In this document: positions 1-64,000 of the stretch, in pieces | How positions within the stretch are numbered: the stretch's first letter is position 1 | How the letters are laid out: every line of letters starts with the position of its first letter | IMG/VR virus record: IMGVR_UViG_3300044613_003659 | Span: 43,597 to 107,596 of that record | Reading direction: 5' to 3' (one strand) | DNA length: 64,000 bases | From: a virus | Notes under the pieces: generated by a model | What the model was told of the DNA's origin: nothing | What the model saw: the letters and a program-made list of their open reading frames with translations, nothing else | Database searches by the model: none | Program-made: the position numbers and the translations under genes

Positions 1-154
1 GTCTTTGTGTACTGATCTTTTGATCCACTAGAACAATACACTGGCTAGCAACTAGGCGCCCAAATTCAAGTATTTCCTCATCGGAGTTCAAATCAATATC
101 ATACACTTCTACACCTACACTGGCGCTATAATTCTTTAACGCACGAATTTTCAT
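1..154 (-). CDS. TauD/TfdA-like 2-oxoglutarate dioxygenase, N-terminal part (runs off the window)
   Basis: ATG at 154 with GAGGA upstream. MKIRALKNYSASVGVEVYDIDLNSDEEILEFGRLVASQCIVLVDQ resembles TauD-family N-termini. Confidence 0.5.
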   Translation of the reverse strand, partial: MKIRALKNYSASVGVEVYDIDLNSDEEILEFGRLVASQCIVLVDQKISTQR

Positions 155-331
155 AACATTATCCTCTTAAAATTTTTTTTGTAGGCTAGCAGCAATCTGC
201 ATACGGACGGCGTTCTACATGTAACACAGTAGTAAAAGGGTCGTACCCTAAGCGTCATAGTGATACCGACGTCAACTGTTGTTGGCGTTGCAAAATTATT
301 TATAATTAATTGTGTGTAATAAAAAAATACT

Positions 332-408
332 TGGTACCCACTCCTGGAATCGAACCAGGGACCCCAACCTTATCAAGATTGTGCTCTAACCGACTGAGCT
401 AAGTGGGC
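332..408 (-). tRNA. tRNA-Ile(GAT)
   Basis: Cloverleaf GCCCACT...AGTGGGT-A-CCA, anticodon loop TT-GAT-AA, T loop TTCGATT. Confidence 0.95.
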
Positions 409-409
409 A

Positions 410-484
410 TGGCCGGTCCGGACAGATTCGAACTGCCGACAGCTGGTTTCGAAGACCAGAACTCTTCCGCTGAGCTACGGACCG
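410..484 (-). tRNA. tRNA-Arg(TCG)
   Basis: CGGTCCG...CGGACCG-G-CCA, anticodon arm CTGGT-CTTCGAA-ACCAG, T loop TTCGAAT. Confidence 0.92.
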
Positions 485-514
485 TTAAATAAAAGTATGC
501 TTGGTAAATTAATA

Positions 515-591
515 TGTTGGGTCTGGATGGATTTGAACCAACTACCTCCGTGTTGTTTGCACGGTGCTCTACCAGATTGAGCTACAGACCT
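515..591 (-). tRNA. Atypical or pseudo tRNA, nominal anticodon AAC (Val)
   Basis: D arm GCTC-AATCTGGTA-GAGC, anticodon arm CCGTG-CAAACAA-CACGG, T loop TTCAAAT. Has A33 instead of U33, an A1:C72 mismatch and a 3' ACA end. Confidence 0.6.
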
Positions 592-668
592 CCCCGGTCC
601 GGGAACTAATTCTCCTGCAACCGGTACAATATTTATAGGACAACAATTTACATAGTTCGAGAACTTAT

Positions 669-1370
669 ATGACATTACACATCATTGGACACAGTATGAC
701 AATCGGGCATCATTGTCATGAATCACAGTCAAATCGAAATTTACCTACAACATTCAGTGACATGTTGATAGAAAAATATCGTGATCAATTTGATGTTCAA
801 GTGCATTCCTACAGACAATGTTCTGAAGAACGAATTTTACAGATTGTAAGAACAATAAAGTCGCCCATCGATAAAGTGATTATTTTCCATTCCCACCCGT
901 CATTTGTTTATTTTCCTAGTTTTGATCGAGACATTGGATGCATAGATGATATAGAATATATACAAAGTTTAGATATTGTATGTTACTATAATTACTGTAA
1001 ACCCGGAAAACCATTTGACCCTAACGATAAGCTTTCTAGACCCATATCCGGCTCTGAGTTCGTGCAGATATATAAAACAGTTATGAACTACACGGTGTCA
1101 GCTGATGTTTCACAAAAACGTTTCAATGGAGCAATACTACAAATTGATCAACTGCTAACAGTTAGAAAAATTCCTGTGATACATTGTCCAATGGCCAAAA
1201 CATTACCAGTCTGGTTTAATTTTTCTTCTGGCATTACAGATAACGAGTTGAGTATCATCGACTCGGGTAAACATAATATAGGGTACCAAAGATCTTTAAA
1301 CGCTATTGATAATGAAGGGAATACAATTATCTTTAATAAATTATCAGAATATATTGACAATTTAACTTAA
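669..1370 (+). CDS. Hypothetical protein (possible SGNH-like fold), antisense within the tRNA array
   Basis: 233-aa ORF; N-terminal HIIGHS resembles the GDS block. Confidence 0.6.
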   Translation: MTLHIIGHSMTIGHHCHESQSNRNLPTTFSDMLIEKYRDQFDVQVHSYRQCSEERILQIVRTIKSPIDKVIIFHSHPSFVYFPSFDRDIGCIDDIEYIQSLDIVCYYNYCKPGKPFDPNDKLSRPISGSEFVQIYKTVMNYTVSADVSQKRFNGAILQIDQLLTVRKIPVIHCPMAKTLPVWFNFSSGITDNELSIIDSGKHNIGYQRSLNAIDNEGNTIIFNKLSEYIDNLT

Positions 1371-1446
1371 TGGTGCCGGCTCCTGGTTACGCTCCAGGCC
1401 ATTATGCTCTTCAGGCATACGCTTCCACTAGGTTAGCTTAGACGGC
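1371..1446 (-). tRNA. tRNA-Phe(GAA) with non-canonical T loop
   Basis: Anticodon arm TATGC-CTGAAGA-GCATA, CCA end, T arm CCTGG-AGCGTAA-CCAGG. Confidence 0.85.
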
Positions 1447-1447
1447 A

Positions 1448-1523
1448 TGGGGTGTCCGACCGGTATCGATCCGGTACTACCAGTTTCACAGACTAGTGTG
1501 CAGGCCACTACACTACGGACACC
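1448..1523 (-). tRNA. tRNA-His(GTG)
   Basis: Encoded G-1:C73 pair, loop CT-GTG-AA, T loop ATCGATA, CCA end. Confidence 0.9.
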
Positions 1524-1525
1524 AC

Positions 1526-1600
1526 TGGTAGGGGATGAGGGATTCGAACCCCCGCATGGCGGAATCAAAATCCGCTGTCTTACCGCTTGACGAATCCCCA
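1526..1600 (-). tRNA. tRNA-Gln(TTG)
   Basis: Anticodon arm GCGGA-TTTTGAT-TCCGC, T loop TTCGAAT, CCA end. Confidence 0.93.
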
Positions 1601-1601
1601 A

Positions 1602-1751
1602 TTAACTTGGTATGACTTTTGGAATGTAAGGAACATTCCTGGGCCCGTGACGTTGTTCAAACAACATTCTTGCTTCTTGCAAATCTTTTGCGTACACACG
1701 ATCTTTTTGATCACCTTGCGGTGTTCTTACTGTAGTTTCATACATTGGCAT
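1602..1751 (-). CDS. Small hypothetical protein (49 aa, MPMYETTVRTPQG...)
   Basis: AGGAG Shine-Dalgarno before ATG 1751. The longer track start overlaps a structured RNA. Confidence 0.7.
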   Translation of the reverse strand: MPMYETTVRTPQGDQKDRVYAKDLQEARMLFEQRHGPRNVPYIPKVIPS

Positions 1752-1765
1752 TACCGTCTCCTTGT

Positions 1766-1864
1766 ACCATATAGAAACACACTGTGGGATTCGAACCCTC
1801 ACTCTCGGCATCAGAGAGCATTACCACCCGTCGTGCCCTTCGGCTCAATGTGTTTTTATATGGT
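1766..1864 (-). ncRNA. tRNA-like structured RNA with a long closing helix
   Basis: ACCATATAAAAACACA pairs with TGTGTTTCTATATGGT. Inside are the hairpin CTCTC-TGATGCC-GAGAG and a T arm GGG-TTCGAAT-CCC. Confidence 0.6.
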
Positions 1865-1937
1865 GGGTGCGGTGAGATTCGAACTCACGACTCTCTGATT
1901 AAAAGTCAGATACTCTAACCAACTGAGTTACGCACCC
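1861..1937 (-). tRNA. tRNA-Lys(TTT)
   Basis: GGGTGCG...CGCACCC-A-CCA, loop CT-TTT-AA, T loop TTCGAAT. Confidence 0.95.
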
Positions 1938-1975
1938 TTACGTTTGGGACCGCCGTCCGTCTTGTCACTGTCCAT
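1928..1975 (-). CDS. 15-aa mini-ORF MDSDKTDGGPKRKGA overlapping the 5' end of tRNA-Lys
   Basis: AAGGAG-ACAT-ATG, immediately downstream of a sigma70-like promoter. Confidence 0.45.
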   Translation of the reverse strand: MDSDKTDGGPKRKGA

Positions 1976-1993
1976 ATGTCTCCTTAAAAATAT

Positions 1994-2022
1994 ATTTTAC
2001 ATCTATTTTACATTACGGTCAA
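1994..2022 (-). promoter_or_regulatory. Sigma70-like promoter internal to the tRNA array
   Basis: TTGACC-N17-TAAAAT. Confidence 0.6.
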
Positions 2023-2090
2023 CCATTACTAAAATTACTATTGTAAAAAATAATACTGTCAAAGCCCCATTTTGGTTTCCTCCTAAAAAA

Positions 2091-2267
2091 TTATTTAAAT
2101 GGAATACACCCTGCACTCGCTCTATAGTTTTCAATTTGAATAGTTTTTACTGCCTGATCTCGAGCCCTAATACAAGATTCGTAGTTTGGGAATTTCGCTT
2201 GAATACTACCGCTACTGGTTGGCAACTCAGATGTATTACTCCATAATGAAATTACCAGAATCCACAT
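2091..2267 (-). CDS. Small hypothetical protein (58 aa, MWILVISLW...C...C)
   Basis: AAGGAGG SD. Same layout as ORF 39219-39428 (hydrophobic N-terminus, FPxxExC motif). Confidence 0.7.
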   Translation of the reverse strand: MWILVISLWSNTSELPTSSGSIQAKFPNYESCIRARDQAVKTIQIENYRASAGCIPFK

Positions 2268-2286
2268 ACAGCCTCCTTGTTGTATT

Positions 2287-2381
2287 TGGTAGTAGGCCAG
2301 GGATTCGAACCCTGTCGTTCCAGCCCATCTAGCCAGTCTCCACGGTTTATAAGTCCGCGCCGCATACCAATGCTGCCTACC
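2287..2381 (-). tRNA. tRNA with TAT anticodon (Ile, AUA) and long variable arm
   Basis: GGTAGGC/GCCTACT-A-CCA, short D arm GCAT-TGGT-ATGC, loop CT-TAT-AA, about 26-nt variable region, CAGGG-TTCGAAT-CCCTG. Confidence 0.85.
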
Positions 2382-2384
2382 ATT

Positions 2385-2460
2385 TCAGCACACTCTGGTT
2401 GTCCAAAAGACCTCCTTCTCATCGTCACGGGACAAGAACGATATTCGTCCAAAGTGTATG
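2385..2460 (-). ncRNA. Putative structured RNA abutting tRNA(TAT)
   Basis: Closing helix ACACTTTGG/CCAGAGTGT; inner helices ACGA/TCGT and TTGTCC/GGACAA. Confidence 0.45.
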
Positions 2461-2554
2461 ATTGAGCAGACTAGTGGCTACGGTGATAGCACGACTGCTG
2501 TCCAAGCAGCTGGGATTACAAGGCCCCCGATACTCTTCTAATCTGTTCAATCAT
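2458..2554 (-). ncRNA. Putative four-way-junction RNA
   Basis: 17-bp closing helix ATGATTGAACAGATTAG/CTAGTCTGCTCAATCAT (one G-U pair, one mismatch) enclosing three hairpins. Confidence 0.55.
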
Positions 2555-2653
2555 TCCCGTTTTACTAAGCCGTTACCGCCGGCAGGTTCATCAAGGGCTC
2601 CGCCCGTTTAGCAATTTATAGTGCTGCTGCGGCCTCGTTCCGCTTACACTTTG

Positions 2654-2821
2654 TTATCTATGTCGCTTAGTTAGACGACGTAATTCTTCATTTGTTTCCA
2701 ATTGCTCACGCAATCTTTTCATTTTACCTTTAACTAATTGTTCAAGTAACTTATCGTTAAAAACAAAATTACGTTCTTCTAACTTTTTTTGAAACGACAG
2801 TATATCTTGTTCGTTCGTCAT
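2654..2821 (-). CDS. 55-aa charged, helical hypothetical protein (MTNEQDILSFQKKLEER...), first gene after the attenuator
   Basis: AGGAAG before ATG 2821; open to TAA at 2654. Confidence 0.65.
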   Translation of the reverse strand: MTNEQDILSFQKKLEERNFVFNDKLLEQLVKGKMKRLREQLETNEELRRLTKRHR

Positions 2822-2831
2822 CGCTTCCTTT

Positions 2832-2870
2832 ATAAAACAAAAACCCCAGGGTTTTGAGTCCTGGGGTTTT
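2832..2870 (-). terminator. Intrinsic terminator of the putative attenuator
   Basis: AAAACCCCAGG-ACTCAAAAC-CCTGGGGTTTTTGTTTTAT. Confidence 0.85.
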
Positions 2871-2889
2871 ATAGAATTTAATTACAACC

Positions 2890-3009
2890 TTAGATTCTAT
2901 GATCCCCCCAGGCACGATTACTATCACCGCGTGTAATCATAACCCAATAGGCTATTAGCCCAAATTCGGGTTGTGATTTAAATGAGCAATGTAATTGTAC
3001 TTGGTTCAT
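2890..3009 (-). CDS. Putative attenuator leader peptide (39 aa) containing all 20 amino acids
   Basis: MNQVQLHCSFKSQPEFGLIAYWVMITRGDSNRAWGDHRI*. Its 3' end forms the antiterminator strand. Confidence 0.7.
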   Translation of the reverse strand: MNQVQLHCSFKSQPEFGLIAYWVMITRGDSNRAWGDHRI

Positions 3010-3019
3010 AATAGTTTCT

Positions 3020-3048
3020 ATACTACATTTATTTATCTTTGTAGTCAA
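3020..3048 (-). promoter_or_regulatory. Sigma70-like promoter of the leader/tRNA operon
   Basis: TTGACT-N17-TAGTAT, 10 nt before the leader ATG. The spacer also contains ATAAATA. Confidence 0.7.
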
Positions 3049-3058
3049 CCTGATTTGA

Positions 3059-3086
3059 TAAAAAAGCCCGATAGTTGGGCTTTTTT
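3059..3086 (-). terminator. Terminator after pqqA
   Basis: AAAAAAGCCC-AACTATC-GGGCTTTTTT. Confidence 0.75.
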
Positions 3087-3109
3087 ATTTTTAAAAAGTT
3101 AACAATGAA

Positions 3110-3184
3110 TTAACGATTTGCAATATACATAGTGATTTCAAAACCAAAACGCATATCATTTGCTTGTGGTGTAGTCCATGCCAT
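3110..3184 (-). CDS. pqqA: PQQ precursor peptide PqqA
   Basis: MAWTTPQANDMRFGFEITMYIANR with the conserved E-x-x-x-Y motif; AAGGAG SD; below the ORF-track size cutoff. Confidence 0.93.
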   Translation of the reverse strand: MAWTTPQANDMRFGFEITMYIANR

Positions 3185-3284
3185 TTTATTTCTCCTTGAT
3201 TAAAATTAACATACTGCACAAGTATGTATCACGATTATACCTTATGTTGCGGTGCATTTGCATCCATGGCATCATGATTTTGTA

Positions 3285-3476
3285 CTAGTGATTTTCTTTA
3301 GCACCAGTGCCCCATTTTAGTTTTAACCACAATCTTTCGTGTATATAGTGAGCTATAGTCATAAAAATATTAATTACTATAGCACCACTCAAACCTGTCC
3401 ATACTGCTGTAACTAATGTAGCTACTATACGCCATGTTATCGCTCTGATAATTGTTCTTTTATGTGTTTCTGTCAA
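3285..3476 (-). CDS. DUF2061-like small membrane protein
   Basis: ETHKRTIIRAITWRIVAT...YIHERLW pattern. Confidence 0.75.
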   Translation of the reverse strand: MTETHKRTIIRAITWRIVATLVTAVWTGLSGAIVINIFMTIAHYIHERLWLKLKWGTGAKENH

Positions 3477-3514
3477 TTGTTTCTCCTAAAAAAAAGCCCC
3501 TTTCGGGGCAAATA

Positions 3515-3910
3515 TTATTTTGTTAGCTTACCTAACATTCGATATCCTTTTGCTGTTGGATGCACACCATCGGGTGATAGTTCAGGTATATTTATAAAAG
3601 TATCGCCATAACTTCGAGCAATCTTTTGTACTATTTCTTGTTTTTGTGGTTGATTGGCAGGCACAATCCAAAACACTCGATCAGATTTTACGCTATGCCT
3701 CAGTGCCACTAGCTCTATTTGTGTATTAAGTAATCTGTAGTCATTGCTGCCCAAACTGATAATTGTAGTCTGGGCAGGTTTGACTTTTCTTATATAGATG
3801 TTGTTCCAATCATGACTGTTAATACCACTTTGTGCATAGGTTACACATTCGGTTCTAACTTGACCAATACCTTTGGCGATACTGTCACCTACTATCAAAC
3901 ATTCTAACAT
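3515..3910 (-). CDS. SGNH/GDSL hydrolase-like protein
   Basis: GDSIA, SLGSND and DGVHP blocks. Confidence 0.8.
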   Translation of the reverse strand: MLECLIVGDSIAKGIGQVRTECVTYAQSGINSHDWNNIYIRKVKPAQTTIISLGSNDYRLLNTQIELVALRHSVKSDRVFWIVPANQPQKQEIVQKIARSYGDTFINIPELSPDGVHPTAKGYRMLGKLTK

Positions 3911-3920
3911 ACCACTCCTA

Positions 3921-4523
3921 TCAAGACAAAGTTAAACTAGGTTGACTATCAAAGTCTCGAATTAAACTTTGTACAGTATTGGCATATACCTGAGTACTGT
4001 GAGAGTAATCAGCATGATCCACACCAACAGTCAATGCAGTTTGGTTGTCGCGCAGTGTCTTGATCATGTCTGCAGTTAGTTCAAAACGTAAAAAATGCAC
4101 TGCTGCTGTTTTAACTTCGTTGCTACGATCAAGATCTTCGTCTGCAATTGCATACACAGGATCATGACCTTCTACTCGAACATACACACGGTCTTCAACT
4201 CCGCGTAGTCGAGCCAACTGTTGTTGTCTTACTGCAGGATCACCGTATTCAAGAGTGAGAGTAGCTTTTAGATTGGTACCTGTGGGAATCAATGGATTGT
4301 ATGCATCAAGTTCATCCTGGATTCCCTGCTTACTAAAAGTACGCTCAATCAACAGCATCTCTTGAATCTGATATTGAACTGTAACACGATCCTCAAAGTG
4401 CAAGGTCATGTTCATGCCCAATTTGATCTGCCTACGCTTACGGTGTTCTACAGCCAGACGCTTGTAGTCTGGACGTTTTGAACTGTACTGTTCAAGAGAA
4501 TGTAGGTCTTGATGTGTAAGCAT
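3921..4523 (-). CDS. DUF3501 family protein (rubrerythrin-associated)
   Basis: FEDRVTVQYQIQEML...YNPLIP...AVHFLRF; adjacent to rubrerythrin. Confidence 0.85.
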   Translation of the reverse strand: MLTHQDLHSLEQYSSKRPDYKRLAVEHRKRRQIKLGMNMTLHFEDRVTVQYQIQEMLLIERTFSKQGIQDELDAYNPLIPTGTNLKATLTLEYGDPAVRQQQLARLRGVEDRVYVRVEGHDPVYAIADEDLDRSNEVKTAAVHFLRFELTADMIKTLRDNQTALTVGVDHADYSHSTQVYANTVQSLIRDFDSQPSLTLS

Positions 4524-4524
4524 A

Positions 4525-4959
4525 TTAGGCACTTTCAGCACGATAGGTGTCTAGAGTTTTCTTGAACTTGCCAGCATGGCTACGCTCGGCCTTGGCCAAT
4601 GTGTCAAACCAGTCAGCAATTTCGTCAAAGCCTTCGTCTCTGGCATCACGAGCCATACCCGGATACATATCGGTATATTCGTGTGTTTCGCCATGGATAG
4701 CACTTTCTAGAGCCTGTACGATATCACCAGCTGGCAAACCAGTTTCTGGATCGCCTGAACCGCCGGCAATTAGATATTCCATGTGACCATGTGCATGACC
4801 TGTTTCACCTTCTGCGGTATGACGGAAGATGTTGGCTACGTCAGTTGCACCAGCGATGTCGGCCATGTTTGCGAAATACAAATAGCGACGATTGGCCTTT
4901 GATTCACCTGCAAAAGCATCTTTCAAATGCTGTTCTGTTTTAGTTCCTGTAATTTTCAT
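4525..4959 (-). CDS. Short-chain rubrerythrin
   Basis: [34 protein letters not shown] and AERSHA di-iron motifs; AGGAG before ATG 4959. Confidence 0.93.
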
Positions 4960-5140
4960 TTTGATCTCCTTGTTGAAAAAGTGTTGCATTGCATTATATT
5001 ATATATGACTATTAGGCCTATTGTCAACTCGTTTTTAATAGTTTTTTTATGAATATTTTTTTATTGTTCTAATAGAAAAAATCTAAGTCCGTGTTGTCCA
5101 ATAAATATTTGTGCTTAAGGCTTTCAATTATGGGTGATAA

Positions 5141-6814
5141 ATGAATCGATATGATGAACTTGAATTACTGATCAAAAAATTTACCAGACCGATACCGGAC
5201 ACAGAAGAATACAATAACAGACTACAAGAAGAATTAGAAATTATTGCAAAGTTAGGTTTTGCCAAACACTTTCTTCGTGTTAGAGAAATATTAGATTTAA
5301 CAAAAGACATACCACACATTACCAGAGGTTCAGCAGGTTCAAGCTTGATATGCTACCTTATGGGTATTAGTGATGTAGATCCTATTCAGGAACGTATACC
5401 ACTAAGTCGTTTTATGAATCCACGTCGTGATGACTTGCCCGACATCGACTTAGACTTTCCACATTGGCAGCAAGAAACTGTAATGAACAGAATCTTCAAA
5501 CGGTGGTCCGGACAGAGTGCTAGAGTATCAAACTATGTGATGTATAAAGAAAAGAGTGCCGTACGTGAAGCAGCCAAACGTTATGGTGCCAAGGGTAGAC
5601 TCAAACGCAATTTCAAGCTTGAGGATGTAGTACCTGCTGAATATGTGGGCGAAGCAGAACGTCTGGCAGACAAGTTGTTAGGTAAGAAACGTTGCATAAG
5701 CAAACACTGCGGTGGCATATTGATATTTGATCGAGCTGTGCCAAAGAGTTTGATCAATGGTGAAAATCAAATCTTGCTTGACAAATACGAAATCGAAGAT
5801 CTCGAACACTTCAAGATTGATATCTTGGCCAATCGTGGACTGAGTCAACTGTGGGAAATAGATCAAAGAGATCTATTAGATTATCCAGAACACGACGAAG
5901 CAACTGCTGCATTGCTCAGCAGAGGTGATGTGCTAGGAGTAACACAGGCAGAATCACCAGCAATGAAACGACTGTTTAGAGCAATACGTCCTCAAAGTCG
6001 TGCAGACTGTGTGCTAGGTACAGCACTAATTCGTCCTGTGGCCACACAAGGTCGTCGGCGTGCATCAGCGTTTCAAGATTGGACCCGAGATAATTTGTCT
6101 GAAACTATTGTGTTTGAAGATGATGCTATAGAACTTATATCAGAAATACTAGGGTGTGACCAATATGAAGCAGACATGTGGCGTAGGGCATTTGCTAAGA
6201 AGAACGAAGAGAAGATGTTTGAGTTCATGCAAAAGGTTGGGGATCATCCTCGTAGAGATGATGTGTTGTTGGCCTTACGTGAATTGAGTCACTTTGGCTT
6301 GTGTCGTGCTCATGCCATCAACCTAGGCAGACTAATTTGGGCACTAGCGTATCAAAAAGCACATAATCCAACTCTATTCTGGCAAGCTGCTCTCAAACAC
6401 TGTCAAGGCAGTTATGCCAGATGGGTGTACTGGCAAGAAGCCAAACTGGCAGGAGCTGTTCCAGCTGTAGGTGAAGGCGGTGAAGTGGCAGACTTGTTAC
6501 AAGAAGGTCGCTGGCGTAGTGGTAGATTTATCCCGGTATGTCAAGAAATTCGTAAACCCGGGCAGGTAGAATTCTGTGGCCTAGTTGCCAACTATCGTGT
6601 GTTTAAAAGTGGTCCCAAAGAGTACATTACTTTTGCTACTCTAGGAACCGGTAACGGTAGATACCTAGATGTGATATTACCACATGCCACCAGTTTTCAT
6701 GAACAGCCTATCTTGTGGGGAACGGGCAAGTTGGGGTATAAAAATAATTCAGAATATGTTACAGTATATCGTAGCAAGAAAATGAAACTTGCAGATATCG
6801 CACATATAACATGA
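5141..6814 (+). CDS. Minimal DNA polymerase III alpha (DnaE)-like protein lacking the PHP domain
   Basis: RGSAGSS, RFMN, PDIDLDF, HCGG and KIDIL motifs; 557 aa. Confidence 0.88.
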   Translation: MNRYDELELLIKKFTRPIPDTEEYNNRLQEELEIIAKLGFAKHFLRVREILDLTKDIPHITRGSAGSSLICYLMGISDVDPIQERIPLSRFMNPRRDDLPDIDLDFPHWQQETVMNRIFKRWSGQSARVSNYVMYKEKSAVREAAKRYGAKGRLKRNFKLEDVVPAEYVGEAERLADKLLGKKRCISKHCGGILIFDRAVPKSLINGENQILLDKYEIEDLEHFKIDILANRGLSQLWEIDQRDLLDYPEHDEATAALLSRGDVLGVTQAESPAMKRLFRAIRPQSRADCVLGTALIRPVATQGRRRASAFQDWTRDNLSETIVFEDDAIELISEILGCDQYEADMWRRAFAKKNEEKMFEFMQKVGDHPRRDDVLLALRELSHFGLCRAHAINLGRLIWALAYQKAHNPTLFWQAALKHCQGSYARWVYWQEAKLAGAVPAVGEGGEVADLLQEGRWRSGRFIPVCQEIRKPGQVEFCGLVANYRVFKSGPKEYITFATLGTGNGRYLDVILPHATSFHEQPILWGTGKLGYKNNSEYVTVYRSKKMKLADIAHIT

Positions 6815-7107
6815 AATCAAGAATACACCTTTACCCACACACAGGACCCGGAACTCGCGGCTATATTGTGGCCGAACGATCTGCATTGAGATCATTAGCC
6901 AGGCATCTCGAAGACGCTGCTAGAGGCATTGTTGGATTTGAAACAGTTCGATGCTATGGATCAGATGGGCACGAATACGAACTAGTAATAGTGTGTGATG
7001 TATCAGAAGATGAATGGCAAAACTTGCCGGTACCCGATGATAAAAATTCTGATCCCAGCAAGTTAACAGTGGTCAAAACTTTTGATGAACTAAGAGGAAA
7101 TACCTAG
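6811..7107 (+). CDS. Hypothetical protein coupled to the DnaE-like gene
   Basis: ATGA start/stop overlap. Confidence 0.65.
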   Translation: MKSRIHLYPHTGPGTRGYIVAERSALRSLARHLEDAARGIVGFETVRCYGSDGHEYELVIVCDVSEDEWQNLPVPDDKNSDPSKLTVVKTFDELRGNT

Positions 7108-7296
7108 CTATTTCTTCTTGTAACTACTACACATCATTTCAAATTCTGACTGTTTAGACTGTATTTGTCCGTAGCTGGCTTTTGGATTACGCTGTCTGTA
7201 TTCTTCTTTTTGTCTTTCAATACAGGCATCATATTCATTTGAACATCCTGCTAACGACATTAATACTAATAATACCACAACAATTGCTTGTAACAT
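7108..7296 (-). CDS. Small lipoprotein
   Basis: LAGC lipobox. Confidence 0.6.
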   Translation of the reverse strand: MLQAIVVVLLVLMSLAGCSNEYDACIERQKEEYRQRNPKASYGQIQSKQSEFEMMCSSYKKK

Positions 7297-7307
7297 TTTT
7301 TTAGCTC

Positions 7308-7553
7308 CTAAACGTATTCACCAAAATTCATTGGAACAAATTCACTGGCGGGTTTGAACACAGGTTTATTAGATTCTGGGTCAAATTTTATACTAAACCC
7401 TACAAGTTGACCTTCGTCAATTATTACTTCCATATCTGTAACTTGTTTACCCGTTTCCCGCTCAACTGCGGCAACAATAATACTCTTAGCTACTTCGGCA
7501 TCTATGTTTGCTGTCATTGCAACATCAATTTTAAAGTTATATGGCATTCGCAC
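7308..7553 (-). CDS. Hypothetical protein
   Basis: ORF with AAGGAG SD. Confidence 0.6.
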   Translation of the reverse strand: MRMPYNFKIDVAMTANIDAEVAKSIIVAAVERETGKQVTDMEVIIDEGQLVGFSIKFDPESNKPVFKPASEFVPMNFGEYV

Positions 7554-7568
7554 TCCTTATACAATAAT

Positions 7569-8207
7569 TTATCTACTCATTAGATTATTAACAAAATCCA
7601 GCAAGTAACTGTGTTTTGGTGCTTGCCAACGTCGTCTCATCCATGAGTAATCTTGATACCAATGCTGTTCCGCTTCAGGATGACACCCAATCAGTCCTAT
7701 TCTATCTTGAATAATGGCCATTGGTGCTCCGTTTGGATATGATGCAATTGTTTCATATCCTGTGCCATAATAAGTACAACCATCATAAAAATACATACTT
7801 GTTTGCACACCTTGCCAATTTACTGCCATTTCTTTAGCGTGTGGCCTACGAGTGCAAGCGGTAGGATGTGTTATGTATTGTTGTACTCTAATACCATTCA
7901 TCAAACCAAAGTAATCTGTATCTGCCCAATATGCGCCCATACAAATGCCCAGATAATGACCGCCGGCTGCTACATAATTTCTGATGTCACGTTGATGTAT
8001 ACGCATTAGATAATCATAACTATCTGCTTCGCCCACTCCGCCTGGCACAGCGATCAGATCTACATCCGTGAAAAAATCCGTTTCAAGCTCGTGTCGTGTG
8101 AAGATTTTGAAGTTGTAATACTGCCCTAATGCTCTTATAATGCCGTTAGCCGACTGCACAGAGCATTTTGGTTGATGAATAAACAGAGCAATAGTGGCTC
8201 GGCGCAT
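7569..8207 (-). CDS. BPL_N / class I glutamine amidotransferase-like protein
   Basis: VPGG, YLGICMGAY and HPE motifs. Confidence 0.8.
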   Translation of the reverse strand: MRRATIALFIHQPKCSVQSANGIIRALGQYYNFKIFTRHELETDFFTDVDLIAVPGGVGEADSYDYLMRIHQRDIRNYVAAGGHYLGICMGAYWADTDYFGLMNGIRVQQYITHPTACTRRPHAKEMAVNWQGVQTSMYFYDGCTYYGTGYETIASYPNGAPMAIIQDRIGLIGCHPEAEQHWYQDYSWMRRRWQAPKHSYLLDFVNNLMSR

Positions 8208-8238
8208 GGTTGATATAATTTTACTTTGTATTTAGCGA

Positions 8239-8264
8239 TAAAAAAAGCCCTTTCGGGCTATTTT
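8239..8264 (-). terminator. Terminator after the porin gene
   Basis: AGCCC-GAAA-GGGCTTTTTTT. Confidence 0.8.
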
Positions 8265-8307
8265 GTGCTGGTTACGAGTTCCAGCTGCACTCTATCATTG
8301 TGCTCGA

Positions 8308-9714
8308 TTAAAAGTTCAATTGGCTTCTAAACATAATTGCTTGGTCGCCATTTACACGGCTACCTGAACTACCAACTAATTGATCAAACTTGGTGTCAAC
8401 ATAATTGACGGTGAATCGTAGATTGTCAGTGGCAAACCAAGTTAGGCCGTATGTGATTGCTGTAGCACGGTTAGTTTTGCCAGCAACCACTGTGATCGGG
8501 CTAGCATCAAACTCACTGGCTCGTATACCCACTTGCCAAGCACCGCGTCCACCTTTGTCTACAGGATTAGCGGGTTTAACTGAACTAAACACCCCATCCC
8601 GATAGTTATAGCTTTCACCGGTTAAATTGTACACAGCTTGAACATAATAACCTTTAATTTCTTGATCTGAACCTGTAGCAGGATCGTATCGAAAGTTAAA
8701 TTGTTCTGCTTGTACCTTGAATGCATTGTAAGCAAATGCAGCTTCTAAGCCTTGACGAGTTCTATTAGTTACGCCACTCAGAGCAGGTCCAGTGAAGAAT
8801 GTATTAGCTGAACGCGATTCTGTTCTGCCACTGGATGGAGTAACACCGCCTTTGATTTCACCTGTACTGTATGCAGCTCCCAAATGTGCAACGTAAGTTT
8901 TTACACCTTGTATGTCGGCAATATTGGTAGTAACACGACCAATATAGTCAAAGCCATCACTTACAGCATCCTTGTTGGCACGACCTCGGCTGGCTGCTAG
9001 AGCATATGTAAAACCAGGTTTTGGTACACCATGTAACATGAAGCCAGTTTCCTTACCAGGAATGAACTCGCCTTCGACCTGGCCGATCAAACTACGCTCC
9101 ATAAAGTCTATGTTATTAGAACTAGTTAATTGTTCCAAGCTGAATGGCATTTTGAATAAACCAAATTGAAACTGAGCTTCTGGATTAGCAGCGTAGTTTA
9201 CCCAGGCCACATCCATGGTAGTAGTCGAACTTGATGCTCCAACATCGTTGCCTAAGTTGCCTACAATCTCATATTTGAAATCTTTTTGAAATTGACCACG
9301 TACACCAAACCTAGCTCTACGTACTTCTGCTAGGTTCTGGTACGAATCCGTGGTTTGACCTGCACCATAAGCGGGTGAGTACTGACGATAGTCCATGTGT
9401 AATCGACCTGTAAGTTGGATGGTACTGTTTCCATCCTTGCTTTTGAGTCCGATTCCATTTTCAGCGACCGATCCATCGTTTGCTCTGGCTTGTCTGTATT
9501 TGACTGATTCACTGACATCTTTGTCGATTCTTTGTTCGGCAAACTTTTTGTTTTCCGCTTTTTCTTCGTATGCTTTGACTTTAACATCATATTCTGTTTG
9601 TGTCAATACGCCTTTGTCTCTCAAGATGTTAAGTGTTTCTAAATACTCGTCTGCATATGCAGGTACACTGAATACCAAACTGATAGCCAATGCAATTTTT
9701 GTAAATGCTTTCAT
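8308..9714 (-). CDS. OprO/OprP-family phosphate-selective porin
   Basis: Signal peptide, RRARFGVRG, FKMPFSLEQLTSSNNIDFMERS, C-terminal Phe; downstream of pstS. Confidence 0.88.
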   Translation of the reverse strand: MKAFTKIALAISLVFSVPAYADEYLETLNILRDKGVLTQTEYDVKVKAYEEKAENKKFAEQRIDKDVSESVKYRQARANDGSVAENGIGLKSKDGNSTIQLTGRLHMDYRQYSPAYGAGQTTDSYQNLAEVRRARFGVRGQFQKDFKYEIVGNLGNDVGASSSTTTMDVAWVNYAANPEAQFQFGLFKMPFSLEQLTSSNNIDFMERSLIGQVEGEFIPGKETGFMLHGVPKPGFTYALAASRGRANKDAVSDGFDYIGRVTTNIADIQGVKTYVAHLGAAYSTGEIKGGVTPSSGRTESRSANTFFTGPALSGVTNRTRQGLEAAFAYNAFKVQAEQFNFRYDPATGSDQEIKGYYVQAVYNLTGESYNYRDGVFSSVKPANPVDKGGRGAWQVGIRASEFDASPITVVAGKTNRATAITYGLTWFATDNLRFTVNYVDTKFDQLVGSSGSRVNGDQAIMFRSQLNF

Positions 9715-9723
9715 TTCGGTTCC

Positions 9724-10749
9724 TTATTTCCAAATTGGGTTACCATCAGGACCACGGAAATCTCGCTTCCAGTTTTCCTGAACTAGTTTAATTACATCGG
9801 CTGGCATGTGAACATACTCTAACTCTGTTGACATCTGGCCACCGTTCTTGTAGCTCCAATCAAAGAACTTGAGAACTGCACGACCTGTCAGTGCATCTGC
9901 TTGCTGCTTGTGCATGAGAATAAAACTTGCACCTGTAGCTGGCCAAGCATCCTTACCTGTTTGCCATGTCAGTAATAAATACATACCTGGTGCATTCGCC
10001 CAATCAGCATTAGCGGCTGCTGCTTTGAATGTAGTGTCGTCGGGTAATACAAAGTTACCATCACGATTCTTTAGTGCTGCGTATGGAATCTTATTGCGTT
10101 TTGCATATGCATATTCAACATAACCAAATGCACCTTTCAGTCTTTGTACTTGTGCTGCAACACCTTCATTACCTTTACCACCTACACCAACTGGCCACTT
10201 GACTGCTGTACCTTCGCCGACTGTCTTTTGAAAGTCTGCGTTGGCTTTACCCAAAAAGTTTGTCCAGATAAATGTGGTGCCTGAACCATCAGCACGATGA
10301 ACTACAGTGATGTTCATTGCAGGCAAGTTTACACCAGGATTCAAATCAGTAATTGCTTTGTCATTCCATTTGGTAATTTTACCAAGATGAATGTTTGCAA
10401 TTACATCAGGTGTCAACTTTAGTTTACCTGCATCAACACCATCAAGATTGTAAACTGGTACAACACCACCAATGATTGCTGGAAACTGTACTAGACCTTC
10501 TTTGTCTAGTTCTTCTTTTTTGAGTGGCATATCACTTGCACCAAAGTCAACTGTCTTGGCTTTGATTTGACGAATACCGCCACCTGAACCAATTGACTGA
10601 TAATTTAAACCAATGCCAGTTTGTGCTTTGTAGGCTTCTGCCCATTTAGCGTAGATAGGAAAAGGAAATGTTGCTCCTGCTCCAGTGAATTCTGCGGCTG
10701 TTGCAGTAACAGCTAGGGTAGCAAATACAATTGCCAAAAGTTTTTTCAT
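9724..10749 (-). CDS. pstS: Phosphate ABC transporter substrate-binding protein
   Basis: GAGATFPFPIY, YQSIGSGGG, DFGASD and RADGSGTT motifs; likely start MKKLL. Confidence 0.96.
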   Translation of the reverse strand: MKKLLAIVFATLAVTATAAEFTGAGATFPFPIYAKWAEAYKAQTGIGLNYQSIGSGGGIRQIKAKTVDFGASDMPLKKEELDKEGLVQFPAIIGGVVPVYNLDGVDAGKLKLTPDVIANIHLGKITKWNDKAITDLNPGVNLPAMNITVVHRADGSGTTFIWTNFLGKANADFQKTVGEGTAVKWPVGVGGKGNEGVAAQVQRLKGAFGYVEYAYAKRNKIPYAALKNRDGNFVLPDDTTFKAAAANADWANAPGMYLLLTWQTGKDAWPATGASFILMHKQQADALTGRAVLKFFDWSYKNGGQMSTELEYVHMPADVIKLVQENWKRDFRGPDGNPIWK

Positions 10750-10801
10750 TCTGTAATCTCCATTTAATGTGCGATGCACAATAATATTTAAACACACTAA
10801 G

Positions 10802-10819
10802 ATTACAATTCCGTTACAA
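10802..10819 (-). promoter_or_regulatory. Pho-box-like direct repeat
   Basis: TTGTAAC-GGAA-TTGTAAT (11-bp period) upstream of pstS. Confidence 0.6.
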
Positions 10820-10847
10820 AATCAGGTTTTTAACAAATTATTTTGCC

Positions 10848-10876
10848 ATAAAAAAAGCTCGCCGAAGCGAGCTTTT
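10848..10876 (-). terminator. Intrinsic terminator
   Basis: AAAAGCTCGC-TTCG-GCGAGCTTTTTTT. Confidence 0.85.
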
Positions 10877-10892
10877 GCTTTGACTTCTACGC

Positions 10893-11162
10893 TTAGTCAA
10901 CTAGGCCCATTGCAATAGCTTTGTAACCAGCTGCAATAATCTTACGGCTGGCCTTACCATGACGGTATTCGGTTACACGAACGCCATTACCTGCTTTACG
11001 GGTATTAGCATATACAGGAAAACCTGCATAACGAATTTCGCTGATGGTAGCACGTGGATTCTTGATTGAGAATCGCTTTGTGATCTGGCTAGCAGTCAGG
11101 GACTCACCGTCAAGGACGAGAGCACGGAACAACTTTCCTTGTTTTGTGTTTAAATCAAACAT
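10893..11162 (-). CDS. Winged-HTH-like small phage protein
   Basis: LTASQITKRFSIKNPRATISEIR. Confidence 0.65.
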   Translation of the reverse strand: MFDLNTKQGKLFRALVLDGESLTASQITKRFSIKNPRATISEIRYAGFPVYANTRKAGNGVRVTEYRHGKASRKIIAAGYKAIAMGLVD

Positions 11163-11213
11163 CTAATATCTCCTAAATTAAGATATGCTGTACGACAGCA
11201 TTCAAGTATTATA

Positions 11214-11423
11214 TTAGATTGTTTTGGATTTTGCAACGACTTTGTTCTTCTTTTTGTTTTTTTTCTTTACCAAACTCCAAGAGCCATCTTTGTTATCCAC
11301 CCATTCTAACACATCACCTTCTTGCCATCCTAGATCGGCTAGTATTTCGTCTGTGAATGGCAGTAAAAGATCACCAGTAACTGGGTCTTCTTCCAGTGTA
11401 ACAGTCCAACTCTTATTCGCCAT
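11214..11423 (-). CDS. AbrB/MazE-like DNA-binding protein
   Basis: LLLPFTDEILADLGWQEGDVLEW. Confidence 0.65.
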   Translation of the reverse strand: MANKSWTVTLEEDPVTGDLLLPFTDEILADLGWQEGDVLEWVDNKDGSWSLVKKKNKKKNKVVAKSKTI

Positions 11424-11583
11424 CTTTATCGCCGCGATTTCGAGCTGAACGGGTTTTAGCTGAACGTTCTTTAATTTTTACAAACTCACGAATTAAATGT
11501 CTTTCAACTTCTTTATTGAAGGACATAATTGCCATTGTTTTTTCAGACTTGTGAATTTTTACTGCTCTTGGATCGTATCCCAT
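11413..11583 (-). CDS. Small basic hypothetical protein (56 aa)
   Basis: MGYDPRAVKIHKSEK... fills the gap between neighbouring genes. Confidence 0.55.
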   Translation of the reverse strand: MGYDPRAVKIHKSEKTMAIMSFNKEVERHLIREFVKIKERSAKTRSARNRGDKDGE

Positions 11584-11584
11584 T

Positions 11585-11992
11585 TTAGTTTCCTTTCAGT
11601 TCATTTATGTGTTTACAGCTCTGTCTAAATTGAAATCCCGGACATGTACATGACCAAGCATTGTTAGAATTAATTACAACGTATTTACTACCACGACTTC
11701 CGTCAACCGAATATATTTTTTCTTGATTTTTTGTTTGTGTTTTGCTTGCTATACGACCGTCTGCGTACACAATATCGATTACACGGTCAAGTGCAATTTC
11801 TCTAGTACGTACAGGACTGTCAAAATCTGTTACGATTCTAACAAAATTTGGGGGAGTAAATTTTGTTGCTTTTTCAACAATGCCAGTAATTGTTGTTTTG
11901 TTAACTTTTAATTGTCCTATAACGTAGCTAGGAAACTCAAAAGTAATAGCAACTTTGCAACCTGGATCCGGATTAGAGAATTGTGTATTCAT
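11585..11992 (-). CDS. SWIM zinc-finger protein
   Basis: WSCTCPGFQFRQSCKH. Confidence 0.8.
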   Translation of the reverse strand: MNTQFSNPDPGCKVAITFEFPSYVIGQLKVNKTTITGIVEKATKFTPPNFVRIVTDFDSPVRTREIALDRVIDIVYADGRIASKTQTKNQEKIYSVDGSRGSKYVVINSNNAWSCTCPGFQFRQSCKHINELKGN

Positions 11993-12036
11993 GCTCTTAT
12001 TATAGCAAAGAGCTGAATTCTAGTCAATATGGAATA

Positions 12037-12399
12037 TTAAGGTAAAATTTCCCCGGTAAAACTTCCAGGTGTAGACCATTTTGGGTCTTGTAAAAATTCA
12101 TTGAATACCATGTCTAATCCTTCGAAGCTGAAATTTTCAGGAACCTCAATTATATAATCAGTTGATGTTGGTGAATAAGAAAGGCCTTCGGCTGTAAAAG
12201 TATTTAAATGAATTTCTCTTTGATACTTGATAATATTACCCCATTTTTCTACATCTTGGGGATATTTTTCTTTAATCCAGTCTAGCAACTCTTTTAGAAT
12301 ATAATTTAAGCTACCAAACTCCGAATCTATTGATGTGTATTTGTCTTGAAATTTAAACGACAATTCATCTGGTACACTAATGGTTATACGAGCTCGCAT
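12037..12399 (-). CDS. Hypothetical protein
   Basis: 120-aa ORF preceded by TAAATA. Confidence 0.6.
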   Translation of the reverse strand: MRARITISVPDELSFKFQDKYTSIDSEFGSLNYILKELLDWIKEKYPQDVEKWGNIIKYQREIHLNTFTAEGLSYSPTSTDYIIEVPENFSFEGLDMVFNEFLQDPKWSTPGSFTGEILP

Positions 12400-12455
12400 A
12401 CGATTTTTCCTATTATACAGTTATATTTATAAAAATAGGCACCTAAGTGCCTATT

Positions 12456-12775
<320 letters not shown>

Positions 12776-12776
12776 T

Positions 12777-12911
12777 TTACTTACGTAAAAACCAAATCAT
12801 ATCTAAATATTTTTGAAGATGTTTTTCTTGAACGGATTTAGCCCAACTTGGTTGTGGTAAATTCCACCCAATAAATGCACCTACCATAATCCAAAAAATT
12901 GTTTCTAACAT
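12777..12911 (-). CDS. Small membrane protein (44 aa)
   Basis: MLETIFWIMVGAFIGWNLPQPSWAK; AAGGAG SD. Confidence 0.65.
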   Translation of the reverse strand: MLETIFWIMVGAFIGWNLPQPSWAKSVQEKHLQKYLDMIWFLRK

Positions 12912-13175
12912 TGTACGCTCCTTTGTTTTTTTACATTAGAAAACCATACAAAGCACACCATAATTCAAGAAGAACATAATATCCAGCATATGCTAGTATG
13001 CATACCACTATTAAATCAACCACTGACCGAATATCATTTATTTTCATCGTCTTTGTTTTCTTTGATCCATTCATAATAGATTAAGCCTAATGCAACGGAT
13101 ATACTACCAACTAGTAAAACTCCGAGCAAAAAGCCTACAATAAAATACAAACGGTTTACTTCATCCACCTAATAT

Positions 13176-13733
13176 TTATATCACTAAATGTTTGAAATAA
13201 CTGTAATGTTGTTCAAGTGTCCAATTTTCAGAATCAATTTCTGTGCCATCATATGTAATAAATTGACTAGCAAAAACATTGCTGTAGCGACGAAATGGCA
13301 ACCACATGTCAGGAGTATGAGCAGCCCATCCGGCATCTTTTAATAACTCATGTTTGGATCTACTTAATCTTACTGTTGGTGCATTTAAACCTTGTTCAAC
13401 TGTGATTACATTTGCCAATATCAAATCACGTATCCTAGCTGCCGGTATGAGATGTTCAAAATCACAATCTTCGTCGGCGCCCACTTCGTAATAATGAGCT
13501 TTCATACCATCACGTTGTTTAATACAGTATTCATGATATCTGCGTAGATAGTAATCAATATCGTTGCGTATTTCTCTTAGCAACTGTTGATCATTCTCAA
13601 CGTTGTGATATTCTTCTACTAGCCTAACAATGTGCTTAGTGCAGTGTCCTGCTACCGTTCGATAGGTAGCAGGAGATCGCTGAGTCTTACCATAGTTTGG
13701 TGCAGTAAAATTTTCTAGCGATTCTTTAAGCAT
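13176..13733 (-). CDS. Hypothetical protein with HNH-like EHLIP motif
   Basis: DFEHLIP; overlaps the upstream nuclease gene. Confidence 0.6.
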   Translation of the reverse strand: MLKESLENFTAPNYGKTQRSPATYRTVAGHCTKHIVRLVEEYHNVENDQQLLREIRNDIDYYLRRYHEYCIKQRDGMKAHYYEVGADEDCDFEHLIPAARIRDLILANVITVEQGLNAPTVRLSRSKHELLKDAGWAAHTPDMWLPFRRYSNVFASQFITYDGTEIDSENWTLEQHYSYFKHLVI

Positions 13734-14352
13734 GTTTAATAATTTGTGTAATAAAACTACCTTTGAAACTCCAAGCAGGATAATTGTATCCACAATATCC
13801 GCTTCCTTTATAAGACAAAGTTAAATAATCACCCGAAATAGTTCCACACTGTCTGAGATGAGCAGTCAAATTATCTCTTGATGTAGAGTATCTTTTAATT
13901 TGTCTACATATAAAACGATAATCACCATCTAGTTCTTTTTTTACATAGTCAGAAAGTAAATCAAGTTTACACATAGCCCAACCAAGCACTACATATTCAG
14001 GCTGCGGGTAATCAGTCAACTTGTCATATACAACAAAAAGAGTATTCTTCATTTTTCTGTAAGGCTCGCTGTCAAAAAAAGAATAATCGTCGGAAGTAAC
14101 AATTTTACGATGTTCTGATTCGGGCATTGTACCTATGCTAATTTTTTTACCCGGCCTTGTGGTTTTTAATTCCCACGAACCAAGGTCAGGACTCCTGTCA
14201 TTGTTTGGTAGAATTCCAAAGTTTCGTTCAATAAAAAATCCTACTCTGCCGGTATTATCGTGCATGGTTTGCGAAGAACCATCTTGTTCAATAATAAAAG
14301 GCTTTCTCAAATGCCCAATTCGTTCTTCAATATACTCTTTTGAAGTTTTCAT
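13726..14352 (-). CDS. MutH/Sau3AI-like PD-(D/E)xK endonuclease
   Basis: GRVGFFIERNFGILPNNDRSPDLGSWELKT. Confidence 0.75.
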   Translation of the reverse strand: MKTSKEYIEERIGHLRKPFIIEQDGSSQTMHDNTGRVGFFIERNFGILPNNDRSPDLGSWELKTTRPGKKISIGTMPESEHRKIVTSDDYSFFDSEPYRKMKNTLFVVYDKLTDYPQPEYVVLGWAMCKLDLLSDYVKKELDGDYRFICRQIKRYSTSRDNLTAHLRQCGTISGDYLTLSYKGSGYCGYNYPAWSFKGSFITQIIKHA

Positions 14353-15404
14353 TAATTTTCCTCCGGGAATAGGCCTGGTGCAATATTGTTTGACTCAATA
14401 CCTATTTTACTGCCTTCCCCGTGATAGGGCAACACAATTGTGCCACCGTTGCGAATATACAACTCTCGCAAAAAGTTACTCATGGCCAACGGAGCATTCC
14501 AACCCGCACCCGGATGACTGTATTCCCATTGGGTCTTTGCTTTACTATGGATCCATTGCGAACTCTTGAATGTCTGTTTGCACTTGGCCAGAACTTCTCG
14601 CATCCAACCCTTGGGCAGCTGGTCCCGCACATTGGTGCTGGACAATCTATACAATTCGTACAATCCAATATAAACACCTTGATCAATTTCTTCCTGCATT
14701 TGAAAAGTTTCTTTAATTGCAGCAAGAATATCGTACAACACTTTGCCCTTTTCGTCGAGTTCAATACCTTTTTGTGCGTATTTAAAATGGCTAAAGAAAT
14801 ACTCGTTGTCACCACGCAAGGCAGCACTTCTACGAGTGTTTTTATCTTCGAGATCAATACCTAGTGCATCAAATTGGTCCTGCATGACTCGGGCACGAAC
14901 ATTCTTAATCTCTTTACTACCATTCTTATATCGTACCAAAGCGTTACGATGTAGATCGCCCGGACCCAGTCTACGAACACCTGTGTCGTTGAGCATTTCA
15001 AAAGCCAACGAAGGAAAATTGGGATCATCAGTTTCTACAATGGCACAAGGAATTTCTTTAAAGCCAAGCAAAGTGGCTGCAATAGTACGATGTTGTGCGT
15101 CATACAAAAAAATACGTCCATCACCACCAATGATACGGCATGCAGAACCCGGCGAGCAAATTCGCGGATCCCACTTCTTCATAATGTTTTTTATGTGCTC
15201 GTGTATTACGTCCCGTTGTACTTCGTAGTCAATGTAAAGATTGCCAATGGCAACCATGCTACTGGTAGGGAACGTATAGGAGTTTGCATGAGCAGCATTG
15301 CACCATACATCTAGTTGTTCTTGTGTTACGTTGAAATGAGATTTAAGGGTCTGCTCAACTTCAGCAGCAACATCGGTGAGTTTTCGAACAAGGCGCTTGG
15401 CCAT
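14352..15404 (-). CDS. ParB/Srx-like N-terminal domain protein
   Basis: IDYEVQR...YDAQHRTIAA (variant of DGQHR). Confidence 0.7.
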   Translation of the reverse strand: MAKRLVRKLTDVAAEVEQTLKSHFNVTQEQLDVWCNAAHANSYTFPTSSMVAIGNLYIDYEVQRDVIHEHIKNIMKKWDPRICSPGSACRIIGGDGRIFLYDAQHRTIAATLLGFKEIPCAIVETDDPNFPSLAFEMLNDTGVRRLGPGDLHRNALVRYKNGSKEIKNVRARVMQDQFDALGIDLEDKNTRRSAALRGDNEYFFSHFKYAQKGIELDEKGKVLYDILAAIKETFQMQEEIDQGVYIGLYELYRLSSTNVRDQLPKGWMREVLAKCKQTFKSSQWIHSKAKTQWEYSHPGAGWNAPLAMSNFLRELYIRNGGTIVLPYHGEGSKIGIESNNIAPGLFPEEN

Positions 15405-15481
15405 ATAATATTCTCCTAGTTAATGATGTACAATACATCCTGGAATTAACCGCTCTGTGTACGTGTGACAGAACTAGTTAA

Positions 15482-15506
15482 ATAAGGCGGGACGAGCCCG
15501 CCTTAT
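15482..15506. terminator. Hairpin terminator
   Basis: ATAAGGCGGG-ACGAG-CCCGCCTTAT. Confidence 0.7.
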
Positions 15507-15523
15507 GCTACAGTTTACAACTA

Positions 15524-15853
15524 TTAGGCTGTGACAGCAGTTTTTGCACCAGCACGGGCTTTGATAGCATCCATGCTTGGCTTGGCACCTTTGACTTTAA
15601 CAGTAGGTGCAGCATTGTATTTTGCATCAGCTGCATCAATGGCAGCAGCAAACTCTGGATTCTTGTAAAGATCCGTAGTCTTTAGATGTGTCACCAACTC
15701 GCCCTTGGTCATTGCACGTGGCAATTCAACAAGATTGATATCAGTGTCTGTCTTGGACAAGATCTTGACACGAGTCATGTCGCCAGCAAAGCGAACCTTG
15801 TACTGGCCTTTAGTTTTAGAAACACCACCAACGTTAAAAGTTTTGTCAGTCAT
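15524..15853 (-). CDS. Hypothetical protein, Ala/Lys-rich C-terminus
   Basis: GGAG before MTDKTF; promoter TTGACC...TATAAT upstream. Confidence 0.7.
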   Translation of the reverse strand: MTDKTFNVGGVSKTKGQYKVRFAGDMTRVKILSKTDTDINLVELPRAMTKGELVTHLKTTDLYKNPEFAAAIDAADAKYNAAPTVKVKGAKPSMDAIKARAGAKTAVTA

Positions 15854-16096
15854 TTTATACTCTCCACAAGTAAGTTGAAAATTTAGATTACTGTTTGTAA
15901 CCATACCACTATTATATTGCCATTCGAACAACAGGTCAACCTGTTTTTGGTCGGCAATTTAACCAAAATCATTTACTAAGTTCTACTGCTTGAGTTTTGG
16001 TAACATTTACAGCCTTATCCAGCATACGAGCAATACCCGCAAAGCCAATGGTAGCTACCACAATGCCAAAAATGGTTCCGTAAATAAAAGTCTTCA

Positions 16097-17801
16097 TTAC
16101 TTTTCTCCTACATCTACACTAATTAACATGGCCAATCTATCAGCACAATCACGCAGATCCAAACTCAGTTGACCTTGGCCAATTTCGCGTTCAACTGATC
16201 TGGCGATGTCATGTAATTCAATCACTGACTGTTTTAATTGTTCGTACATTTTTTGCCTTTGGAAACTTAGAACACCAAATACACTTGGTTGAGCTTGTAC
16301 CATAAAAGTAAAGACCTAGATCAGCAAATCGACCACCGCAGCCTTTACACTCATATGTTAACATTTCTGGCTCGTTTTGGTCAATTGGTCCATTTGCTGC
16401 TTCGTGCTGCTTTGGACCAAGTTCGCCAGTGATAGCCTGAGACTCCATTAGTTGTAACCAACTTCAAAATCAGGCTCTAACATGTCGGCTTCAAGTACGG
16501 CGTCCTGATAGTTAGTAGCATTAAGCAAAATTGTCTGTCCATGCAAGAAACAGGCCATATACACACCAGTAGACTCGTCGCGTTCTACACTGATCAAAAA
16601 ATTAGCCATTACCATTTACCTCCAGTTTGATTGACGTCTAGCAACATGTCATTGTCTTGAAATGCTGCACTCAGTTGTGTTTCTAATACATCTGCTCTAG
16701 TAGGATAATCAGTTACAAGAATCTGTGCAAGTTGTACGATGCTCTGATTAGACAAAAGAGCTAATTCATTAGCAAGAATTTCAAGTCTGTTCATAGTTCG
16801 TCCAAGTTGATATCACTCAGTTCTTTGGGTTTAGCCTGCGGCCTGCCCCATGCGCTTTGACCTACTTCAGGAGAGCTTTTACCCAACGGTATCTGTTGAA
16901 TCTCTCCTCCATTGGCCAAAAAATCTCGAATGGCCTGTTCATAAAGTTCTTTGTCTAATTTCATTACATATTCCCATAATGTTCTGCATCCAGATCGGCT
17001 GCATGTTCAGCATAATACGTTGGATCTTCGATTTCGTCAAGTATGTCCAACACTTGGCGTACAGAAAGTCCCACGTGATCTGCAATAGCCTGTATTTGCA
17101 TACCAGCGAAATCCAACTCACGGATTTCTTGATCAATGTGTTTCCAATAAGTCATATTAACCCCAATCTTTCTTATCGCCGAAACGTTCATTCCATTCGT
17201 AACCGGCCATATACTCAGCTACACTGGCCTCATCCTTGACTTCTACTCGCGGACCTGAGTCGCCGCCTACGCCACCAAAGTGAGCCAACGGCGCACGATG
17301 GTAGTAGCTGTCAGCTGAACCACGATCATACAGACTGCCATGGTTGGCACGAACAAATTGCCATTGTTCCTTGAGGATTTTAAATACACGTTCTTTTTCT
17401 GCTTGCACAATCAACTCCTTATTAATTACTATACCACAATTATAACAAAATGGGTCTTTATGGTCAACTCATTAATTCTTAGGAATACGATACGTAATAC
17501 CTTGGGCTGTTACAACTTTTGCAATACCTTCAACCGCATAGTCCTCTTCCAACAATGCTAAATTGCGGCGGTCCTTGACCCGTGGATTTTCTACCTTGAT
17601 AGTAATAAATTTGGCACGTGGGTTAATATAAAAGTTCTTAGCGGAGTAGCAAAGTTCTAGAGCCAACTTCATACGCTCGGCTCTAACACGTTCGGCTTCT
17701 GTGTAATGACTCCACATTGCCGCAGCTCGCATACGAGCGTCGCGGGCAGCGGCATAAGCATAAAAACCAGCACTACGAGTTTCTAGTTCACGCTCTTGCA
17801 T
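16097..17801 (-). other. Run of small early-type hypothetical genes (about 8 ORFs)
   Basis: Tightly packed 50-110 aa ORFs (16097, 16218, 16448, 16609, 16964, 17157, 17472) behind repeated promoters. Confidence 0.6.
17415..17468 (-). promoter_or_regulatory. Early promoter/leader cassette, copy 1
   Basis: TTGACC-N17-TATAAT...GTATAGTAATTAATAAGGAG. Confidence 0.85.
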
Positions 17802-17808
17802 TTTTGCT

Positions 17809-17864
17809 ACTCCTTATTAGTTACTATACCAATATTATAGCAAAACGGTGAATTATGGTCAACC
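17809..17864 (-). promoter_or_regulatory. Early promoter/leader cassette, copy 2
   Basis: TTGACCATAATTCACCGTTTTGCTATAAT...GTATAGTAACTAATAAGGAG. Confidence 0.85.
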
Positions 17865-17959
17865 CAAAAGATTCTGTGCTAAAATGTTGCCCAAAAGCAA
17901 CAAAATTGCCGAGGTTGCAAAGATAGCAACAAAAGTTGCAATTAATTTAACGGTAGAAA

Positions 17960-19006
17960 TCATACAAAAGTCATAACATAGTTGTCGTAGTATTTGTAGA
18001 AATAATTAAGACCTAATTCCATTGGATCGTGGACAGGTCCACTGTCGGTGGTGCCTCTACGGTCAAGTTGTCGTCTACCACGATCCATACGTTCGGCAAT
18101 TTCGTCATCTTCATCACAGGTCTCCATGTACGCAGCCTGATGTGCTGCTACAAAGTCTGCTTCAAAATGAGCTATTTCTTCCGGGTAGTAAAATTCAACA
18201 ATGTTTCTTGTTCGTTGCGGACCTTCGGGCCATAGTGTTGAAATAACAAGCACCTCTGGATACCACTCTACCATGACATTAGGATAGATGGTCAACCAAA
18301 TAGCACCAAAGTCAGGTAGTGCACCACGCCTGTAGTCTAACAAAGCTTTATGCCATGTTTTATAAACAGACGTGCCTGGTGTTTTTAATTGATTGCTGAT
18401 ACCCACACTTTGTACACTGTACCATTCGCCAAATTGCCAATCTAATTTATTGCAGTCAACAAAATTACCAAGTCCTGGATGAAATGGAACCACATGGTAA
18501 TCATCCATGTACACTTCAATGAACGTTTTCCAGTTGTAATTGCATACATGTTCTTTTCTAGAATGGAAAACATAACCGGTAAAATCAAAATACCGACCTA
18601 ATCGCATGGTATTCAAATCTGATTCTAAATCTGCTATACCGCGACCAAAGTATAATCCGTTCCATGTTTGAGTGCCAAATTTTGTCAAATGCCTTTCCGG
18701 ACAAGGATCAAAGTGCGGCGCACCAATTAACTTACCTTCCAAGTCATAAGTCCAACCGTGTAACGGACAAACAATGTTGGCTGTGGTACCGGACCGATTC
18801 AACATCACAGCCTGTCTATGCCTACAGGTATTTGATATACATTCAATGCCATTCTTGTTACGAATTAACATTCGTGCCGAATCTTCTTGTGGCAATGTAT
18901 GGTAATTGTCTACAAGAAGTTCGTGTGCAAAATACGGTGCGTGTTTGAACAAAATTTGCTCACGACGTAAAATATCGTCGTCAAAGTAAAAATGGCTGTA
19001 TTTCAT
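17960..19006 (-). CDS. Rieske ring-hydroxylating oxygenase alpha subunit
   Basis: CRHR...CPLHGW Rieske motif; NWKTFIEVYMDDYHVVPFH mononuclear Fe site. Confidence 0.92.
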   Translation of the reverse strand: MKYSHFYFDDDILRREQILFKHAPYFAHELLVDNYHTLPQEDSARMLIRNKNGIECISNTCRHRQAVMLNRSGTTANIVCPLHGWTYDLEGKLIGAPHFDPCPERHLTKFGTQTWNGLYFGRGIADLESDLNTMRLGRYFDFTGYVFHSRKEHVCNYNWKTFIEVYMDDYHVVPFHPGLGNFVDCNKLDWQFGEWYSVQSVGISNQLKTPGTSVYKTWHKALLDYRRGALPDFGAIWLTIYPNVMVEWYPEVLVISTLWPEGPQRTRNIVEFYYPEEIAHFEADFVAAHQAAYMETCDEDDEIAERMDRGRRQLDRRGTTDSGPVHDPMELGLNYFYKYYDNYVMTFV

Positions 19007-19012
19007 TTATTT

Positions 19013-21046
19013 TCATGTAATCTTTGTAGTGTTTAACTGTCTATCATATTGAGATTCAATGCTGTTACTTGGTTCTAGTCCTTTGTATTTAACCGAACTT
19101 TCTACTGGTAGTCCAAAACGCTGCCTGATGTTTTGGCGGTCGGCCTGACTCATACACATTCTGGCACATTCTTCTGCGATCATTTCGCCAAATCTGCGTC
19201 CGGTATTCGTCCATAAGGAACTGTGATAGATATTAAAATGTGCCCTATCGGCGATTTCTTTAAAAGGGTCGTCCATATTACCTCGATAGCATTCGTGTAA
19301 GTTCACAATGAAGTTCATTGACTTCGTCTTGTGGTACATAAAAATCTGTAGTAGGATCCCAATACTCTCCTACTTTGACATCATAATATAGCACACGACC
19401 TGTTGCAAAATAAAATGGACCTTCCAATCCTTTACGTGGTAGCCAACGTTCGTCACGCTTGCCGAGTACGGTGTATCCCATTATTCAACTCCAAAATGTT
19501 TTTTTATTTCCCGAACAGTCAAGTTCACAGGATATTTAACTTCAAAGTCAATCATCAATTGACAACATTCTTTGACAATCAATTCGGCGAACTTTTGATT
19601 GTATTGTTCAATCCACAGTTCCGGACTCAGTATGCCTTGCGGCACCTGTGTTTTTGCTTGCTCGGCCAACTGTTGAATCAGTTCAGACATCAATCCAACC
19701 TTGATCCTGCGTAGGCATCGAATCCATACTTGCGGAACACATCGGCCGCAGCTCTGGCACCTGTTTCCAGTGTATCAATGTTCTGCACTGGATAACCTGC
19801 CGGATTCCAAAGTTGGAATGCCTTGGTATAGTCTTGACGCACACCAGCGGCCTTGAGCATTTTGCCCAACTTGGTATTGCCTTTTACCTTATAAATATTG
19901 GTCCAAGCAAAACCACAAGCATACTGATCTACGCCGCCTAACTTGACACGAAAAAACTCATCCGCAGCCGCATAGGCAGCATCTCTAGCTTCGCGCACAA
20001 TTGAGTTAACTTGTTCTTGTGTAAAGTCCATTACGCTGCCTCCCTCATAACATAACCTTCCGCCACATTAAAAAGATTACTACGCTGCCAGTCCCAAAGA
20101 TCATTTATACGATTATACACAGGACCAAATGGATATTCATTACCGTCGGCAGTATAAACTACAGTCTGCCAACCACCTGGTACATTTGCACAGGTAATTT
20201 TCATTTTATTTCCCCTTGAATACTTTTCGGACATCACTTAGTGATACCTGCAACTCGAGTGCAATAAAGTCTATGGTTTCGTCCAATTTGCCTTTTGGGT
20301 CTTCTAGGATGTCTGCCAATTGTCTTACTTGTTTTTCAAATTTGCTCATTTTAATCTCCTTGACGATTACATGCTGTAAAAAGATTCGCTGGACGGCGAG
20401 CAGTAGTACGGAGTATCGTAACGCTCTTGAAACTCCTTACCAGTCACCAAGTTCTTGCGGGTTACAAAAGTTTCGTACACATGAGCAACGAAACCTTCGG
20501 TACGGAAGCTTTCTGCTACATTCCAAACCGTGCTGTAATTACAATTTAAATCTACGACCTTGACAAAACGAAGTCCTGCCTTGTTGCGACCAAATCGCTC
20601 GTCTTTGCGGATACGCTTGTCGGATTTGTAAACTTCTACGGTATAAGCAACTTTGGACATCTTCGGCTCCTTGTTTATTTACTATACCTAAATTATACAG
20701 AAATGGTGAATTATGGTCTACCAAAATAAATTGTTGCTAAAATCGCAATAAAAGTTGCTTATTCAGCAACAGTTAGCAAATTAGCAGGTACGTTCCAAGT
20801 AGTGTTATTCTCTCGAACCTTGATGTTTTTTATGTTGATTTTAACAACATTACCTTGGTGTGTACGCCCGGTGCGTGGATGTGTAAATTTAACAACATCG
20901 CCTACCATTAGCGATCGTTTTGTTTCTTTGTTAATTTGTGCTCTACGAAACTTGACAGCACCCAAGATGCTGTCAAGTTGCTCATTTGTTAACGAGCCAA
21001 ACATGATTTGGCTGTTAATTTGCTGGATAGTAGTAAGTTGCTCCAT
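19013..21046 (-). other. Second run of small early-type hypothetical genes
   Basis: ORFs 19013, 19278, 19481, 19690, 20031, 20367 and 20759 with overlapping starts/stops. Confidence 0.6.
20667..20722 (-). promoter_or_regulatory. Early promoter/leader cassette, copy 3
   Basis: TAGACCATAATTCACCATTTCTGTATAAT...GTATAGTAAATAAACAAGGAG. Confidence 0.8.
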
Positions 21047-21145
21047 TAGCGACTCCTGGCTAGTTAATATGTGCAGAGTATAACGAAATAGATTATTTTT
21101 GTCAAGTTATAAAATTGCTAACATTTTTGAGAGTAAATACTTCAA

Positions 21146-23155
21146 ATGAACAACAAAGTCATTGAAATAAAATTCCAAAAAAATAAAGACATTCAGGATA
21201 CACTTAGAAATCCAGTCGATTCTGGTATGGGCAAGTCTTTATTAGAAATGCATAAGGAATTTAACAATCCCGACATGCCCGAGGACAAATACCTGGCGTC
21301 GGCCAAAAGCATGTTAAAGTATGCAAGACCAGTTCCTCAAAAAAACTTGTCAACTGTTGAAATTAATAATATAACCAGAAAAACGCACATTGCATTTGTT
21401 CTTATGCCTAAATGGGCAGTTTTTTTTGCTCCTTACAATGTGGCCAGATTAGCCGCAGTAACTAGAGCAGCAGGTTATAAAACAAGCGTTTATGATTGGA
21501 ATGTCACCACTTGGCGAAAGTTACAAACTATTTTAGATGAAGATCCATATCAAGGACATGGCTCAAGAGATTATCTTTGGCTTGACGATATGTATGAGAA
21601 AAAACTTCAAAAATTTGTACAACCCATTCTTGAAGAGTACCTAGCAGAATTGTTGCAAGTAAAACCTGATGTGGTTGGTTTCAGCCTGTATTATACTAAC
21701 GTTTTACCTACATTATGGTTAGCAAGAGAAATTAGAAAAAACCTTCCGCACACAAAGATTATAGCAGGCGGCTCACATATTCAATGGAATCCAGATCCTT
21801 TTCCGGAATTTGATCATGTTGTTAAAGGTGAAGGCGAAGAAGTTATATTATGGATGCTTGATCAAATCGAACAAGATATTCCGCTTACAGAATATCTATA
21901 TAAAGCCGATACATCTAAAAGATTAGATCTAGATCAATTACCATTTCCTGATTATTCGGATTTAGATATTAATTTATACATGATGCCTAATGCTATTAGT
22001 TCCGAAGTAAGTAGAGGATGTGTAGCCAAATGTACTTTTTGTCAAGAAACCCATTACTGGAAATATCGTAGTAGACAAGCTCCAATGGTTCTCAAAGAAG
22101 TTATACATCAATACAACACCTATGGTACAAACTATTTTTGGTTTATTGACAGTTTAGTCAATGGTAATTTAAATGAACTACGTGCGTTTGCATTGGGCGT
22201 GATTGAAAACAATTTGAAAATACAATGGGAAGGTTATGCTAGATGCGACCGACGTATGGATTTAGAATACTACAAAGACTTATCAGCAAGTGGCTGTAAT
22301 GCACTGAATTATGGAATAGAAAGTGGCAGTCAACGAGTGTTGGATGCTATGCGTAAAAACATCACTGTTGACATTGTTGAACGAAATCTTAGAGATGGTG
22401 CTGCTGTTGGCATATCTGCTCAAACCAATTGGATGCTGTGTTACTTGAATGAACAAATGGTTGACTTTGCAAAAACAATGACATTGGCATGGAGGATACA
22501 GGATTATAATTTAACCTCTATAGCTAGAGGCACAATGAATATTGGACCAGGTCGAATAGGAGACAATCCTGATCAGTACGGAGTTCATGAAAAATATTTT
22601 TGCATGTCATGGGCAACTAAAGATCTTTCAAATACAAAGATTCATAGGTTAATAAGATTTAAAAGTTTTAATATTTTTGTGGCACAATTGCATGGTTTTA
22701 AATATGACGAAGATAATAGCCAACGATTAAAAAATGTGTATTTTGTCAAATACAAAAATGATGATCAAGCGAAACATTTTAGAAATATGCCATACGAAGA
22801 ATTTGATTATGAAATTATTAAAGATCCCAAGCTTGACTGTGTGTTTCAAAAAACTGTAGTTAATGAGATTTGGCCTCTAATTAGAACATTATGGAGATCA
22901 AGATGTAAAGGTGCTATGGAAATACAGGTGACTTTTGATCCTGAGTGGGACAAAAACGAATATGGTAACAGATTAGCAGATAATTTTACTGCTGAATATA
23001 ATTTTAAAATTGACGACTTTGGTAACTGGAATGCAGATTGCTTTGTCAAATTTGTTTGTCCTGAAAATCCTCACGCACCTTGGTGGCCAGAAGAAGGTGT
23101 GCGATCTGATTACAATATTGATTTACAGTGGACAGGTAGTGGTTATTGGGACTAA
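21146..23155 (+). CDS. B12-binding radical SAM enzyme
   Basis: PDVVGFS...IIAGG...GEGE cobalamin domain; SRGCVAKCTFC; GIESGSQRVL. Confidence 0.92.
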   Translation: MNNKVIEIKFQKNKDIQDTLRNPVDSGMGKSLLEMHKEFNNPDMPEDKYLASAKSMLKYARPVPQKNLSTVEINNITRKTHIAFVLMPKWAVFFAPYNVARLAAVTRAAGYKTSVYDWNVTTWRKLQTILDEDPYQGHGSRDYLWLDDMYEKKLQKFVQPILEEYLAELLQVKPDVVGFSLYYTNVLPTLWLAREIRKNLPHTKIIAGGSHIQWNPDPFPEFDHVVKGEGEEVILWMLDQIEQDIPLTEYLYKADTSKRLDLDQLPFPDYSDLDINLYMMPNAISSEVSRGCVAKCTFCQETHYWKYRSRQAPMVLKEVIHQYNTYGTNYFWFIDSLVNGNLNELRAFALGVIENNLKIQWEGYARCDRRMDLEYYKDLSASGCNALNYGIESGSQRVLDAMRKNITVDIVERNLRDGAAVGISAQTNWMLCYLNEQMVDFAKTMTLAWRIQDYNLTSIARGTMNIGPGRIGDNPDQYGVHEKYFCMSWATKDLSNTKIHRLIRFKSFNIFVAQLHGFKYDEDNSQRLKNVYFVKYKNDDQAKHFRNMPYEEFDYEIIKDPKLDCVFQKTVVNEIWPLIRTLWRSRCKGAMEIQVTFDPEWDKNEYGNRLADNFTAEYNFKIDDFGNWNADCFVKFVCPENPHAPWWPEEGVRSDYNIDLQWTGSGYWD

Positions 23156-23520
23156 ATTGCAATTTTTCTTTGTGTACCTTGCCGCATTGATCCACGCATA
23201 ATCGTTGTAGCGATTATAACACCATCTGCTTTAATAAAAGGCACTGTTATATCAGTATCTAAATCAACTACTTGAATTGAACTACCATTTGGCATATCCT
23301 GCAAGAATTTTTTCCTTTTAATCAATAACTTAGAAAAAAAATCTGCTACTTCGCTGACCTTGATAGGTTCGCGATTTCTAGTATCAGGTAGTCTGTCAAT
23401 AAAATGCGTTGTAATTTTAATTGGAATATCATGTACTGCAAATCTTGAATTTAACACAGCAGTGTAATGCTTTGCTAACTCAGTGTTAGATTCTTCATTT
23501 AAAAATTCTCCAACACGCAT
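23152..23520 (-). CDS. Hypothetical protein (MRVGEFLNE N-terminus), possible RNase-like fold
   Basis: ITTHFIDRL...IIATTIMR. Confidence 0.6.
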   Translation of the reverse strand: MRVGEFLNEESNTELAKHYTAVLNSRFAVHDIPIKITTHFIDRLPDTRNREPIKVSEVADFFSKLLIKRKKFLQDMPNGSSIQVVDLDTDITVPFIKADGVIIATTIMRGSMRQGTQRKIAI

Positions 23521-23524
23521 TTTT

Positions 23525-25558
23525 TTAAGTTTTGATAATAAAATTAATCGCTAGGTAAGGTGGCATGTTGGCATCTGTTCCACTAGATCCAGTTGAATTT
23601 ACTGTGGTGCTAGTGGACGTAGCCACAGATATACCAGTGTTTGCCAATGACGTGTTTGTGCCAGATCCACTTACTAAAGTACTTAATAAGCTACCAACCG
23701 AGTCACGATTACCTGTGCCAACTTGATGTCTGTGTCCGGGATCAGTTACTGTGGAAGTAGACGTTGATGTTGCAGTATGACTATGACTCACTACTACGGC
23801 ATCTTTTGAGCCGCCTGTGGTTCCTAGTGCGTACAAGCCTCCTGCTCCAAATGGAGCACGATTTTGGTAGTCTGGTAAATTAAATGTTGTAGATCCGTCT
23901 CCAGAACCAAAAGTTGTCCCTATTACACCAAACAGTGTAGAATAAGTAGTTCTTGAAACGGCAGCACCATCACATAGTAACCACCCCGACGGTACAGAAC
24001 CTGTTGACCACATAAGTAATGCACCAGTAGGTACAGAATTATTAATTACAAAAGCAGTTGTTGCAACTGCGGTGTTTGAAGTGCCCGCTGGCATAGTAGG
24101 GGTCACTATCTGTCCTGCTACATTGACATTTCCTGCAATTCCTGCTCCACCTGACACGATTAACGCTCCGGTAGCTGAAGATGTACTAGTCGTAGTAGCT
24201 TGTAATGTAACCGTACCGACTACATTTAAGTTTACACCCAACGATGCACTACCTGCAACACTTAAATTACCGCCAATTGTAGTAGCTAAACCTACATTTA
24301 ATGAACCAGTTAAACTTGCTGAGTTAGAGTTTAAGGTGTTAAACCTCATCCCGACACTGCCAAGATTTGAACTGATGTTGGCTGTTGGAACTATGTCGGA
24401 ACCTAAATAAATTTGTGAGATGTTTGCATTGATTATGGCAGACTGACTTGATATCAAATTATCAATGGATGCAGTTACTGAAAATATATTACTCCATTTG
24501 TTTGTTACATTACCTACCGTAAATATATTGTTTGAACTCGGAGTAATGTTACCAAAGAAATTCGCTGTTCCGTTTACTGATCCTGCTAAAATATCAACAT
24601 AATTTTTTGTTGCCAATGATAATGCTGGCGACGATCCTATAGGATTATCGTAAGCTTCTGGTAGTCCAGTTAAGTAATTTCCTCTGAAAAAAGGAGTTTG
24701 GTTGCCGCTGGATTTTAAACTCAGTATAAAATCTTTATTGTTTGTTCTATTTTGTAAAATTACGGTTCCACTAGAAACATTTCCTACAAAATCGTTAGCA
24801 GCACCAAAGGTGATACCATTATCGTTGGTCAATATTAACGAACCATTAATTGATCCTGACAGGTCATTTCTTACAAATAAATTACCAGAAGTTATTGCCC
24901 CGTTTACATATAAGCTATTAGCTACTTCAGAATTACCCCAGAAAGTATGACCCAAAGTTGAGTGTAGATTCAATCCTTTCTTGATTGTACTAAATCCTGG
25001 TACATCAGATAAGAACGGGCCATCTTTACTCCAAATTGCAACTAGAACGTCGTCTATTACGAATTTCAAAATGACGTAAGTGGTACTAGGCGGCGCATCG
25101 GTTACAGTATCAGGTATGACTCCACTGTTACCTGTGCTTAACTTGTTTGCAGGCCCAATTAAACGCCAGGCTGTGCCTGTATATATGTATAGTTGACCGT
25201 TTGTGCTATCATACCATAATTCGTTTTGATACGGATTGGTTGGTGTAGTAGCAGAAAGTGTCAATCCTGCAACTGTTTTCCAAATTGCACTAGCTGTGCC
25301 TTTGGTAGCTGAAATATTTAGATTTAATAATTTGGTTGTAGGATTGAACCAAATTTGCCCAGGTAGTGGAGCTGTAGGTGCAGAAGAATTTGCAAAGTTT
25401 TCCATTAACCTAACAAAATTTTGATTTACAAACAGTCCGTAGCTCTTGTAATTTTTACCAACAAGAGAAAGGCTAGAGTTACTAGTATCTAAAGTATTGT
25501 CTAGTAAACCACCTGTAATTAAATCTGATCCGTTAGATAATGTAATATTATATGGCAT
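23525..25558 (-). CDS. Tail fibre/baseplate protein with tail-collar domain
   Basis: VPSGWLLCDGAAVSRTTYSTLFGVIGTTFG...TFNLPD; NMPPYLAINFIIKT. Confidence 0.88.
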   Translation of the reverse strand: MPYNITLSNGSDLITGGLLDNTLDTSNSSLSLVGKNYKSYGLFVNQNFVRLMENFANSSAPTAPLPGQIWFNPTTKLLNLNISATKGTASAIWKTVAGLTLSATTPTNPYQNELWYDSTNGQLYIYTGTAWRLIGPANKLSTGNSGVIPDTVTDAPPSTTYVILKFVIDDVLVAIWSKDGPFLSDVPGFSTIKKGLNLHSTLGHTFWGNSEVANSLYVNGAITSGNLFVRNDLSGSINGSLILTNDNGITFGAANDFVGNVSSGTVILQNRTNNKDFILSLKSSGNQTPFFRGNYLTGLPEAYDNPIGSSPALSLATKNYVDILAGSVNGTANFFGNITPSSNNIFTVGNVTNKWSNIFSVTASIDNLISSQSAIINANISQIYLGSDIVPTANISSNLGSVGMRFNTLNSNSASLTGSLNVGLATTIGGNLSVAGSASLGVNLNVVGTVTLQATTTSTSSATGALIVSGGAGIAGNVNVAGQIVTPTMPAGTSNTAVATTAFVINNSVPTGALLMWSTGSVPSGWLLCDGAAVSRTTYSTLFGVIGTTFGSGDGSTTFNLPDYQNRAPFGAGGLYALGTTGGSKDAVVVSHSHTATSTSTSTVTDPGHRHQVGTGNRDSVGSLLSTLVSGSGTNTSLANTGISVATSTSTTVNSTGSSGTDANMPPYLAINFIIKT

Positions 25559-25611
25559 TTTTTAGTCTCACTACCCTTTATTTATGCTGTTTTTATTGGG
25601 CTACAGCTATG

Positions 25612-25950
25612 TTACTTTTTACGTCCACTCTTCATATTTGCACACCAGTGATACATACGACCACGTTCGCCACCCGACTTTTTAGCTCGAGCTCTTAGAT
25701 CAGTAACACTACCTGCACAACTAGCACCAGAACGTTTCACACGGCCTGGACGACTCTTGCCTTTAACCTTGCCATCTGCGAAGTTTTCGTCTACTGACTC
25801 ACCACCATCGCCTCCACCGCTGTCGCTGGACTCGCTGCCTGTACCACTACCATAGTAACCGTAGCCGGGATACCAGTAGCCGCCGAAGTATTTGTTGCTG
25901 CGTTTACGCTTTCTTTTTTTGCGTTCAGTTACAAACTCTTTAGCTCTCAT
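25612..25950 (-). CDS. Basic putative internal head protein
   Basis: MRAKEFVTE N-terminus; ENFADGK...HWCANMKSG module. Confidence 0.65.
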   Translation of the reverse strand: MRAKEFVTERKKRKRKRSNKYFGGYWYPGYGYYGSGTGSESSDSGGGDGGESVDENFADGKVKGKSRPGRVKRSGASCAGSVTDLRARAKKSGGERGRMYHWCANMKSGRKK

Positions 25951-26510
25951 TATCGTGCCAATCTCTGCATCATTGCTTTTGGATCCATTTCTGCTCCTAG
26001 TGCCATATCTCTGGTATCTGGTACACCTACACCACCGGATCCGCCCCCTGTTTTTATACCTGCTGTTTTTGAGTCAACTGGTGTTTTAGCTACATCAGAG
26101 GATGAAGCAAAAACTACAGGTACTTTTGCTTTTTTCCATAACGGGTTATCTCTATCCATTCTTTTTTGTAATAAACCTAACGCAGAAATTCTATGAGCAC
26201 CATCATCAAGTTTTCCGTCTACAGCTACAATAGGTGGCAAAGTTTTTAATGACTCAGGATTGTCCTTTAAAAACTTTGCATATTCTACCGCTTTGGGAGT
26301 CACATTCCAACTAAAATCTTTTTTATCGTAATCTCTAATTACATCTTTGTGATATGGTATTCCCTGTATACTTTTATGAATTTGTTTTAAAGTTAAATTT
26401 TGTTGATTTAGATTAGCATCAGGATTTAATTGGGCAGCTTTACCAGAACTTGGCCCGGGTTGTGGTACTGATAAATCGTCAGCCTCTAGTATAAATTCGT
26501 ATGCTCTCAT
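25950..26510 (-). CDS. ParB/Srx-like domain protein, putative internal head protein
   Basis: MRAYEFILE; LPPIVAVDGKLDDGAHRISAL. Confidence 0.65.
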   Translation of the reverse strand: MRAYEFILEADDLSVPQPGPSSGKAAQLNPDANLNQQNLTLKQIHKSIQGIPYHKDVIRDYDKKDFSWNVTPKAVEYAKFLKDNPESLKTLPPIVAVDGKLDDGAHRISALGLLQKRMDRDNPLWKKAKVPVVFASSSDVAKTPVDSKTAGIKTGGGSGGVGVPDTRDMALGAEMDPKAMMQRLAR

Positions 26511-27508
26511 AGATTCCTTTCCCAAATCACAAAGGGATCATTTACTACTATTGTGCCGTCGGGTCTGGCCATATAATTGCCACGATGTAGATCTATGCTA
26601 TAGTTGTGTTTTCTAGCGAATTGTTGCACTGTTTTTACAGTCTTTAACAGATTCTTTGCTGCTTCTGGTCCACCCAAGAAGTTTATACTGTCTTTGATTT
26701 CATACCATAACGGTTGATCACCTTCGTAACTGCTGTCTTGTGCATAGCCAGTTAAAATTTCCATTGCACGGTCAAAATTGCCTCGGCCTACCTGCATAGT
26801 TACTTCTTCAATGTTGCCAACAAGATAACCCACTTCATCAGGTAATTCTCGTAATGCTTCCATTCTGGCTTGTATATAGTTTTTGCCTTGGTATTCAAAT
26901 GTTTCAAATCCTGAAAATCTTGGCAAGTGTGGATTGTCTCTGTTCTTGTTACAGTAGTTGATCCAATTGATAAACATACGCTGATCAGGACTGAATCCTT
27001 CTACACCTTTACGATAGCCAAACACAATATATACTTGTCCGTTGGGTTCAAGATATGCTTGTTTATCTATGCCACCACCAAGGTACTTGTAACCCTTATC
27101 CATCAAGGCTTTTCTAATACCGCCGTGTATTTCACCTGCCATTTCGTTGACCATTTCTTCTAGATGCGGAATCGCATCTTCGGCTCTTATGGCCTTGGCA
27201 TAGTCTTGGGGTGTATCTATATCATGTAAATTAAAGCCCAGTCGTTTAAGCAAGGGAATCATTTTGTGTTCTTCTTCTTCGCTGCCAAACGCAAACACTG
27301 TGTGCGGTACACCTTTGTTAAATGTTCTAGGATCAGCATCATCTAGGTCACTTACTGCCATACCCAGCTTGTACCAGTCGTACACATCACTGACATCTAC
27401 TAATGTAGTGCCTTTAGGAAAGTTTAATGGAACACCAGGATCACTTTTGAGATAACGATCTTCATCGTAATCGGGATTGTCTTCTAGTGTAAATTCTCTT
27501 GCTCTCAT
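26507..27508 (-). CDS. Protein-kinase-like domain protein, putative internal head protein
   Basis: MRAREFTLE; YLGGGIDKQAY glycine loop; DLHRGN...VNDP. Confidence 0.7.
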   Translation of the reverse strand: MRAREFTLEDNPDYDEDRYLKSDPGVPLNFPKGTTLVDVSDVYDWYKLGMAVSDLDDADPRTFNKGVPHTVFAFGSEEEEHKMIPLLKRLGFNLHDIDTPQDYAKAIRAEDAIPHLEEMVNEMAGEIHGGIRKALMDKGYKYLGGGIDKQAYLEPNGQVYIVFGYRKGVEGFSPDQRMFINWINYCNKNRDNPHLPRFSGFETFEYQGKNYIQARMEALRELPDEVGYLVGNIEEVTMQVGRGNFDRAMEILTGYAQDSSYEGDQPLWYEIKDSINFLGGPEAAKNLLKTVKTVQQFARKHNYSIDLHRGNYMARPDGTIVVNDPFVIWERNL

Positions 27509-28089
27509 CTTCTGCGCCTTGGCATAAATCTTGGTTTTTTCTCAGTTGGTTGTGCAGTTGGCTTGGGACCTGGACGATCTATAGATACTCGGCGTGGATT
27601 TGTTAGACCGGCAGTATCAAACCATGCTGTACTTTCTACATCCCAACTGCTCATATACACATCATTTGATCTATTTGTACCATCATAATGAACAGCATCA
27701 TAATCTCGTGCAATAGCCTGCCATGGCATTTTTTGAAACAAGTCCATGATGTTTTTAATTTCAACACCGTATTGTGCGGCAGCAGACACAGCGTCTCGGT
27801 CTGAATTGATTGCTAAAATTTTAGTGCTAGGAGCCACATCAAATAGTATGCCCTCATTACCAATCCAGCCAGGCATATTTTCTAGTGCCCATTTGACCCA
27901 TGCACTGGTGATGCCATTGGCAGTTTGTTTAGCAGAACTGGTCCAACGACGAGCACGAGGTTTTAAAGCAAAAGTTTCTGCTACAATTGAAAAGTCTTTA
28001 TTGCCTAATTCCTTGGGATGTGGCGCAAACAGTTGCGGACCCAGCCTAACGGTAGACAATGCTTCTGTTATAAAGTCTACCGCTCTCAT
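27505..28089 (-). CDS. Hypothetical protein, possible ADP-ribosyltransferase-like fold
   Basis: MRAVDFITE; WTSS...YDAVHY...WDVES. Confidence 0.5.
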   Translation of the reverse strand: MRAVDFITEALSTVRLGPQLFAPHPKELGNKDFSIVAETFALKPRARRWTSSAKQTANGITSAWVKWALENMPGWIGNEGILFDVAPSTKILAINSDRDAVSAAAQYGVEIKNIMDLFQKMPWQAIARDYDAVHYDGTNRSNDVYMSSWDVESTAWFDTAGLTNPRRVSIDRPGPKPTAQPTEKKPRFMPRRRR

Positions 28090-30587
28090 CTTGCTGGTAT
28101 CACCATGAATTCACCGCTGCCTAGCAGACCGTTTTGTCTCAACCAGTTCACAGCATACTGATTAGCTTCACCTTGATTGTTACGATGTACAAAACTATAC
28201 ACTTCACGATCGTTTTGATCTAACACTCTCCATCGTGTATTACCTGGTGGTAGGCTTTCTGACCCACGGGCAGCAGAACTCGCAGGTTCCGCTTCTATCC
28301 TGTTAATTGTCCATCTGGCACGCTCCAGTCGATCTCTCACTGCGGCCATAGCAGCATCAGCATTTGCTGCTGGAACTGTCATGCTATTGTTTCTTACTTC
28401 ATCACGATAGGTCACCTTATAATCGACTCTATATTGTGTTTGCTCTGCTTGTTGAACTTCTCCTTGATTGCGTGACAGATTGTCTCTTGGTCGCATGAGT
28501 GGTCTGACATATACAGGATCATCAAATCCTGTCTGCTGTTGCCATCTTGCTGCGTGTCTTTCGGCATCTGCTACTGCGTTTCCGATACCGCTTATTATAG
28601 ATACAACCTCATCGGTGTTTCTACTAACCACTTCCCAATGCCCGGTAAATTCTTGATCGCGACTAGGTGTTTGCTGCGCAGGCGGTTCACGCCAAACGGG
28701 TTGTGGCTCTCCTAATCTGGCTCTCAGGTTAAATGGTGTTTCTGGACCTGAGTAGTTGGGGTCGTGGGCTGCAATAATATCACTGGCTGCGACATTGGCG
28801 AATATGTCAGGGAATCTTTGTCCGGCCATTGTTAGAGCTTGGAACATACTCATAGCTTTTACCCAAACACCTTGCGAACTGCCCTCTGGATACACACGAT
28901 AAAATTTATCTGACAAGGCATTCATGTCATCCGTGGTAGCAGCTCGTAATGGTTGTGCCCGCCAACCGTGTTCTTGCGCCCATTCTTCTATGCTATATGA
29001 ACCAATGTTTAATCGCCATTTTTTAATTGCTTCTACAAATGCATCTAGTTGAGTCTTGCCTATCACTTCCGTGCCTTGACTTTGATACGGACTTGAAGCA
29101 CTACCGGTTACTTTCCAAACCAACAAGATATCCTTGGCACCTTGCGTCAGTTTATCAACTCCACGCTTGCCCTGTATTTGTCTGACAAATGCTTTTAGGG
29201 CACTCTGCGGTAATTCGCCGGCTGCAAATTTTGCAAAGTATTGAATCACATCGTTGTCTTGGCCTTGCGATAGAGTTTTGTACAACTTCTTGTAGTATTC
29301 TTGTTTGAATTCTTCAGGCTTGGTAGCAACATCTAATGCCACTACTGCTCGTAACATGGTGTTCTTTACTGCAGAGAGATCATCGCCCAGCCAGTCGCCA
29401 CCGGGACCACGGAATTCAACCCAATCGCCTCTATTGTTGATACTGCTATACTTGCCGGTGCTGCCTGTGTGTAGAACTTTGCTGGCCAATTGATTCAATC
29501 CACCTTGAAACTGTCTCATCATTTCTTCTACACGGCCAGGCTCGCTTCTAGCTACACCAACGATCTGTTTTAATATACTTTTACAATAGCTATTACCCGC
29601 ACGACCAAATTGTTCTAAGATATAGTTGTCGCCCAAGAACATGGCCAGTTTAACAAAGTCTAGATTTTGTTGACCAGGCACACTCACATTCATGTGCAGG
29701 CCAGTGCTATCGTTGGTATAAGCACCCGCTCTACCAGCCCATGCCGCAACTTTGTCTATATCCTCTAACATTTCCGCCACTGTGAGTGGAGGGCTAACAA
29801 ACTCCAATCCGCCATCACCAGGTTCGTCGCCGTGTAGGCTTGAGTCTGGCTCTACCACATAGTGTCCAGGTTGTCTATAAGCACCGTGATAACTGGTACT
29901 AGCATTAACCGGGCGACCTATTGCTTGGCCGAAATCATCTGCTACAGCATTAATACTAAGACCGCTGCTGCCATAGAAATCATCTGGTTGTGTCCAGTAT
30001 GGCCATTCTAGGCCGTGTTCACTAGCAAAGTCCGACATCATACCAATACCGTTGTCGTCTAGCCATTCCTCAAACTTTAAATCAAGATCATCGCGAAATT
30101 CGTCTAGCAATTCATCTCTAATGCTATCTTCGTTGTCTGTCAGGTATTCGCGAACTGCGGTTTCATATTCTTCATCTGTTTCAAAATCGTCTCTGCTTAC
30201 ATTGCTGGTAGCAATTTCTATGGCTCTTTCTTGACCTTCGTTGGATGCTAAAAACTCTTCTTCTTGCTCGTCGGTCCACGCAAGGAAGTTCTCATTTAGT
30301 TCGTCGATGGCTCTTTGTATTGACCGAGTGCTGTTGCTTACCTCGCCGCCGCGGAAAAAGCTCATTATTTCATTGGTCCATCCTGGACCAGTAGGAAACC
30401 TTTCGTCGGCATCATAATCTGGCTCAGGATCAAATTCTTCATCTTCAACTTCTGTATTAGGAACAATTAGTTCAAATTCCATGCCCACTCTAGCGTCAAT
30501 GTTCTTGGCCATTTTTGCAAGATTGGTTGGGCTCATTTTGAGCTCAAACAATTCATCTTCGGTTAGTTCAAATTCACGGTATCTCAT
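28086..30587 (-). CDS. Putative amidoligase (COOH-NH2 ligase) domain protein
   Basis: GMEFE, PDSSL, GLEFVSPPL, STGLHMNVS, KYSSIN and VEFR motifs. Confidence 0.8.
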   Translation of the reverse strand: MRYREFELTEDELFELKMSPTNLAKMAKNIDARVGMEFELIVPNTEVEDEEFDPEPDYDADERFPTGPGWTNEIMSFFRGGEVSNSTRSIQRAIDELNENFLAWTDEQEEEFLASNEGQERAIEIATSNVSRDDFETDEEYETAVREYLTDNEDSIRDELLDEFRDDLDLKFEEWLDDNGIGMMSDFASEHGLEWPYWTQPDDFYGSSGLSINAVADDFGQAIGRPVNASTSYHGAYRQPGHYVVEPDSSLHGDEPGDGGLEFVSPPLTVAEMLEDIDKVAAWAGRAGAYTNDSTGLHMNVSVPGQQNLDFVKLAMFLGDNYILEQFGRAGNSYCKSILKQIVGVARSEPGRVEEMMRQFQGGLNQLASKVLHTGSTGKYSSINNRGDWVEFRGPGGDWLGDDLSAVKNTMLRAVVALDVATKPEEFKQEYYKKLYKTLSQGQDNDVIQYFAKFAAGELPQSALKAFVRQIQGKRGVDKLTQGAKDILLVWKVTGSASSPYQSQGTEVIGKTQLDAFVEAIKKWRLNIGSYSIEEWAQEHGWRAQPLRAATTDDMNALSDKFYRVYPEGSSQGVWVKAMSMFQALTMAGQRFPDIFANVAASDIIAAHDPNYSGPETPFNLRARLGEPQPVWREPPAQQTPSRDQEFTGHWEVVSRNTDEVVSIISGIGNAVADAERHAARWQQQTGFDDPVYVRPLMRPRDNLSRNQGEVQQAEQTQYRVDYKVTYRDEVRNNSMTVPAANADAAMAAVRDRLERARWTINRIEAEPASSAARGSESLPPGNTRWRVLDQNDREVYSFVHRNNQGEANQYAVNWLRQNGLLGSGEFMVIPAR

Positions 30588-30973
30588 TCTATTATTTCCG
30601 GATGTTCTTTGCCATACAGTTTCATTAGGTAGCCGGCTACAGCATCGGCCTGTTGTTCAATTGGTGATCCTGGATAGCTTTGATCACCATGCACCATGTT
30701 GGCTTCATGTTGTTTGCGATGCGCTAGTTCGTGTGCTACAGTACGCATGATATCAATCAAATTTCTGTTGCCGGTATAGATCCACATGATATCATCGTTG
30801 TCGTCATAATAACCGGTTCTATGTTGATCTGGTCCTTCTTTGGCATCTTGGAAACGAATTTTAGGTAATGCTTGTTCAATGTTTAATTTACGCACACACC
30901 ATTGAATAAAATCACGCAATTGCTCTTCGTGTTCTTGAAATGTGCTTTCTACAACAAATTCTCTAGCTCGCAT
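30584..30973 (-). CDS. HExxH zincin-like metallopeptidase
   Basis: MRAREFVVE; RTVAHELAHRKQ...EQQAD. Confidence 0.75.
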   Translation of the reverse strand: MRAREFVVESTFQEHEEQLRDFIQWCVRKLNIEQALPKIRFQDAKEGPDQHRTGYYDDNDDIMWIYTGNRNLIDIMRTVAHELAHRKQHEANMVHGDQSYPGSPIEQQADAVAGYLMKLYGKEHPEIIE

Positions 30974-31616
30974 CTGCTTTATCCTGTGGACCAGCTATCA
31001 TCTTGCCATAGTCCTTGCTCTGTATGTTTTGCGGCGTATGCTCACGCCTACCTTTTACAATTTCAAATGCTCGGCGTAATCCACTGGCTACCGTATCTAG
31101 GCCATCTTCATCTGCTTGATACTTGATTCCGATACCGCCCGATTGTTCCCATTCGGTCAGTACGGTATTACGATCATCAACCAAGATATTCGGCGTGCCG
31201 TCGGGCTGCTTGGCATACTTGCCTTTACGACCAGTAATGCGTATTACTCTGGGTTGCGGATCTAAATTTTCCGCTATCCATGCTCGTTTCATTGCTTCAC
31301 TATTTTGGTTATCACCGCGTAATGGGCTTGAGCAGATATTGTAGTATCCAAACACTTGTACCACCATTGCTACCAATCTATCTGCTGACGGAAACTTAGG
31401 CAGTCTGTAAAAGAAATCAGTACCACGCATCTGTGCAATTACAGGTTCGCGTAGTTCTGCAGGAATGTTGCGATAGTCTGCTCGGCCGCTCTTTACATCT
31501 GCGGGCACTCCGGCTAATTTAGCATATTCTGAGAAGAAATCTGCCAGTACGCCATCCATGTCTAAGAATATTTCTGGGCGGCCGCGAGGTTGTTGTTCTA
31601 GTTCGTATAAGCGCAT
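30963..31616 (-). CDS. HAD-family 5'(3')-deoxyribonucleotidase-like protein
   Basis: FLDMDGVLADF...ILVDDR; likely start MRLYEL. Confidence 0.85.
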   Translation of the reverse strand: MRLYELEQQPRGRPEIFLDMDGVLADFFSEYAKLAGVPADVKSGRADYRNIPAELREPVIAQMRGTDFFYRLPKFPSADRLVAMVVQVFGYYNICSSPLRGDNQNSEAMKRAWIAENLDPQPRVIRITGRKGKYAKQPDGTPNILVDDRNTVLTEWEQSGGIGIKYQADEDGLDTVASGLRRAFEIVKGRREHTPQNIQSKDYGKMIAGPQDKADAS

Positions 31617-31655
31617 TTTGTATTTATTGGCAATTACATTTAAGAAGTTTTTGTC

Positions 31656-31686
31656 AAAAAAAATGCCCCGAAGGGCATTTTTTTTG
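31656..31686. terminator. Bidirectional-type terminator
   Basis: A8-TGCCC-CGAA-GGGCA-T8. Confidence 0.85.
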
Positions 31687-31692
31687 TTGCAG

Positions 31693-32262
31693 TTATCGTC
31701 GGTTATTTGCATCAATTTCGCTAAATGCTCGATCGGACTTGGCCTTTGTATCAGCAGTTACACGGCGTCTATCATTGCGTATTGCCAGCTGATTGGCTTC
31801 ACCCATTGGTAGTGCTACTAGGGCATATGAACGATATCGATTACCTTCAGCAATACGTTTGATTTCTACAATTTCTGCGCCTGAAATATCAGTACCGCGG
31901 CACATTGCACGTATAGCCATTTCGCTACGCTCTACACTGACATCGTCAACGTCGCTCATAAACATCTTGCTTTGTTTATCAACTTCGCCGCCAGCTGCCA
32001 TACAGATTTTGCTAAATGCAATGAGTTTGGCTTTTTCGTCAGCCATGCTAAAATCTCGGCTCACTCCTGTGCCATTTGCATAAACTGCGTCCTTGCTTTC
32101 AGGAAGCTCAGTCATCCATTTAGGCGCTTTATCGATAGTACGCTCGACATATTTTTCTTGTCGTTTACTTTCGTATTCAGCACGTTTTTCAAATCGCTCA
32201 GTAGTACCGCAAGCAGTAACGAGAGCAGCTATTGGAACCAACATAAAAAGTTTATTCATCAT
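31693..32262 (-). CDS. Lipoprotein (LPP20-like)
   Basis: VTAC lipobox; APKWM...YANGTG pattern. Confidence 0.7.
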   Translation of the reverse strand: MMNKLFMLVPIAALVTACGTTERFEKRAEYESKRQEKYVERTIDKAPKWMTELPESKDAVYANGTGVSRDFSMADEKAKLIAFSKICMAAGGEVDKQSKMFMSDVDDVSVERSEMAIRAMCRGTDISGAEIVEIKRIAEGNRYRSYALVALPMGEANQLAIRNDRRRVTADTKAKSDRAFSEIDANNRR

Positions 32263-32268
32263 TACACC

Positions 32269-32391
32269 TTATCTAGATTTAATCCACTCGCCAGCACGTT
32301 GTAAATCGTTACCGGCTCCACTTACTGCACCGCCTACTGTGCCACAGCCAGTAAGGGCTACTACAAACAAAAAAGTAATAAAAGTTTTCAT
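32269..32391 (-). CDS. Entericidin A/B-like lipoprotein (40 aa)
   Basis: MKTFITFLFVVALTGCGTVGGAVSGAGNDLQRAGEWIKSR; not in the ORF track. Confidence 0.75.
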   Translation of the reverse strand: MKTFITFLFVVALTGCGTVGGAVSGAGNDLQRAGEWIKSR

Positions 32392-32411
32392 AATCTATTG
32401 TAAATTAAAGA

Positions 32412-32987
32412 TTAAAATTTGTCAACCACAGTCCACTCATTTCTAATTACACAACCAACAATCTGCCATTGCATCAAATTATTGGTACGTGGATCTATGT
32501 CTGATTCTAAAAAATATCTGCATGTGGATCCTTTGTATTCAAAAGGATCTGAATTTGGCACGGGTTTAAGTTCACTAATTTTAAAGGTATCAAATTTTTT
32601 GAGTCCTTTCTTGAGTTGCGGAATTTCAAAATCATTACAATAAAGGGTCTGACTGGATTGTACTGAACTACCTGCCACTCGTTCAAGTATTTTGGTACGA
32701 CCTGCTTGCAAAGCCTGCGCACACACTTGATCAGTACTGTCTGTGATCGGACCTTGGCTTTCGCCTCGTGCATCGTGCCAACGGTTGTTTATACGAGCTT
32801 TAAAAACAACTGTGCATATTTGTTGATTGCCCGCAGTTTTAACAAATTTTTGAAAATCTGTAACTTCTTTGATTTCAGTATTTGTCTTGTTAGCGGTAAC
32901 TGACTCTTGATAGCAATCAGCCATGGCTACTGCGGGCAACAGACAAACTACTGTTGCGGTTTTTTGAAAGAATCTTCTAGTAAACAT
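32412..32987 (-). CDS. Secreted Cys-rich hypothetical protein
   Basis: Signal-like AVAMA-DC; several paired Cys. Confidence 0.6.
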   Translation of the reverse strand: MFTRRFFQKTATVVCLLPAVAMADCYQESVTANKTNTEIKEVTDFQKFVKTAGNQQICTVVFKARINNRWHDARGESQGPITDSTDQVCAQALQAGRTKILERVAGSSVQSSQTLYCNDFEIPQLKKGLKKFDTFKISELKPVPNSDPFEYKGSTCRYFLESDIDPRTNNLMQWQIVGCVIRNEWTVVDKF

Positions 32988-33289
32988 CTTTGCCTCAGTT
33001 GTCTCTGTTGCGCCTTGATCATAGCTTCGTGTTCGCCGTCCATGCCGGCTGAACTATCCGCTGCTGTACCGTTCCAGACATTAGAAACTATGCCCAAAAT
33101 TGAAGTCATCTGTCCAGCAAGTATAAATCTTTGATTGTCACTGTACCTTTGACTTTCCAAAAATTGATACTGTTCATTGCGTTGATCACAGTTAATTTTG
33201 TAGTTAGACAAATCATTAGCACTCATTCTCACGGGTGTTGTACAGGCTGTTTGTGCTACAGCAGCGAGAATAATCAAGTAGTTTTTCAT
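32948..33289 (-). CDS. Lipoprotein
   Basis: QTAC lipobox. Confidence 0.6.
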   Translation of the reverse strand: MKNYLIILAAVAQTACTTPVRMSANDLSNYKINCDQRNEQYQFLESQRYSDNQRFILAGQMTSILGIVSNVWNGTAADSSAGMDGEHEAMIKAQQRQLRQRCLLEDSFKKPQQ

Positions 33290-33498
33290 CTACACTCTTT
33301 TTGTAAGTCCCAAAATTTTTGTCTAATTTTACGACGTTCATTGAGATCATCGTTGGACAACTGTGATTCGGCTTGTGCCAAAAGTTGCTCCTGTCTTTGC
33401 TTGTTATAACAATCAGCGAACCAAGCTGTAGTGTCAGGAGCGTGTCTTGTGGCACAGGCACTGAGCAAAACTGAAACCGCGACTATAAATGATTTCAT
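33286..33498 (-). CDS. Lipoprotein
   Basis: LSAC lipobox. Confidence 0.65.
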   Translation of the reverse strand: MKSFIVAVSVLLSACATRHAPDTTAWFADCYNKQRQEQLLAQAESQLSNDDLNERRKIRQKFWDLQKECR

Positions 33499-33660
33499 TG
33501 TGCTCGGTTGGGCAGTATAGCAGATTTAAAAATTTGCAATGCGGTATTTTCATCACAACCAGAATTGCGCTGGATATACCGTACAGCATCCTTAGAATTA
33601 AGTTGGAGAACAAAAATTGCTTCGTCTGCAAATCGTTGTGCCTGTGTCATACTATTTCCT

Positions 33661-34077
33661 TTACCAAGATGAATTGTAAAAAACTTTGAGACCAGTAAAA
33701 AGTTCTGCGCGAGCCCGGCGTATAAAATCTAAATCTTGAAGCCGATAATAATCATCGCTATCACTACCAAAGAAAAAACCAGAAGTAGATGGGAGCCTAC
33801 CATTTTTAACGTCCTCCTCCAGAGTCTCTAGATCTTCCCAGGTCAGTTCTAGTTCTACACCGTTAAAGTTGCTACCCCACGAACTGTCCGAGTTGTTACC
33901 GCCTTTGTGTAACCACAGTTGTTCCATCCAACCATGTAAATTAGGATGCTTGCGCCAATAGGCTAATTCGATTGTTGGGTCTTGAAAATCTTCATTACCC
34001 TTTTCGTATCGCTGTTCGTAATACTCATTTTTTGCGCCGGCCTTTGCTGCGGCGTAGGCATACATATCTAAACCCAT
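33661..34077 (-). CDS. Conserved phage hypothetical protein
   Basis: MGLDMYAY...YWRKHPNLHGWM...GFFFG...YNSSW. Confidence 0.75.
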   Translation of the reverse strand: MGLDMYAYAAAKAGAKNEYYEQRYEKGNEDFQDPTIELAYWRKHPNLHGWMEQLWLHKGGNNSDSSWGSNFNGVELELTWEDLETLEEDVKNGRLPSTSGFFFGSDSDDYYRLQDLDFIRRARAELFTGLKVFYNSSW

Positions 34078-34513
34078 TTGAACCTCTTGTGATTTAACTG
34101 TTTCTATTATAATCAAAATCTACAATTTTAGTCAACTCGTTCTTTTGACTTGAGTTTGACAACGGTAAGTTTGGTGTTTTTATTAGCCGGCGGCGGATCG
34201 TTAAGTTTGTCGCCAAACTCTCTTCCAACATAATATTCACACAATCTATGGCGGCACATCGTTGGAATATCTTCAAATCCGGGATCTAATAGAAATTGAT
34301 AAGAGCTCCGACCCCAAGTGGAATATTTGATAAAGACATAATAAGCTCGTCGATGATCTTTATTTGCCGGGTCAAAAACTGTAGCGGGTCTACAATTTAA
34401 CAATAATTTGTTCACTGTACATCCTAAAAAAGTTAATAGGATAGTTATACTAACACATAAAAAAAGCCCTGTCAAGCAGGGCTTTTTACGGATCTTGCTA
34501 TTTTAGCAACTGT

Positions 34514-34732
34514 TTACTTTTTGCTAACAGGTTGCTTTGGTACAGTAGCTAGAATCGAATCATACACAATTTTAGCCATGTCAGTGGTAGTAGTAAATAC
34601 TGCCTTGGTAAAATTGGCATGTGCATCAATTAGTGATTCTACACCATTCTTAACATCTTGGTTTGGAATAAATGCAAATGCTTGCTTGGCGGTGTTGCTG
34701 CTGTGGTCTACAATAGTATCAATTGATAACAT
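34514..34732 (-). CDS. Small amphipathic helical protein, possibly phasin-like
   Basis: 72 aa; AAGGAG SD; upstream TGC-N3-GCA box; own terminator at 34458-34487. Confidence 0.5.
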   Translation of the reverse strand: MLSIDTIVDHSSNTAKQAFAFIPNQDVKNGVESLIDAHANFTKAVFTTTTDMAKIVYDSILATVPKQPVSKK

Positions 34733-34870
34733 TTGAGTTCTCCTTAAAAGTAATGTTCAAGTATTATACTATAATTTATGCTGCACCGCAATATAAAATG
34801 TGCTACTATTTGAATTTAATTTTTCCATTTTGTGCCGATAAATATTGCTATTATTCAAGGAGAAGTCAAA

Positions 34871-35278
34871 ATGGAATTACTTTTAATTGTTGTAGTGTTA
34901 ATAGCTGTAGGAGCCTGGTGGATCTGGTCAGAAAGCAAACATTCTAAGTCAGGGTCACATCCTTTAGATGGTCCAACCAAAACTCCAGAACCATGGCCAT
35001 TCCCAACTAGTCGTCCGCCCGAAGGCGAAAACAAACCAGTGCAGCCCGAGATACCAACTTTGACTGAAAAACTTGATGTCAACAAGGACGGAAAAGTTGA
35101 TGTAAAAGATGCTGTATCCGTATTAGATGTCAACAAAGATGGCAAAGTAGATCTTAAAGATGCGGTGGCAGCAGCAGATGTTGTTGCAAAGAAAACAAAA
35201 AAGGCAGCAACAAAAGTTAAGGCCAAAGCCACTGAAACGGTAGAAAAAGTCAAAAAATCCCGCAGTACAAAAAAATAA
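34871..35278 (+). CDS. Membrane-anchored protein with two EF-hand/dockerin-like loops
   Basis: N-terminal TM segment; DVNKDGKVDxKD twice; Lys/Ala tail. Confidence 0.7.
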   Translation: MELLLIVVVLIAVGAWWIWSESKHSKSGSHPLDGPTKTPEPWPFPTSRPPEGENKPVQPEIPTLTEKLDVNKDGKVDVKDAVSVLDVNKDGKVDLKDAVAAADVVAKKTKKAATKVKAKATETVEKVKKSRSTKK

Positions 35279-36409
35279 GTGAAGATAGTACCAATCAAAA
35301 ACGTCGGTGTTTATCATGACTCCGACGTTAATTTTTGGCATTTTGGTCGTATACAAGATTACTCTGGTTTAAGTTTTAGAGCTCCAGATTATTTTTTAAA
35401 ATCAGCCAACCTCCAAAGTTTTTTAAACAGTATTCACTCGGTAAAATTTGCAAACTATCATGTGGCATTTCCTGCTAACAATGGTTGGTTAGACCGATTT
35501 CATTTGACTTATCCTTATGTAAATCATTCTATAATTGTTTGCTCAGAATTACATCAAGAAACCATAGAACAATTATACACCCTAGATCTTCCAAATGTAA
35601 GTATTTTTGTATGCGGCTATATCTCAAAATCATTTGTACATGCCAAAATTTACCAGTGGATGGATTGGTTTATAACAGCAGGGGACTTTTACAGGCGCTG
35701 TAATACAACCTTACTGTCAAAAAAGATTACTAACACAGACAACAAAGAAAAATTTTTTGATGTGCTACTGGGTTGTCAACGCTATCATAGAGATTATATC
35801 AACGAATACATTGATAAAAATTTAGCCGATCAAGTCATTAAAACTTATTTTCGTCGATGGAATGTAGACCTCAGGCAAACAGATCATATTTTTGAATCAA
35901 CCGGCATAGAGTTTTTAGAAGAAAATAACTATTTTAACACAGTACACATTGTGAAATATTATGGGCACAAAATGAATTTGAGTGCTATTGTACCTATAGA
36001 CATTTACAATCGCACTCATTACAGTTTAGTAGCCGAAACCAATTACAGTAACGATTTTAATTTCTATACTGAAAAGATTGTCAAACCAATATTGGCTAAA
36101 AGATTATTCATTGTTGTAGCAGGTAAAAACTATCTAAAAAATCTACGTAGTTTAGGTTTTAGAACATTTTCTGACGTAATTGATGAATCCTACGACCAGG
36201 TGGAAGATAACCGGAAAAGATGGAACCAAGCTCTGGCCGAAGTCTCAAAATTGTGTAATACTCCGGCGCAGAGTATAAATGAACAGATAAAAACAATAAC
36301 AGAACACAATTACAATTTAATGATGGAAGATTGGAATGGAAAATTTATACAGAATCTTGTTGCTGTAGTTGAACCATATCTAACTGCTGATCATAAAGTT
36401 GTTGACTAG
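35279..36409 (+). CDS. Glycosyltransferase-like protein
   Basis: SLVAET...FYTEKIVKPI...GFRTF...IDESYD; paralogue of 44905-46125. Confidence 0.55.
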   Translation: MKIVPIKNVGVYHDSDVNFWHFGRIQDYSGLSFRAPDYFLKSANLQSFLNSIHSVKFANYHVAFPANNGWLDRFHLTYPYVNHSIIVCSELHQETIEQLYTLDLPNVSIFVCGYISKSFVHAKIYQWMDWFITAGDFYRRCNTTLLSKKITNTDNKEKFFDVLLGCQRYHRDYINEYIDKNLADQVIKTYFRRWNVDLRQTDHIFESTGIEFLEENNYFNTVHIVKYYGHKMNLSAIVPIDIYNRTHYSLVAETNYSNDFNFYTEKIVKPILAKRLFIVVAGKNYLKNLRSLGFRTFSDVIDESYDQVEDNRKRWNQALAEVSKLCNTPAQSINEQIKTITEHNYNLMMEDWNGKFIQNLVAVVEPYLTADHKVVD

Positions 36410-37388
36410 CCAAATTCTTTCCTTTGGCCTCGACCATGATGTCGGCCCAGGCACCATGTTCTAATGCCCACTCATTGCAAGCCGTGTTCCAAGCAAAGTC
36501 TGAATGTGCTCGTAATTTTTGTTTTTTGTAGCCTTGAGCTAAAAGATTCGTAAGATCTGGGCGTGTATTAGAGTCATGCCCCACCAAAACATCTTCCCTG
36601 CTAGTGCTGTAATGAATAACAGGGCGAACACCGCGCCAGCTATCCTGAATCCTCTTAATACGATAGTCTCTATGGTCAATATATTCTCCGCTTGCAATCC
36701 AATGATGATGTAGATCTAGTACCAATGCACAATCGTTGACCAGTTCGAGGCTGGCCTCAAGTCCCCAAGACATTTCGTCGTTTTCGATCGTGATACAGTT
36801 TCTTGCTTCAGGGCTGAGGCGTTGTAGTGCTGCACGGATTCCATCCGGGCCGCGTTTGCCTGAGATGTGGACATTGATTTTAAAGTCCTGGAACGAACGG
36901 CCGTAGCCCATCCATCTAGCCATATCTGCATGATATTCAAACTCCTGAATTGATCGTTCTACAATGTTATCATTTTCACTAGCTAGTACACAAAACTGAC
37001 CAGGATGAAAACTAAGTCGCACATCCAATCGTCTTGCAGTTTCGCCAATGGGTGCAAATATTTTCTCTAGATGTCGCTGCACATCTGCCTGTTGCCACCA
37101 CGCAATCCAATTGGGTTCAGTGTAGCCTTGCAACATTTCCGAACCCAAGCGCACCATTCTACGCTCAAGGGGCAATGTGGCTACACGCTCAACCATCTTA
37201 ACTGCCGCAGCAGCGTTGTGATTCATTATGTCCCACTGACGCTGTTCGGCCTCTTCGGGGTGTTCGCGCAGCCAACGCATGGTGGTACTACGTCCGTTGA
37301 GATCACGATCTTTGGCATTGACCTTCATGCCACCGCATTCGCTAGGATCATTTAACCATTTGCATGCAAAACCAATTCTTCCAATCAT
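36345..37388 (-). CDS. uvsE: UV damage endonuclease
   Basis: RIGFACK, RLSFHPGQF, IENDE, LDLHHHW, HSD and MVEAKGK motifs. Confidence 0.92.
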   Translation of the reverse strand: MIGRIGFACKWLNDPSECGGMKVNAKDRDLNGRSTTMRWLREHPEEAEQRQWDIMNHNAAAAVKMVERVATLPLERRMVRLGSEMLQGYTEPNWIAWWQQADVQRHLEKIFAPIGETARRLDVRLSFHPGQFCVLASENDNIVERSIQEFEYHADMARWMGYGRSFQDFKINVHISGKRGPDGIRAALQRLSPEARNCITIENDEMSWGLEASLELVNDCALVLDLHHHWIASGEYIDHRDYRIKRIQDSWRGVRPVIHYSTSREDVLVGHDSNTRPDLTNLLAQGYKKQKLRAHSDFAWNTACNEWALEHGAWADIMVEAKGKNLASQQLYDQQLDMVQLQQQDSV

Positions 37389-40222
37389 GAGTGCCTTATA
37401 ACATACATTGTAAGTTCTGCGTTTTTATCTACTAAAACACTGTCTTTGGGATATTTACGATATGTTTCTATGTATTCGCCTGTGCGACGATTGATTCGTT
37501 TTTTGATCACAGCTTCAATAATCAGCATCTTGTTGCTTAGTTTTGCAACTTTGCCGATCATGAGTCTATTGGCCTGAGGAAAGGCCACATAGTCATTTAC
37601 ACTAATTGATTTGCCAAGAGCGTCTGTGTGCATAGCAAGTTATTATAACAAGTCTTTAAGGGTAAGTCAATCATGCAAATCTTAATGCGAATTCGGTGGC
37701 AATGCGTTCATTTTTAAATATATAAACTGTAACACTTTCTTCAAGTGGCGCCTGATCGGCCATTGGATACTGCACATAGTAGAGCCAATCATCACCGTTT
37801 AACCAATGGCGAATTTCTCCTTCTCGACCACCGTATCGAATTGATCCTGTACCAGCATGAGTTTGCAACCATTCATTCACTTGATCGGTTTGCTTTTCCA
37901 TTTTTGGATATGGTATTCTTATTTCGCTTGGCATGTGTATTTTAGTGCAAATTCTACTATTTTTCTATGTGGAACTGTTTGGTGAAATCTAACAATTTTC
38001 CTTTGTTGATTTCCTTGAATTTCAAGATACCATTTGTCAGTAAAGCCACGAAATCTAGCAAACTGACTGATTGAACTAAAATGGTATGGTTTTGGTTTGC
38101 CAAAGTATTCACCCGCGGTGTGTCGATCTCTAACTTCTTCTATGTTGTTTACAAGCCAATCTATCATTTGCTTGTAATCGCCATCAACTATTTCAAATTC
38201 AATTGACCAATCTACAACATCAATCATTGATCAACTACTCCATTTTAATAAAAAAAGTGTAGCATCTTCTTGATTCTTAAAGGCAAAATACAAGCCATTT
38301 GAACGCCAAGTATTGCGTTCAAATGTATCAATACAATATGCTTCCAATCTACAAGCCTGTTCCCAAGCATCCGGTTCAGGAGTCATACGAAATTGATGAG
38401 GCCAATGCCGTCTGTTATAAACTTGCATTAAAGATAATCATCTTGGTAAGGAACTACAATCCAACCCAATTGTTTAAGATCCATTTGAACTTCATCTGTG
38501 ATATGAGATTCGTGAACAAACCCTTGTTTAAGGTGGCCTTCATCTCCAACAAATCCCATACCCGAACAGTACCAATCCATGTAGTCGCCTTGACAGCGAA
38601 TATCCGCTACCAATCCGCCGGCATAACGCCAGGTACAACTCCATGTCTGATCTGTCAACACAGGTATTACTTCTAGTTTTTGAAAAGAATTATTACATAA
38701 TGCAGCATACACATTTTGAGCGTAGCTTTCACTATCTCGCACTTTATCTACAAACCACTTGGTATCTTTCATATCACGTTCTAAACTAGGTTCCATTATT
38801 GTCCTTGCCAACGTAATTGAAATAACAAAGCATCCTGCTCGTTATAGAATTCAAACTCGTAACGAATGTGCCATTCGGGCTCCTCGCCTAGTACATCGAA
38901 GCTAAAAGCATTGCTATTTTCGTAGATCAACCAACTAACAAAACTAGGGCAATTTTCAACTGCCCATTCTCTTAGCTGATCTTCATCAATATCGTATAAG
39001 GTTACTATTGCCATCTTAATAAAAAATTACTAGCATCTGCTTGGTCTTCTATGACCACAACCATGCCTTGTTGATGATTACGCCCTCTAGGCAAACATTC
39101 GTCCATCCAAGTATATATCTCTTTTTCATTGTTGGTCCACCAACGATAATCACTTATAATGATATAATAGTGTGGCATTTCCTCGTCAAAAGGACCAGTG
39201 GCAATAAATCTACCTTTTTTATCTTCCCACAGTGTTGACATTTTTATTTTTTTGTAAACATAAAGATTGGTATTGATCTTGATTGGTTTTAATTGATTCT
39301 ACCCATTTTGCTCTTGCAGCCATACACTCTTCGTGAGTAGGATACTCTTTAGTATACACAAACTTCATTGACGGCGATGGGTCGTTCCAAAATTGTATGC
39401 TTAATAGCCAAACAGTGATCATTTCCATATTATCCCCATTTAAGTAAAAACATAGTTACTTCTTCTTCGTTGCGAAATTTAAAGGTATCAAACGATGTTC
39501 TGCGTCCGCACCTATTGTACATACACCATTCTTGTATTGGCTCAAGATTACTTTCTCTCAATCCAGTTTGAGTTATTGGTCCGTGATCATATGCAATTCT
39601 GGCAATTAAAATTAAAGGATATGCTGCATCTCTTTCCCACACAATTTTCATGTAATCTTTACACGATTTTTTACAGCACGGTTACTATACATACTATGAC
39701 CACGCGATCTAAACAAATTGGCCGCCGACTGTGGATCAGTTTCAAACATCTGTTCAATATCTTGTTTGCTGATACTATGGTCACAGTCTATGGCATAAAG
39801 TTCATAATGGCGGTGTGCGTTAACTTGAGCACGAAGAATCATGCTTTGGACGAGAGTGTACACTGGATTACGGACTGGATCTTGATTATTTAACACACGA
39901 AATGTGTTATCTCGATCAATGTGCTCGTATTCAGTAATCGGAACTACACTTTCCAAGCCTTCTTCACACCAATAAACTAGATAAGCATTAGTAGTCATAG
40001 ATATTTCAATTGAAAGAAAGTTGCCCGAGCCGGATCCTTGAAATCCAATCTCATGTCCTCTTGCCACCCGGTTTCGTAATACCATTCTCTGTAATTGCGA
40101 CTGGTAAAACCCAATTCTCTTTCTACCCTTGACCGGATCAAGAAGAAAGTATCCCCGTATTCTTGAGTGATACGAGTTCTAATATCCGACCAATGTTTTT
40201 TATTTAGAACTAAGGTAGTCAT
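37385..40222 (-). other. Array of about 11 small hypothetical genes, 7 sharing a C-terminal F-x-L-(K/R)-(W/F/Y) motif
   Basis: ORFs 37671, 37919, 38231, 38796, 39005, 39430 and 39995 share the motif. Confidence 0.7.
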
Positions 40223-40248
40223 ACTGCATTATAGCAGTATATTTGAAA

Positions 40249-41508
40249 TCAGTCAATTATTCCGAAGTTGGCCCAATTGGCTCCACCTAGGCAAATCCAT
40301 CCTAACGGTCCGCCTGGATTTGGGTTAGTGTTCCAAACCACATGGCATCTTTCACTAACAAAATTTGGGGGAGTACTGGAAGTGGTGAATCTCATTTGAC
40401 CTACTCTAAGATCGTCAATTTGAGTAGACCCATCTTCGGAAAGTACAATGTTATCCTTGTTATTTGAAGTAATAACCAATTTCTGTTGTCTAGACGTACC
40501 AATTAAACCAACATCTCTAGATTTTTTCTTGGCAATTATTTCAATTTCATCGTCCCAGACGCTTAAAGCAGCAGATGGTTCAATTGTATTAATGCCCACT
40601 CTTTTTGGAGTAACGTAAAAAGTTTGAGCAATAATGCTTTCACCACTTACTCTAAGTTCCTTTAGTTCTCCTAGTGTTTGCAAATTACTATTAACTATTG
40701 TAGAACCTAATGCATTTGTAGTAGCTAGTTCAGATCCGTTTAAAGTTATTTTATTTAGATCTAGTCCATCTTTTTTAATTTTATCAAAAACAATATTACT
40801 AAAATTATCAAATAAACTTTGGTTAATTGTACTTAATGTGCTTGAAGTTGTACTTGAAACTATAGATCTAAAAAATTTAGAATCTTCGGGTATATTTCCA
40901 TTAACAGCAAAATCACCATTGATTGTCATAGTACCTTGTACTGTTAAATCTTGGGTGAGGAGATTATTTTCAACAACTACACTGTCGTCTAATATAGTAA
41001 GTGCTACTTGCGAAGCACGATCTTCTATACCTGTACTACCAAAGTTTTCAATTATGCCGCCATTGACATTATCGCCAGATATCCTAAGATTACTCAATTT
41101 AAGTGCAGCAGGATCAATACTACTTGGGGGAAAAACAAATTCTGAAATTCTATCTGCAATTAATACACTTACTGATGTGTTTAATGCTCGGTCCAAATCA
41201 ATTGTAGAAAACTTTTCGCTTACCTTTAGTTCTACTAATTGGTTTGTTTTCTCTTGAATTGTGTCAAGAGAAGTGCGTATTTTATCTACTATTCTGTTTT
41301 CTAATTTTCTGGGATCAATTGAATATTCACTGATTCTTTTTTCAATCGCGAGATTAGTAGCATCCTGAATGTGTGACGTATAGTCATATGAAACAAGTCT
41401 ATTGTTAATAGCAGCACTAATTGCACTGTCAACCTTTACAATTACATTAGATGTAATGTCTGCTATTAACTCTTCAACTATTTTTGTTAAATGTGTATTA
41501 ATTTCCAT
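40249..41508 (-). CDS. Hypothetical protein, probably structural (helical N-terminus, fibre-like C-terminus)
   Basis: RVGINT...GWICLGGANWANFG. Confidence 0.55.
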   Translation of the reverse strand: MEINTHLTKIVEELIADITSNVIVKVDSAISAAINNRLVSYDYTSHIQDATNLAIEKRISEYSIDPRKLENRIVDKIRTSLDTIQEKTNQLVELKVSEKFSTIDLDRALNTSVSVLIADRISEFVFPPSSIDPAALKLSNLRISGDNVNGGIIENFGSTGIEDRASQVALTILDDSVVVENNLLTQDLTVQGTMTINGDFAVNGNIPEDSKFFRSIVSSTTSSTLSTINQSLFDNFSNIVFDKIKKDGLDLNKITLNGSELATTNALGSTIVNSNLQTLGELKELRVSGESIIAQTFYVTPKRVGINTIEPSAALSVWDDEIEIIAKKKSRDVGLIGTSRQQKLVITSNNKDNIVLSEDGSTQIDDLRVGQMRFTTSSTPPNFVSERCHVVWNTNPNPGGPLGWICLGGANWANFGIID

Positions 41509-42235
41509 TATTAAATCGAATACTAATTACGTGTTCGTAATTTTTTTTGATTAAACTTTTATACATTAAATTTTTGTGTACGTGAAAACTAGCTGCTCCA
41601 GCATCATGACTAAATTTTGCTAATTGTTTAAAAAACATAATTTTTTTTGCATACGGACCAAAATTTTCAAAATTATTACCGTTTATTTTATACAAACTAG
41701 TTTGCCATGAATTTCTATCTTGCGCATCGTAGTTATGAAATTCTAAAAATATATTGTTATCATTTCCGTTTTTAATTAAAGCAGGTAATGAAAATTCTTT
41801 GTCCTTAAATTCTTGATTTTTGTAGTCTCTACATGTAGTTATGATATAGTCGGTGGCCAGTCTACATATTTCTATAACTTTATTTTTTTGCTCAATTTCG
41901 TCTTTAGCAAAAGTAAAAAATTCATCTAAAGCTATAACTACGTCAAACTTTTTAGCATACATAGTTAAATCTTTGTATTCAATAAAATTAAATTTGACCC
42001 CAGCTTTATTAAGATAATTTTTTACATTATTAGAAACTTCAGTAACATAAATTGTTTTTGTATTATCAATTAATATTAAAGGGTTAAATCCAATATATAA
42101 TACATTAGATGGGCTATAGTTATGGAAATACGAAACTTCGTCTAGTATTTCTTTTTTTCTTTTAAGTATTTCGTTTTGCTTTGTATGCAGTAAAAATGCC
42201 TGCATTAGACAATCAGTATAACTTTCAAAACTCAT
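41498..42235 (-). CDS. Methyltransferase-like protein
   Basis: NVLYIG...FDVVIALDEFFTF Rossmann-like pattern. Confidence 0.45.
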   Translation of the reverse strand: MSFESYTDCLMQAFLLHTKQNEILKRKKEILDEVSYFHNYSPSNVLYIGFNPLILIDNTKTIYVTEVSNNVKNYLNKAGVKFNFIEYKDLTMYAKKFDVVIALDEFFTFAKDEIEQKNKVIEICRLATDYIITTCRDYKNQEFKDKEFSLPALIKNGNDNNIFLEFHNYDAQDRNSWQTSLYKINGNNFENFGPYAKKIMFFKQLAKFSHDAGAASFHVHKNLMYKSLIKKNYEHVISIRFNNGN

Positions 42236-42263
42236 GATAACCTTTTTTTTTATTGTTAGTTAT

Positions 42264-43190
42264 TTATTGAGTTTGACGTACTATGTCTAGCGTAACACAA
42301 TGAAAACCACCACCTAATGTCCTAGAATGCCGTAATTCTAGCGGTATTACAGTAAAATTATAAGATTCTAGTATCCTAATGAGTTTATGTTGATGTTTGT
42401 CTACTATTACAGTATTTGGATCAATCACTAACATGTTTAGTGCTATCCATTTACTGGCATAAGGATATTGATAAAATCCTTGTTCTATAATGTCATCATC
42501 AGTTATCCAAATTACATCCCACGTACTGAATACATTTGGTAAGTTATCTTCATTGCCTACACGACTAGCATTAACAAGGACTAGGCCTTCGCGCAAAGGA
42601 ACTATAGTGCTGTCAATATGTACTCCTGAATAAAATTTACAAATTTCAAATTTGACATTGTGAAACTTAGTCATTAACCAATGCGCGGCTTGATAATTAC
42701 CACTTACGCTTTCCAAATATAATATTTTGTCATTTAATCTAAGAGCATTAGCAGCATCCATTATGTACCTATCATTACGAGGCATACGATGAACAATATT
42801 GGCGCGATAGATAATGTCGTCGAGTGCTTCTATCTCCATATCTCTGCAAGGATACATCATAGCAGGATCCACTATTGTGTCACCATAGATAAACAATCTG
42901 TCTCTAGGACAATAACCGTACATACCGCCTAACTCTTGATAGTTAAGTGCTCGCGGTCTATGTACTATAACACCGTAATTTTCCAATGTTTGTGCCAAAA
43001 TGTCTAAGTCCTCGTTGGCTTCGTCAATGATCCAATCAGGTACCGGCCCACTGGGCACTGGGCTTGCTTGCCATGTTGTCTTTTCACTTTCTTTAGAAAA
43101 CACAGGATCATCCGAGGGCCAATTGGCAAAATCTGCTCGACCTACAACAACTTCTTTGAGAGAATCCCATTCGTTGTAACTATTAATCAT
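42264..43190 (-). CDS. Amidinotransferase (glycine/inosamine-phosphate family)
   Basis: NSYNEWDSLKEVVVG, CPRD, DAAN, HIDST and GGGFHCVTLD motifs. Confidence 0.92.
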   Translation of the reverse strand: MINSYNEWDSLKEVVVGRADFANWPSDDPVFSKESEKTTWQASPVPSGPVPDWIIDEANEDLDILAQTLENYGVIVHRPRALNYQELGGMYGYCPRDRLFIYGDTIVDPAMMYPCRDMEIEALDDIIYRANIVHRMPRNDRYIMDAANALRLNDKILYLESVSGNYQAAHWLMTKFHNVKFEICKFYSGVHIDSTIVPLREGLVLVNASRVGNEDNLPNVFSTWDVIWITDDDIIEQGFYQYPYASKWIALNMLVIDPNTVIVDKHQHKLIRILESYNFTVIPLELRHSRTLGGGFHCVTLDIVRQTQ

Positions 43191-43699
43191 ATGTGCCCTG
43201 TTACCTGAAGAGTATATCTTGGTGTAGTACCTAAGTTAGCTGCCATATGAGGAGCGTTCCAATCCCAGGTTAATGTAAAACCTTTTATGTAACCAGTGTA
43301 GGCTGTATTACAACATTCAACATAATGTCCTGATTGCCAATCTTCTAAGAAAATTACTGCACGTCTAATTGTATCTTCCTTGCCCTTGAGATTAAACAAT
43401 TCAATGTATCTTTTATATGTGTCAACATGCATCAGGAGCATTGTACCCGGATCCATTCTGTAATACGAAGTGCCTATATTTTTCCATTCTAAATGCTGAA
43501 AAAAGTCTATAATTTCTTTATTCCACAATGGTTGGCTATTACGCATATCGCACATGTAGCCGCCAAATGGTCCTCTGAATCCTGCATCTTCCCAGTCAAT
43601 CATAGTAGCAGGATCATTGAACTGTTCTTTCTTATAATTTAAATTTTTATATTCTTCATCCCAAAAAGGATCAAGATGAAAGTATTCGTGTGTTGCCAT
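43187..43699 (-). CDS. 2OG-Fe(II)/cupin hydroxylase-like protein
   Basis: HVD...HMAAN...RYTLQVTG. Confidence 0.7.
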   Translation of the reverse strand: MATHEYFHLDPFWDEEYKNLNYKKEQFNDPATMIDWEDAGFRGPFGGYMCDMRNSQPLWNKEIIDFFQHLEWKNIGTSYYRMDPGTMLLMHVDTYKRYIELFNLKGKEDTIRRAVIFLEDWQSGHYVECCNTAYTGYIKGFTLTWDWNAPHMAANLGTTPRYTLQVTGHI

Positions 43700-44903
43700 A
43701 ATATATTACCTCATAATCTTTGTCTGAAACAAATTGTCGCCATGGATCAACAATTACACTACCTTCTGCAAGTTTCACGTACAATTCTTGTTCGTTATTT
43801 TCTCCGGTATACCCGTAAGTTATTTTTCTAGAATGTGCAAGAAACGCTATAACAGGTACGTCTTTAAATGGTGGTGCGTCACCGGTCAGCGGGTCTATGT
43901 AATAAAATTTAGTTTGCAGTTCTTCTAGGTAATATCCTAATAGTAGACTGTAACTTCCATCACAATATTCTACGTCTGGTTTATATGCCTTGCCTAGAAC
44001 AAAAATAGGCAAGTTTCTCTCAACTTGTATTTTTTTCAAAAACTTGGCTAAGTTTCTTGCTTGTATTTCTCTTGCATGAATAATTGTATCAAAAAAGTCA
44101 TATCCAAGACTTAAATTTTCTGCTAGCCAACGTAGTGCAATATTATCTCTAGGATGACAAGGTCCAGCATCTCCCATGCCTGCTTTCATATATTTTGGGC
44201 TCATAATACGAATAGTACTATGGGCTAAAGCATCGGTCACTACATCAACATTAATGTTACCATTTTTCATTGCTACATCTTGTATCATGTTAACTATACC
44301 CACTTTTGTACTAATAAAAGTGTTATAAAATATTTTTATAGATTCTGCTTCGTCCCATGTTCCTACAATATATCTAGGATCGTTTTGCATTACAGGTGTG
44401 TAAAAATCTATTAATTCTTGAGCGTCACCTGTCTGCGATCCATCTTCTGTACCAATTATAATCATCTCAGGATTTACCATATCCCATTCAACTGAACCCA
44501 TTGCTATAAGATATGGATTGTATATAAATCTTGCATTAGTTAAACATGGACGTAGTTCTCTTCTAACGGTGCCAGGTAAAACTGTAGATATTAACACAAC
44601 TAATTGATTTGGTGTTGCCCAGGCATCAATTTGATTTAGAACATCTTTTACAATTGTATAATCAAAATCTTTGTTTGGTAAATGTGTGATTGGCTTAGAA
44701 CCATCATAAGCAGGATCGTGCGGTGTCTGAACTGCAACAAATACGATATCTTTGCCAACAACAGCGCCACGTAAATTATCTGAAATTTTAATTTTGTCGC
44801 TTTGCTTTGGGTAAATATCATAACCAGTTACATCATACTGTGCAGACAAAACCTCTGCACAAGACATACCTAATTTACCTAAACCTATAAATCCAACTTT
44901 CAT
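43671..44903 (-). CDS. UDP-glucose/GDP-mannose dehydrogenase family protein
   Basis: GFIGLGKLG, STVLPGT, KIFYN, GPCHPRD and GKAYKP motifs. Confidence 0.9.
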   Translation of the reverse strand: MKVGFIGLGKLGMSCAEVLSAQYDVTGYDIYPKQSDKIKISDNLRGAVVGKDIVFVAVQTPHDPAYDGSKPITHLPNKDFDYTIVKDVLNQIDAWATPNQLVVLISTVLPGTVRRELRPCLTNARFIYNPYLIAMGSVEWDMVNPEMIIIGTEDGSQTGDAQELIDFYTPVMQNDPRYIVGTWDEAESIKIFYNTFISTKVGIVNMIQDVAMKNGNINVDVVTDALAHSTIRIMSPKYMKAGMGDAGPCHPRDNIALRWLAENLSLGYDFFDTIIHAREIQARNLAKFLKKIQVERNLPIFVLGKAYKPDVEYCDGSYSLLLGYYLEELQTKFYYIDPLTGDAPPFKDVPVIAFLAHSRKITYGYTGENNEQELYVKLAEGSVIVDPWRQFVSDKDYEVIYYGNTRILSS

Positions 44904-44904
44904 T

Positions 44905-46125
44905 ATGATCTCCTACAATCGATTTTATGAGTTATTTCACGAAGTTTTTTGTTACCCTAATCATTTAACATCATATGGATTTATACCAAGCTATTCTACT
45001 AAAATTGAAAATTTTGTTCCTTTTAATTTTGGCAATAAGTTTGATTTAAATTTTGATATAAACGGTCAATTATTTTGGTGGTGCGAAGAACCTATTAATT
45101 ATGAAGATTTTGAAAATCTGCATTATTATCCATTAGGTACAGATGTAGTACCATTTGACTTTAGTAAAGGGACTGATAGTATGATTCCGCCTATAAGTTG
45201 TATGGAAGCCGATGTTCATATTTCAATTGTCGCCAATTCAGAAAAAAGTAAAATGAAAAATAATCTGTTAAAAAAATACAATTATAAAGATTGGTATTTT
45301 TTCTTTCACGGGTTTGCTGCACTTGACTGGTTTCGTGATTTTAAATATATGCAAAAAAGTGATATCAAAATAACAAAATTATTTATCTGTTTAAATCACA
45401 TATTGGATAAAAAAAGAAATTATAGGTTGAATTTACTTAATCAATTATTTCACCATAATTTAGATAAGGTAGGAAATATATCTGCTCCTAAATTAACCAC
45501 AAATCTAATAAAAGATGAAATTTTTGATCCGTATTCATTGTTAAGTGTTCAAACTAAAAAAGATATATATAAAAATCTTTATTCTAAAGCGCAACCAATT
45601 ATTTTGGATAACAAAAATAGTTTTAAAACAGTAAGTGCAGACATTATAGAAAATACGTTTGCATTAAGTTCTTTGTGGCATATTGTTCCAGAAACTATTT
45701 TTTATGATGAAAAGTTACATTTAACGGAGAAAATTTTTAAGCCAATAGTAATTAAAAGACCTTTTATTTTAATTGGCGCACCCGGTAATCTAGCATATCT
45801 CAAAGAATACGGTTTTCAAACGTTTGATCGCTGGATCAATGAAGATTACGATAACGAACCAGATCCTGATTTAAGAATTCAAAAAGCGATTGGGGAACTA
45901 AAGAAACTACAAAATAAAAATTTGACTGAGATGTATAATGAAATGTTACCTGTGCTTGAATTTAATCATGCTCATTTTTTTGGAAAATTTAGAGAAATAA
46001 TAGTAGATGAAGCTATAGAAAATTTTAAAAAAGCTATGTTTATGTATAACAAAGATTTATCTTTTAGATTCCGATTGCCTGAAGTTTTAGACTTTGACTT
46101 AATAAGAAGACATTTATTATTTTAA
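44905..46125 (+). CDS. Glycosyltransferase-like protein
   Basis: IVPET...LTEKIFKPI...GFQTF...INEDYD. Confidence 0.55.
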   Translation: MISYNRFYELFHEVFCYPNHLTSYGFIPSYSTKIENFVPFNFGNKFDLNFDINGQLFWWCEEPINYEDFENLHYYPLGTDVVPFDFSKGTDSMIPPISCMEADVHISIVANSEKSKMKNNLLKKYNYKDWYFFFHGFAALDWFRDFKYMQKSDIKITKLFICLNHILDKKRNYRLNLLNQLFHHNLDKVGNISAPKLTTNLIKDEIFDPYSLLSVQTKKDIYKNLYSKAQPIILDNKNSFKTVSADIIENTFALSSLWHIVPETIFYDEKLHLTEKIFKPIVIKRPFILIGAPGNLAYLKEYGFQTFDRWINEDYDNEPDPDLRIQKAIGELKKLQNKNLTEMYNEMLPVLEFNHAHFFGKFREIIVDEAIENFKKAMFMYNKDLSFRFRLPEVLDFDLIRRHLLF

Positions 46126-46874
46126 ATTTTTCTTTCTATTGCACTAACAATCAACTGCTCCATATCATGTATCCTTGTTCTTGTTGTCTTTGAATTTAAT
46201 ACAACAAATAATTTTTTTTGATTGTTTATATAAAGACTCATTACTAAACAGCCTCCGGAAGCTCTTACGTAACCTGTTTTACTGACCAAAACGTCATATT
46301 TGCCTACCAGTGGATTGGTATTAGAGTATTTCCATTTTAATATTTTTTTCTTTTTGGATTTAATAATTTCTCCAACTAATTTATTACTAGCAGATACAAT
46401 TACAGGATATTTTTCCGCTGCCAACAATAATTTTATCAAATCTGTAGGGGTACTAACATTGCGATTATCTAAACCACTGCTGTCAAAAAATGATGTACGA
46501 GTCATTCCTAGTACATCTGCTTTGTGATTCATATCTTCAATACACTGCCGGTAACCTCTATGATAATTTTCGCATAACATTTTAGCAGCAACATTATCAG
46601 ATTTGATAATAGCCAAATTTAAAAGCTGTTCTCTAGTTATATATAATCCTTTAAATTTCTTTTTTAAAGGTGTATTTAGATTTTCATTAGCATCTAATAC
46701 TACCATAGCAGTCATTAGTTTTGTTATACTTGCTATTGGCTGTACTATTTCTATGTTTTCTGATTCTAAAACTTTTCCTTCTCCATCTGCAATCAGCCAA
46801 GATTTAGCTTGTATCTGAGCTGCATAGGAATAGTTTACCAAAGAGAATAAAACTACTGCGACAATATTTTTCAT
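46122..46874 (-). CDS. D-Ala-D-Ala peptidase S11 (PBP7-like)
   Basis: Signal peptide; SITK, SDN and KTG motifs. Confidence 0.9.
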   Translation of the reverse strand: MKNIVAVVLFSLVNYSYAAQIQAKSWLIADGEGKVLESENIEIVQPIASITKLMTAMVVLDANENLNTPLKKKFKGLYITREQLLNLAIIKSDNVAAKMLCENYHRGYRQCIEDMNHKADVLGMTRTSFFDSSGLDNRNVSTPTDLIKLLLAAEKYPVIVSASNKLVGEIIKSKKKKILKWKYSNTNPLVGKYDVLVSKTGYVRASGGCLVMSLYINNQKKLFVVLNSKTTRTRIHDMEQLIVSAIERKI

Positions 46875-46898
46875 ATGTAAAAGTAAAGAACCTAAGAA

Positions 46899-47558
46899 TC
46901 AATTTTCTGGAAGACTTGTCCAAGCAATTAAGGCACGCTTGTTTTTAATATTATTAGCTATAAAATTGTCGCTTGTGTGAAATTTATATCTACTTGCTGC
47001 AAACAATGAACCTTTTTTCCATTGAAAAATATCTTCTATTGTCAACCAATAAAAATACGAAAGCGGAATATGGGAAAAGTATTTGTTATAATCATGAGTG
47101 CTAATTAACAAAGTGTCTGACCTTGGATTTTCTTTAAAATAAACCTCGGGATCTTTTATTTGGCTTTGTTCATTAAAAACAATAGTGTGGCTGTTAACAT
47201 CAAATAAGGGTATAATAAAGGTCCATGCCGGCACAGGTGCTTTGGCAACTACAGCACCTCCGCTGTCTACGTCGCTATGCACTGAATAGGGATCAAATGC
47301 ATCAAAAATGTGTATCTGTTGAATATTTAAATCAGGACCAAATTCTTTGGTGAATTTTGATTGTAAAATATCATACACACAATCATTATTTTTATCATAA
47401 TAATCAAAACAATAATAATGCCCTGACATTACGTTTTGTCCGTTTTGCGATTGGTTCCAATTTTCCCAAGGTTTGAAATTAGACATTACATAATTTTCAA
47501 TAAATTCTATTTCAGAGTCTGACAAAAAATTAGGAATAGTTCGAGTATCAATATTCAT
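46899..47558 (-). CDS. 2OG-Fe(II) oxygenase-like protein
   Basis: HSD...WTFIIPL...HTS...KRAL. Confidence 0.55.
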   Translation of the reverse strand: MNIDTRTIPNFLSDSEIEFIENYVMSNFKPWENWNQSQNGQNVMSGHYYCFDYYDKNNDCVYDILQSKFTKEFGPDLNIQQIHIFDAFDPYSVHSDVDSGGAVVAKAPVPAWTFIIPLFDVNSHTIVFNEQSQIKDPEVYFKENPRSDTLLISTHDYNKYFSHIPLSYFYWLTIEDIFQWKKGSLFAASRYKFHTSDNFIANNIKNKRALIAWTSLPEN

Positions 47559-47910
47559 AATGTTGTAAGTAATTAAATATTTTAAAGCATAATCTATGGA
47601 TTGTCAATCGCCTGCTATTTTTTATCGCAAGTTATTTATAGAAATTAATAATATCAGCAACTTCAATTATTGGTAGATTCAAAACACGAGCTATGGCCAC
47701 TACAGAATATCCTTGAAAATACAAGTTAAGAACAATTTTAATAACGCCAGGATTTTTTGCCATGTTGTAAGTTATGTTTCTTTATTATTGTCTCTACAGC
47801 GTCTTGAGGATACCGTAATCGCAAACAAATTTCTTCTACTGTGTATCCATGATCACTGTACATACGACTAACAATATATGCATTGGCGGTAGCAGTAAAT
47901 TCATATTTAC

Positions 47911-48684
47911 TCATTGTTGTACTTCGCAATCTATCCACTTTAAATTATTATACCAATCATAAACAACATTGCCTTTAGGCACAAGACAACGACCTAATTC
48001 GGGTTCTACTTCAATTCTCACTTGTACAACTGCCCATGTTAACCATATAAGGTATAAACTTACCACGGTTGCTATACCATATTTCCAGGCATGACATTTT
48101 AAATGTTCGATTCGTTTACGTCGTTTTTCTGCTGCAATTTTGTCTTCTTTTCTTTTTTTAGCCCAGGCCACTGCCTGTTCTTTTTTCATTTTCTCCATCA
48201 TGGCGTAAACACGAGTGTACAAGTCTCCCAGTTCAGGAGGACAATTATACACCATCAATTCACGCAATTCGGCTTCCATAGCAAGCAGCCTGCTTTGCAT
48301 AAGAACTCTTTGCAATGCTCTTTTGCCTAAGCTGGTTTCACCTGTATAAACTTCTTTGGCATGCTTTTCTTCTTCTTCAAATATAGCAGTACACTTTGCA
48401 AAGTTTTCAAAATACACCCCTAGCTCTTCACCAATTGTAGTGTAGATATCGTTGGGCTGTTTTTTGCTTAATTCTAATACACGGTTTTTTTCTTGGATGA
48501 ACTGATTTTTCTCAGCTACGCTTGGAGGATTATCTTTGTGTCGTAGGTTAAACTGTTCTTCTAGGTCTTTGAGAACACCTTTAACATCGCCTGCTGCACC
48601 GGCTATTTCTTTGTATAACTCGCAGCCTTTTTTAACAGCTTGTACAGCACCATTCGCTAGAGCAAATAGTGTTAATGGATCCAT
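47911..48684 (-). CDS. Coiled-coil membrane protein
   Basis: MDPLTLFALANGAVQAVKKG; TM segment near the C-terminus. Confidence 0.7.
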   Translation of the reverse strand: MDPLTLFALANGAVQAVKKGCELYKEIAGAAGDVKGVLKDLEEQFNLRHKDNPPSVAEKNQFIQEKNRVLELSKKQPNDIYTTIGEELGVYFENFAKCTAIFEEEEKHAKEVYTGETSLGKRALQRVLMQSRLLAMEAELRELMVYNCPPELGDLYTRVYAMMEKMKKEQAVAWAKKRKEDKIAAEKRRKRIEHLKCHAWKYGIATVVSLYLIWLTWAVVQVRIEVEPELGRCLVPKGNVVYDWYNNLKWIDCEVQQ

Positions 48685-48829
48685 AGCCCTGACCCATCAC
48701 TAGTACAGCTCGTTACTGCCAATTGGTTCAATTTTTAATTCCGTTGTTTTTTTTATTGAAGAACCAATACTAATCGAACTTAGTAGTACTTACCATACTA
48801 AGCAAGAAAAAACTACTACTAGATAACTG

Positions 48830-48904
48830 CTACATTCTATGTGGAGGGGTTACCGGAGTAGGATTAGGTGGATTACGTGGTGGACGATGTGCAAACCAAC
48901 TCAT
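48830..48904 (-). CDS. 24-aa proline-rich peptide MSWFAHRPPRNPPNPTPVTPPHRM
   Basis: AAGGAA SD; codon use like neighbouring genes; not in the ORF track. Confidence 0.55.
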   Translation of the reverse strand: MSWFAHRPPRNPPNPTPVTPPHRM

Positions 48905-48948
48905 GATTTTTTCCTTAAAAAGTCACAAAAAAACCTGGAATTTCCAGG

Positions 48949-49290
48949 TTATTTGTATATAATTCTTGTTCCGACACCAATACCTTTTTTAAGCACACTG
49001 TCATCGGGTATATAAATTCGTTTGCCTACACCAACCATACAATATTCATCAGTGTTTAAATCATGAATAAACCAGCTGGTAGTTTCTGTTTCAAAATTAG
49101 CATAGACTAAATTTACAGTTTGTTCATTTGGTGCCTGAGTAGCCATAATCAGTTTTTCGCCGTATCGTTCCATGGTCGCTTCAACATCTTCAAAACTACC
49201 GCACATCATTTGAATTTTTCTAGGTTTTGGTTCGGCTGTAGCTGCCGTGGCTAGAGTGGCCAGTAAGATGGCAGCTAAAAATTTATTCAT
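48949..49290 (-). CDS. Secreted hypothetical protein
   Basis: Signal peptide MNKFLAAILLATLATAATA. Confidence 0.65.
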   Translation of the reverse strand: MNKFLAAILLATLATAATAEPKPRKIQMMCGSFEDVEATMERYGEKLIMATQAPNEQTVNLVYANFETETTSWFIHDLNTDEYCMVGVGKRIYIPDDSVLKKGIGVGTRIIYK

Positions 49291-49332
49291 ATTGTATATA
49301 TCATTGTGTTGCACAATGATAAAATACCAATA

Positions 49333-49650
49333 TTATTGATCTTCTTTATAATCGAATCTACCGCAAACTATGTCGTAAAATTCGTCTAATTCGCCGCCCC
49401 ATTTACCTTTTAGGTAGGGTCGTAGATCATAACACAGTTTAGCATTTTTTTCTTTATTGGCCTGGACAAATTGATCATGTAATTTTTTCCAATGATCTAA
49501 TTTAGTAACTTCGTCCATTGTAATTTTATCACCAGGAACTACACAAAAAGTTTCTAATATGTCCTCGCCTACTAGATGTGTTTCTAGTTCCAGCACCACA
49601 TATTTTTCTGACAGTTCTTCTGCCACTTTTCTATTGAAAATTATGTCCAT
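49333..49650 (-). CDS. Hypothetical protein
   Basis: KYVVLELET...GKWGGELDEFY. Confidence 0.65.
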   Translation of the reverse strand: MDIIFNRKVAEELSEKYVVLELETHLVGEDILETFCVVPGDKITMDEVTKLDHWKKLHDQFVQANKEKNAKLCYDLRPYLKGKWGGELDEFYDIVCGRFDYKEDQ

Positions 49651-50186
49651 TCTTTTTTCTTTATCCCCACTGACTTGTATATATCTTGCACAGCACGGGC
49701 TTGATAATAACAATCAATTAATGCGTTATGAGCACCATGCCTATCTTTCTTTCTAGGATCTCCGTGAACAGCAAACAATGTACGGCTGTCTCTAATTTGC
49801 CAAAACTGCCATGGCGTAGGTCGACCTACTTGCCTGTAAAGATCTTCTAATATTACAATATCAAAAGCAGGACCTTGGCACCAAATGTTATCAACGCCAA
49901 CTAAAAATTTATTTAATTGGTCAAGCATTTGGTTAATGCTTATGCGACCCATCATTCCCATAGCTTCTTCACGAACTTCTTCAGTCTGTGTTCCCCACCA
50001 TGCTACAGTTTCGTCTTGTACATGTCTGTCCATGGCCAATTGTTCATCAACATCCGGGCGAATATACAATCCAGATTCAGTGTCAACATCAGAATCCCAA
50101 GGACTAAATTTGATTGCGCCTAGAGTGAGAATAACCGACCACGGACGAGTGCTAAGTGTTTCAATGTCGAGCATGACATCCATCAT
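49641..50186 (-). CDS. DEDDh 3'-5' exonuclease
   Basis: MLDIETL, FDIVIL and HNALID motifs. Confidence 0.88.
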   Translation of the reverse strand: MMDVMLDIETLSTRPWSVILTLGAIKFSPWDSDVDTESGLYIRPDVDEQLAMDRHVQDETVAWWGTQTEEVREEAMGMMGRISINQMLDQLNKFLVGVDNIWCQGPAFDIVILEDLYRQVGRPTPWQFWQIRDSRTLFAVHGDPRKKDRHGAHNALIDCYYQARAVQDIYKSVGIKKKEWT

Positions 50187-50659
50187 TGACTCCTAAGTGC
50201 TCGATCTGCTTCAGCTGCTGCTACACGACGACGTAAACTACTTGAACTAAAAGAATGATCGCGACTGTTAAAGACTAACTGAATATTTCTAGCAAAACAT
50301 TCATTATCTCCAGTAAAAGGATTGTTGGCATATTCTACACCAAGTATACGAACATCCAATGGAAGAATAAGCAGTAAATCTACGAGATCTTGTTCAGTTT
50401 GATACACAACCACTTCATCCACGTAACGGCATGCCGCCAGTTGTATTTGTCTTTCAACAATGCTTTGTACCGGAGGGTTCTTGGTGCCCGGCCGGTCAAT
50501 CGTAGGGTCTGTTTGAAGTCCGGCAATAAGATAATCGCAGTGATTTTTAGCCTCTGCCAACATTGCCACATGCCCTGCATGAAATAAGTCAAAAGTGGAG
50601 AAGGTGATTCCAATCTTAAGTCCTTTGTCCTTAAGTTCACGAATTTTATTGAATATCAT
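50183..50659 (-). CDS. Cytidylyltransferase (TagD-like)
   Basis: FDLFHAGH...SSSSLR. Confidence 0.88.
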   Translation of the reverse strand: MIFNKIRELKDKGLKIGITFSTFDLFHAGHVAMLAEAKNHCDYLIAGLQTDPTIDRPGTKNPPVQSIVERQIQLAACRYVDEVVVYQTEQDLVDLLLILPLDVRILGVEYANNPFTGDNECFARNIQLVFNSRDHSFSSSSLRRRVAAAEADRALRSQ

Positions 50660-50971
50660 TTATGTAGCTGGTTCTAATTTAACGTTGAGTGGAAAACCAT
50701 TGTTGCGAGCAAGTAGAGTTGCTTCTACACCTTTTTGTTCAGCAATTTCGTAAGGTAAGGTACTTACAACACTAGATCCTTCTTCGTGAATTTTCATCGT
50801 GATTTGTGTAGCAGTTTCTTCAGTGTGATGAAAAATGTTTTTTAATGTTTCAATAACAAATTCCATAGTAGTCACACTATCATTTAAGTAAATTACATTA
50901 AACAAACTAGGTGGCTGTACGCTTGTTTTAACTTGAATTTTTGGTTTAACTACAATATCTGTTTTGCTCAT
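50660..50971 (-). CDS. clpS: ClpAP adaptor ClpS
   Basis: VIYLNDSVTTMEFV...IHEEG...EIAEQK...FPL. Confidence 0.92.
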   Translation of the reverse strand: MSKTDIVVKPKIQVKTSVQPPSLFNVIYLNDSVTTMEFVIETLKNIFHHTEETATQITMKIHEEGSSVVSTLPYEIAEQKGVEATLLARNNGFPLNVKLEPAT

Positions 50972-51022
50972 AATTTTGTAGGTTTGAGCAGGGGGGTGGA
51001 TGCCCCCTACTTGTTTATTATA

Positions 51023-51460
51023 TTACTTAGCAAAAGTAATAGCAATCTTCTTGGCTTTTTGTTCTTCTGGAACAATATGTTCTAAACTTACAGCCAAAAT
51101 ACCATTAACAACTGTAGCACCTTTTACTTCGACATTATCTGCTAGAGTAAAATGGCGAGTGAAATTACGAGCACTTATACCCCGATGGAGATATTCATAT
51201 TCGTCTTTTTGTTTTTGTTCGCCTTTAATCGTTAATACATTTTCTTTGTATTCAATATCCAGTTCTTCTTGCGTAAACCCTGCTACCGCAAGTTGAATAG
51301 CATAATGATTTTCGTCAATACGAACAATGTTATGCGGAGGATAGTTTTCGGCCTTACTGTTTGCAAAAGTTCGACCCAGTTCATTAAAGAGTTTATCAAA
51401 TCCTACAGCATGACGATGTAGAGTAGGTAAATCAAAAGTACTAATTGTATATGTTGTCAT
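51023..51460 (-). CDS. Small heat-shock protein (Hsp20/IbpA family)
   Basis: NYPPHNI, LAVAGF and YLHRGISARNF motifs; SD supports start 51460. Confidence 0.93.
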   Translation of the reverse strand: MTTYTISTFDLPTLHRHAVGFDKLFNELGRTFANSKAENYPPHNIVRIDENHYAIQLAVAGFTQEELDIEYKENVLTIKGEQKQKDEYEYLHRGISARNFTRHFTLADNVEVKGATVVNGILAVSLEHIVPEEQKAKKIAITFAK

Positions 51461-51533
51461 AATATTTTCTCCTTTCATTAAGCAAGTTATGACATATATG
51501 AAGGTAGACCCCGATGGCATCTACCCTGCATAT
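51461..51533 (-). promoter_or_regulatory. ROSE-like RNA thermometer (hsp20)
   Basis: GGTAGATGCC-ATC-GGGGTCTACC hairpin, then CTTGCTT opposite AAGGAG. Confidence 0.7.
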
Positions 51534-51536
51534 TCT

Positions 51537-53420
51537 TTACTTCTTTTCTGTGAATTCAGCATCAACTACATTATCGTTTGATTCCGCGTTTACAGATTCT
51601 TCTGTTGTTTTTTGCTTTACTTCTTGTATTACACTTGAAGCTACAAACAGTTCACTTAACTTAGAAGTAATAGCTTCTTGATCTGTTCCGGCAACTACTT
51701 TTTCCAGTTCTGCAATGGTATCATTGATTTTATTAGTTTGATCCTCCGATAGCTTGCCTTCTACTTCTTTAAGATCAGTGCGGACCTGATGGATAACTGA
51801 ATCTGCTTGATTACGTGTTTCAATTAATTCACGCTGCTTTTTGTCTGCATCTGCGTTAGTTTCAGCATCGCGAATCATTTCCTCAATCTGTTCTTTACTT
51901 AAACCACTATCACTTTTAATTGTAATCTTGTTTTCTTTGCCAGTCTTTTTGTCTTTTGCACTTACCTTGAGAATACCGTTAGCGTCTACATCTAGCGTAA
52001 CTTCAATTTGTGGCATACCTCTTGGTGCAGGATCAATGCCTTCTAGATTAAATTCGCCTAACAATTTATTATGTTGAACTAGTTCACGCTCGCCTTGATA
52101 GACTTTGATTGTTACAGCTGGTTGATTATCTTCGGCTGTAGAGAACACCTGACTGTTCTTAGTAGGAATAGTTGTATTTTTTTGAATCAGTTTTGTCATT
52201 ACTCCGCCCATGGTTTCAATACCTAGGCTTAGTGGAGTGACATCAAGTAGTAGCACGTCTTTACGTTCGCCACCAAGTACAGCACCTTGTACTGCTGCGC
52301 CTACAGCCACAGCTTCATCAGGATTGACATCTCGACGAGGTGCCCGGCCAAACAATTGTTCAACTGCTTCTTGAACTTTTGGCATGCGTGTCTGTCCGCC
52401 AACTAGAATAACTTCATCAATATCTGCAGCAGTCACACCAGCATCACGCATGGCAACTCGGCACGGTTCTATTGAGCGTTGAATCAAATCTTCTACTAGG
52501 CTTTCAAATTTTGCACGAGTAATTTTTAGATTTAAATGTTTTGGGCCTGTGGCATCGGCTGTAATATAAGGCAAATTAACATCTGTTTGGGTGCTATTGG
52601 AAAGTTCTATTTTTGTTTTTTCAGCTGCTTCTTTTAGTCGCTGTAGTGCCATAACATCTTTGGCTAGATCTACACCGCTTTCTTTCTTGAATTCGGTAAT
52701 TAAGTAATCCATCAGTCTTTGATCAAAATCTTCGCCACCTAAAAAGGTATCGCCGTTGGTGCTAAGTACTTCGAATTGTTTATCACCATCCACATTAGCG
52801 ATGTCAATAATAGAAATATCAAAGGTACCACCACCAAGATCATAAACAGCAATTTTACGATCCGTCTTTTCATTTTTATCTACTCCATAAGCCAAAGCCG
52901 CTGCGGTCGGCTCATTGATAATGCGCAGAACTTCTAAGCCTGCGATAGCACCTGCGTCTTTGGTAGCTTGGCGCTGACTATCGTTAAAATATGCAGGTAC
53001 AGTGATTACTGCTCGTGTAACTTCGTGTCCTAGATAATCCTCAGCAGTTTTTTTCATTTTACGTAAGACTTCTGCCGAGATTTGTGGAGGCGCCAATTCT
53101 TTATCGTTAGCTTTTACCCATGCGTCGCCATTTTTACTTTCAAAAATGGTATAAGGCATGAGGTCAATATCTTTTTGAACTGCTTGTTCTTGGAATTTAC
53201 GACCAATTAGTCGTTTACTAGCATAGATAGTGTTTTTGGGATTAGTTACAGCCTGGCGTTTGGCACTAGCTCCAACTAGAATTTCGTCTGAGGTGTATGC
53301 GACAATAGAAGGAGTTGTTCTTGCACCTTCTGAATTTTCAATAACTTTTGGGGTTCCGTTTTCTACAATTGCAACACAACTGTTAGTTGTGCCAAGATCA
53401 ATACCAATAATTGTGCTCAT
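51537..53420 (-). CDS. dnaK: Hsp70 chaperone DnaK
   Basis: [17 protein letters not shown] and [13 protein letters not shown] motifs. Confidence 0.98.
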
Positions 53421-53486
53421 TAATTGTTCTCCTTAAGTAAGCAAGCGAGTGTAGGACCCCTAAGGCGCCCTACACTTGTATTTATA
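53421..53486 (-). promoter_or_regulatory. TATAAATA late-type promoter plus ROSE-like UTR (dnaK)
   Basis: AGTGTAGGGCGCC-TTA-GGGGTCCTACACT, then CTTGCTT...AAGGAG. Confidence 0.7.
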
Positions 53487-53512
53487 CTACAAAATGCCTA
53501 AATAATCAACGA

Positions 53513-55150
<1,638 letters not shown>

Positions 55151-55157
55151 TTAAAAA

Positions 55158-55445
55158 TTATTCAACAATTGCCAACACATCATCTTCTTTCATGACGATA
55201 TGTTCTTGGTTATCTAGTTTAACACCAGTACCTGCGTACTTTCCGTACAGAACAGTATCTCCGGCTTTAACAACTAATGGCACAACAGTACCATTGTCCA
55301 AAAGTCGGCCAGTACCAGCTGCCACCACAAAACCACGACTGGGTTTTTCTTGAGCATTGTCTGGGATTACGATTCCTGATTTTGTTCTTGTATCTTCTTC
55401 GATTGGACGGACCAAAATACGGTCGCGGATTGGATTTAGCTTCAT
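55158..55445 (-). CDS. groES: Co-chaperonin GroES
   Basis: MKLNPIRDRILV...TKSGIVIPD...KYAG. Confidence 0.96.
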   Translation of the reverse strand: MKLNPIRDRILVRPIEEDTRTKSGIVIPDNAQEKPSRGFVVAAGTGRLLDNGTVVPLVVKAGDTVLYGKYAGTGVKLDNQEHIVMKEDDVLAIVE

Positions 55446-55510
55446 AGTTTCTCCTTTAAAAAGCAAGTTAAATAAAAATGGACCCATTACGGCGTCCATG
55501 TTTATTTATA
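55446..55510 (-). promoter_or_regulatory. TATAAATA late-type promoter plus ROSE-like UTR (groES)
   Basis: ATGGACGCC-GTAAT-GGGTCCAT, then CTTGCTTT...AAAGGAG. Confidence 0.7.
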
Positions 55511-55557
55511 TTCTATTATAGCAATTATATTTGTATCTTTCTATTTTTTTGGTAAAA

Positions 55558-55791
55558 TTAGAAATATTTTTTTGGCAACTGTTCGTCAGATAATTTTTTA
55601 CGCCAACGACGGACAGCGGCGTTGTGAGCTTTCTTCCTACGTGTGGTAGGTTTTTCATAAGTTTCACGCTCGCGCAATTCTTGCAGTAAACCAGACTCTG
55701 CTACTTTCTTTTTAAATTTACGCAGAGCTTTTTCTACATTGTCGTTTGTAACTATGACTAGATTACCATTAAACTTAAGTTTTTCATTCAT
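55558..55791 (-). CDS. rpsU: Ribosomal protein bS21
   Basis: [13 protein letters not shown]...[16 protein letters not shown]. Confidence 0.92.
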
Positions 55792-55795
55792 AGAA

Positions 55796-56146
55796 TTATT
55801 TATCGTATTCTAATTGTTGAGCAAAATAGTGTATAGGATCATCTAAACGTTTTTTATTTTCTACTAAAATTTTAGGTCCGTAGTAATATGTTTTATCTAA
55901 TAACCATAAATCTTTATAGTCATCCGATCTAGTATTGACAATTATTGCATCACTAGTATTAACAGATTTAGCTAACCAATCCAAATTGTTCATGATTGGT
56001 GTATACACATAAATGTTATATGCCTTATCACTATGTTGACAAAATTTAATAATTGTATCTAATTCATTTTGTTCAGGATCAACTAAGGTAACAGAATGCA
56101 ATCCGTTTTTAATAATGTCAGGAGGGGTGACTAGATTACTATCCAC
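55796..56146 (-). CDS. Hypothetical protein
   Basis: 116-aa ORF coupled to the upstream gene. Confidence 0.6.
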
Positions 56147-57776
56147 GTTTGCCTTTTAAAATTTCTTCAATTTGTTGTTCAACTTGTGCCTGTTCTGCAT
56201 CACTTAAATCTTCGATTTCGTATTCTCCGGCTTCTAACTTTTCAATCAAATGCTGTATGTAAGCTTGGTTGTAAGTATAACTATCAGTGGAGTTTTTGTC
56301 TACTTCAATCCACTTTTGTCCATTCCATTTAAACAAACGATCCGGTAGATAATCTGTTCTTATAAACATGTCGCCTTTCATAGGATCGTCCGGAAAACGT
56401 TCACCAAAACCGCATTGACTAGCTGCTTGCAGTTTATCATTATCTGCTTGTATAGCCATTGAAGGATATAACTTGTTAAATGCATCTAAATTATACACTT
56501 TGCCTTTATAACGCACAGCGTAGTCGTTGCCGCGTCTTATAGGTGTGTTGAATTCATCTACAGGCGGTGGCGACTCTACTTTAGATTCCTCTGTCGCGGT
56601 GTTAATGGAATCTGTTTGTTCATCCTCTGCAGATTTTTTAATTTGTTCAATTTGTTCATGTGTAAGTGGACCATCATCGGCTTCATACTGGGCTTTTTGA
56701 TGTTCATCAATTACACGGCTGGCCCACATCTCTTCATTTTCCAAGATAGGTATATTTAAATCTGGTTCTGGTTGTTCGATCTTGGCCACCTCGTTATTTG
56801 CTTGTTCGGCACGTTGTTGTTCATCTAATATATCTGCTGCTTGTGCTGCAAACTTTGCTTGTTCAAAAAAATCATCGGCCTCACGGTCTGGATTTGTTGG
56901 TTTATCTGTGCTATTTAATGCTGCAATTTCTTCCTCGGTCCAAGGTCGTTGTTCTACGCCTGGCGGATCAGGATTGATATTTTGTGCAGCTTCATCTTCG
57001 TGTACCCAGCCACCCTTGCCCTGTCTAGCCCATTCAAATTGTTTGTTGGCAGCAAGAATCAATGTCAAGGCAAGCGGATCAAAAACAACAACAATAAGTA
57101 TAATAACCCAACGTACAGCACGCTCAAGAATATTTTGATCGGGATTGTCGCCGTATATAAGAGCAGCAATATATTTGATAGGTCCAACTTCAGCCTCCAC
57201 CTTTCTCGCCTCAGCGGCTAATGGCGCTCGCTCGGCTTGTAATTGTTGTATGATTTTTTGACTTCGTGCTATTTCTGTTTGTAATGCAGCTCGTTCTTTG
57301 GCCTGTTGTTTACGAATAACCACTGCTCGTTCAGTGCCACGCTCGGTATCTGTTCTACCAAGCATTTGATCCACTTGGGCATTCATTTGCTCAAGTGCTC
57401 GTTTGGCCTGCGCTATGTTTTCTCTTTCAGTGGCAATCTTTTCATCGTATATGGCCACTTTACTTACTGCATCACCAGTTACTAAACTTTGATCTGAATG
57501 TGCCTTACTCAAGAAACCAAAGATACCCATACTGGTTAACAGCATTAGGAATACAATAGCAGGAATAAGGTAGGTTTTAAATGCCCAACCGGCTCGCTTC
57601 CAATTATTGTGTAGCCAAACTGTGGCAACCAATTTGCCAGCCTCTAGTGCGCCTCCCATGATAATAACAGGGATGACTGCTGCGCTGAAAATAGCAGTAA
57701 GGCCGGCGACCGAATACCAAGCAGCAATTGCCGAAATGGTAATAGCCACTAACATGATTAGTGATCCAAATAACAT
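56139..57776 (-). CDS. Multi-TM coiled-coil phage membrane protein
   Basis: Three N-terminal TM segments, coiled coil, EVGPIKYIA, VFDPLA, acidic tail. Confidence 0.75.
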   Translation of the reverse strand: MLFGSLIMLVAITISAIAAWYSVAGLTAIFSAAVIPVIIMGGALEAGKLVATVWLHNNWKRAGWAFKTYLIPAIVFLMLLTSMGIFGFLSKAHSDQSLVTGDAVSKVAIYDEKIATERENIAQAKRALEQMNAQVDQMLGRTDTERGTERAVVIRKQQAKERAALQTEIARSQKIIQQLQAERAPLAAEARKVEAEVGPIKYIAALIYGDNPDQNILERAVRWVIILIVVVFDPLALTLILAANKQFEWARQGKGGWVHEDEAAQNINPDPPGVEQRPWTEEEIAALNSTDKPTNPDREADDFFEQAKFAAQAADILDEQQRAEQANNEVAKIEQPEPDLNIPILENEEMWASRVIDEHQKAQYEADDGPLTHEQIEQIKKSAEDEQTDSINTATEESKVESPPPVDEFNTPIRRGNDYAVRYKGKVYNLDAFNKLYPSMAIQADNDKLQAASQCGFGERFPDDPMKGDMFIRTDYLPDRLFKWNGQKWIEVDKNSTDSYTYNQAYIQHLIEKLEAGEYEIEDLSDAEQAQVEQQIEEILKGKRG

Positions 57777-57842
57777 AGAGTGTATTTATAGAATAGTAGA
57801 TTAAGAATACTAGAGTGTTATTGAGTTGTCAACTGTTTTGAT

Positions 57843-59492
57843 TTAATCTTCTGACCAAACCAATGCTACGGTACATTGCGTAATACCATTTGTGCTTCGT
57901 ACTGCTACGCTAACCTGACTGCCAGGAGGAATGGTTATTCTATAAGGACTCAAATCTATATTCACAGTTCCATTGATAGCATTCAATCCGTTATAAACTG
58001 GAGTATCTACAGCAAGATCCAATGTGCCTGTGGCTGAACTATACACTTCGTTGGCCGAAGGAATATTAAAATACAAGTGTGTGCCCGAAAAACTGGTAGG
58101 ATCAAAAAACAAAAACACTTGTGACGGATCGGTTGCCTGTACTGAAACACTTAAACTTTTCACAATGGCTTCTTTGACATTGATTATGTAATTGCCATTG
58201 TTGGCACCAGCAAGCCCATTTGTAACCACACTGTTCTTGATAGTCATCACATGGTGTGTGACATTTTGTGCCAAGCTGGCTTTTGAAACACTGTGACTGC
58301 GAGTAAGCTCGTTTTGGAATATGGTACCTTCTACTGCACCGTATATACTACCACCTGTGATGGCAAGATTGCTGGTATTGGTTGTGTTGTAGGCCGCATA
58401 AGTTATCTTGAAACTGGGGTTGGCAATGTGTGGCACTGTGTACTGATTGACATAATGTTCTCTATGCACATACACCAAGGATCCAGATGCTTGATCTTCC
58501 ACTGCATAACTGATAGCACCTGCTCCTAACCATCTTAATGCAATTTGATACACATTCAATTTGGTGGGATCCAAAAGCATGCCGCTGGGATTGGTAGTGA
58601 TAGTGTTGCTGCCGTCCAGTTTATCCACATTCCAATCTTCTTGGTAGGTCCAGTAATTGGTTTGTGCCACGCCCTGTTGTTTTAGCGTAAATGTTGCCTG
58701 AGCATTGCCTGTGCTGGTAAACGAGAATGTGCCGTTCATTGGACCTAATGTGGGTGCCAACCATAGCATGGCGCCATCTGTCTGTTGAAACAACCAGCCG
58801 CCATATCCACCCACACGATTAGTAATGGTTTGTACAGCTATGTCCGATGAAGTGTTTCCTAATACTACTGTATAAGATACGCCATCCAATGTAATTGTAG
58901 CAGTTTGTGTGGCATTTGGTGCTACTGTCATGGTCATTAGGTAAATTGTGGCTTTGCCGCCAGTGGCTCGAACAATACCAAACTTGTCGCCGTCGAAACC
59001 AAATGCCAAGCGATTTTCTTGATTGTTCAGTCCTACAAATTGCAGACTACCTGCTACACCTTGTGTGAAGGCTGCTGTGAATCTTGTGACTATACCTTGC
59101 CCGGGTCTGTAACGCATGAATCGTTTTGAACGCAGTACACCATATCCACCTTGCGTGGTACCGGTGGTGACTTTGAACATTTGATTCGACGAGCCTGCTG
59201 TTGACCCTGTACCGTTTGTATATGTTTGTATAACATCAGTGGTAGTGCCGTAGATACCATCCAGTTGTATAACTGCTGTGGGACTGATTGCAAGTGGCTC
59301 ACCAAATGCCGACACCTGACCGGCAATACTAGGAGCACTCAATTTAGCAGCCACACGAATCTGCGGCTTGCCAGCCAAGTCATATTCCATGGCACGGTGT
59401 AGATCTAGTAGATTGGTTTCTTGTGGATGTTCGTAGTTTGTGGTATTCTGGCGTTTATCGCCTCGTCCGGCGCTGGGTTTTACATAGGCCAT
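57843..59492 (-). CDS. Beta-rich hypothetical protein, probably virion-associated
   Basis: RYRPGQG...WLGAG; Thr/Gly/Ser-rich. Confidence 0.65.
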   Translation of the reverse strand: MAYVKPSAGRGDKRQNTTNYEHPQETNLLDLHRAMEYDLAGKPQIRVAAKLSAPSIAGQVSAFGEPLAISPTAVIQLDGIYGTTTDVIQTYTNGTGSTAGSSNQMFKVTTGTTQGGYGVLRSKRFMRYRPGQGIVTRFTAAFTQGVAGSLQFVGLNNQENRLAFGFDGDKFGIVRATGGKATIYLMTMTVAPNATQTATITLDGVSYTVVLGNTSSDIAVQTITNRVGGYGGWLFQQTDGAMLWLAPTLGPMNGTFSFTSTGNAQATFTLKQQGVAQTNYWTYQEDWNVDKLDGSNTITTNPSGMLLDPTKLNVYQIALRWLGAGAISYAVEDQASGSLVYVHREHYVNQYTVPHIANPSFKITYAAYNTTNTSNLAITGGSIYGAVEGTIFQNELTRSHSVSKASLAQNVTHHVMTIKNSVVTNGLAGANNGNYIINVKEAIVKSLSVSVQATDPSQVFLFFDPTSFSGTHLYFNIPSANEVYSSATGTLDLAVDTPVYNGLNAINGTVNIDLSPYRITIPPGSQVSVAVRSTNGITQCTVALVWSED

Positions 59493-59495
59493 TGA

Positions 59496-60572
59496 TTATA
59501 ATCCGTATGTGGCTTTGGTAGCATTAAAATTTTGTAGCACTTGTGCAGCAGTAAGTTCTGCACCATAACACAACACTTGACCCACACGACCGTTTAATAA
59601 ATTACCTGTTACATAAGCTGCCACACTGGCTGTTCCGGTTCCTGGGTGTGCTGTTTTTTGAACTGTGTATGTGCTGTCCGGTGTGCCATTAATGTACAAG
59701 CTCATACCATTAGCAGTACTGAATGTCAGTGTTACATTATACCAGGTGTTTAAGTTTATAGTAGCAGTGGATGGGAAAGCAGTGAAACTGCCCCAATCAC
59801 TGTGTCCGCAATAGATTTTCTTGTCTACACTGGCCGCAGGACCCATATAGATAAAATGACCGTCGCCGCTGAATATGTTGTTGTCTTGATAGCCGTTTAG
59901 ATAGAACCAAGCTGACTTGGTGTATACAGTGTTAGGAACCACTCCGGTCGTGGCTCCATTGGCATATTGAGTAGTTCCGTTGAATGTAAAATAACTAGGA
60001 GTGCCAGAAGTATATGTTGGAGATCCTACCAAGGTCATGTTAGCTGCTGCACCGGCAAGGTCAGTCCAAGTGGTGCCTGTTCCTGGGTAGCTGTTGGAGT
60101 CATTTGGATCAAGATTTAATCTTAACCCGGAAACAACCACGCCTGAACCTGATATCCAGGGTCTGCCTAGTAGCAAGCCGTTTGGTTGCGGATTATCTAC
60201 AATGTTGTTTCCGCTGTATCTTGTAGGTAGTTCAGTAATGTCATATGTAGATCTTGGATTGCCGTCTGCTGCTCTATCTAGTTCGGATAAGTTCAGCTTG
60301 GCTCTTTGTTTTAATTCTTTTGTGGCCAACCTATCAATCACATTGGCTGTTCTTAGAGTTGCGTTTGAGTTAATACCATATGATGCTAGAGTAGCACCGC
60401 CGTTTGATAAAACACTATTATTATAAACCAATTCGTACCAAGTACTATCCCAATTGGCTATAGCATTAATGGCAGTCTTTACCTGTGTCACTGTGTTAGT
60501 GGTATCTACGCTGTAGTTATTATAAACCGCAGTGTTCAATAAACTTTGTACAGAAATAGTTATAGCTGCCAT
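59496..60572 (-). CDS. Ubiquitin-like domain fused to a LamG/concanavalin A-like domain
   Basis: N-terminal 75 aa aligns by eye to ubiquitin; C-terminus LDPNDSNSYPGTGTTWTDL...WYNVTLT...LYING...VLQNFNA. Confidence 0.75.
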   Translation of the reverse strand: MAAITISVQSLLNTAVYNNYSVDTTNTVTQVKTAINAIANWDSTWYELVYNNSVLSNGGATLASYGINSNATLRTANVIDRLATKELKQRAKLNLSELDRAADGNPRSTYDITELPTRYSGNNIVDNPQPNGLLLGRPWISGSGVVVSGLRLNLDPNDSNSYPGTGTTWTDLAGAAANMTLVGSPTYTSGTPSYFTFNGTTQYANGATTGVVPNTVYTKSAWFYLNGYQDNNIFSGDGHFIYMGPAASVDKKIYCGHSDWGSFTAFPSTATINLNTWYNVTLTFSTANGMSLYINGTPDSTYTVQKTAHPGTGTASVAAYVTGNLLNGRVGQVLCYGAELTAAQVLQNFNATKATYGL

Positions 60573-60574
60573 GG

Positions 60575-60874
60575 TTACATCCTTGCTTGGTAACCAGGAA
60601 ACATACTGGGCGCATTGGTTCTAATATCTGCAGGGTTTTTGCTATGGTGTACATCATCGCCGGCTGGAAATGCTGCTGTGACAGGAGCAACAACTTCGGC
60701 GGGTGCGTTAGCGTACTCGCCATCGTCGCAGTCCAAGATACCAGCTAGACGCTGCATGTCTGCTATTTGTTCTTGGGGCTCGGCTTCAATCGCTACTGCT
60801 ACTACAGGTTCGGCGGGCTGATCGGCATGATCAATGATGTCCAATACGCTGCGGATAATGTCTGTGATCTTCAT
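60575..60874 (-). CDS. Acidic hypothetical protein
   Basis: MKITDII start directly after TAAATA. Confidence 0.6.
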   Translation of the reverse strand: MKITDIIRSVLDIIDHADQPAEPVVAVAIEAEPQEQIADMQRLAGILDCDDGEYANAPAEVVAPVTAAFPAGDDVHHSKNPADIRTNAPSMFPGYQARM

Positions 60875-60938
60875 ACCTGTATTTAGCAAAAAGAAACCCG
60901 CCGAAGGCGGGCCAATGTGTTACAGGAGAAGAATGCAC

Positions 60939-61435
60939 CTACTGCATTACATAATTTTCAAGTTCAAAATAAGTATTACCACGAGACATACTTGCTTTAA
61001 TAATGTCTTCCCAATCGCCAGCCGCTTCGTTTCCAAATCTATTTTCGGCTGCTATTTCAATAGCGTCGACTAGAATTAACAATGCTTCACGGTACTCATT
61101 GTTTTCTATTGTGCTGATATTCTTACGCATGTAATCTACTAGAGCTTCCATTTGTTCTAAGTTTAAATCAGCTATTTGTATTTGATCCGATAAAATACTA
61201 TCAACTAGATTTTCTACATTCATTTTAGGCCTCTAACATAATTGATTAATTGAGTAGCTTCCGGAAAGCCTTCACGCTCTTTGATTTCTACCACTTTATC
61301 AATCATTTCCATGTTCATGGTATGTAGGGCGTCAAGTTGATGCTGGATGATCTGTCGCTTGCGACTCAGTCCTTGAGCATAGCGAATTTCTTGGCGTGCG
61401 CTGTTAAATGCATTGCTAAAGTCTTTGGGTTCCAT
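60939..61435 (-). other. Two small hypothetical genes (60939-61223, 61220-61435)
   Basis: Coupled ORFs followed by a terminator at about 60888-60912. Confidence 0.6.
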
Positions 61436-61436
61436 G

Positions 61437-62210
61437 TCATGCTCCTTTATAAACTACAGTTGTGTGATCAGTGGCCTTCATCAATCCTAGCAAAATAAAC
61501 AATCTAGCGTACCAGTATCCTAAATCAAATTCATACCATTTAATTGCAAAGTTTGATCTTCCTGGCCAATCATGATGATTAGCATGTAACTCTTCGCCAG
61601 TAAAAAATAATCCAATTGGAAATAAATTTTTTGAACGGTCGGCATTGTTAACTGCACTTCTCGATCTATAGCCAATTTTGTGAACAGCCCAATTTCCAAA
61701 TATTACGTACCCTTCGATTAATAAAAAATACAATACAGGAACGCTAACCAGACAAATAATCGGGCCAAACAAAAACAATATCAAAACATATTGCACAATG
61801 ATTCCATATTTTGGAAATTTTGCATAGATGTTTTTTTCAATCCAATCATCAAACAAAGGAACATTGGGAGCAAAATTTTTAACATCATCATCAGTTGTAT
61901 AATAAGGCCTACCAGGTTCATTATGATGATAATCAAACATCTGTAAAAAACTGTAATGGTATGGACTATGAGGGTCATCTGGTGTATCAGAATATTTGTG
62001 GTGTTTTCTATGTTGTGCTGCGTAGTGCCTATTCCACTGTGGCCACCAAAGTTTATTAGTCCATAACAAAAATCTGAATACATGATGCATAGTTTTTGAA
62101 AAGGTGAACATTTTATGAGCTATTCCTCTATGCAAGTACAGCGAATGCACCACTCCTCGGATATGCAATGCAACCAAACAATAAATTATAAAATAAATCC
62201 AATCATTCAT
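61437..62210 (-). CDS. Membrane fatty-acid desaturase (delta-9-like)
   Basis: His boxes HRGIAH, HRKHH and HANHH; DPHSP; WYEFDLG. Confidence 0.9.
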   Translation of the reverse strand: MNDWIYFIIYCLVALHIRGVVHSLYLHRGIAHKMFTFSKTMHHVFRFLLWTNKLWWPQWNRHYAAQHRKHHKYSDTPDDPHSPYHYSFLQMFDYHHNEPGRPYYTTDDDVKNFAPNVPLFDDWIEKNIYAKFPKYGIIVQYVLILFLFGPIICLVSVPVLYFLLIEGYVIFGNWAVHKIGYRSRSAVNNADRSKNLFPIGLFFTGEELHANHHDWPGRSNFAIKWYEFDLGYWYARLFILLGLMKATDHTTVVYKGA

Positions 62211-62368
62211 AATATTTTAATTATTAAAATTCTGCAAACAATGCTTGGGTCGACGACGAAATACTCGTTTGTTTTCTACTGTACGAGCCTTGAACGGACT
62301 ATCACGCTCAAATAGTACACGGTGTGCTCTTGTCTTTTGGTACAGTATTTTAACTATCTTTTTCATAG

Positions 62369-63211
62369 TCAGATATTTACTGCTTCTTTGTGTACCGCAA
62401 AGCGATACAATGCACTACACTCTAAAATAAACTGCGGTCCTACATCCATGCTTACATAATTTTCACCCTGCATGCCTTGTTCGCTGTAACTCAAATCAAG
62501 AATTGCATCCGGGCTAAATCCAAAATAATTTTCCATGCAAGTAAGGAACGAGTGCTTCCAACCCATGTCCGAATAGATCAAGCCGTCGTTATCAATGTCC
62601 CAATCGCCGATGTTAAAATAAGCCCGCAGTTCACCAAAGTCACCTTCTTCATTCACATAGGCCAATTCAACACGGGTGATGCGTACAGTTTTGATCTGTA
62701 TAGACCAGTATCCGTCGCCAGAAGTGCGGGTAACAAAATTTACTGGACGATCAAACATTACTTTGCCTCCAATTCTTGGATTTGCTTCCACAGTTTTTGA
62801 CGCTGGTAGTCAATGGCATGGTTAGTCATTTCGTCGTACTCGCCTGCCATCTCATCCAGATGCACTAGTTCTTCGTACAACTCATTAATAAGGTTTTGGT
62901 CAGCCATTGTGTTACCCTTTCATAGGAGCGACTGCACTACCGTCGCGATCCATAATGTAAGTGAACAAAACCCACTTGGCACGGTTCAATTGCTGTCGTG
63001 CATCTTCAGCACGGTTAAAATCAACTTCACCGTATTCGGTGTTGGTCATTTCTTGTGCATCGCTCATCATGCCAGCAACAACCATAGCAGGACCCGACAG
63101 TCGAAAAGTGATGCTAGACTCTACCGCTTCGCGCATTTGCGCTTCGGTACAACCATACATGCCTACTTCACGAATCTCTTGGGTAGTCAAACCTTGAAAT
63201 GCTGTTCTCAT
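62369..63211 (-). other. Small early-type hypothetical genes (62369-62791, 62912-63211)
   Basis: Downstream of promoter cassette copy 4. Confidence 0.6.
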
Positions 63212-63219
63212 TTGTTACG

Positions 63220-63274
63220 CTCCTTATTAATTACTATACAGTGATTATAGCAAAATGGACCTTTTTGGTCTACC
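63220..63274 (-). promoter_or_regulatory. Early promoter/leader cassette, copy 4
   Basis: TAGACC-N17-TATAAT...GTATAGTAATTAATAAGGAG. Confidence 0.8.
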
Positions 63275-63365
63275 AAAATTGTGTTGCTATTTTAGCAATG
63301 ATCATTGTCATCGTTATGGGCTAGATAAGCCCAAAAAATTATTAACAAAATAACAACAAACCAAA

Positions 63366-63593
63366 TCATAGCAATTTAATAACAAGTCCTACTGTGTAGA
63401 TTAGCAACAATGTTGCATTAATTGTAATAAGACTCCACTCACGCCATTTAATTGCAACAATGAGCCACAGTAGGGCGCCAAAGTTAAGCAAAGCAGGGCC
63501 CAACGGGTAAATGTTAATACTAGTGCAAATGGCTCCCGCAATAGTTACGAAAGTTGCAAGCCACTTAAGATAAAATGTCATGTCCTTTTTCAT
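63366..63593 (-). CDS. Small membrane protein
   Basis: Three hydrophobic segments. Confidence 0.65.
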   Translation of the reverse strand: MKKDMTFYLKWLATFVTIAGAICTSINIYPLGPALLNFGALLWLIVAIKWREWSLITINATLLLIYTVGLVIKLL

Positions 63594-63631
63594 GCTCTTA
63601 GTGTAGCAAAAAGGACCTTTATGAGCAACCG

Positions 63632-63856
63632 TTAATGAATTGTTAAGTCTTCGTTAAACTGTGCTAAATCAATAACACCCAACATCTTCATTATTTTGGC
63701 GATATTTTTTGGTGGTCGATCAGGCGGAAATTCTGGGATAAACGCAAACTTTAAATTTCCTTCGGCATCAAAGATAAACCCATAATCTTCTTCACCAATT
63801 TCTTCATCATAGTCTTGAACAGGATCTTCTACTGTTAGTTCTAGGCGTTTGCTCAT
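63632..63856 (-). CDS. Acidic hypothetical protein
   Basis: AGGAGG SD; TAAATA upstream. Confidence 0.65.
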   Translation of the reverse strand: MSKRLELTVEDPVQDYDEEIGEEDYGFIFDAEGNLKFAFIPEFPPDRPPKNIAKIMKMLGVIDLAQFNEDLTIH

Positions 63857-64000
63857 TACTGCCTCCTATTTGAAGTATTTATTGGATTACTTAAACAGGA
63901 TTAGAGCCATTAAACTTGCTTGTATAACGAATCCTAGACCAATAGTAGAAATATTGAGTAAATCTTTTAGAATAATAGCTCGACCAAACAACAGCACTAA

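Follow-up and report, generated by a model that had tools for sequence, protein, structure and literature searches.

All features of the region described here lie on the minus strand of DNA from an uncultured lake-water phage. The window, by which we mean the whole 64,000-nucleotide stretch that was analysed, forms the final 64 kb of an IMG/VR phage record that is 107.6 kb long. The completeness of that record is estimated at about 29%, and because 107.6 kb would be only this fraction of the genome, the record comes from a giant phage. The stretch is contained, wholly or partly, in 24 DNA or unclassified sequencing runs, mostly lake or other freshwater metagenomes; no RNA run containing it is among the runs listed. 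In the direction of transcription, a pqqA-like ORF of 24 amino acids with its own terminator is followed by a promoter, a short leader ORF, two overlapping RNA structures, an intrinsic terminator, an ORF of 55 amino acids, a structured noncoding RNA (ncRNA) and a tRNA array (Table 1).

Table 1. Positions of the leader element and its downstream genes in the window
Feature	Position	Strand	Details
Sigma-70-type promoter, TTGACT-N17-TAGTAT	3020..3048	minus	TTGACT 3048–3043, 17-nt spacer, TAGTAT 3025–3020; identified by scan and by conservation in 69 homologues
Leader ORF, 39 codons plus TAA	2890..3009	minus	ATG 3009–3007; TAA 2892–2890
P1, long imperfect hairpin	2912..3000	minus	Spans most of the body of the leader ORF
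P2, antiterminator	2860..2912	minus	CCUGGGG 2912–2906 and AUAGAAU 2900–2894 with AUUCUAU 2877–2871 and CCCCAGG 2866–2860; stop codon 2892–2890 in the enclosed loop
Intrinsic terminator	2834..2870	minus	AAAACCCCAGG, 9-nt loop, CCUGGGGUUUU, U tract; CCCCAGG 2866–2860, loop, CCUGGGG 2850–2844, U tract 2843–2834
55-aa ORF, first downstream gene	2654..2830	minus	SD AAGGAAG 2830–2824
Conserved structured ncRNA	2383..2650	minus	Downstream of the attenuator in 65/69 relatives
tRNA-like gene, UAU anticodon loop, long variable arm	2290..2382	minus	Rfam tRNA-Sec model
Second promoter-like site, TTGACC-N17-TAAAAT	1994..2022	minus	10/12 consensus; just upstream of tRNA-Lys
Proximal tRNA array (Lys, Gln, His, Phe-like, Val, Arg, Ile)	332..1937	minus	Runs on past the window start

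A reading of the letters alone, hereafter the sequence-only reading, had proposed that this leader is an attenuator that senses all tRNAs and gates the tRNA and ncRNA array. Its description of the anatomy largely stands. The promoter is where it was placed and matches the sigma-70 consensus at 9 of 12 positions. The leader ORF lacks a Shine–Dalgarno (SD) sequence and is nearly leaderless, with its ATG 10 nt past the −10 box, and its translation is identical to the one that had been quoted. The counts given for its composition are likewise correct: it uses 29 distinct sense codons, with no run of any single residue, and all 20 amino acids have appeared by codon 29. It also contains all 25 decoding classes, which we define as initiator and elongator (internal) Met, Leu UUR and CUN, Ser UCN and AGY, Arg CGN and AGR, Ile AUA and AUY, and the other 15 amino acids; the AGR class is represented at codon 38 only. 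For the RNA as a whole, 189 nt long, the predicted folding energy is −60.4 kcal/mol (z = −4.9 against shuffled sequences). Hairpins do occur inside the ORF, as had been claimed, but the two that were noted are nested parts of the single hairpin P1. This structure of about 90 nt, with conserved single-stranded and paired blocks, has an equivalent in the predicted folds of representative relatives, where a 5′ GAUCAUUA pairs with a conserved UAAUGAUCGU. P1 is a candidate pause or timing structure.

No relative of the region was found in the GenBank phage collection, and the main terminator pattern had no exact match in a set of one genome per bacterial or archaeal species. Neither Pfam nor PHROGs contained a match to the leader peptide, Rfam holds no family for the leader, and no stretch of the peptide alignment was conserved enough to serve as a query for related loci. 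The first 11 related loci were recruited through the 55-aa ORF just downstream. Their leader regions are 72–84% identical, except in one weak match (L012), and the closest relatives keep promoter, ATG, ORF and terminator. A scan of IMG/VR with the terminator sequence then gave at least 120 loci, and a leader profile gave 94 full-length loci that reduce to 69 distinct sequences, the main family set used below; most of its members were recruited by a pattern that fixes the terminator sequence. About 75 further elements came from two other selections, one based on a different motif and one on partial profile hits. Judged from these sequences, well over a hundred relatives carry the leader element.

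All 69 homologues share one plan: a sigma-70-type promoter, an ATG, an ORF, a long hairpin with the stop codon at its top, and an intrinsic terminator. In the relatives the promoter reads TTGACA-N17-TAcAAT with a conserved spacer motif, GACTAAATAAA. The ATG is either leaderless, 6–10 nt past the −10 box, or lies 44–59 nt past it, behind a hairpin and an AGGA. The ORF varies from 30 to 61 codons, and the stop codon is always 23–31 nt before the terminator arm. Not one in-frame stop interrupts the 69 ORFs, whereas across that span the other two frames are broken by 235 and 278 stops, and indels within the ORF in the closest-relative alignment are multiples of three. These observations are very strong evidence that the leader ORF is selected to remain open; that it is also translated we infer.

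The encoded peptide, by comparison, is poorly constrained. Column entropies at codon positions 1, 2 and 3 are nearly equal (1.31, 1.27 and 1.30), dN/dS is about 0.6, and differences fall on the three positions in similar numbers (374, 426 and 453). An open frame with so little constraint on the peptide implies that selection holds the frame, for reasons that have mostly little to do with which peptide is made. These figures bear on the possibility that the locus is an independent small gene or dual-function small RNA. On that account, the transcript always ends at the terminator and yields a micropeptide, a stable RNA or both; the alternative helix is simply the mature fold, and the location near tRNAs reflects the tendency of phage RNA genes to cluster. 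Such a gene would fit the strong promoter and strong terminator that the element has of its own, its highly structured RNA, the few residues that are conserved in the peptide (W, G and SNDR), and the excess of third-position changes between very close pairs (5, 11 and 28 at the three positions). Attenuator RNAs and leader peptides can also act in trans, as with rnTrpL and peTrpL. Against it stand the dN/dS value and the equal variability at all codon positions; together with the evidence given below on coverage, pairing and downstream promoters, these lead us to regard an independent gene as quite improbable. The conserved W and SNDR coincide with paired strands of P1. Part of the peptide conservation is thus explained by pairing, and some of the amino acid coverage is structurally fixed, a reservation that applies to the attenuator reading developed below.

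What the family does preserve is the breadth of its coding content. All 20 amino acids occur in 55 of the 69 leaders and 19 of them in 9 more, when only 1.3–2.1 complete leaders would be expected for the same lengths under phage genome, pooled-leader or uniform codon usage. For the 25 decoding classes, the disparity is larger still: 36 leaders contain every class, against 0.05–0.14 expected, and 18 more contain 24. Among the leaders that fall short, AGR is missing in 14, AUA in 10 and internal Met in 8, and seven divergent singleton leaders have 13–19 amino acids. Division of the family at 50% peptide identity gives 14 clusters, of which 7 include full 20-amino-acid coverage and 6 full 25-class coverage. 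Coverage is also high in the differently selected elements, being complete for amino acids in 37 of the 45 leaders found with the different motif and in most of the roughly 30 partial profile hits. Rare residues are retained, yet they shift in position. Exactly one Cys is present in 54 of the 69 leaders, spread over 28 alignment columns, and exactly one His in 52, spread over 16. The classes are concentrated upstream of the antiterminator, before the last 8–9 codons (permutation z about 12, uncorrected for phylogeny).

The window leader by itself is also improbable by chance. Under phage codon usage, the probability of finding all 20 amino acids in 29 codons is about 1e-4, and in 39 codons about 0.005–0.006; of 200 small ORFs in the window, one has all 20 within 39 codons, presumably the leader ORF itself. 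The lack of Cys in two close relatives (L003 and L005) speaks against the 20-amino-acid feature, but is outweighed by the whole-family count. Thus, the comparison indicates that full coverage of amino acids and codon classes is under selection while the positions that provide it turn over. A functional peptide, as the small-gene account would have it, fails to explain selection for 20 amino acids and 25 classes whose positions shift.

The 3′ part of the element can form two helices, and these are mutually exclusive because the same strand, CCCCAGG, serves as the 3′ strand of the antiterminator and as the 5′ arm of the terminator. A helix in which CCTGGGG and ATAGAAT pair with ATTCTAT and CCCCAGG around a loop that contains the stop codon had been claimed from the window sequence and is confirmed there. 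Between 11 and 23 antiterminator base pairs surround the stop codon in all 69 homologues when the transcript is folded as far as the terminator's 5′ arm. The antiterminator segment folds with a mean z of −4.2, and 98.6% of the sequences lie below −2 (69 homologues, uncorrected for phylogeny beyond the division into 14 clusters). The helix is tripartite in most members, reading GGGGUCC...GGAG...[hairpin with the stop codon]...CUCC...GGACCCC, and its inner parts vary in sequence.

Stronger evidence that both helices matter comes from three-way covariation of the antiterminator 5′ strand, the shared strand and the terminator 3′ arm (counts uncorrected for phylogeny). The commonest triplet, GGGGUCC / GGACCCC-AGG / CCUGGGG, occurs in 55 sequences, and variant triplets change in concert: AGGGUCC / GGACCCU-AGG / CCUAGGG in 9 and GGAGUCU / AGACUCC-AGG / CCUGGAG in 1. 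Outside the terminator, there are compensations that concern the antiterminator only, for example, GGGGUCU / AGACCCC in 7 sequences. Since the shared strand covaries with both of its partners, both helices are evidently used. RNAalifold, applied to a MAFFT alignment of the 3′ domain, recovered the terminator alone, because the inner helices are misaligned, and the seed alignment for a covariance model was structurally inconsistent; in view of these failed alignments, pairs were counted on sequences anchored at the stop codon and the terminator. The alternative pairing is therefore conserved, and the expectation that it would be kept along with amino acid coverage in related phages while the peptide drifts is borne out across the 69 homologues.

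The covariation of the shared strand with both partners, and a stop codon that always lies in the antiterminator loop, are further points against a small gene whose alternative helix is just its mature form. They also bear on a sensor of the riboswitch or T-box type, in which P1 would bind a ligand or a tRNA directly and set the choice between terminator and antiterminator, the ORF being incidental. The length and conserved single-stranded and paired blocks of P1 would suit such a sensor, and the expression platform resembles the riboswitch type. No Rfam family, T-box included, was matched in the window (E <= 5) or in L100 (E <= 1), and an incidental ORF would not remain open in 69 of 69 homologues, hold its stop in the antiterminator loop or keep its class coverage. 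We give direct ligand or tRNA binding very little credence. The terminator and mutually exclusive antiterminator, found by folding and by covariation, are a feature that the element shares with leader-peptide attenuators.

How a ribosome could throw this switch was explored with a partition-function model in which the ribosome masks part of the RNA. The modelled probability of the terminator is about 0.4 if no ribosome is present or if at least 12 codons separate its A site from the stop, and 0.76–1.0 once the A site has entered the final 11 codons. As far as geometry goes, ribosome position would thus decide the outcome, given the site of the stop codon and the change in masking about 11–12 codons before it. 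Because the terminator reaches a probability of about 0.4 at equilibrium even without a ribosome, the switch must be kinetic, at least in this model. The same geometry suggests a gradation among the classes. The last codons that complete the set of classes, in the conserved S-N-D-R-T-P-E block, are 2–6 codons before the 5′ strand of the antiterminator. A ribosome stalled on these last sensing codons would mask that strand and probably favour termination, so the classes are perhaps unequally sensed. In the window, the placing of the AGR class at codon 38 alone is a further weak point of this kind.

A same-strand tRNA array begins 180–1650 nt past the terminator in 60 of the 69 loci, which are essentially all of those that extend far enough. 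The genome has 27 tRNA-like genes, comprising 25 RF00005 hits and 2 genes with long arms, all downstream of the leader and sharing its strand. Among them every one of the 25 decoding classes is represented; one of the long-arm genes reads as Ser-UGA. The first tRNA had been said to read ATA, a codon present in the leader. This is partly upheld: the gene is tRNA-like and has a UAU loop, and in L003 and L005 ARAGORN finds a tRNA-Ile(tat) at the corresponding position; in the window itself, ARAGORN makes no call, and the gene scores 31.7 bits on the Rfam tRNA-Sec model, under its gathering score.

The first items to be transcribed after the terminator are the 55-aa ORF and the ncRNA, not a tRNA. 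The ORF belongs to no Pfam or PHROG family. An ORF of 53–62 amino acids with a strong SD stands directly downstream in 39 of the 69 loci, starting 12–20 nt past the U tract. The ncRNA, which has no Rfam match, is found downstream more consistently than any other neighbour. In 39 of 60 loci, no strong promoter-like site separates the terminator from the first tRNA, which is difficult to reconcile with a transcript that always ends at the terminator, as an independent small gene would require. The other 21 have one before the first tRNA called by ARAGORN, including the window, where the second promoter that had been noted as a caveat is indeed present. Owing to such promoter-like sites, part of each array may be independent of the attenuator.

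We consider it likely, from the comparative evidence, that the element acts as a ribosome-mediated transcription attenuator, with a leader ORF that draws on the entire genetic code and so reads the general speed of decoding. Host RNA polymerase would start at the strong sigma-70-type promoter, and a ribosome would initiate at the near-5′-terminal AUG and translate the 39-codon ORF, in which each of the 25 classes is represented at least once. The last seven codons and the stop lie in the 5′ half of the antiterminator, and its 3′ strand doubles as the 5′ arm of the terminator. Under fast decoding, the ribosome would be at or near the stop as polymerase makes the terminator, the antiterminator would be melted, and transcription would terminate. 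Should the ribosome be delayed at an earlier codon, whichever it is, or fail to initiate, the antiterminator would form first, and polymerase would read through into the 55-aa ORF, the ncRNA and the tRNAs. The comparative test thus supports the reading as a pan-tRNA attenuator; translation of the leader, read-through upon stalling as the direction of the switch, and a physiological trigger such as anticodon nucleases or starvation are what we infer beyond it.

The same anatomy could serve a general sensor of translation stress. Its input would be any slowing or failure of translation, whether through ribosome-targeting defences or toxins, host shut-off, starvation or low initiation. The all-codon composition would only make the reading unbiased, and the ncRNA and the 55-aa protein would be as important a payload as the tRNAs. 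Several features are consistent with this: in the model, the antiterminator is kinetically favoured without a ribosome, so that a loss of initiation would also lead to read-through; the ncRNA is present in 65 of 69 loci and a small ORF comes directly next in 39; and additional promoter-like sites precede the tRNAs in many loci. A known leader, the whiB7 upstream ORF (uORF), answers antibiotics as well as starvation (PMC10274678). A general sensor, however, has no need for every class, yet 25 of 25 are selected and a single-copy Cys is kept while it moves. The match between the leader and a complete 25-class tRNA array points instead to sensing at the level of codons. We therefore think a general stress sensor unlikely, if less so than a small gene.

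Returning to an attenuator that reads decoding codon class by codon class, one tRNA is encoded for each class that the leader samples, so the circuit would amount to demand-driven feedback on the phage tRNA supply. A bolder version, which we put forward tentatively and at lower confidence than the attenuator itself, takes the leader as a one-to-one roster of the array. Loss of any host or phage tRNA, through an anticodon nuclease, shut-off or starvation, would delay the ribosome and turn on the replacement set, which would go off again once decoding is restored. The element would then provide homeostatic pan-tRNA feedback and counter-defence, with the ncRNA and the 55-aa protein as co-regulated helpers.

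It is useful to contrast this arrangement with established systems. The classical leaders trpL, hisL, pheL and leuL, and the multivalent thrL and ilvL, control biosynthetic genes for the one to three regulatory amino acids of which they contain runs. In these attenuators, a 1:2 hairpin pre-empts the antiterminator when translation is absent. The phage leader resembles them in its short ORF, its exclusive helices, a stop codon placed where a terminating ribosome blocks the antiterminator, and possibly a pause hairpin inside the leader. It differs in that each class occurs about once or twice, the target is tRNA genes, and there is no evident anti-antiterminator. Indeed, the 39-codon window leader lacks a run of cognate codons, and no amino acid biosynthetic genes were found downstream, the 55-aa ORF, ncRNA and tRNAs lying there instead. 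None of the leader models in Rfam matches the leader; hits to Thr_leader (E about 0.9) fall only on the pqqA terminator. A T-box also couples the sensing of tRNA status to a choice between terminator and antiterminator. It binds one specific uncharged tRNA directly, needs no ORF and controls aminoacyl-tRNA synthetase or amino acid genes, whereas the phage element requires its ORF.

The closest known system is the uORF attenuator of whiB7 (wblC) in mycobacteria and other Actinobacteria, in which efficient translation leads to termination and stalling to read-through (PMC10274678). There, experiment has shown that the starvations sensed depend on the residues in the uORF, and the Mycobacterium smegmatis uORF contains every amino acid except Cys (PMC10274678). 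The likeness, a functional analogy only, lies in a long, compositionally diverse uORF followed by the choice between antiterminator and terminator. The whiB7 system is bacterial, its output is a drug-resistance transcription factor, and full coverage is not maintained: the uORFs are Ala-rich (25–40%), and those of several species lack several amino acids (PMC10274678). In the phage leader, by contrast, coverage itself is selected; the element is carried by a phage and would have a tRNA array and an ncRNA as its output. No WhiB-like gene lies downstream of the leader, which is not Ala-rich. As for the output, the trn operon of Anabaena PCC 7120, a megaplasmid tRNA array, is normally silent and turned on under translational stress (PMC8421152, PMC10272220). 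It is thus likewise a long, stress-induced accessory array; it differs in being reportedly controlled by a protein repressor, TrcR, rather than by a leader peptide and terminator, and in belonging to a cellular megaplasmid rather than a phage.

We found no published account in the literature of a leader-peptide attenuator acting on phage genes or on tRNA genes. Judging from the sequence comparison, it is plausible that a textbook mechanism has here acquired a new input, the whole decoding repertoire, and a new output, tRNA genes. The element bears on how phage tRNA arrays are regulated and on why many phages carry nearly complete tRNA sets. Selection for class coverage with free turnover of position constrains sequence in an unusual way, and other genomes can be searched for this signature. 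If our interpretation is true, the leader would be a natural test pattern for translation capacity contained in a single ORF, and could provide synthetic biology with a compact part that reports any shortage of tRNA or amino acid. For the phages themselves, it would mean a tRNA supply driven by demand and, possibly, a sensor of host defences that target tRNAs.

A structured noncoding RNA lies downstream of the attenuator in 65 of the 69 related loci carrying the leader element, placed either immediately 3′ of the terminator or beyond a small ORF. It shares the conserved blocks AACGAGG, UAAACA, AACGGGCGG, GGAUGA, and GGCGAUAAC, and searches of the window (E ≤ 5) and of the related locus L100 (E ≤ 1) assigned it to no Rfam family. 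A 55-aa ORF, headed by a strong Shine–Dalgarno sequence (SD), starts 12–20 nt past the U tract of the terminator. Its product is basic and helical-looking, has homologues, sharing the motif LTxEQxxKLIxxKFERA, in 39 of the 69 loci, and returned no Pfam or PHROG family.

Features in the window, in order of position
Feature	Position	Strand	Description
tRNA-Val, anticodon AAC (A34)	518-591	minus	called by ARAGORN
tRNA-like gene	2290-2382	minus	UAU anticodon loop, long variable arm, encoded CCA
Structured ncRNA	2383-2650	minus	conserved among related loci
55-aa ORF	2654-2821	minus	strong SD; homologues in related loci
pqqA-like 24-aa ORF (MAWTTPQANDMRFGFEITMYIANR)	3109-3183	minus	own SD and terminator
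DUF3501 gene and adjoining rubrerythrin gene	3921-4989	minus	DUF3501, E = 1e-65
tmRNA, phage-encoded	12401-12819	minus	permuted and betaproteobacterial models, 140-150 bits

The spacer of the leader promoter (window 3026-3042; promoters of the related loci L002-L211) contains a conserved motif in nearly all members of the leader family, taking the form GACTAAATAAA or GATAAATAAA. This motif could be a regulator site or an element that sets promoter strength. Across the same family, two 5′ architectures are found: a leaderless form, with the ATG 6–10 nt downstream of the −10 box, and a form having a 5′ UTR of 44–59 nt that contains a hairpin and an AGGA box. The contrast was drawn between loci L094, L107, L124, L166, and others on one side and the window, L002-L012, L101, and L128 on the other. 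In L243 the terminator region is absent and the leader ORF is extended to 52 codons; this locus is apparently a decayed or rearranged copy of the element. Short leaders in L118, L195, and L110 represent only 13–18 of the 20 amino acids.

The pqqA-like ORF, upstream of the attenuator, is apparently a stand-alone unit. The DUF3501 and rubrerythrin genes are host-like auxiliary genes. The tRNA-like gene scored 31.7 bits on the Rfam tRNA-Sec model, under its gathering score, and was not called by ARAGORN on the window; at the matching position in relatives, ARAGORN reports tRNA-Ile(tat). The tRNA-Val AAC comes on top of a Val-UAC gene elsewhere in the array. The phage tmRNA encodes the tag peptide ANAANDEVFALAA, and this gene may point to a betaproteobacterial host.
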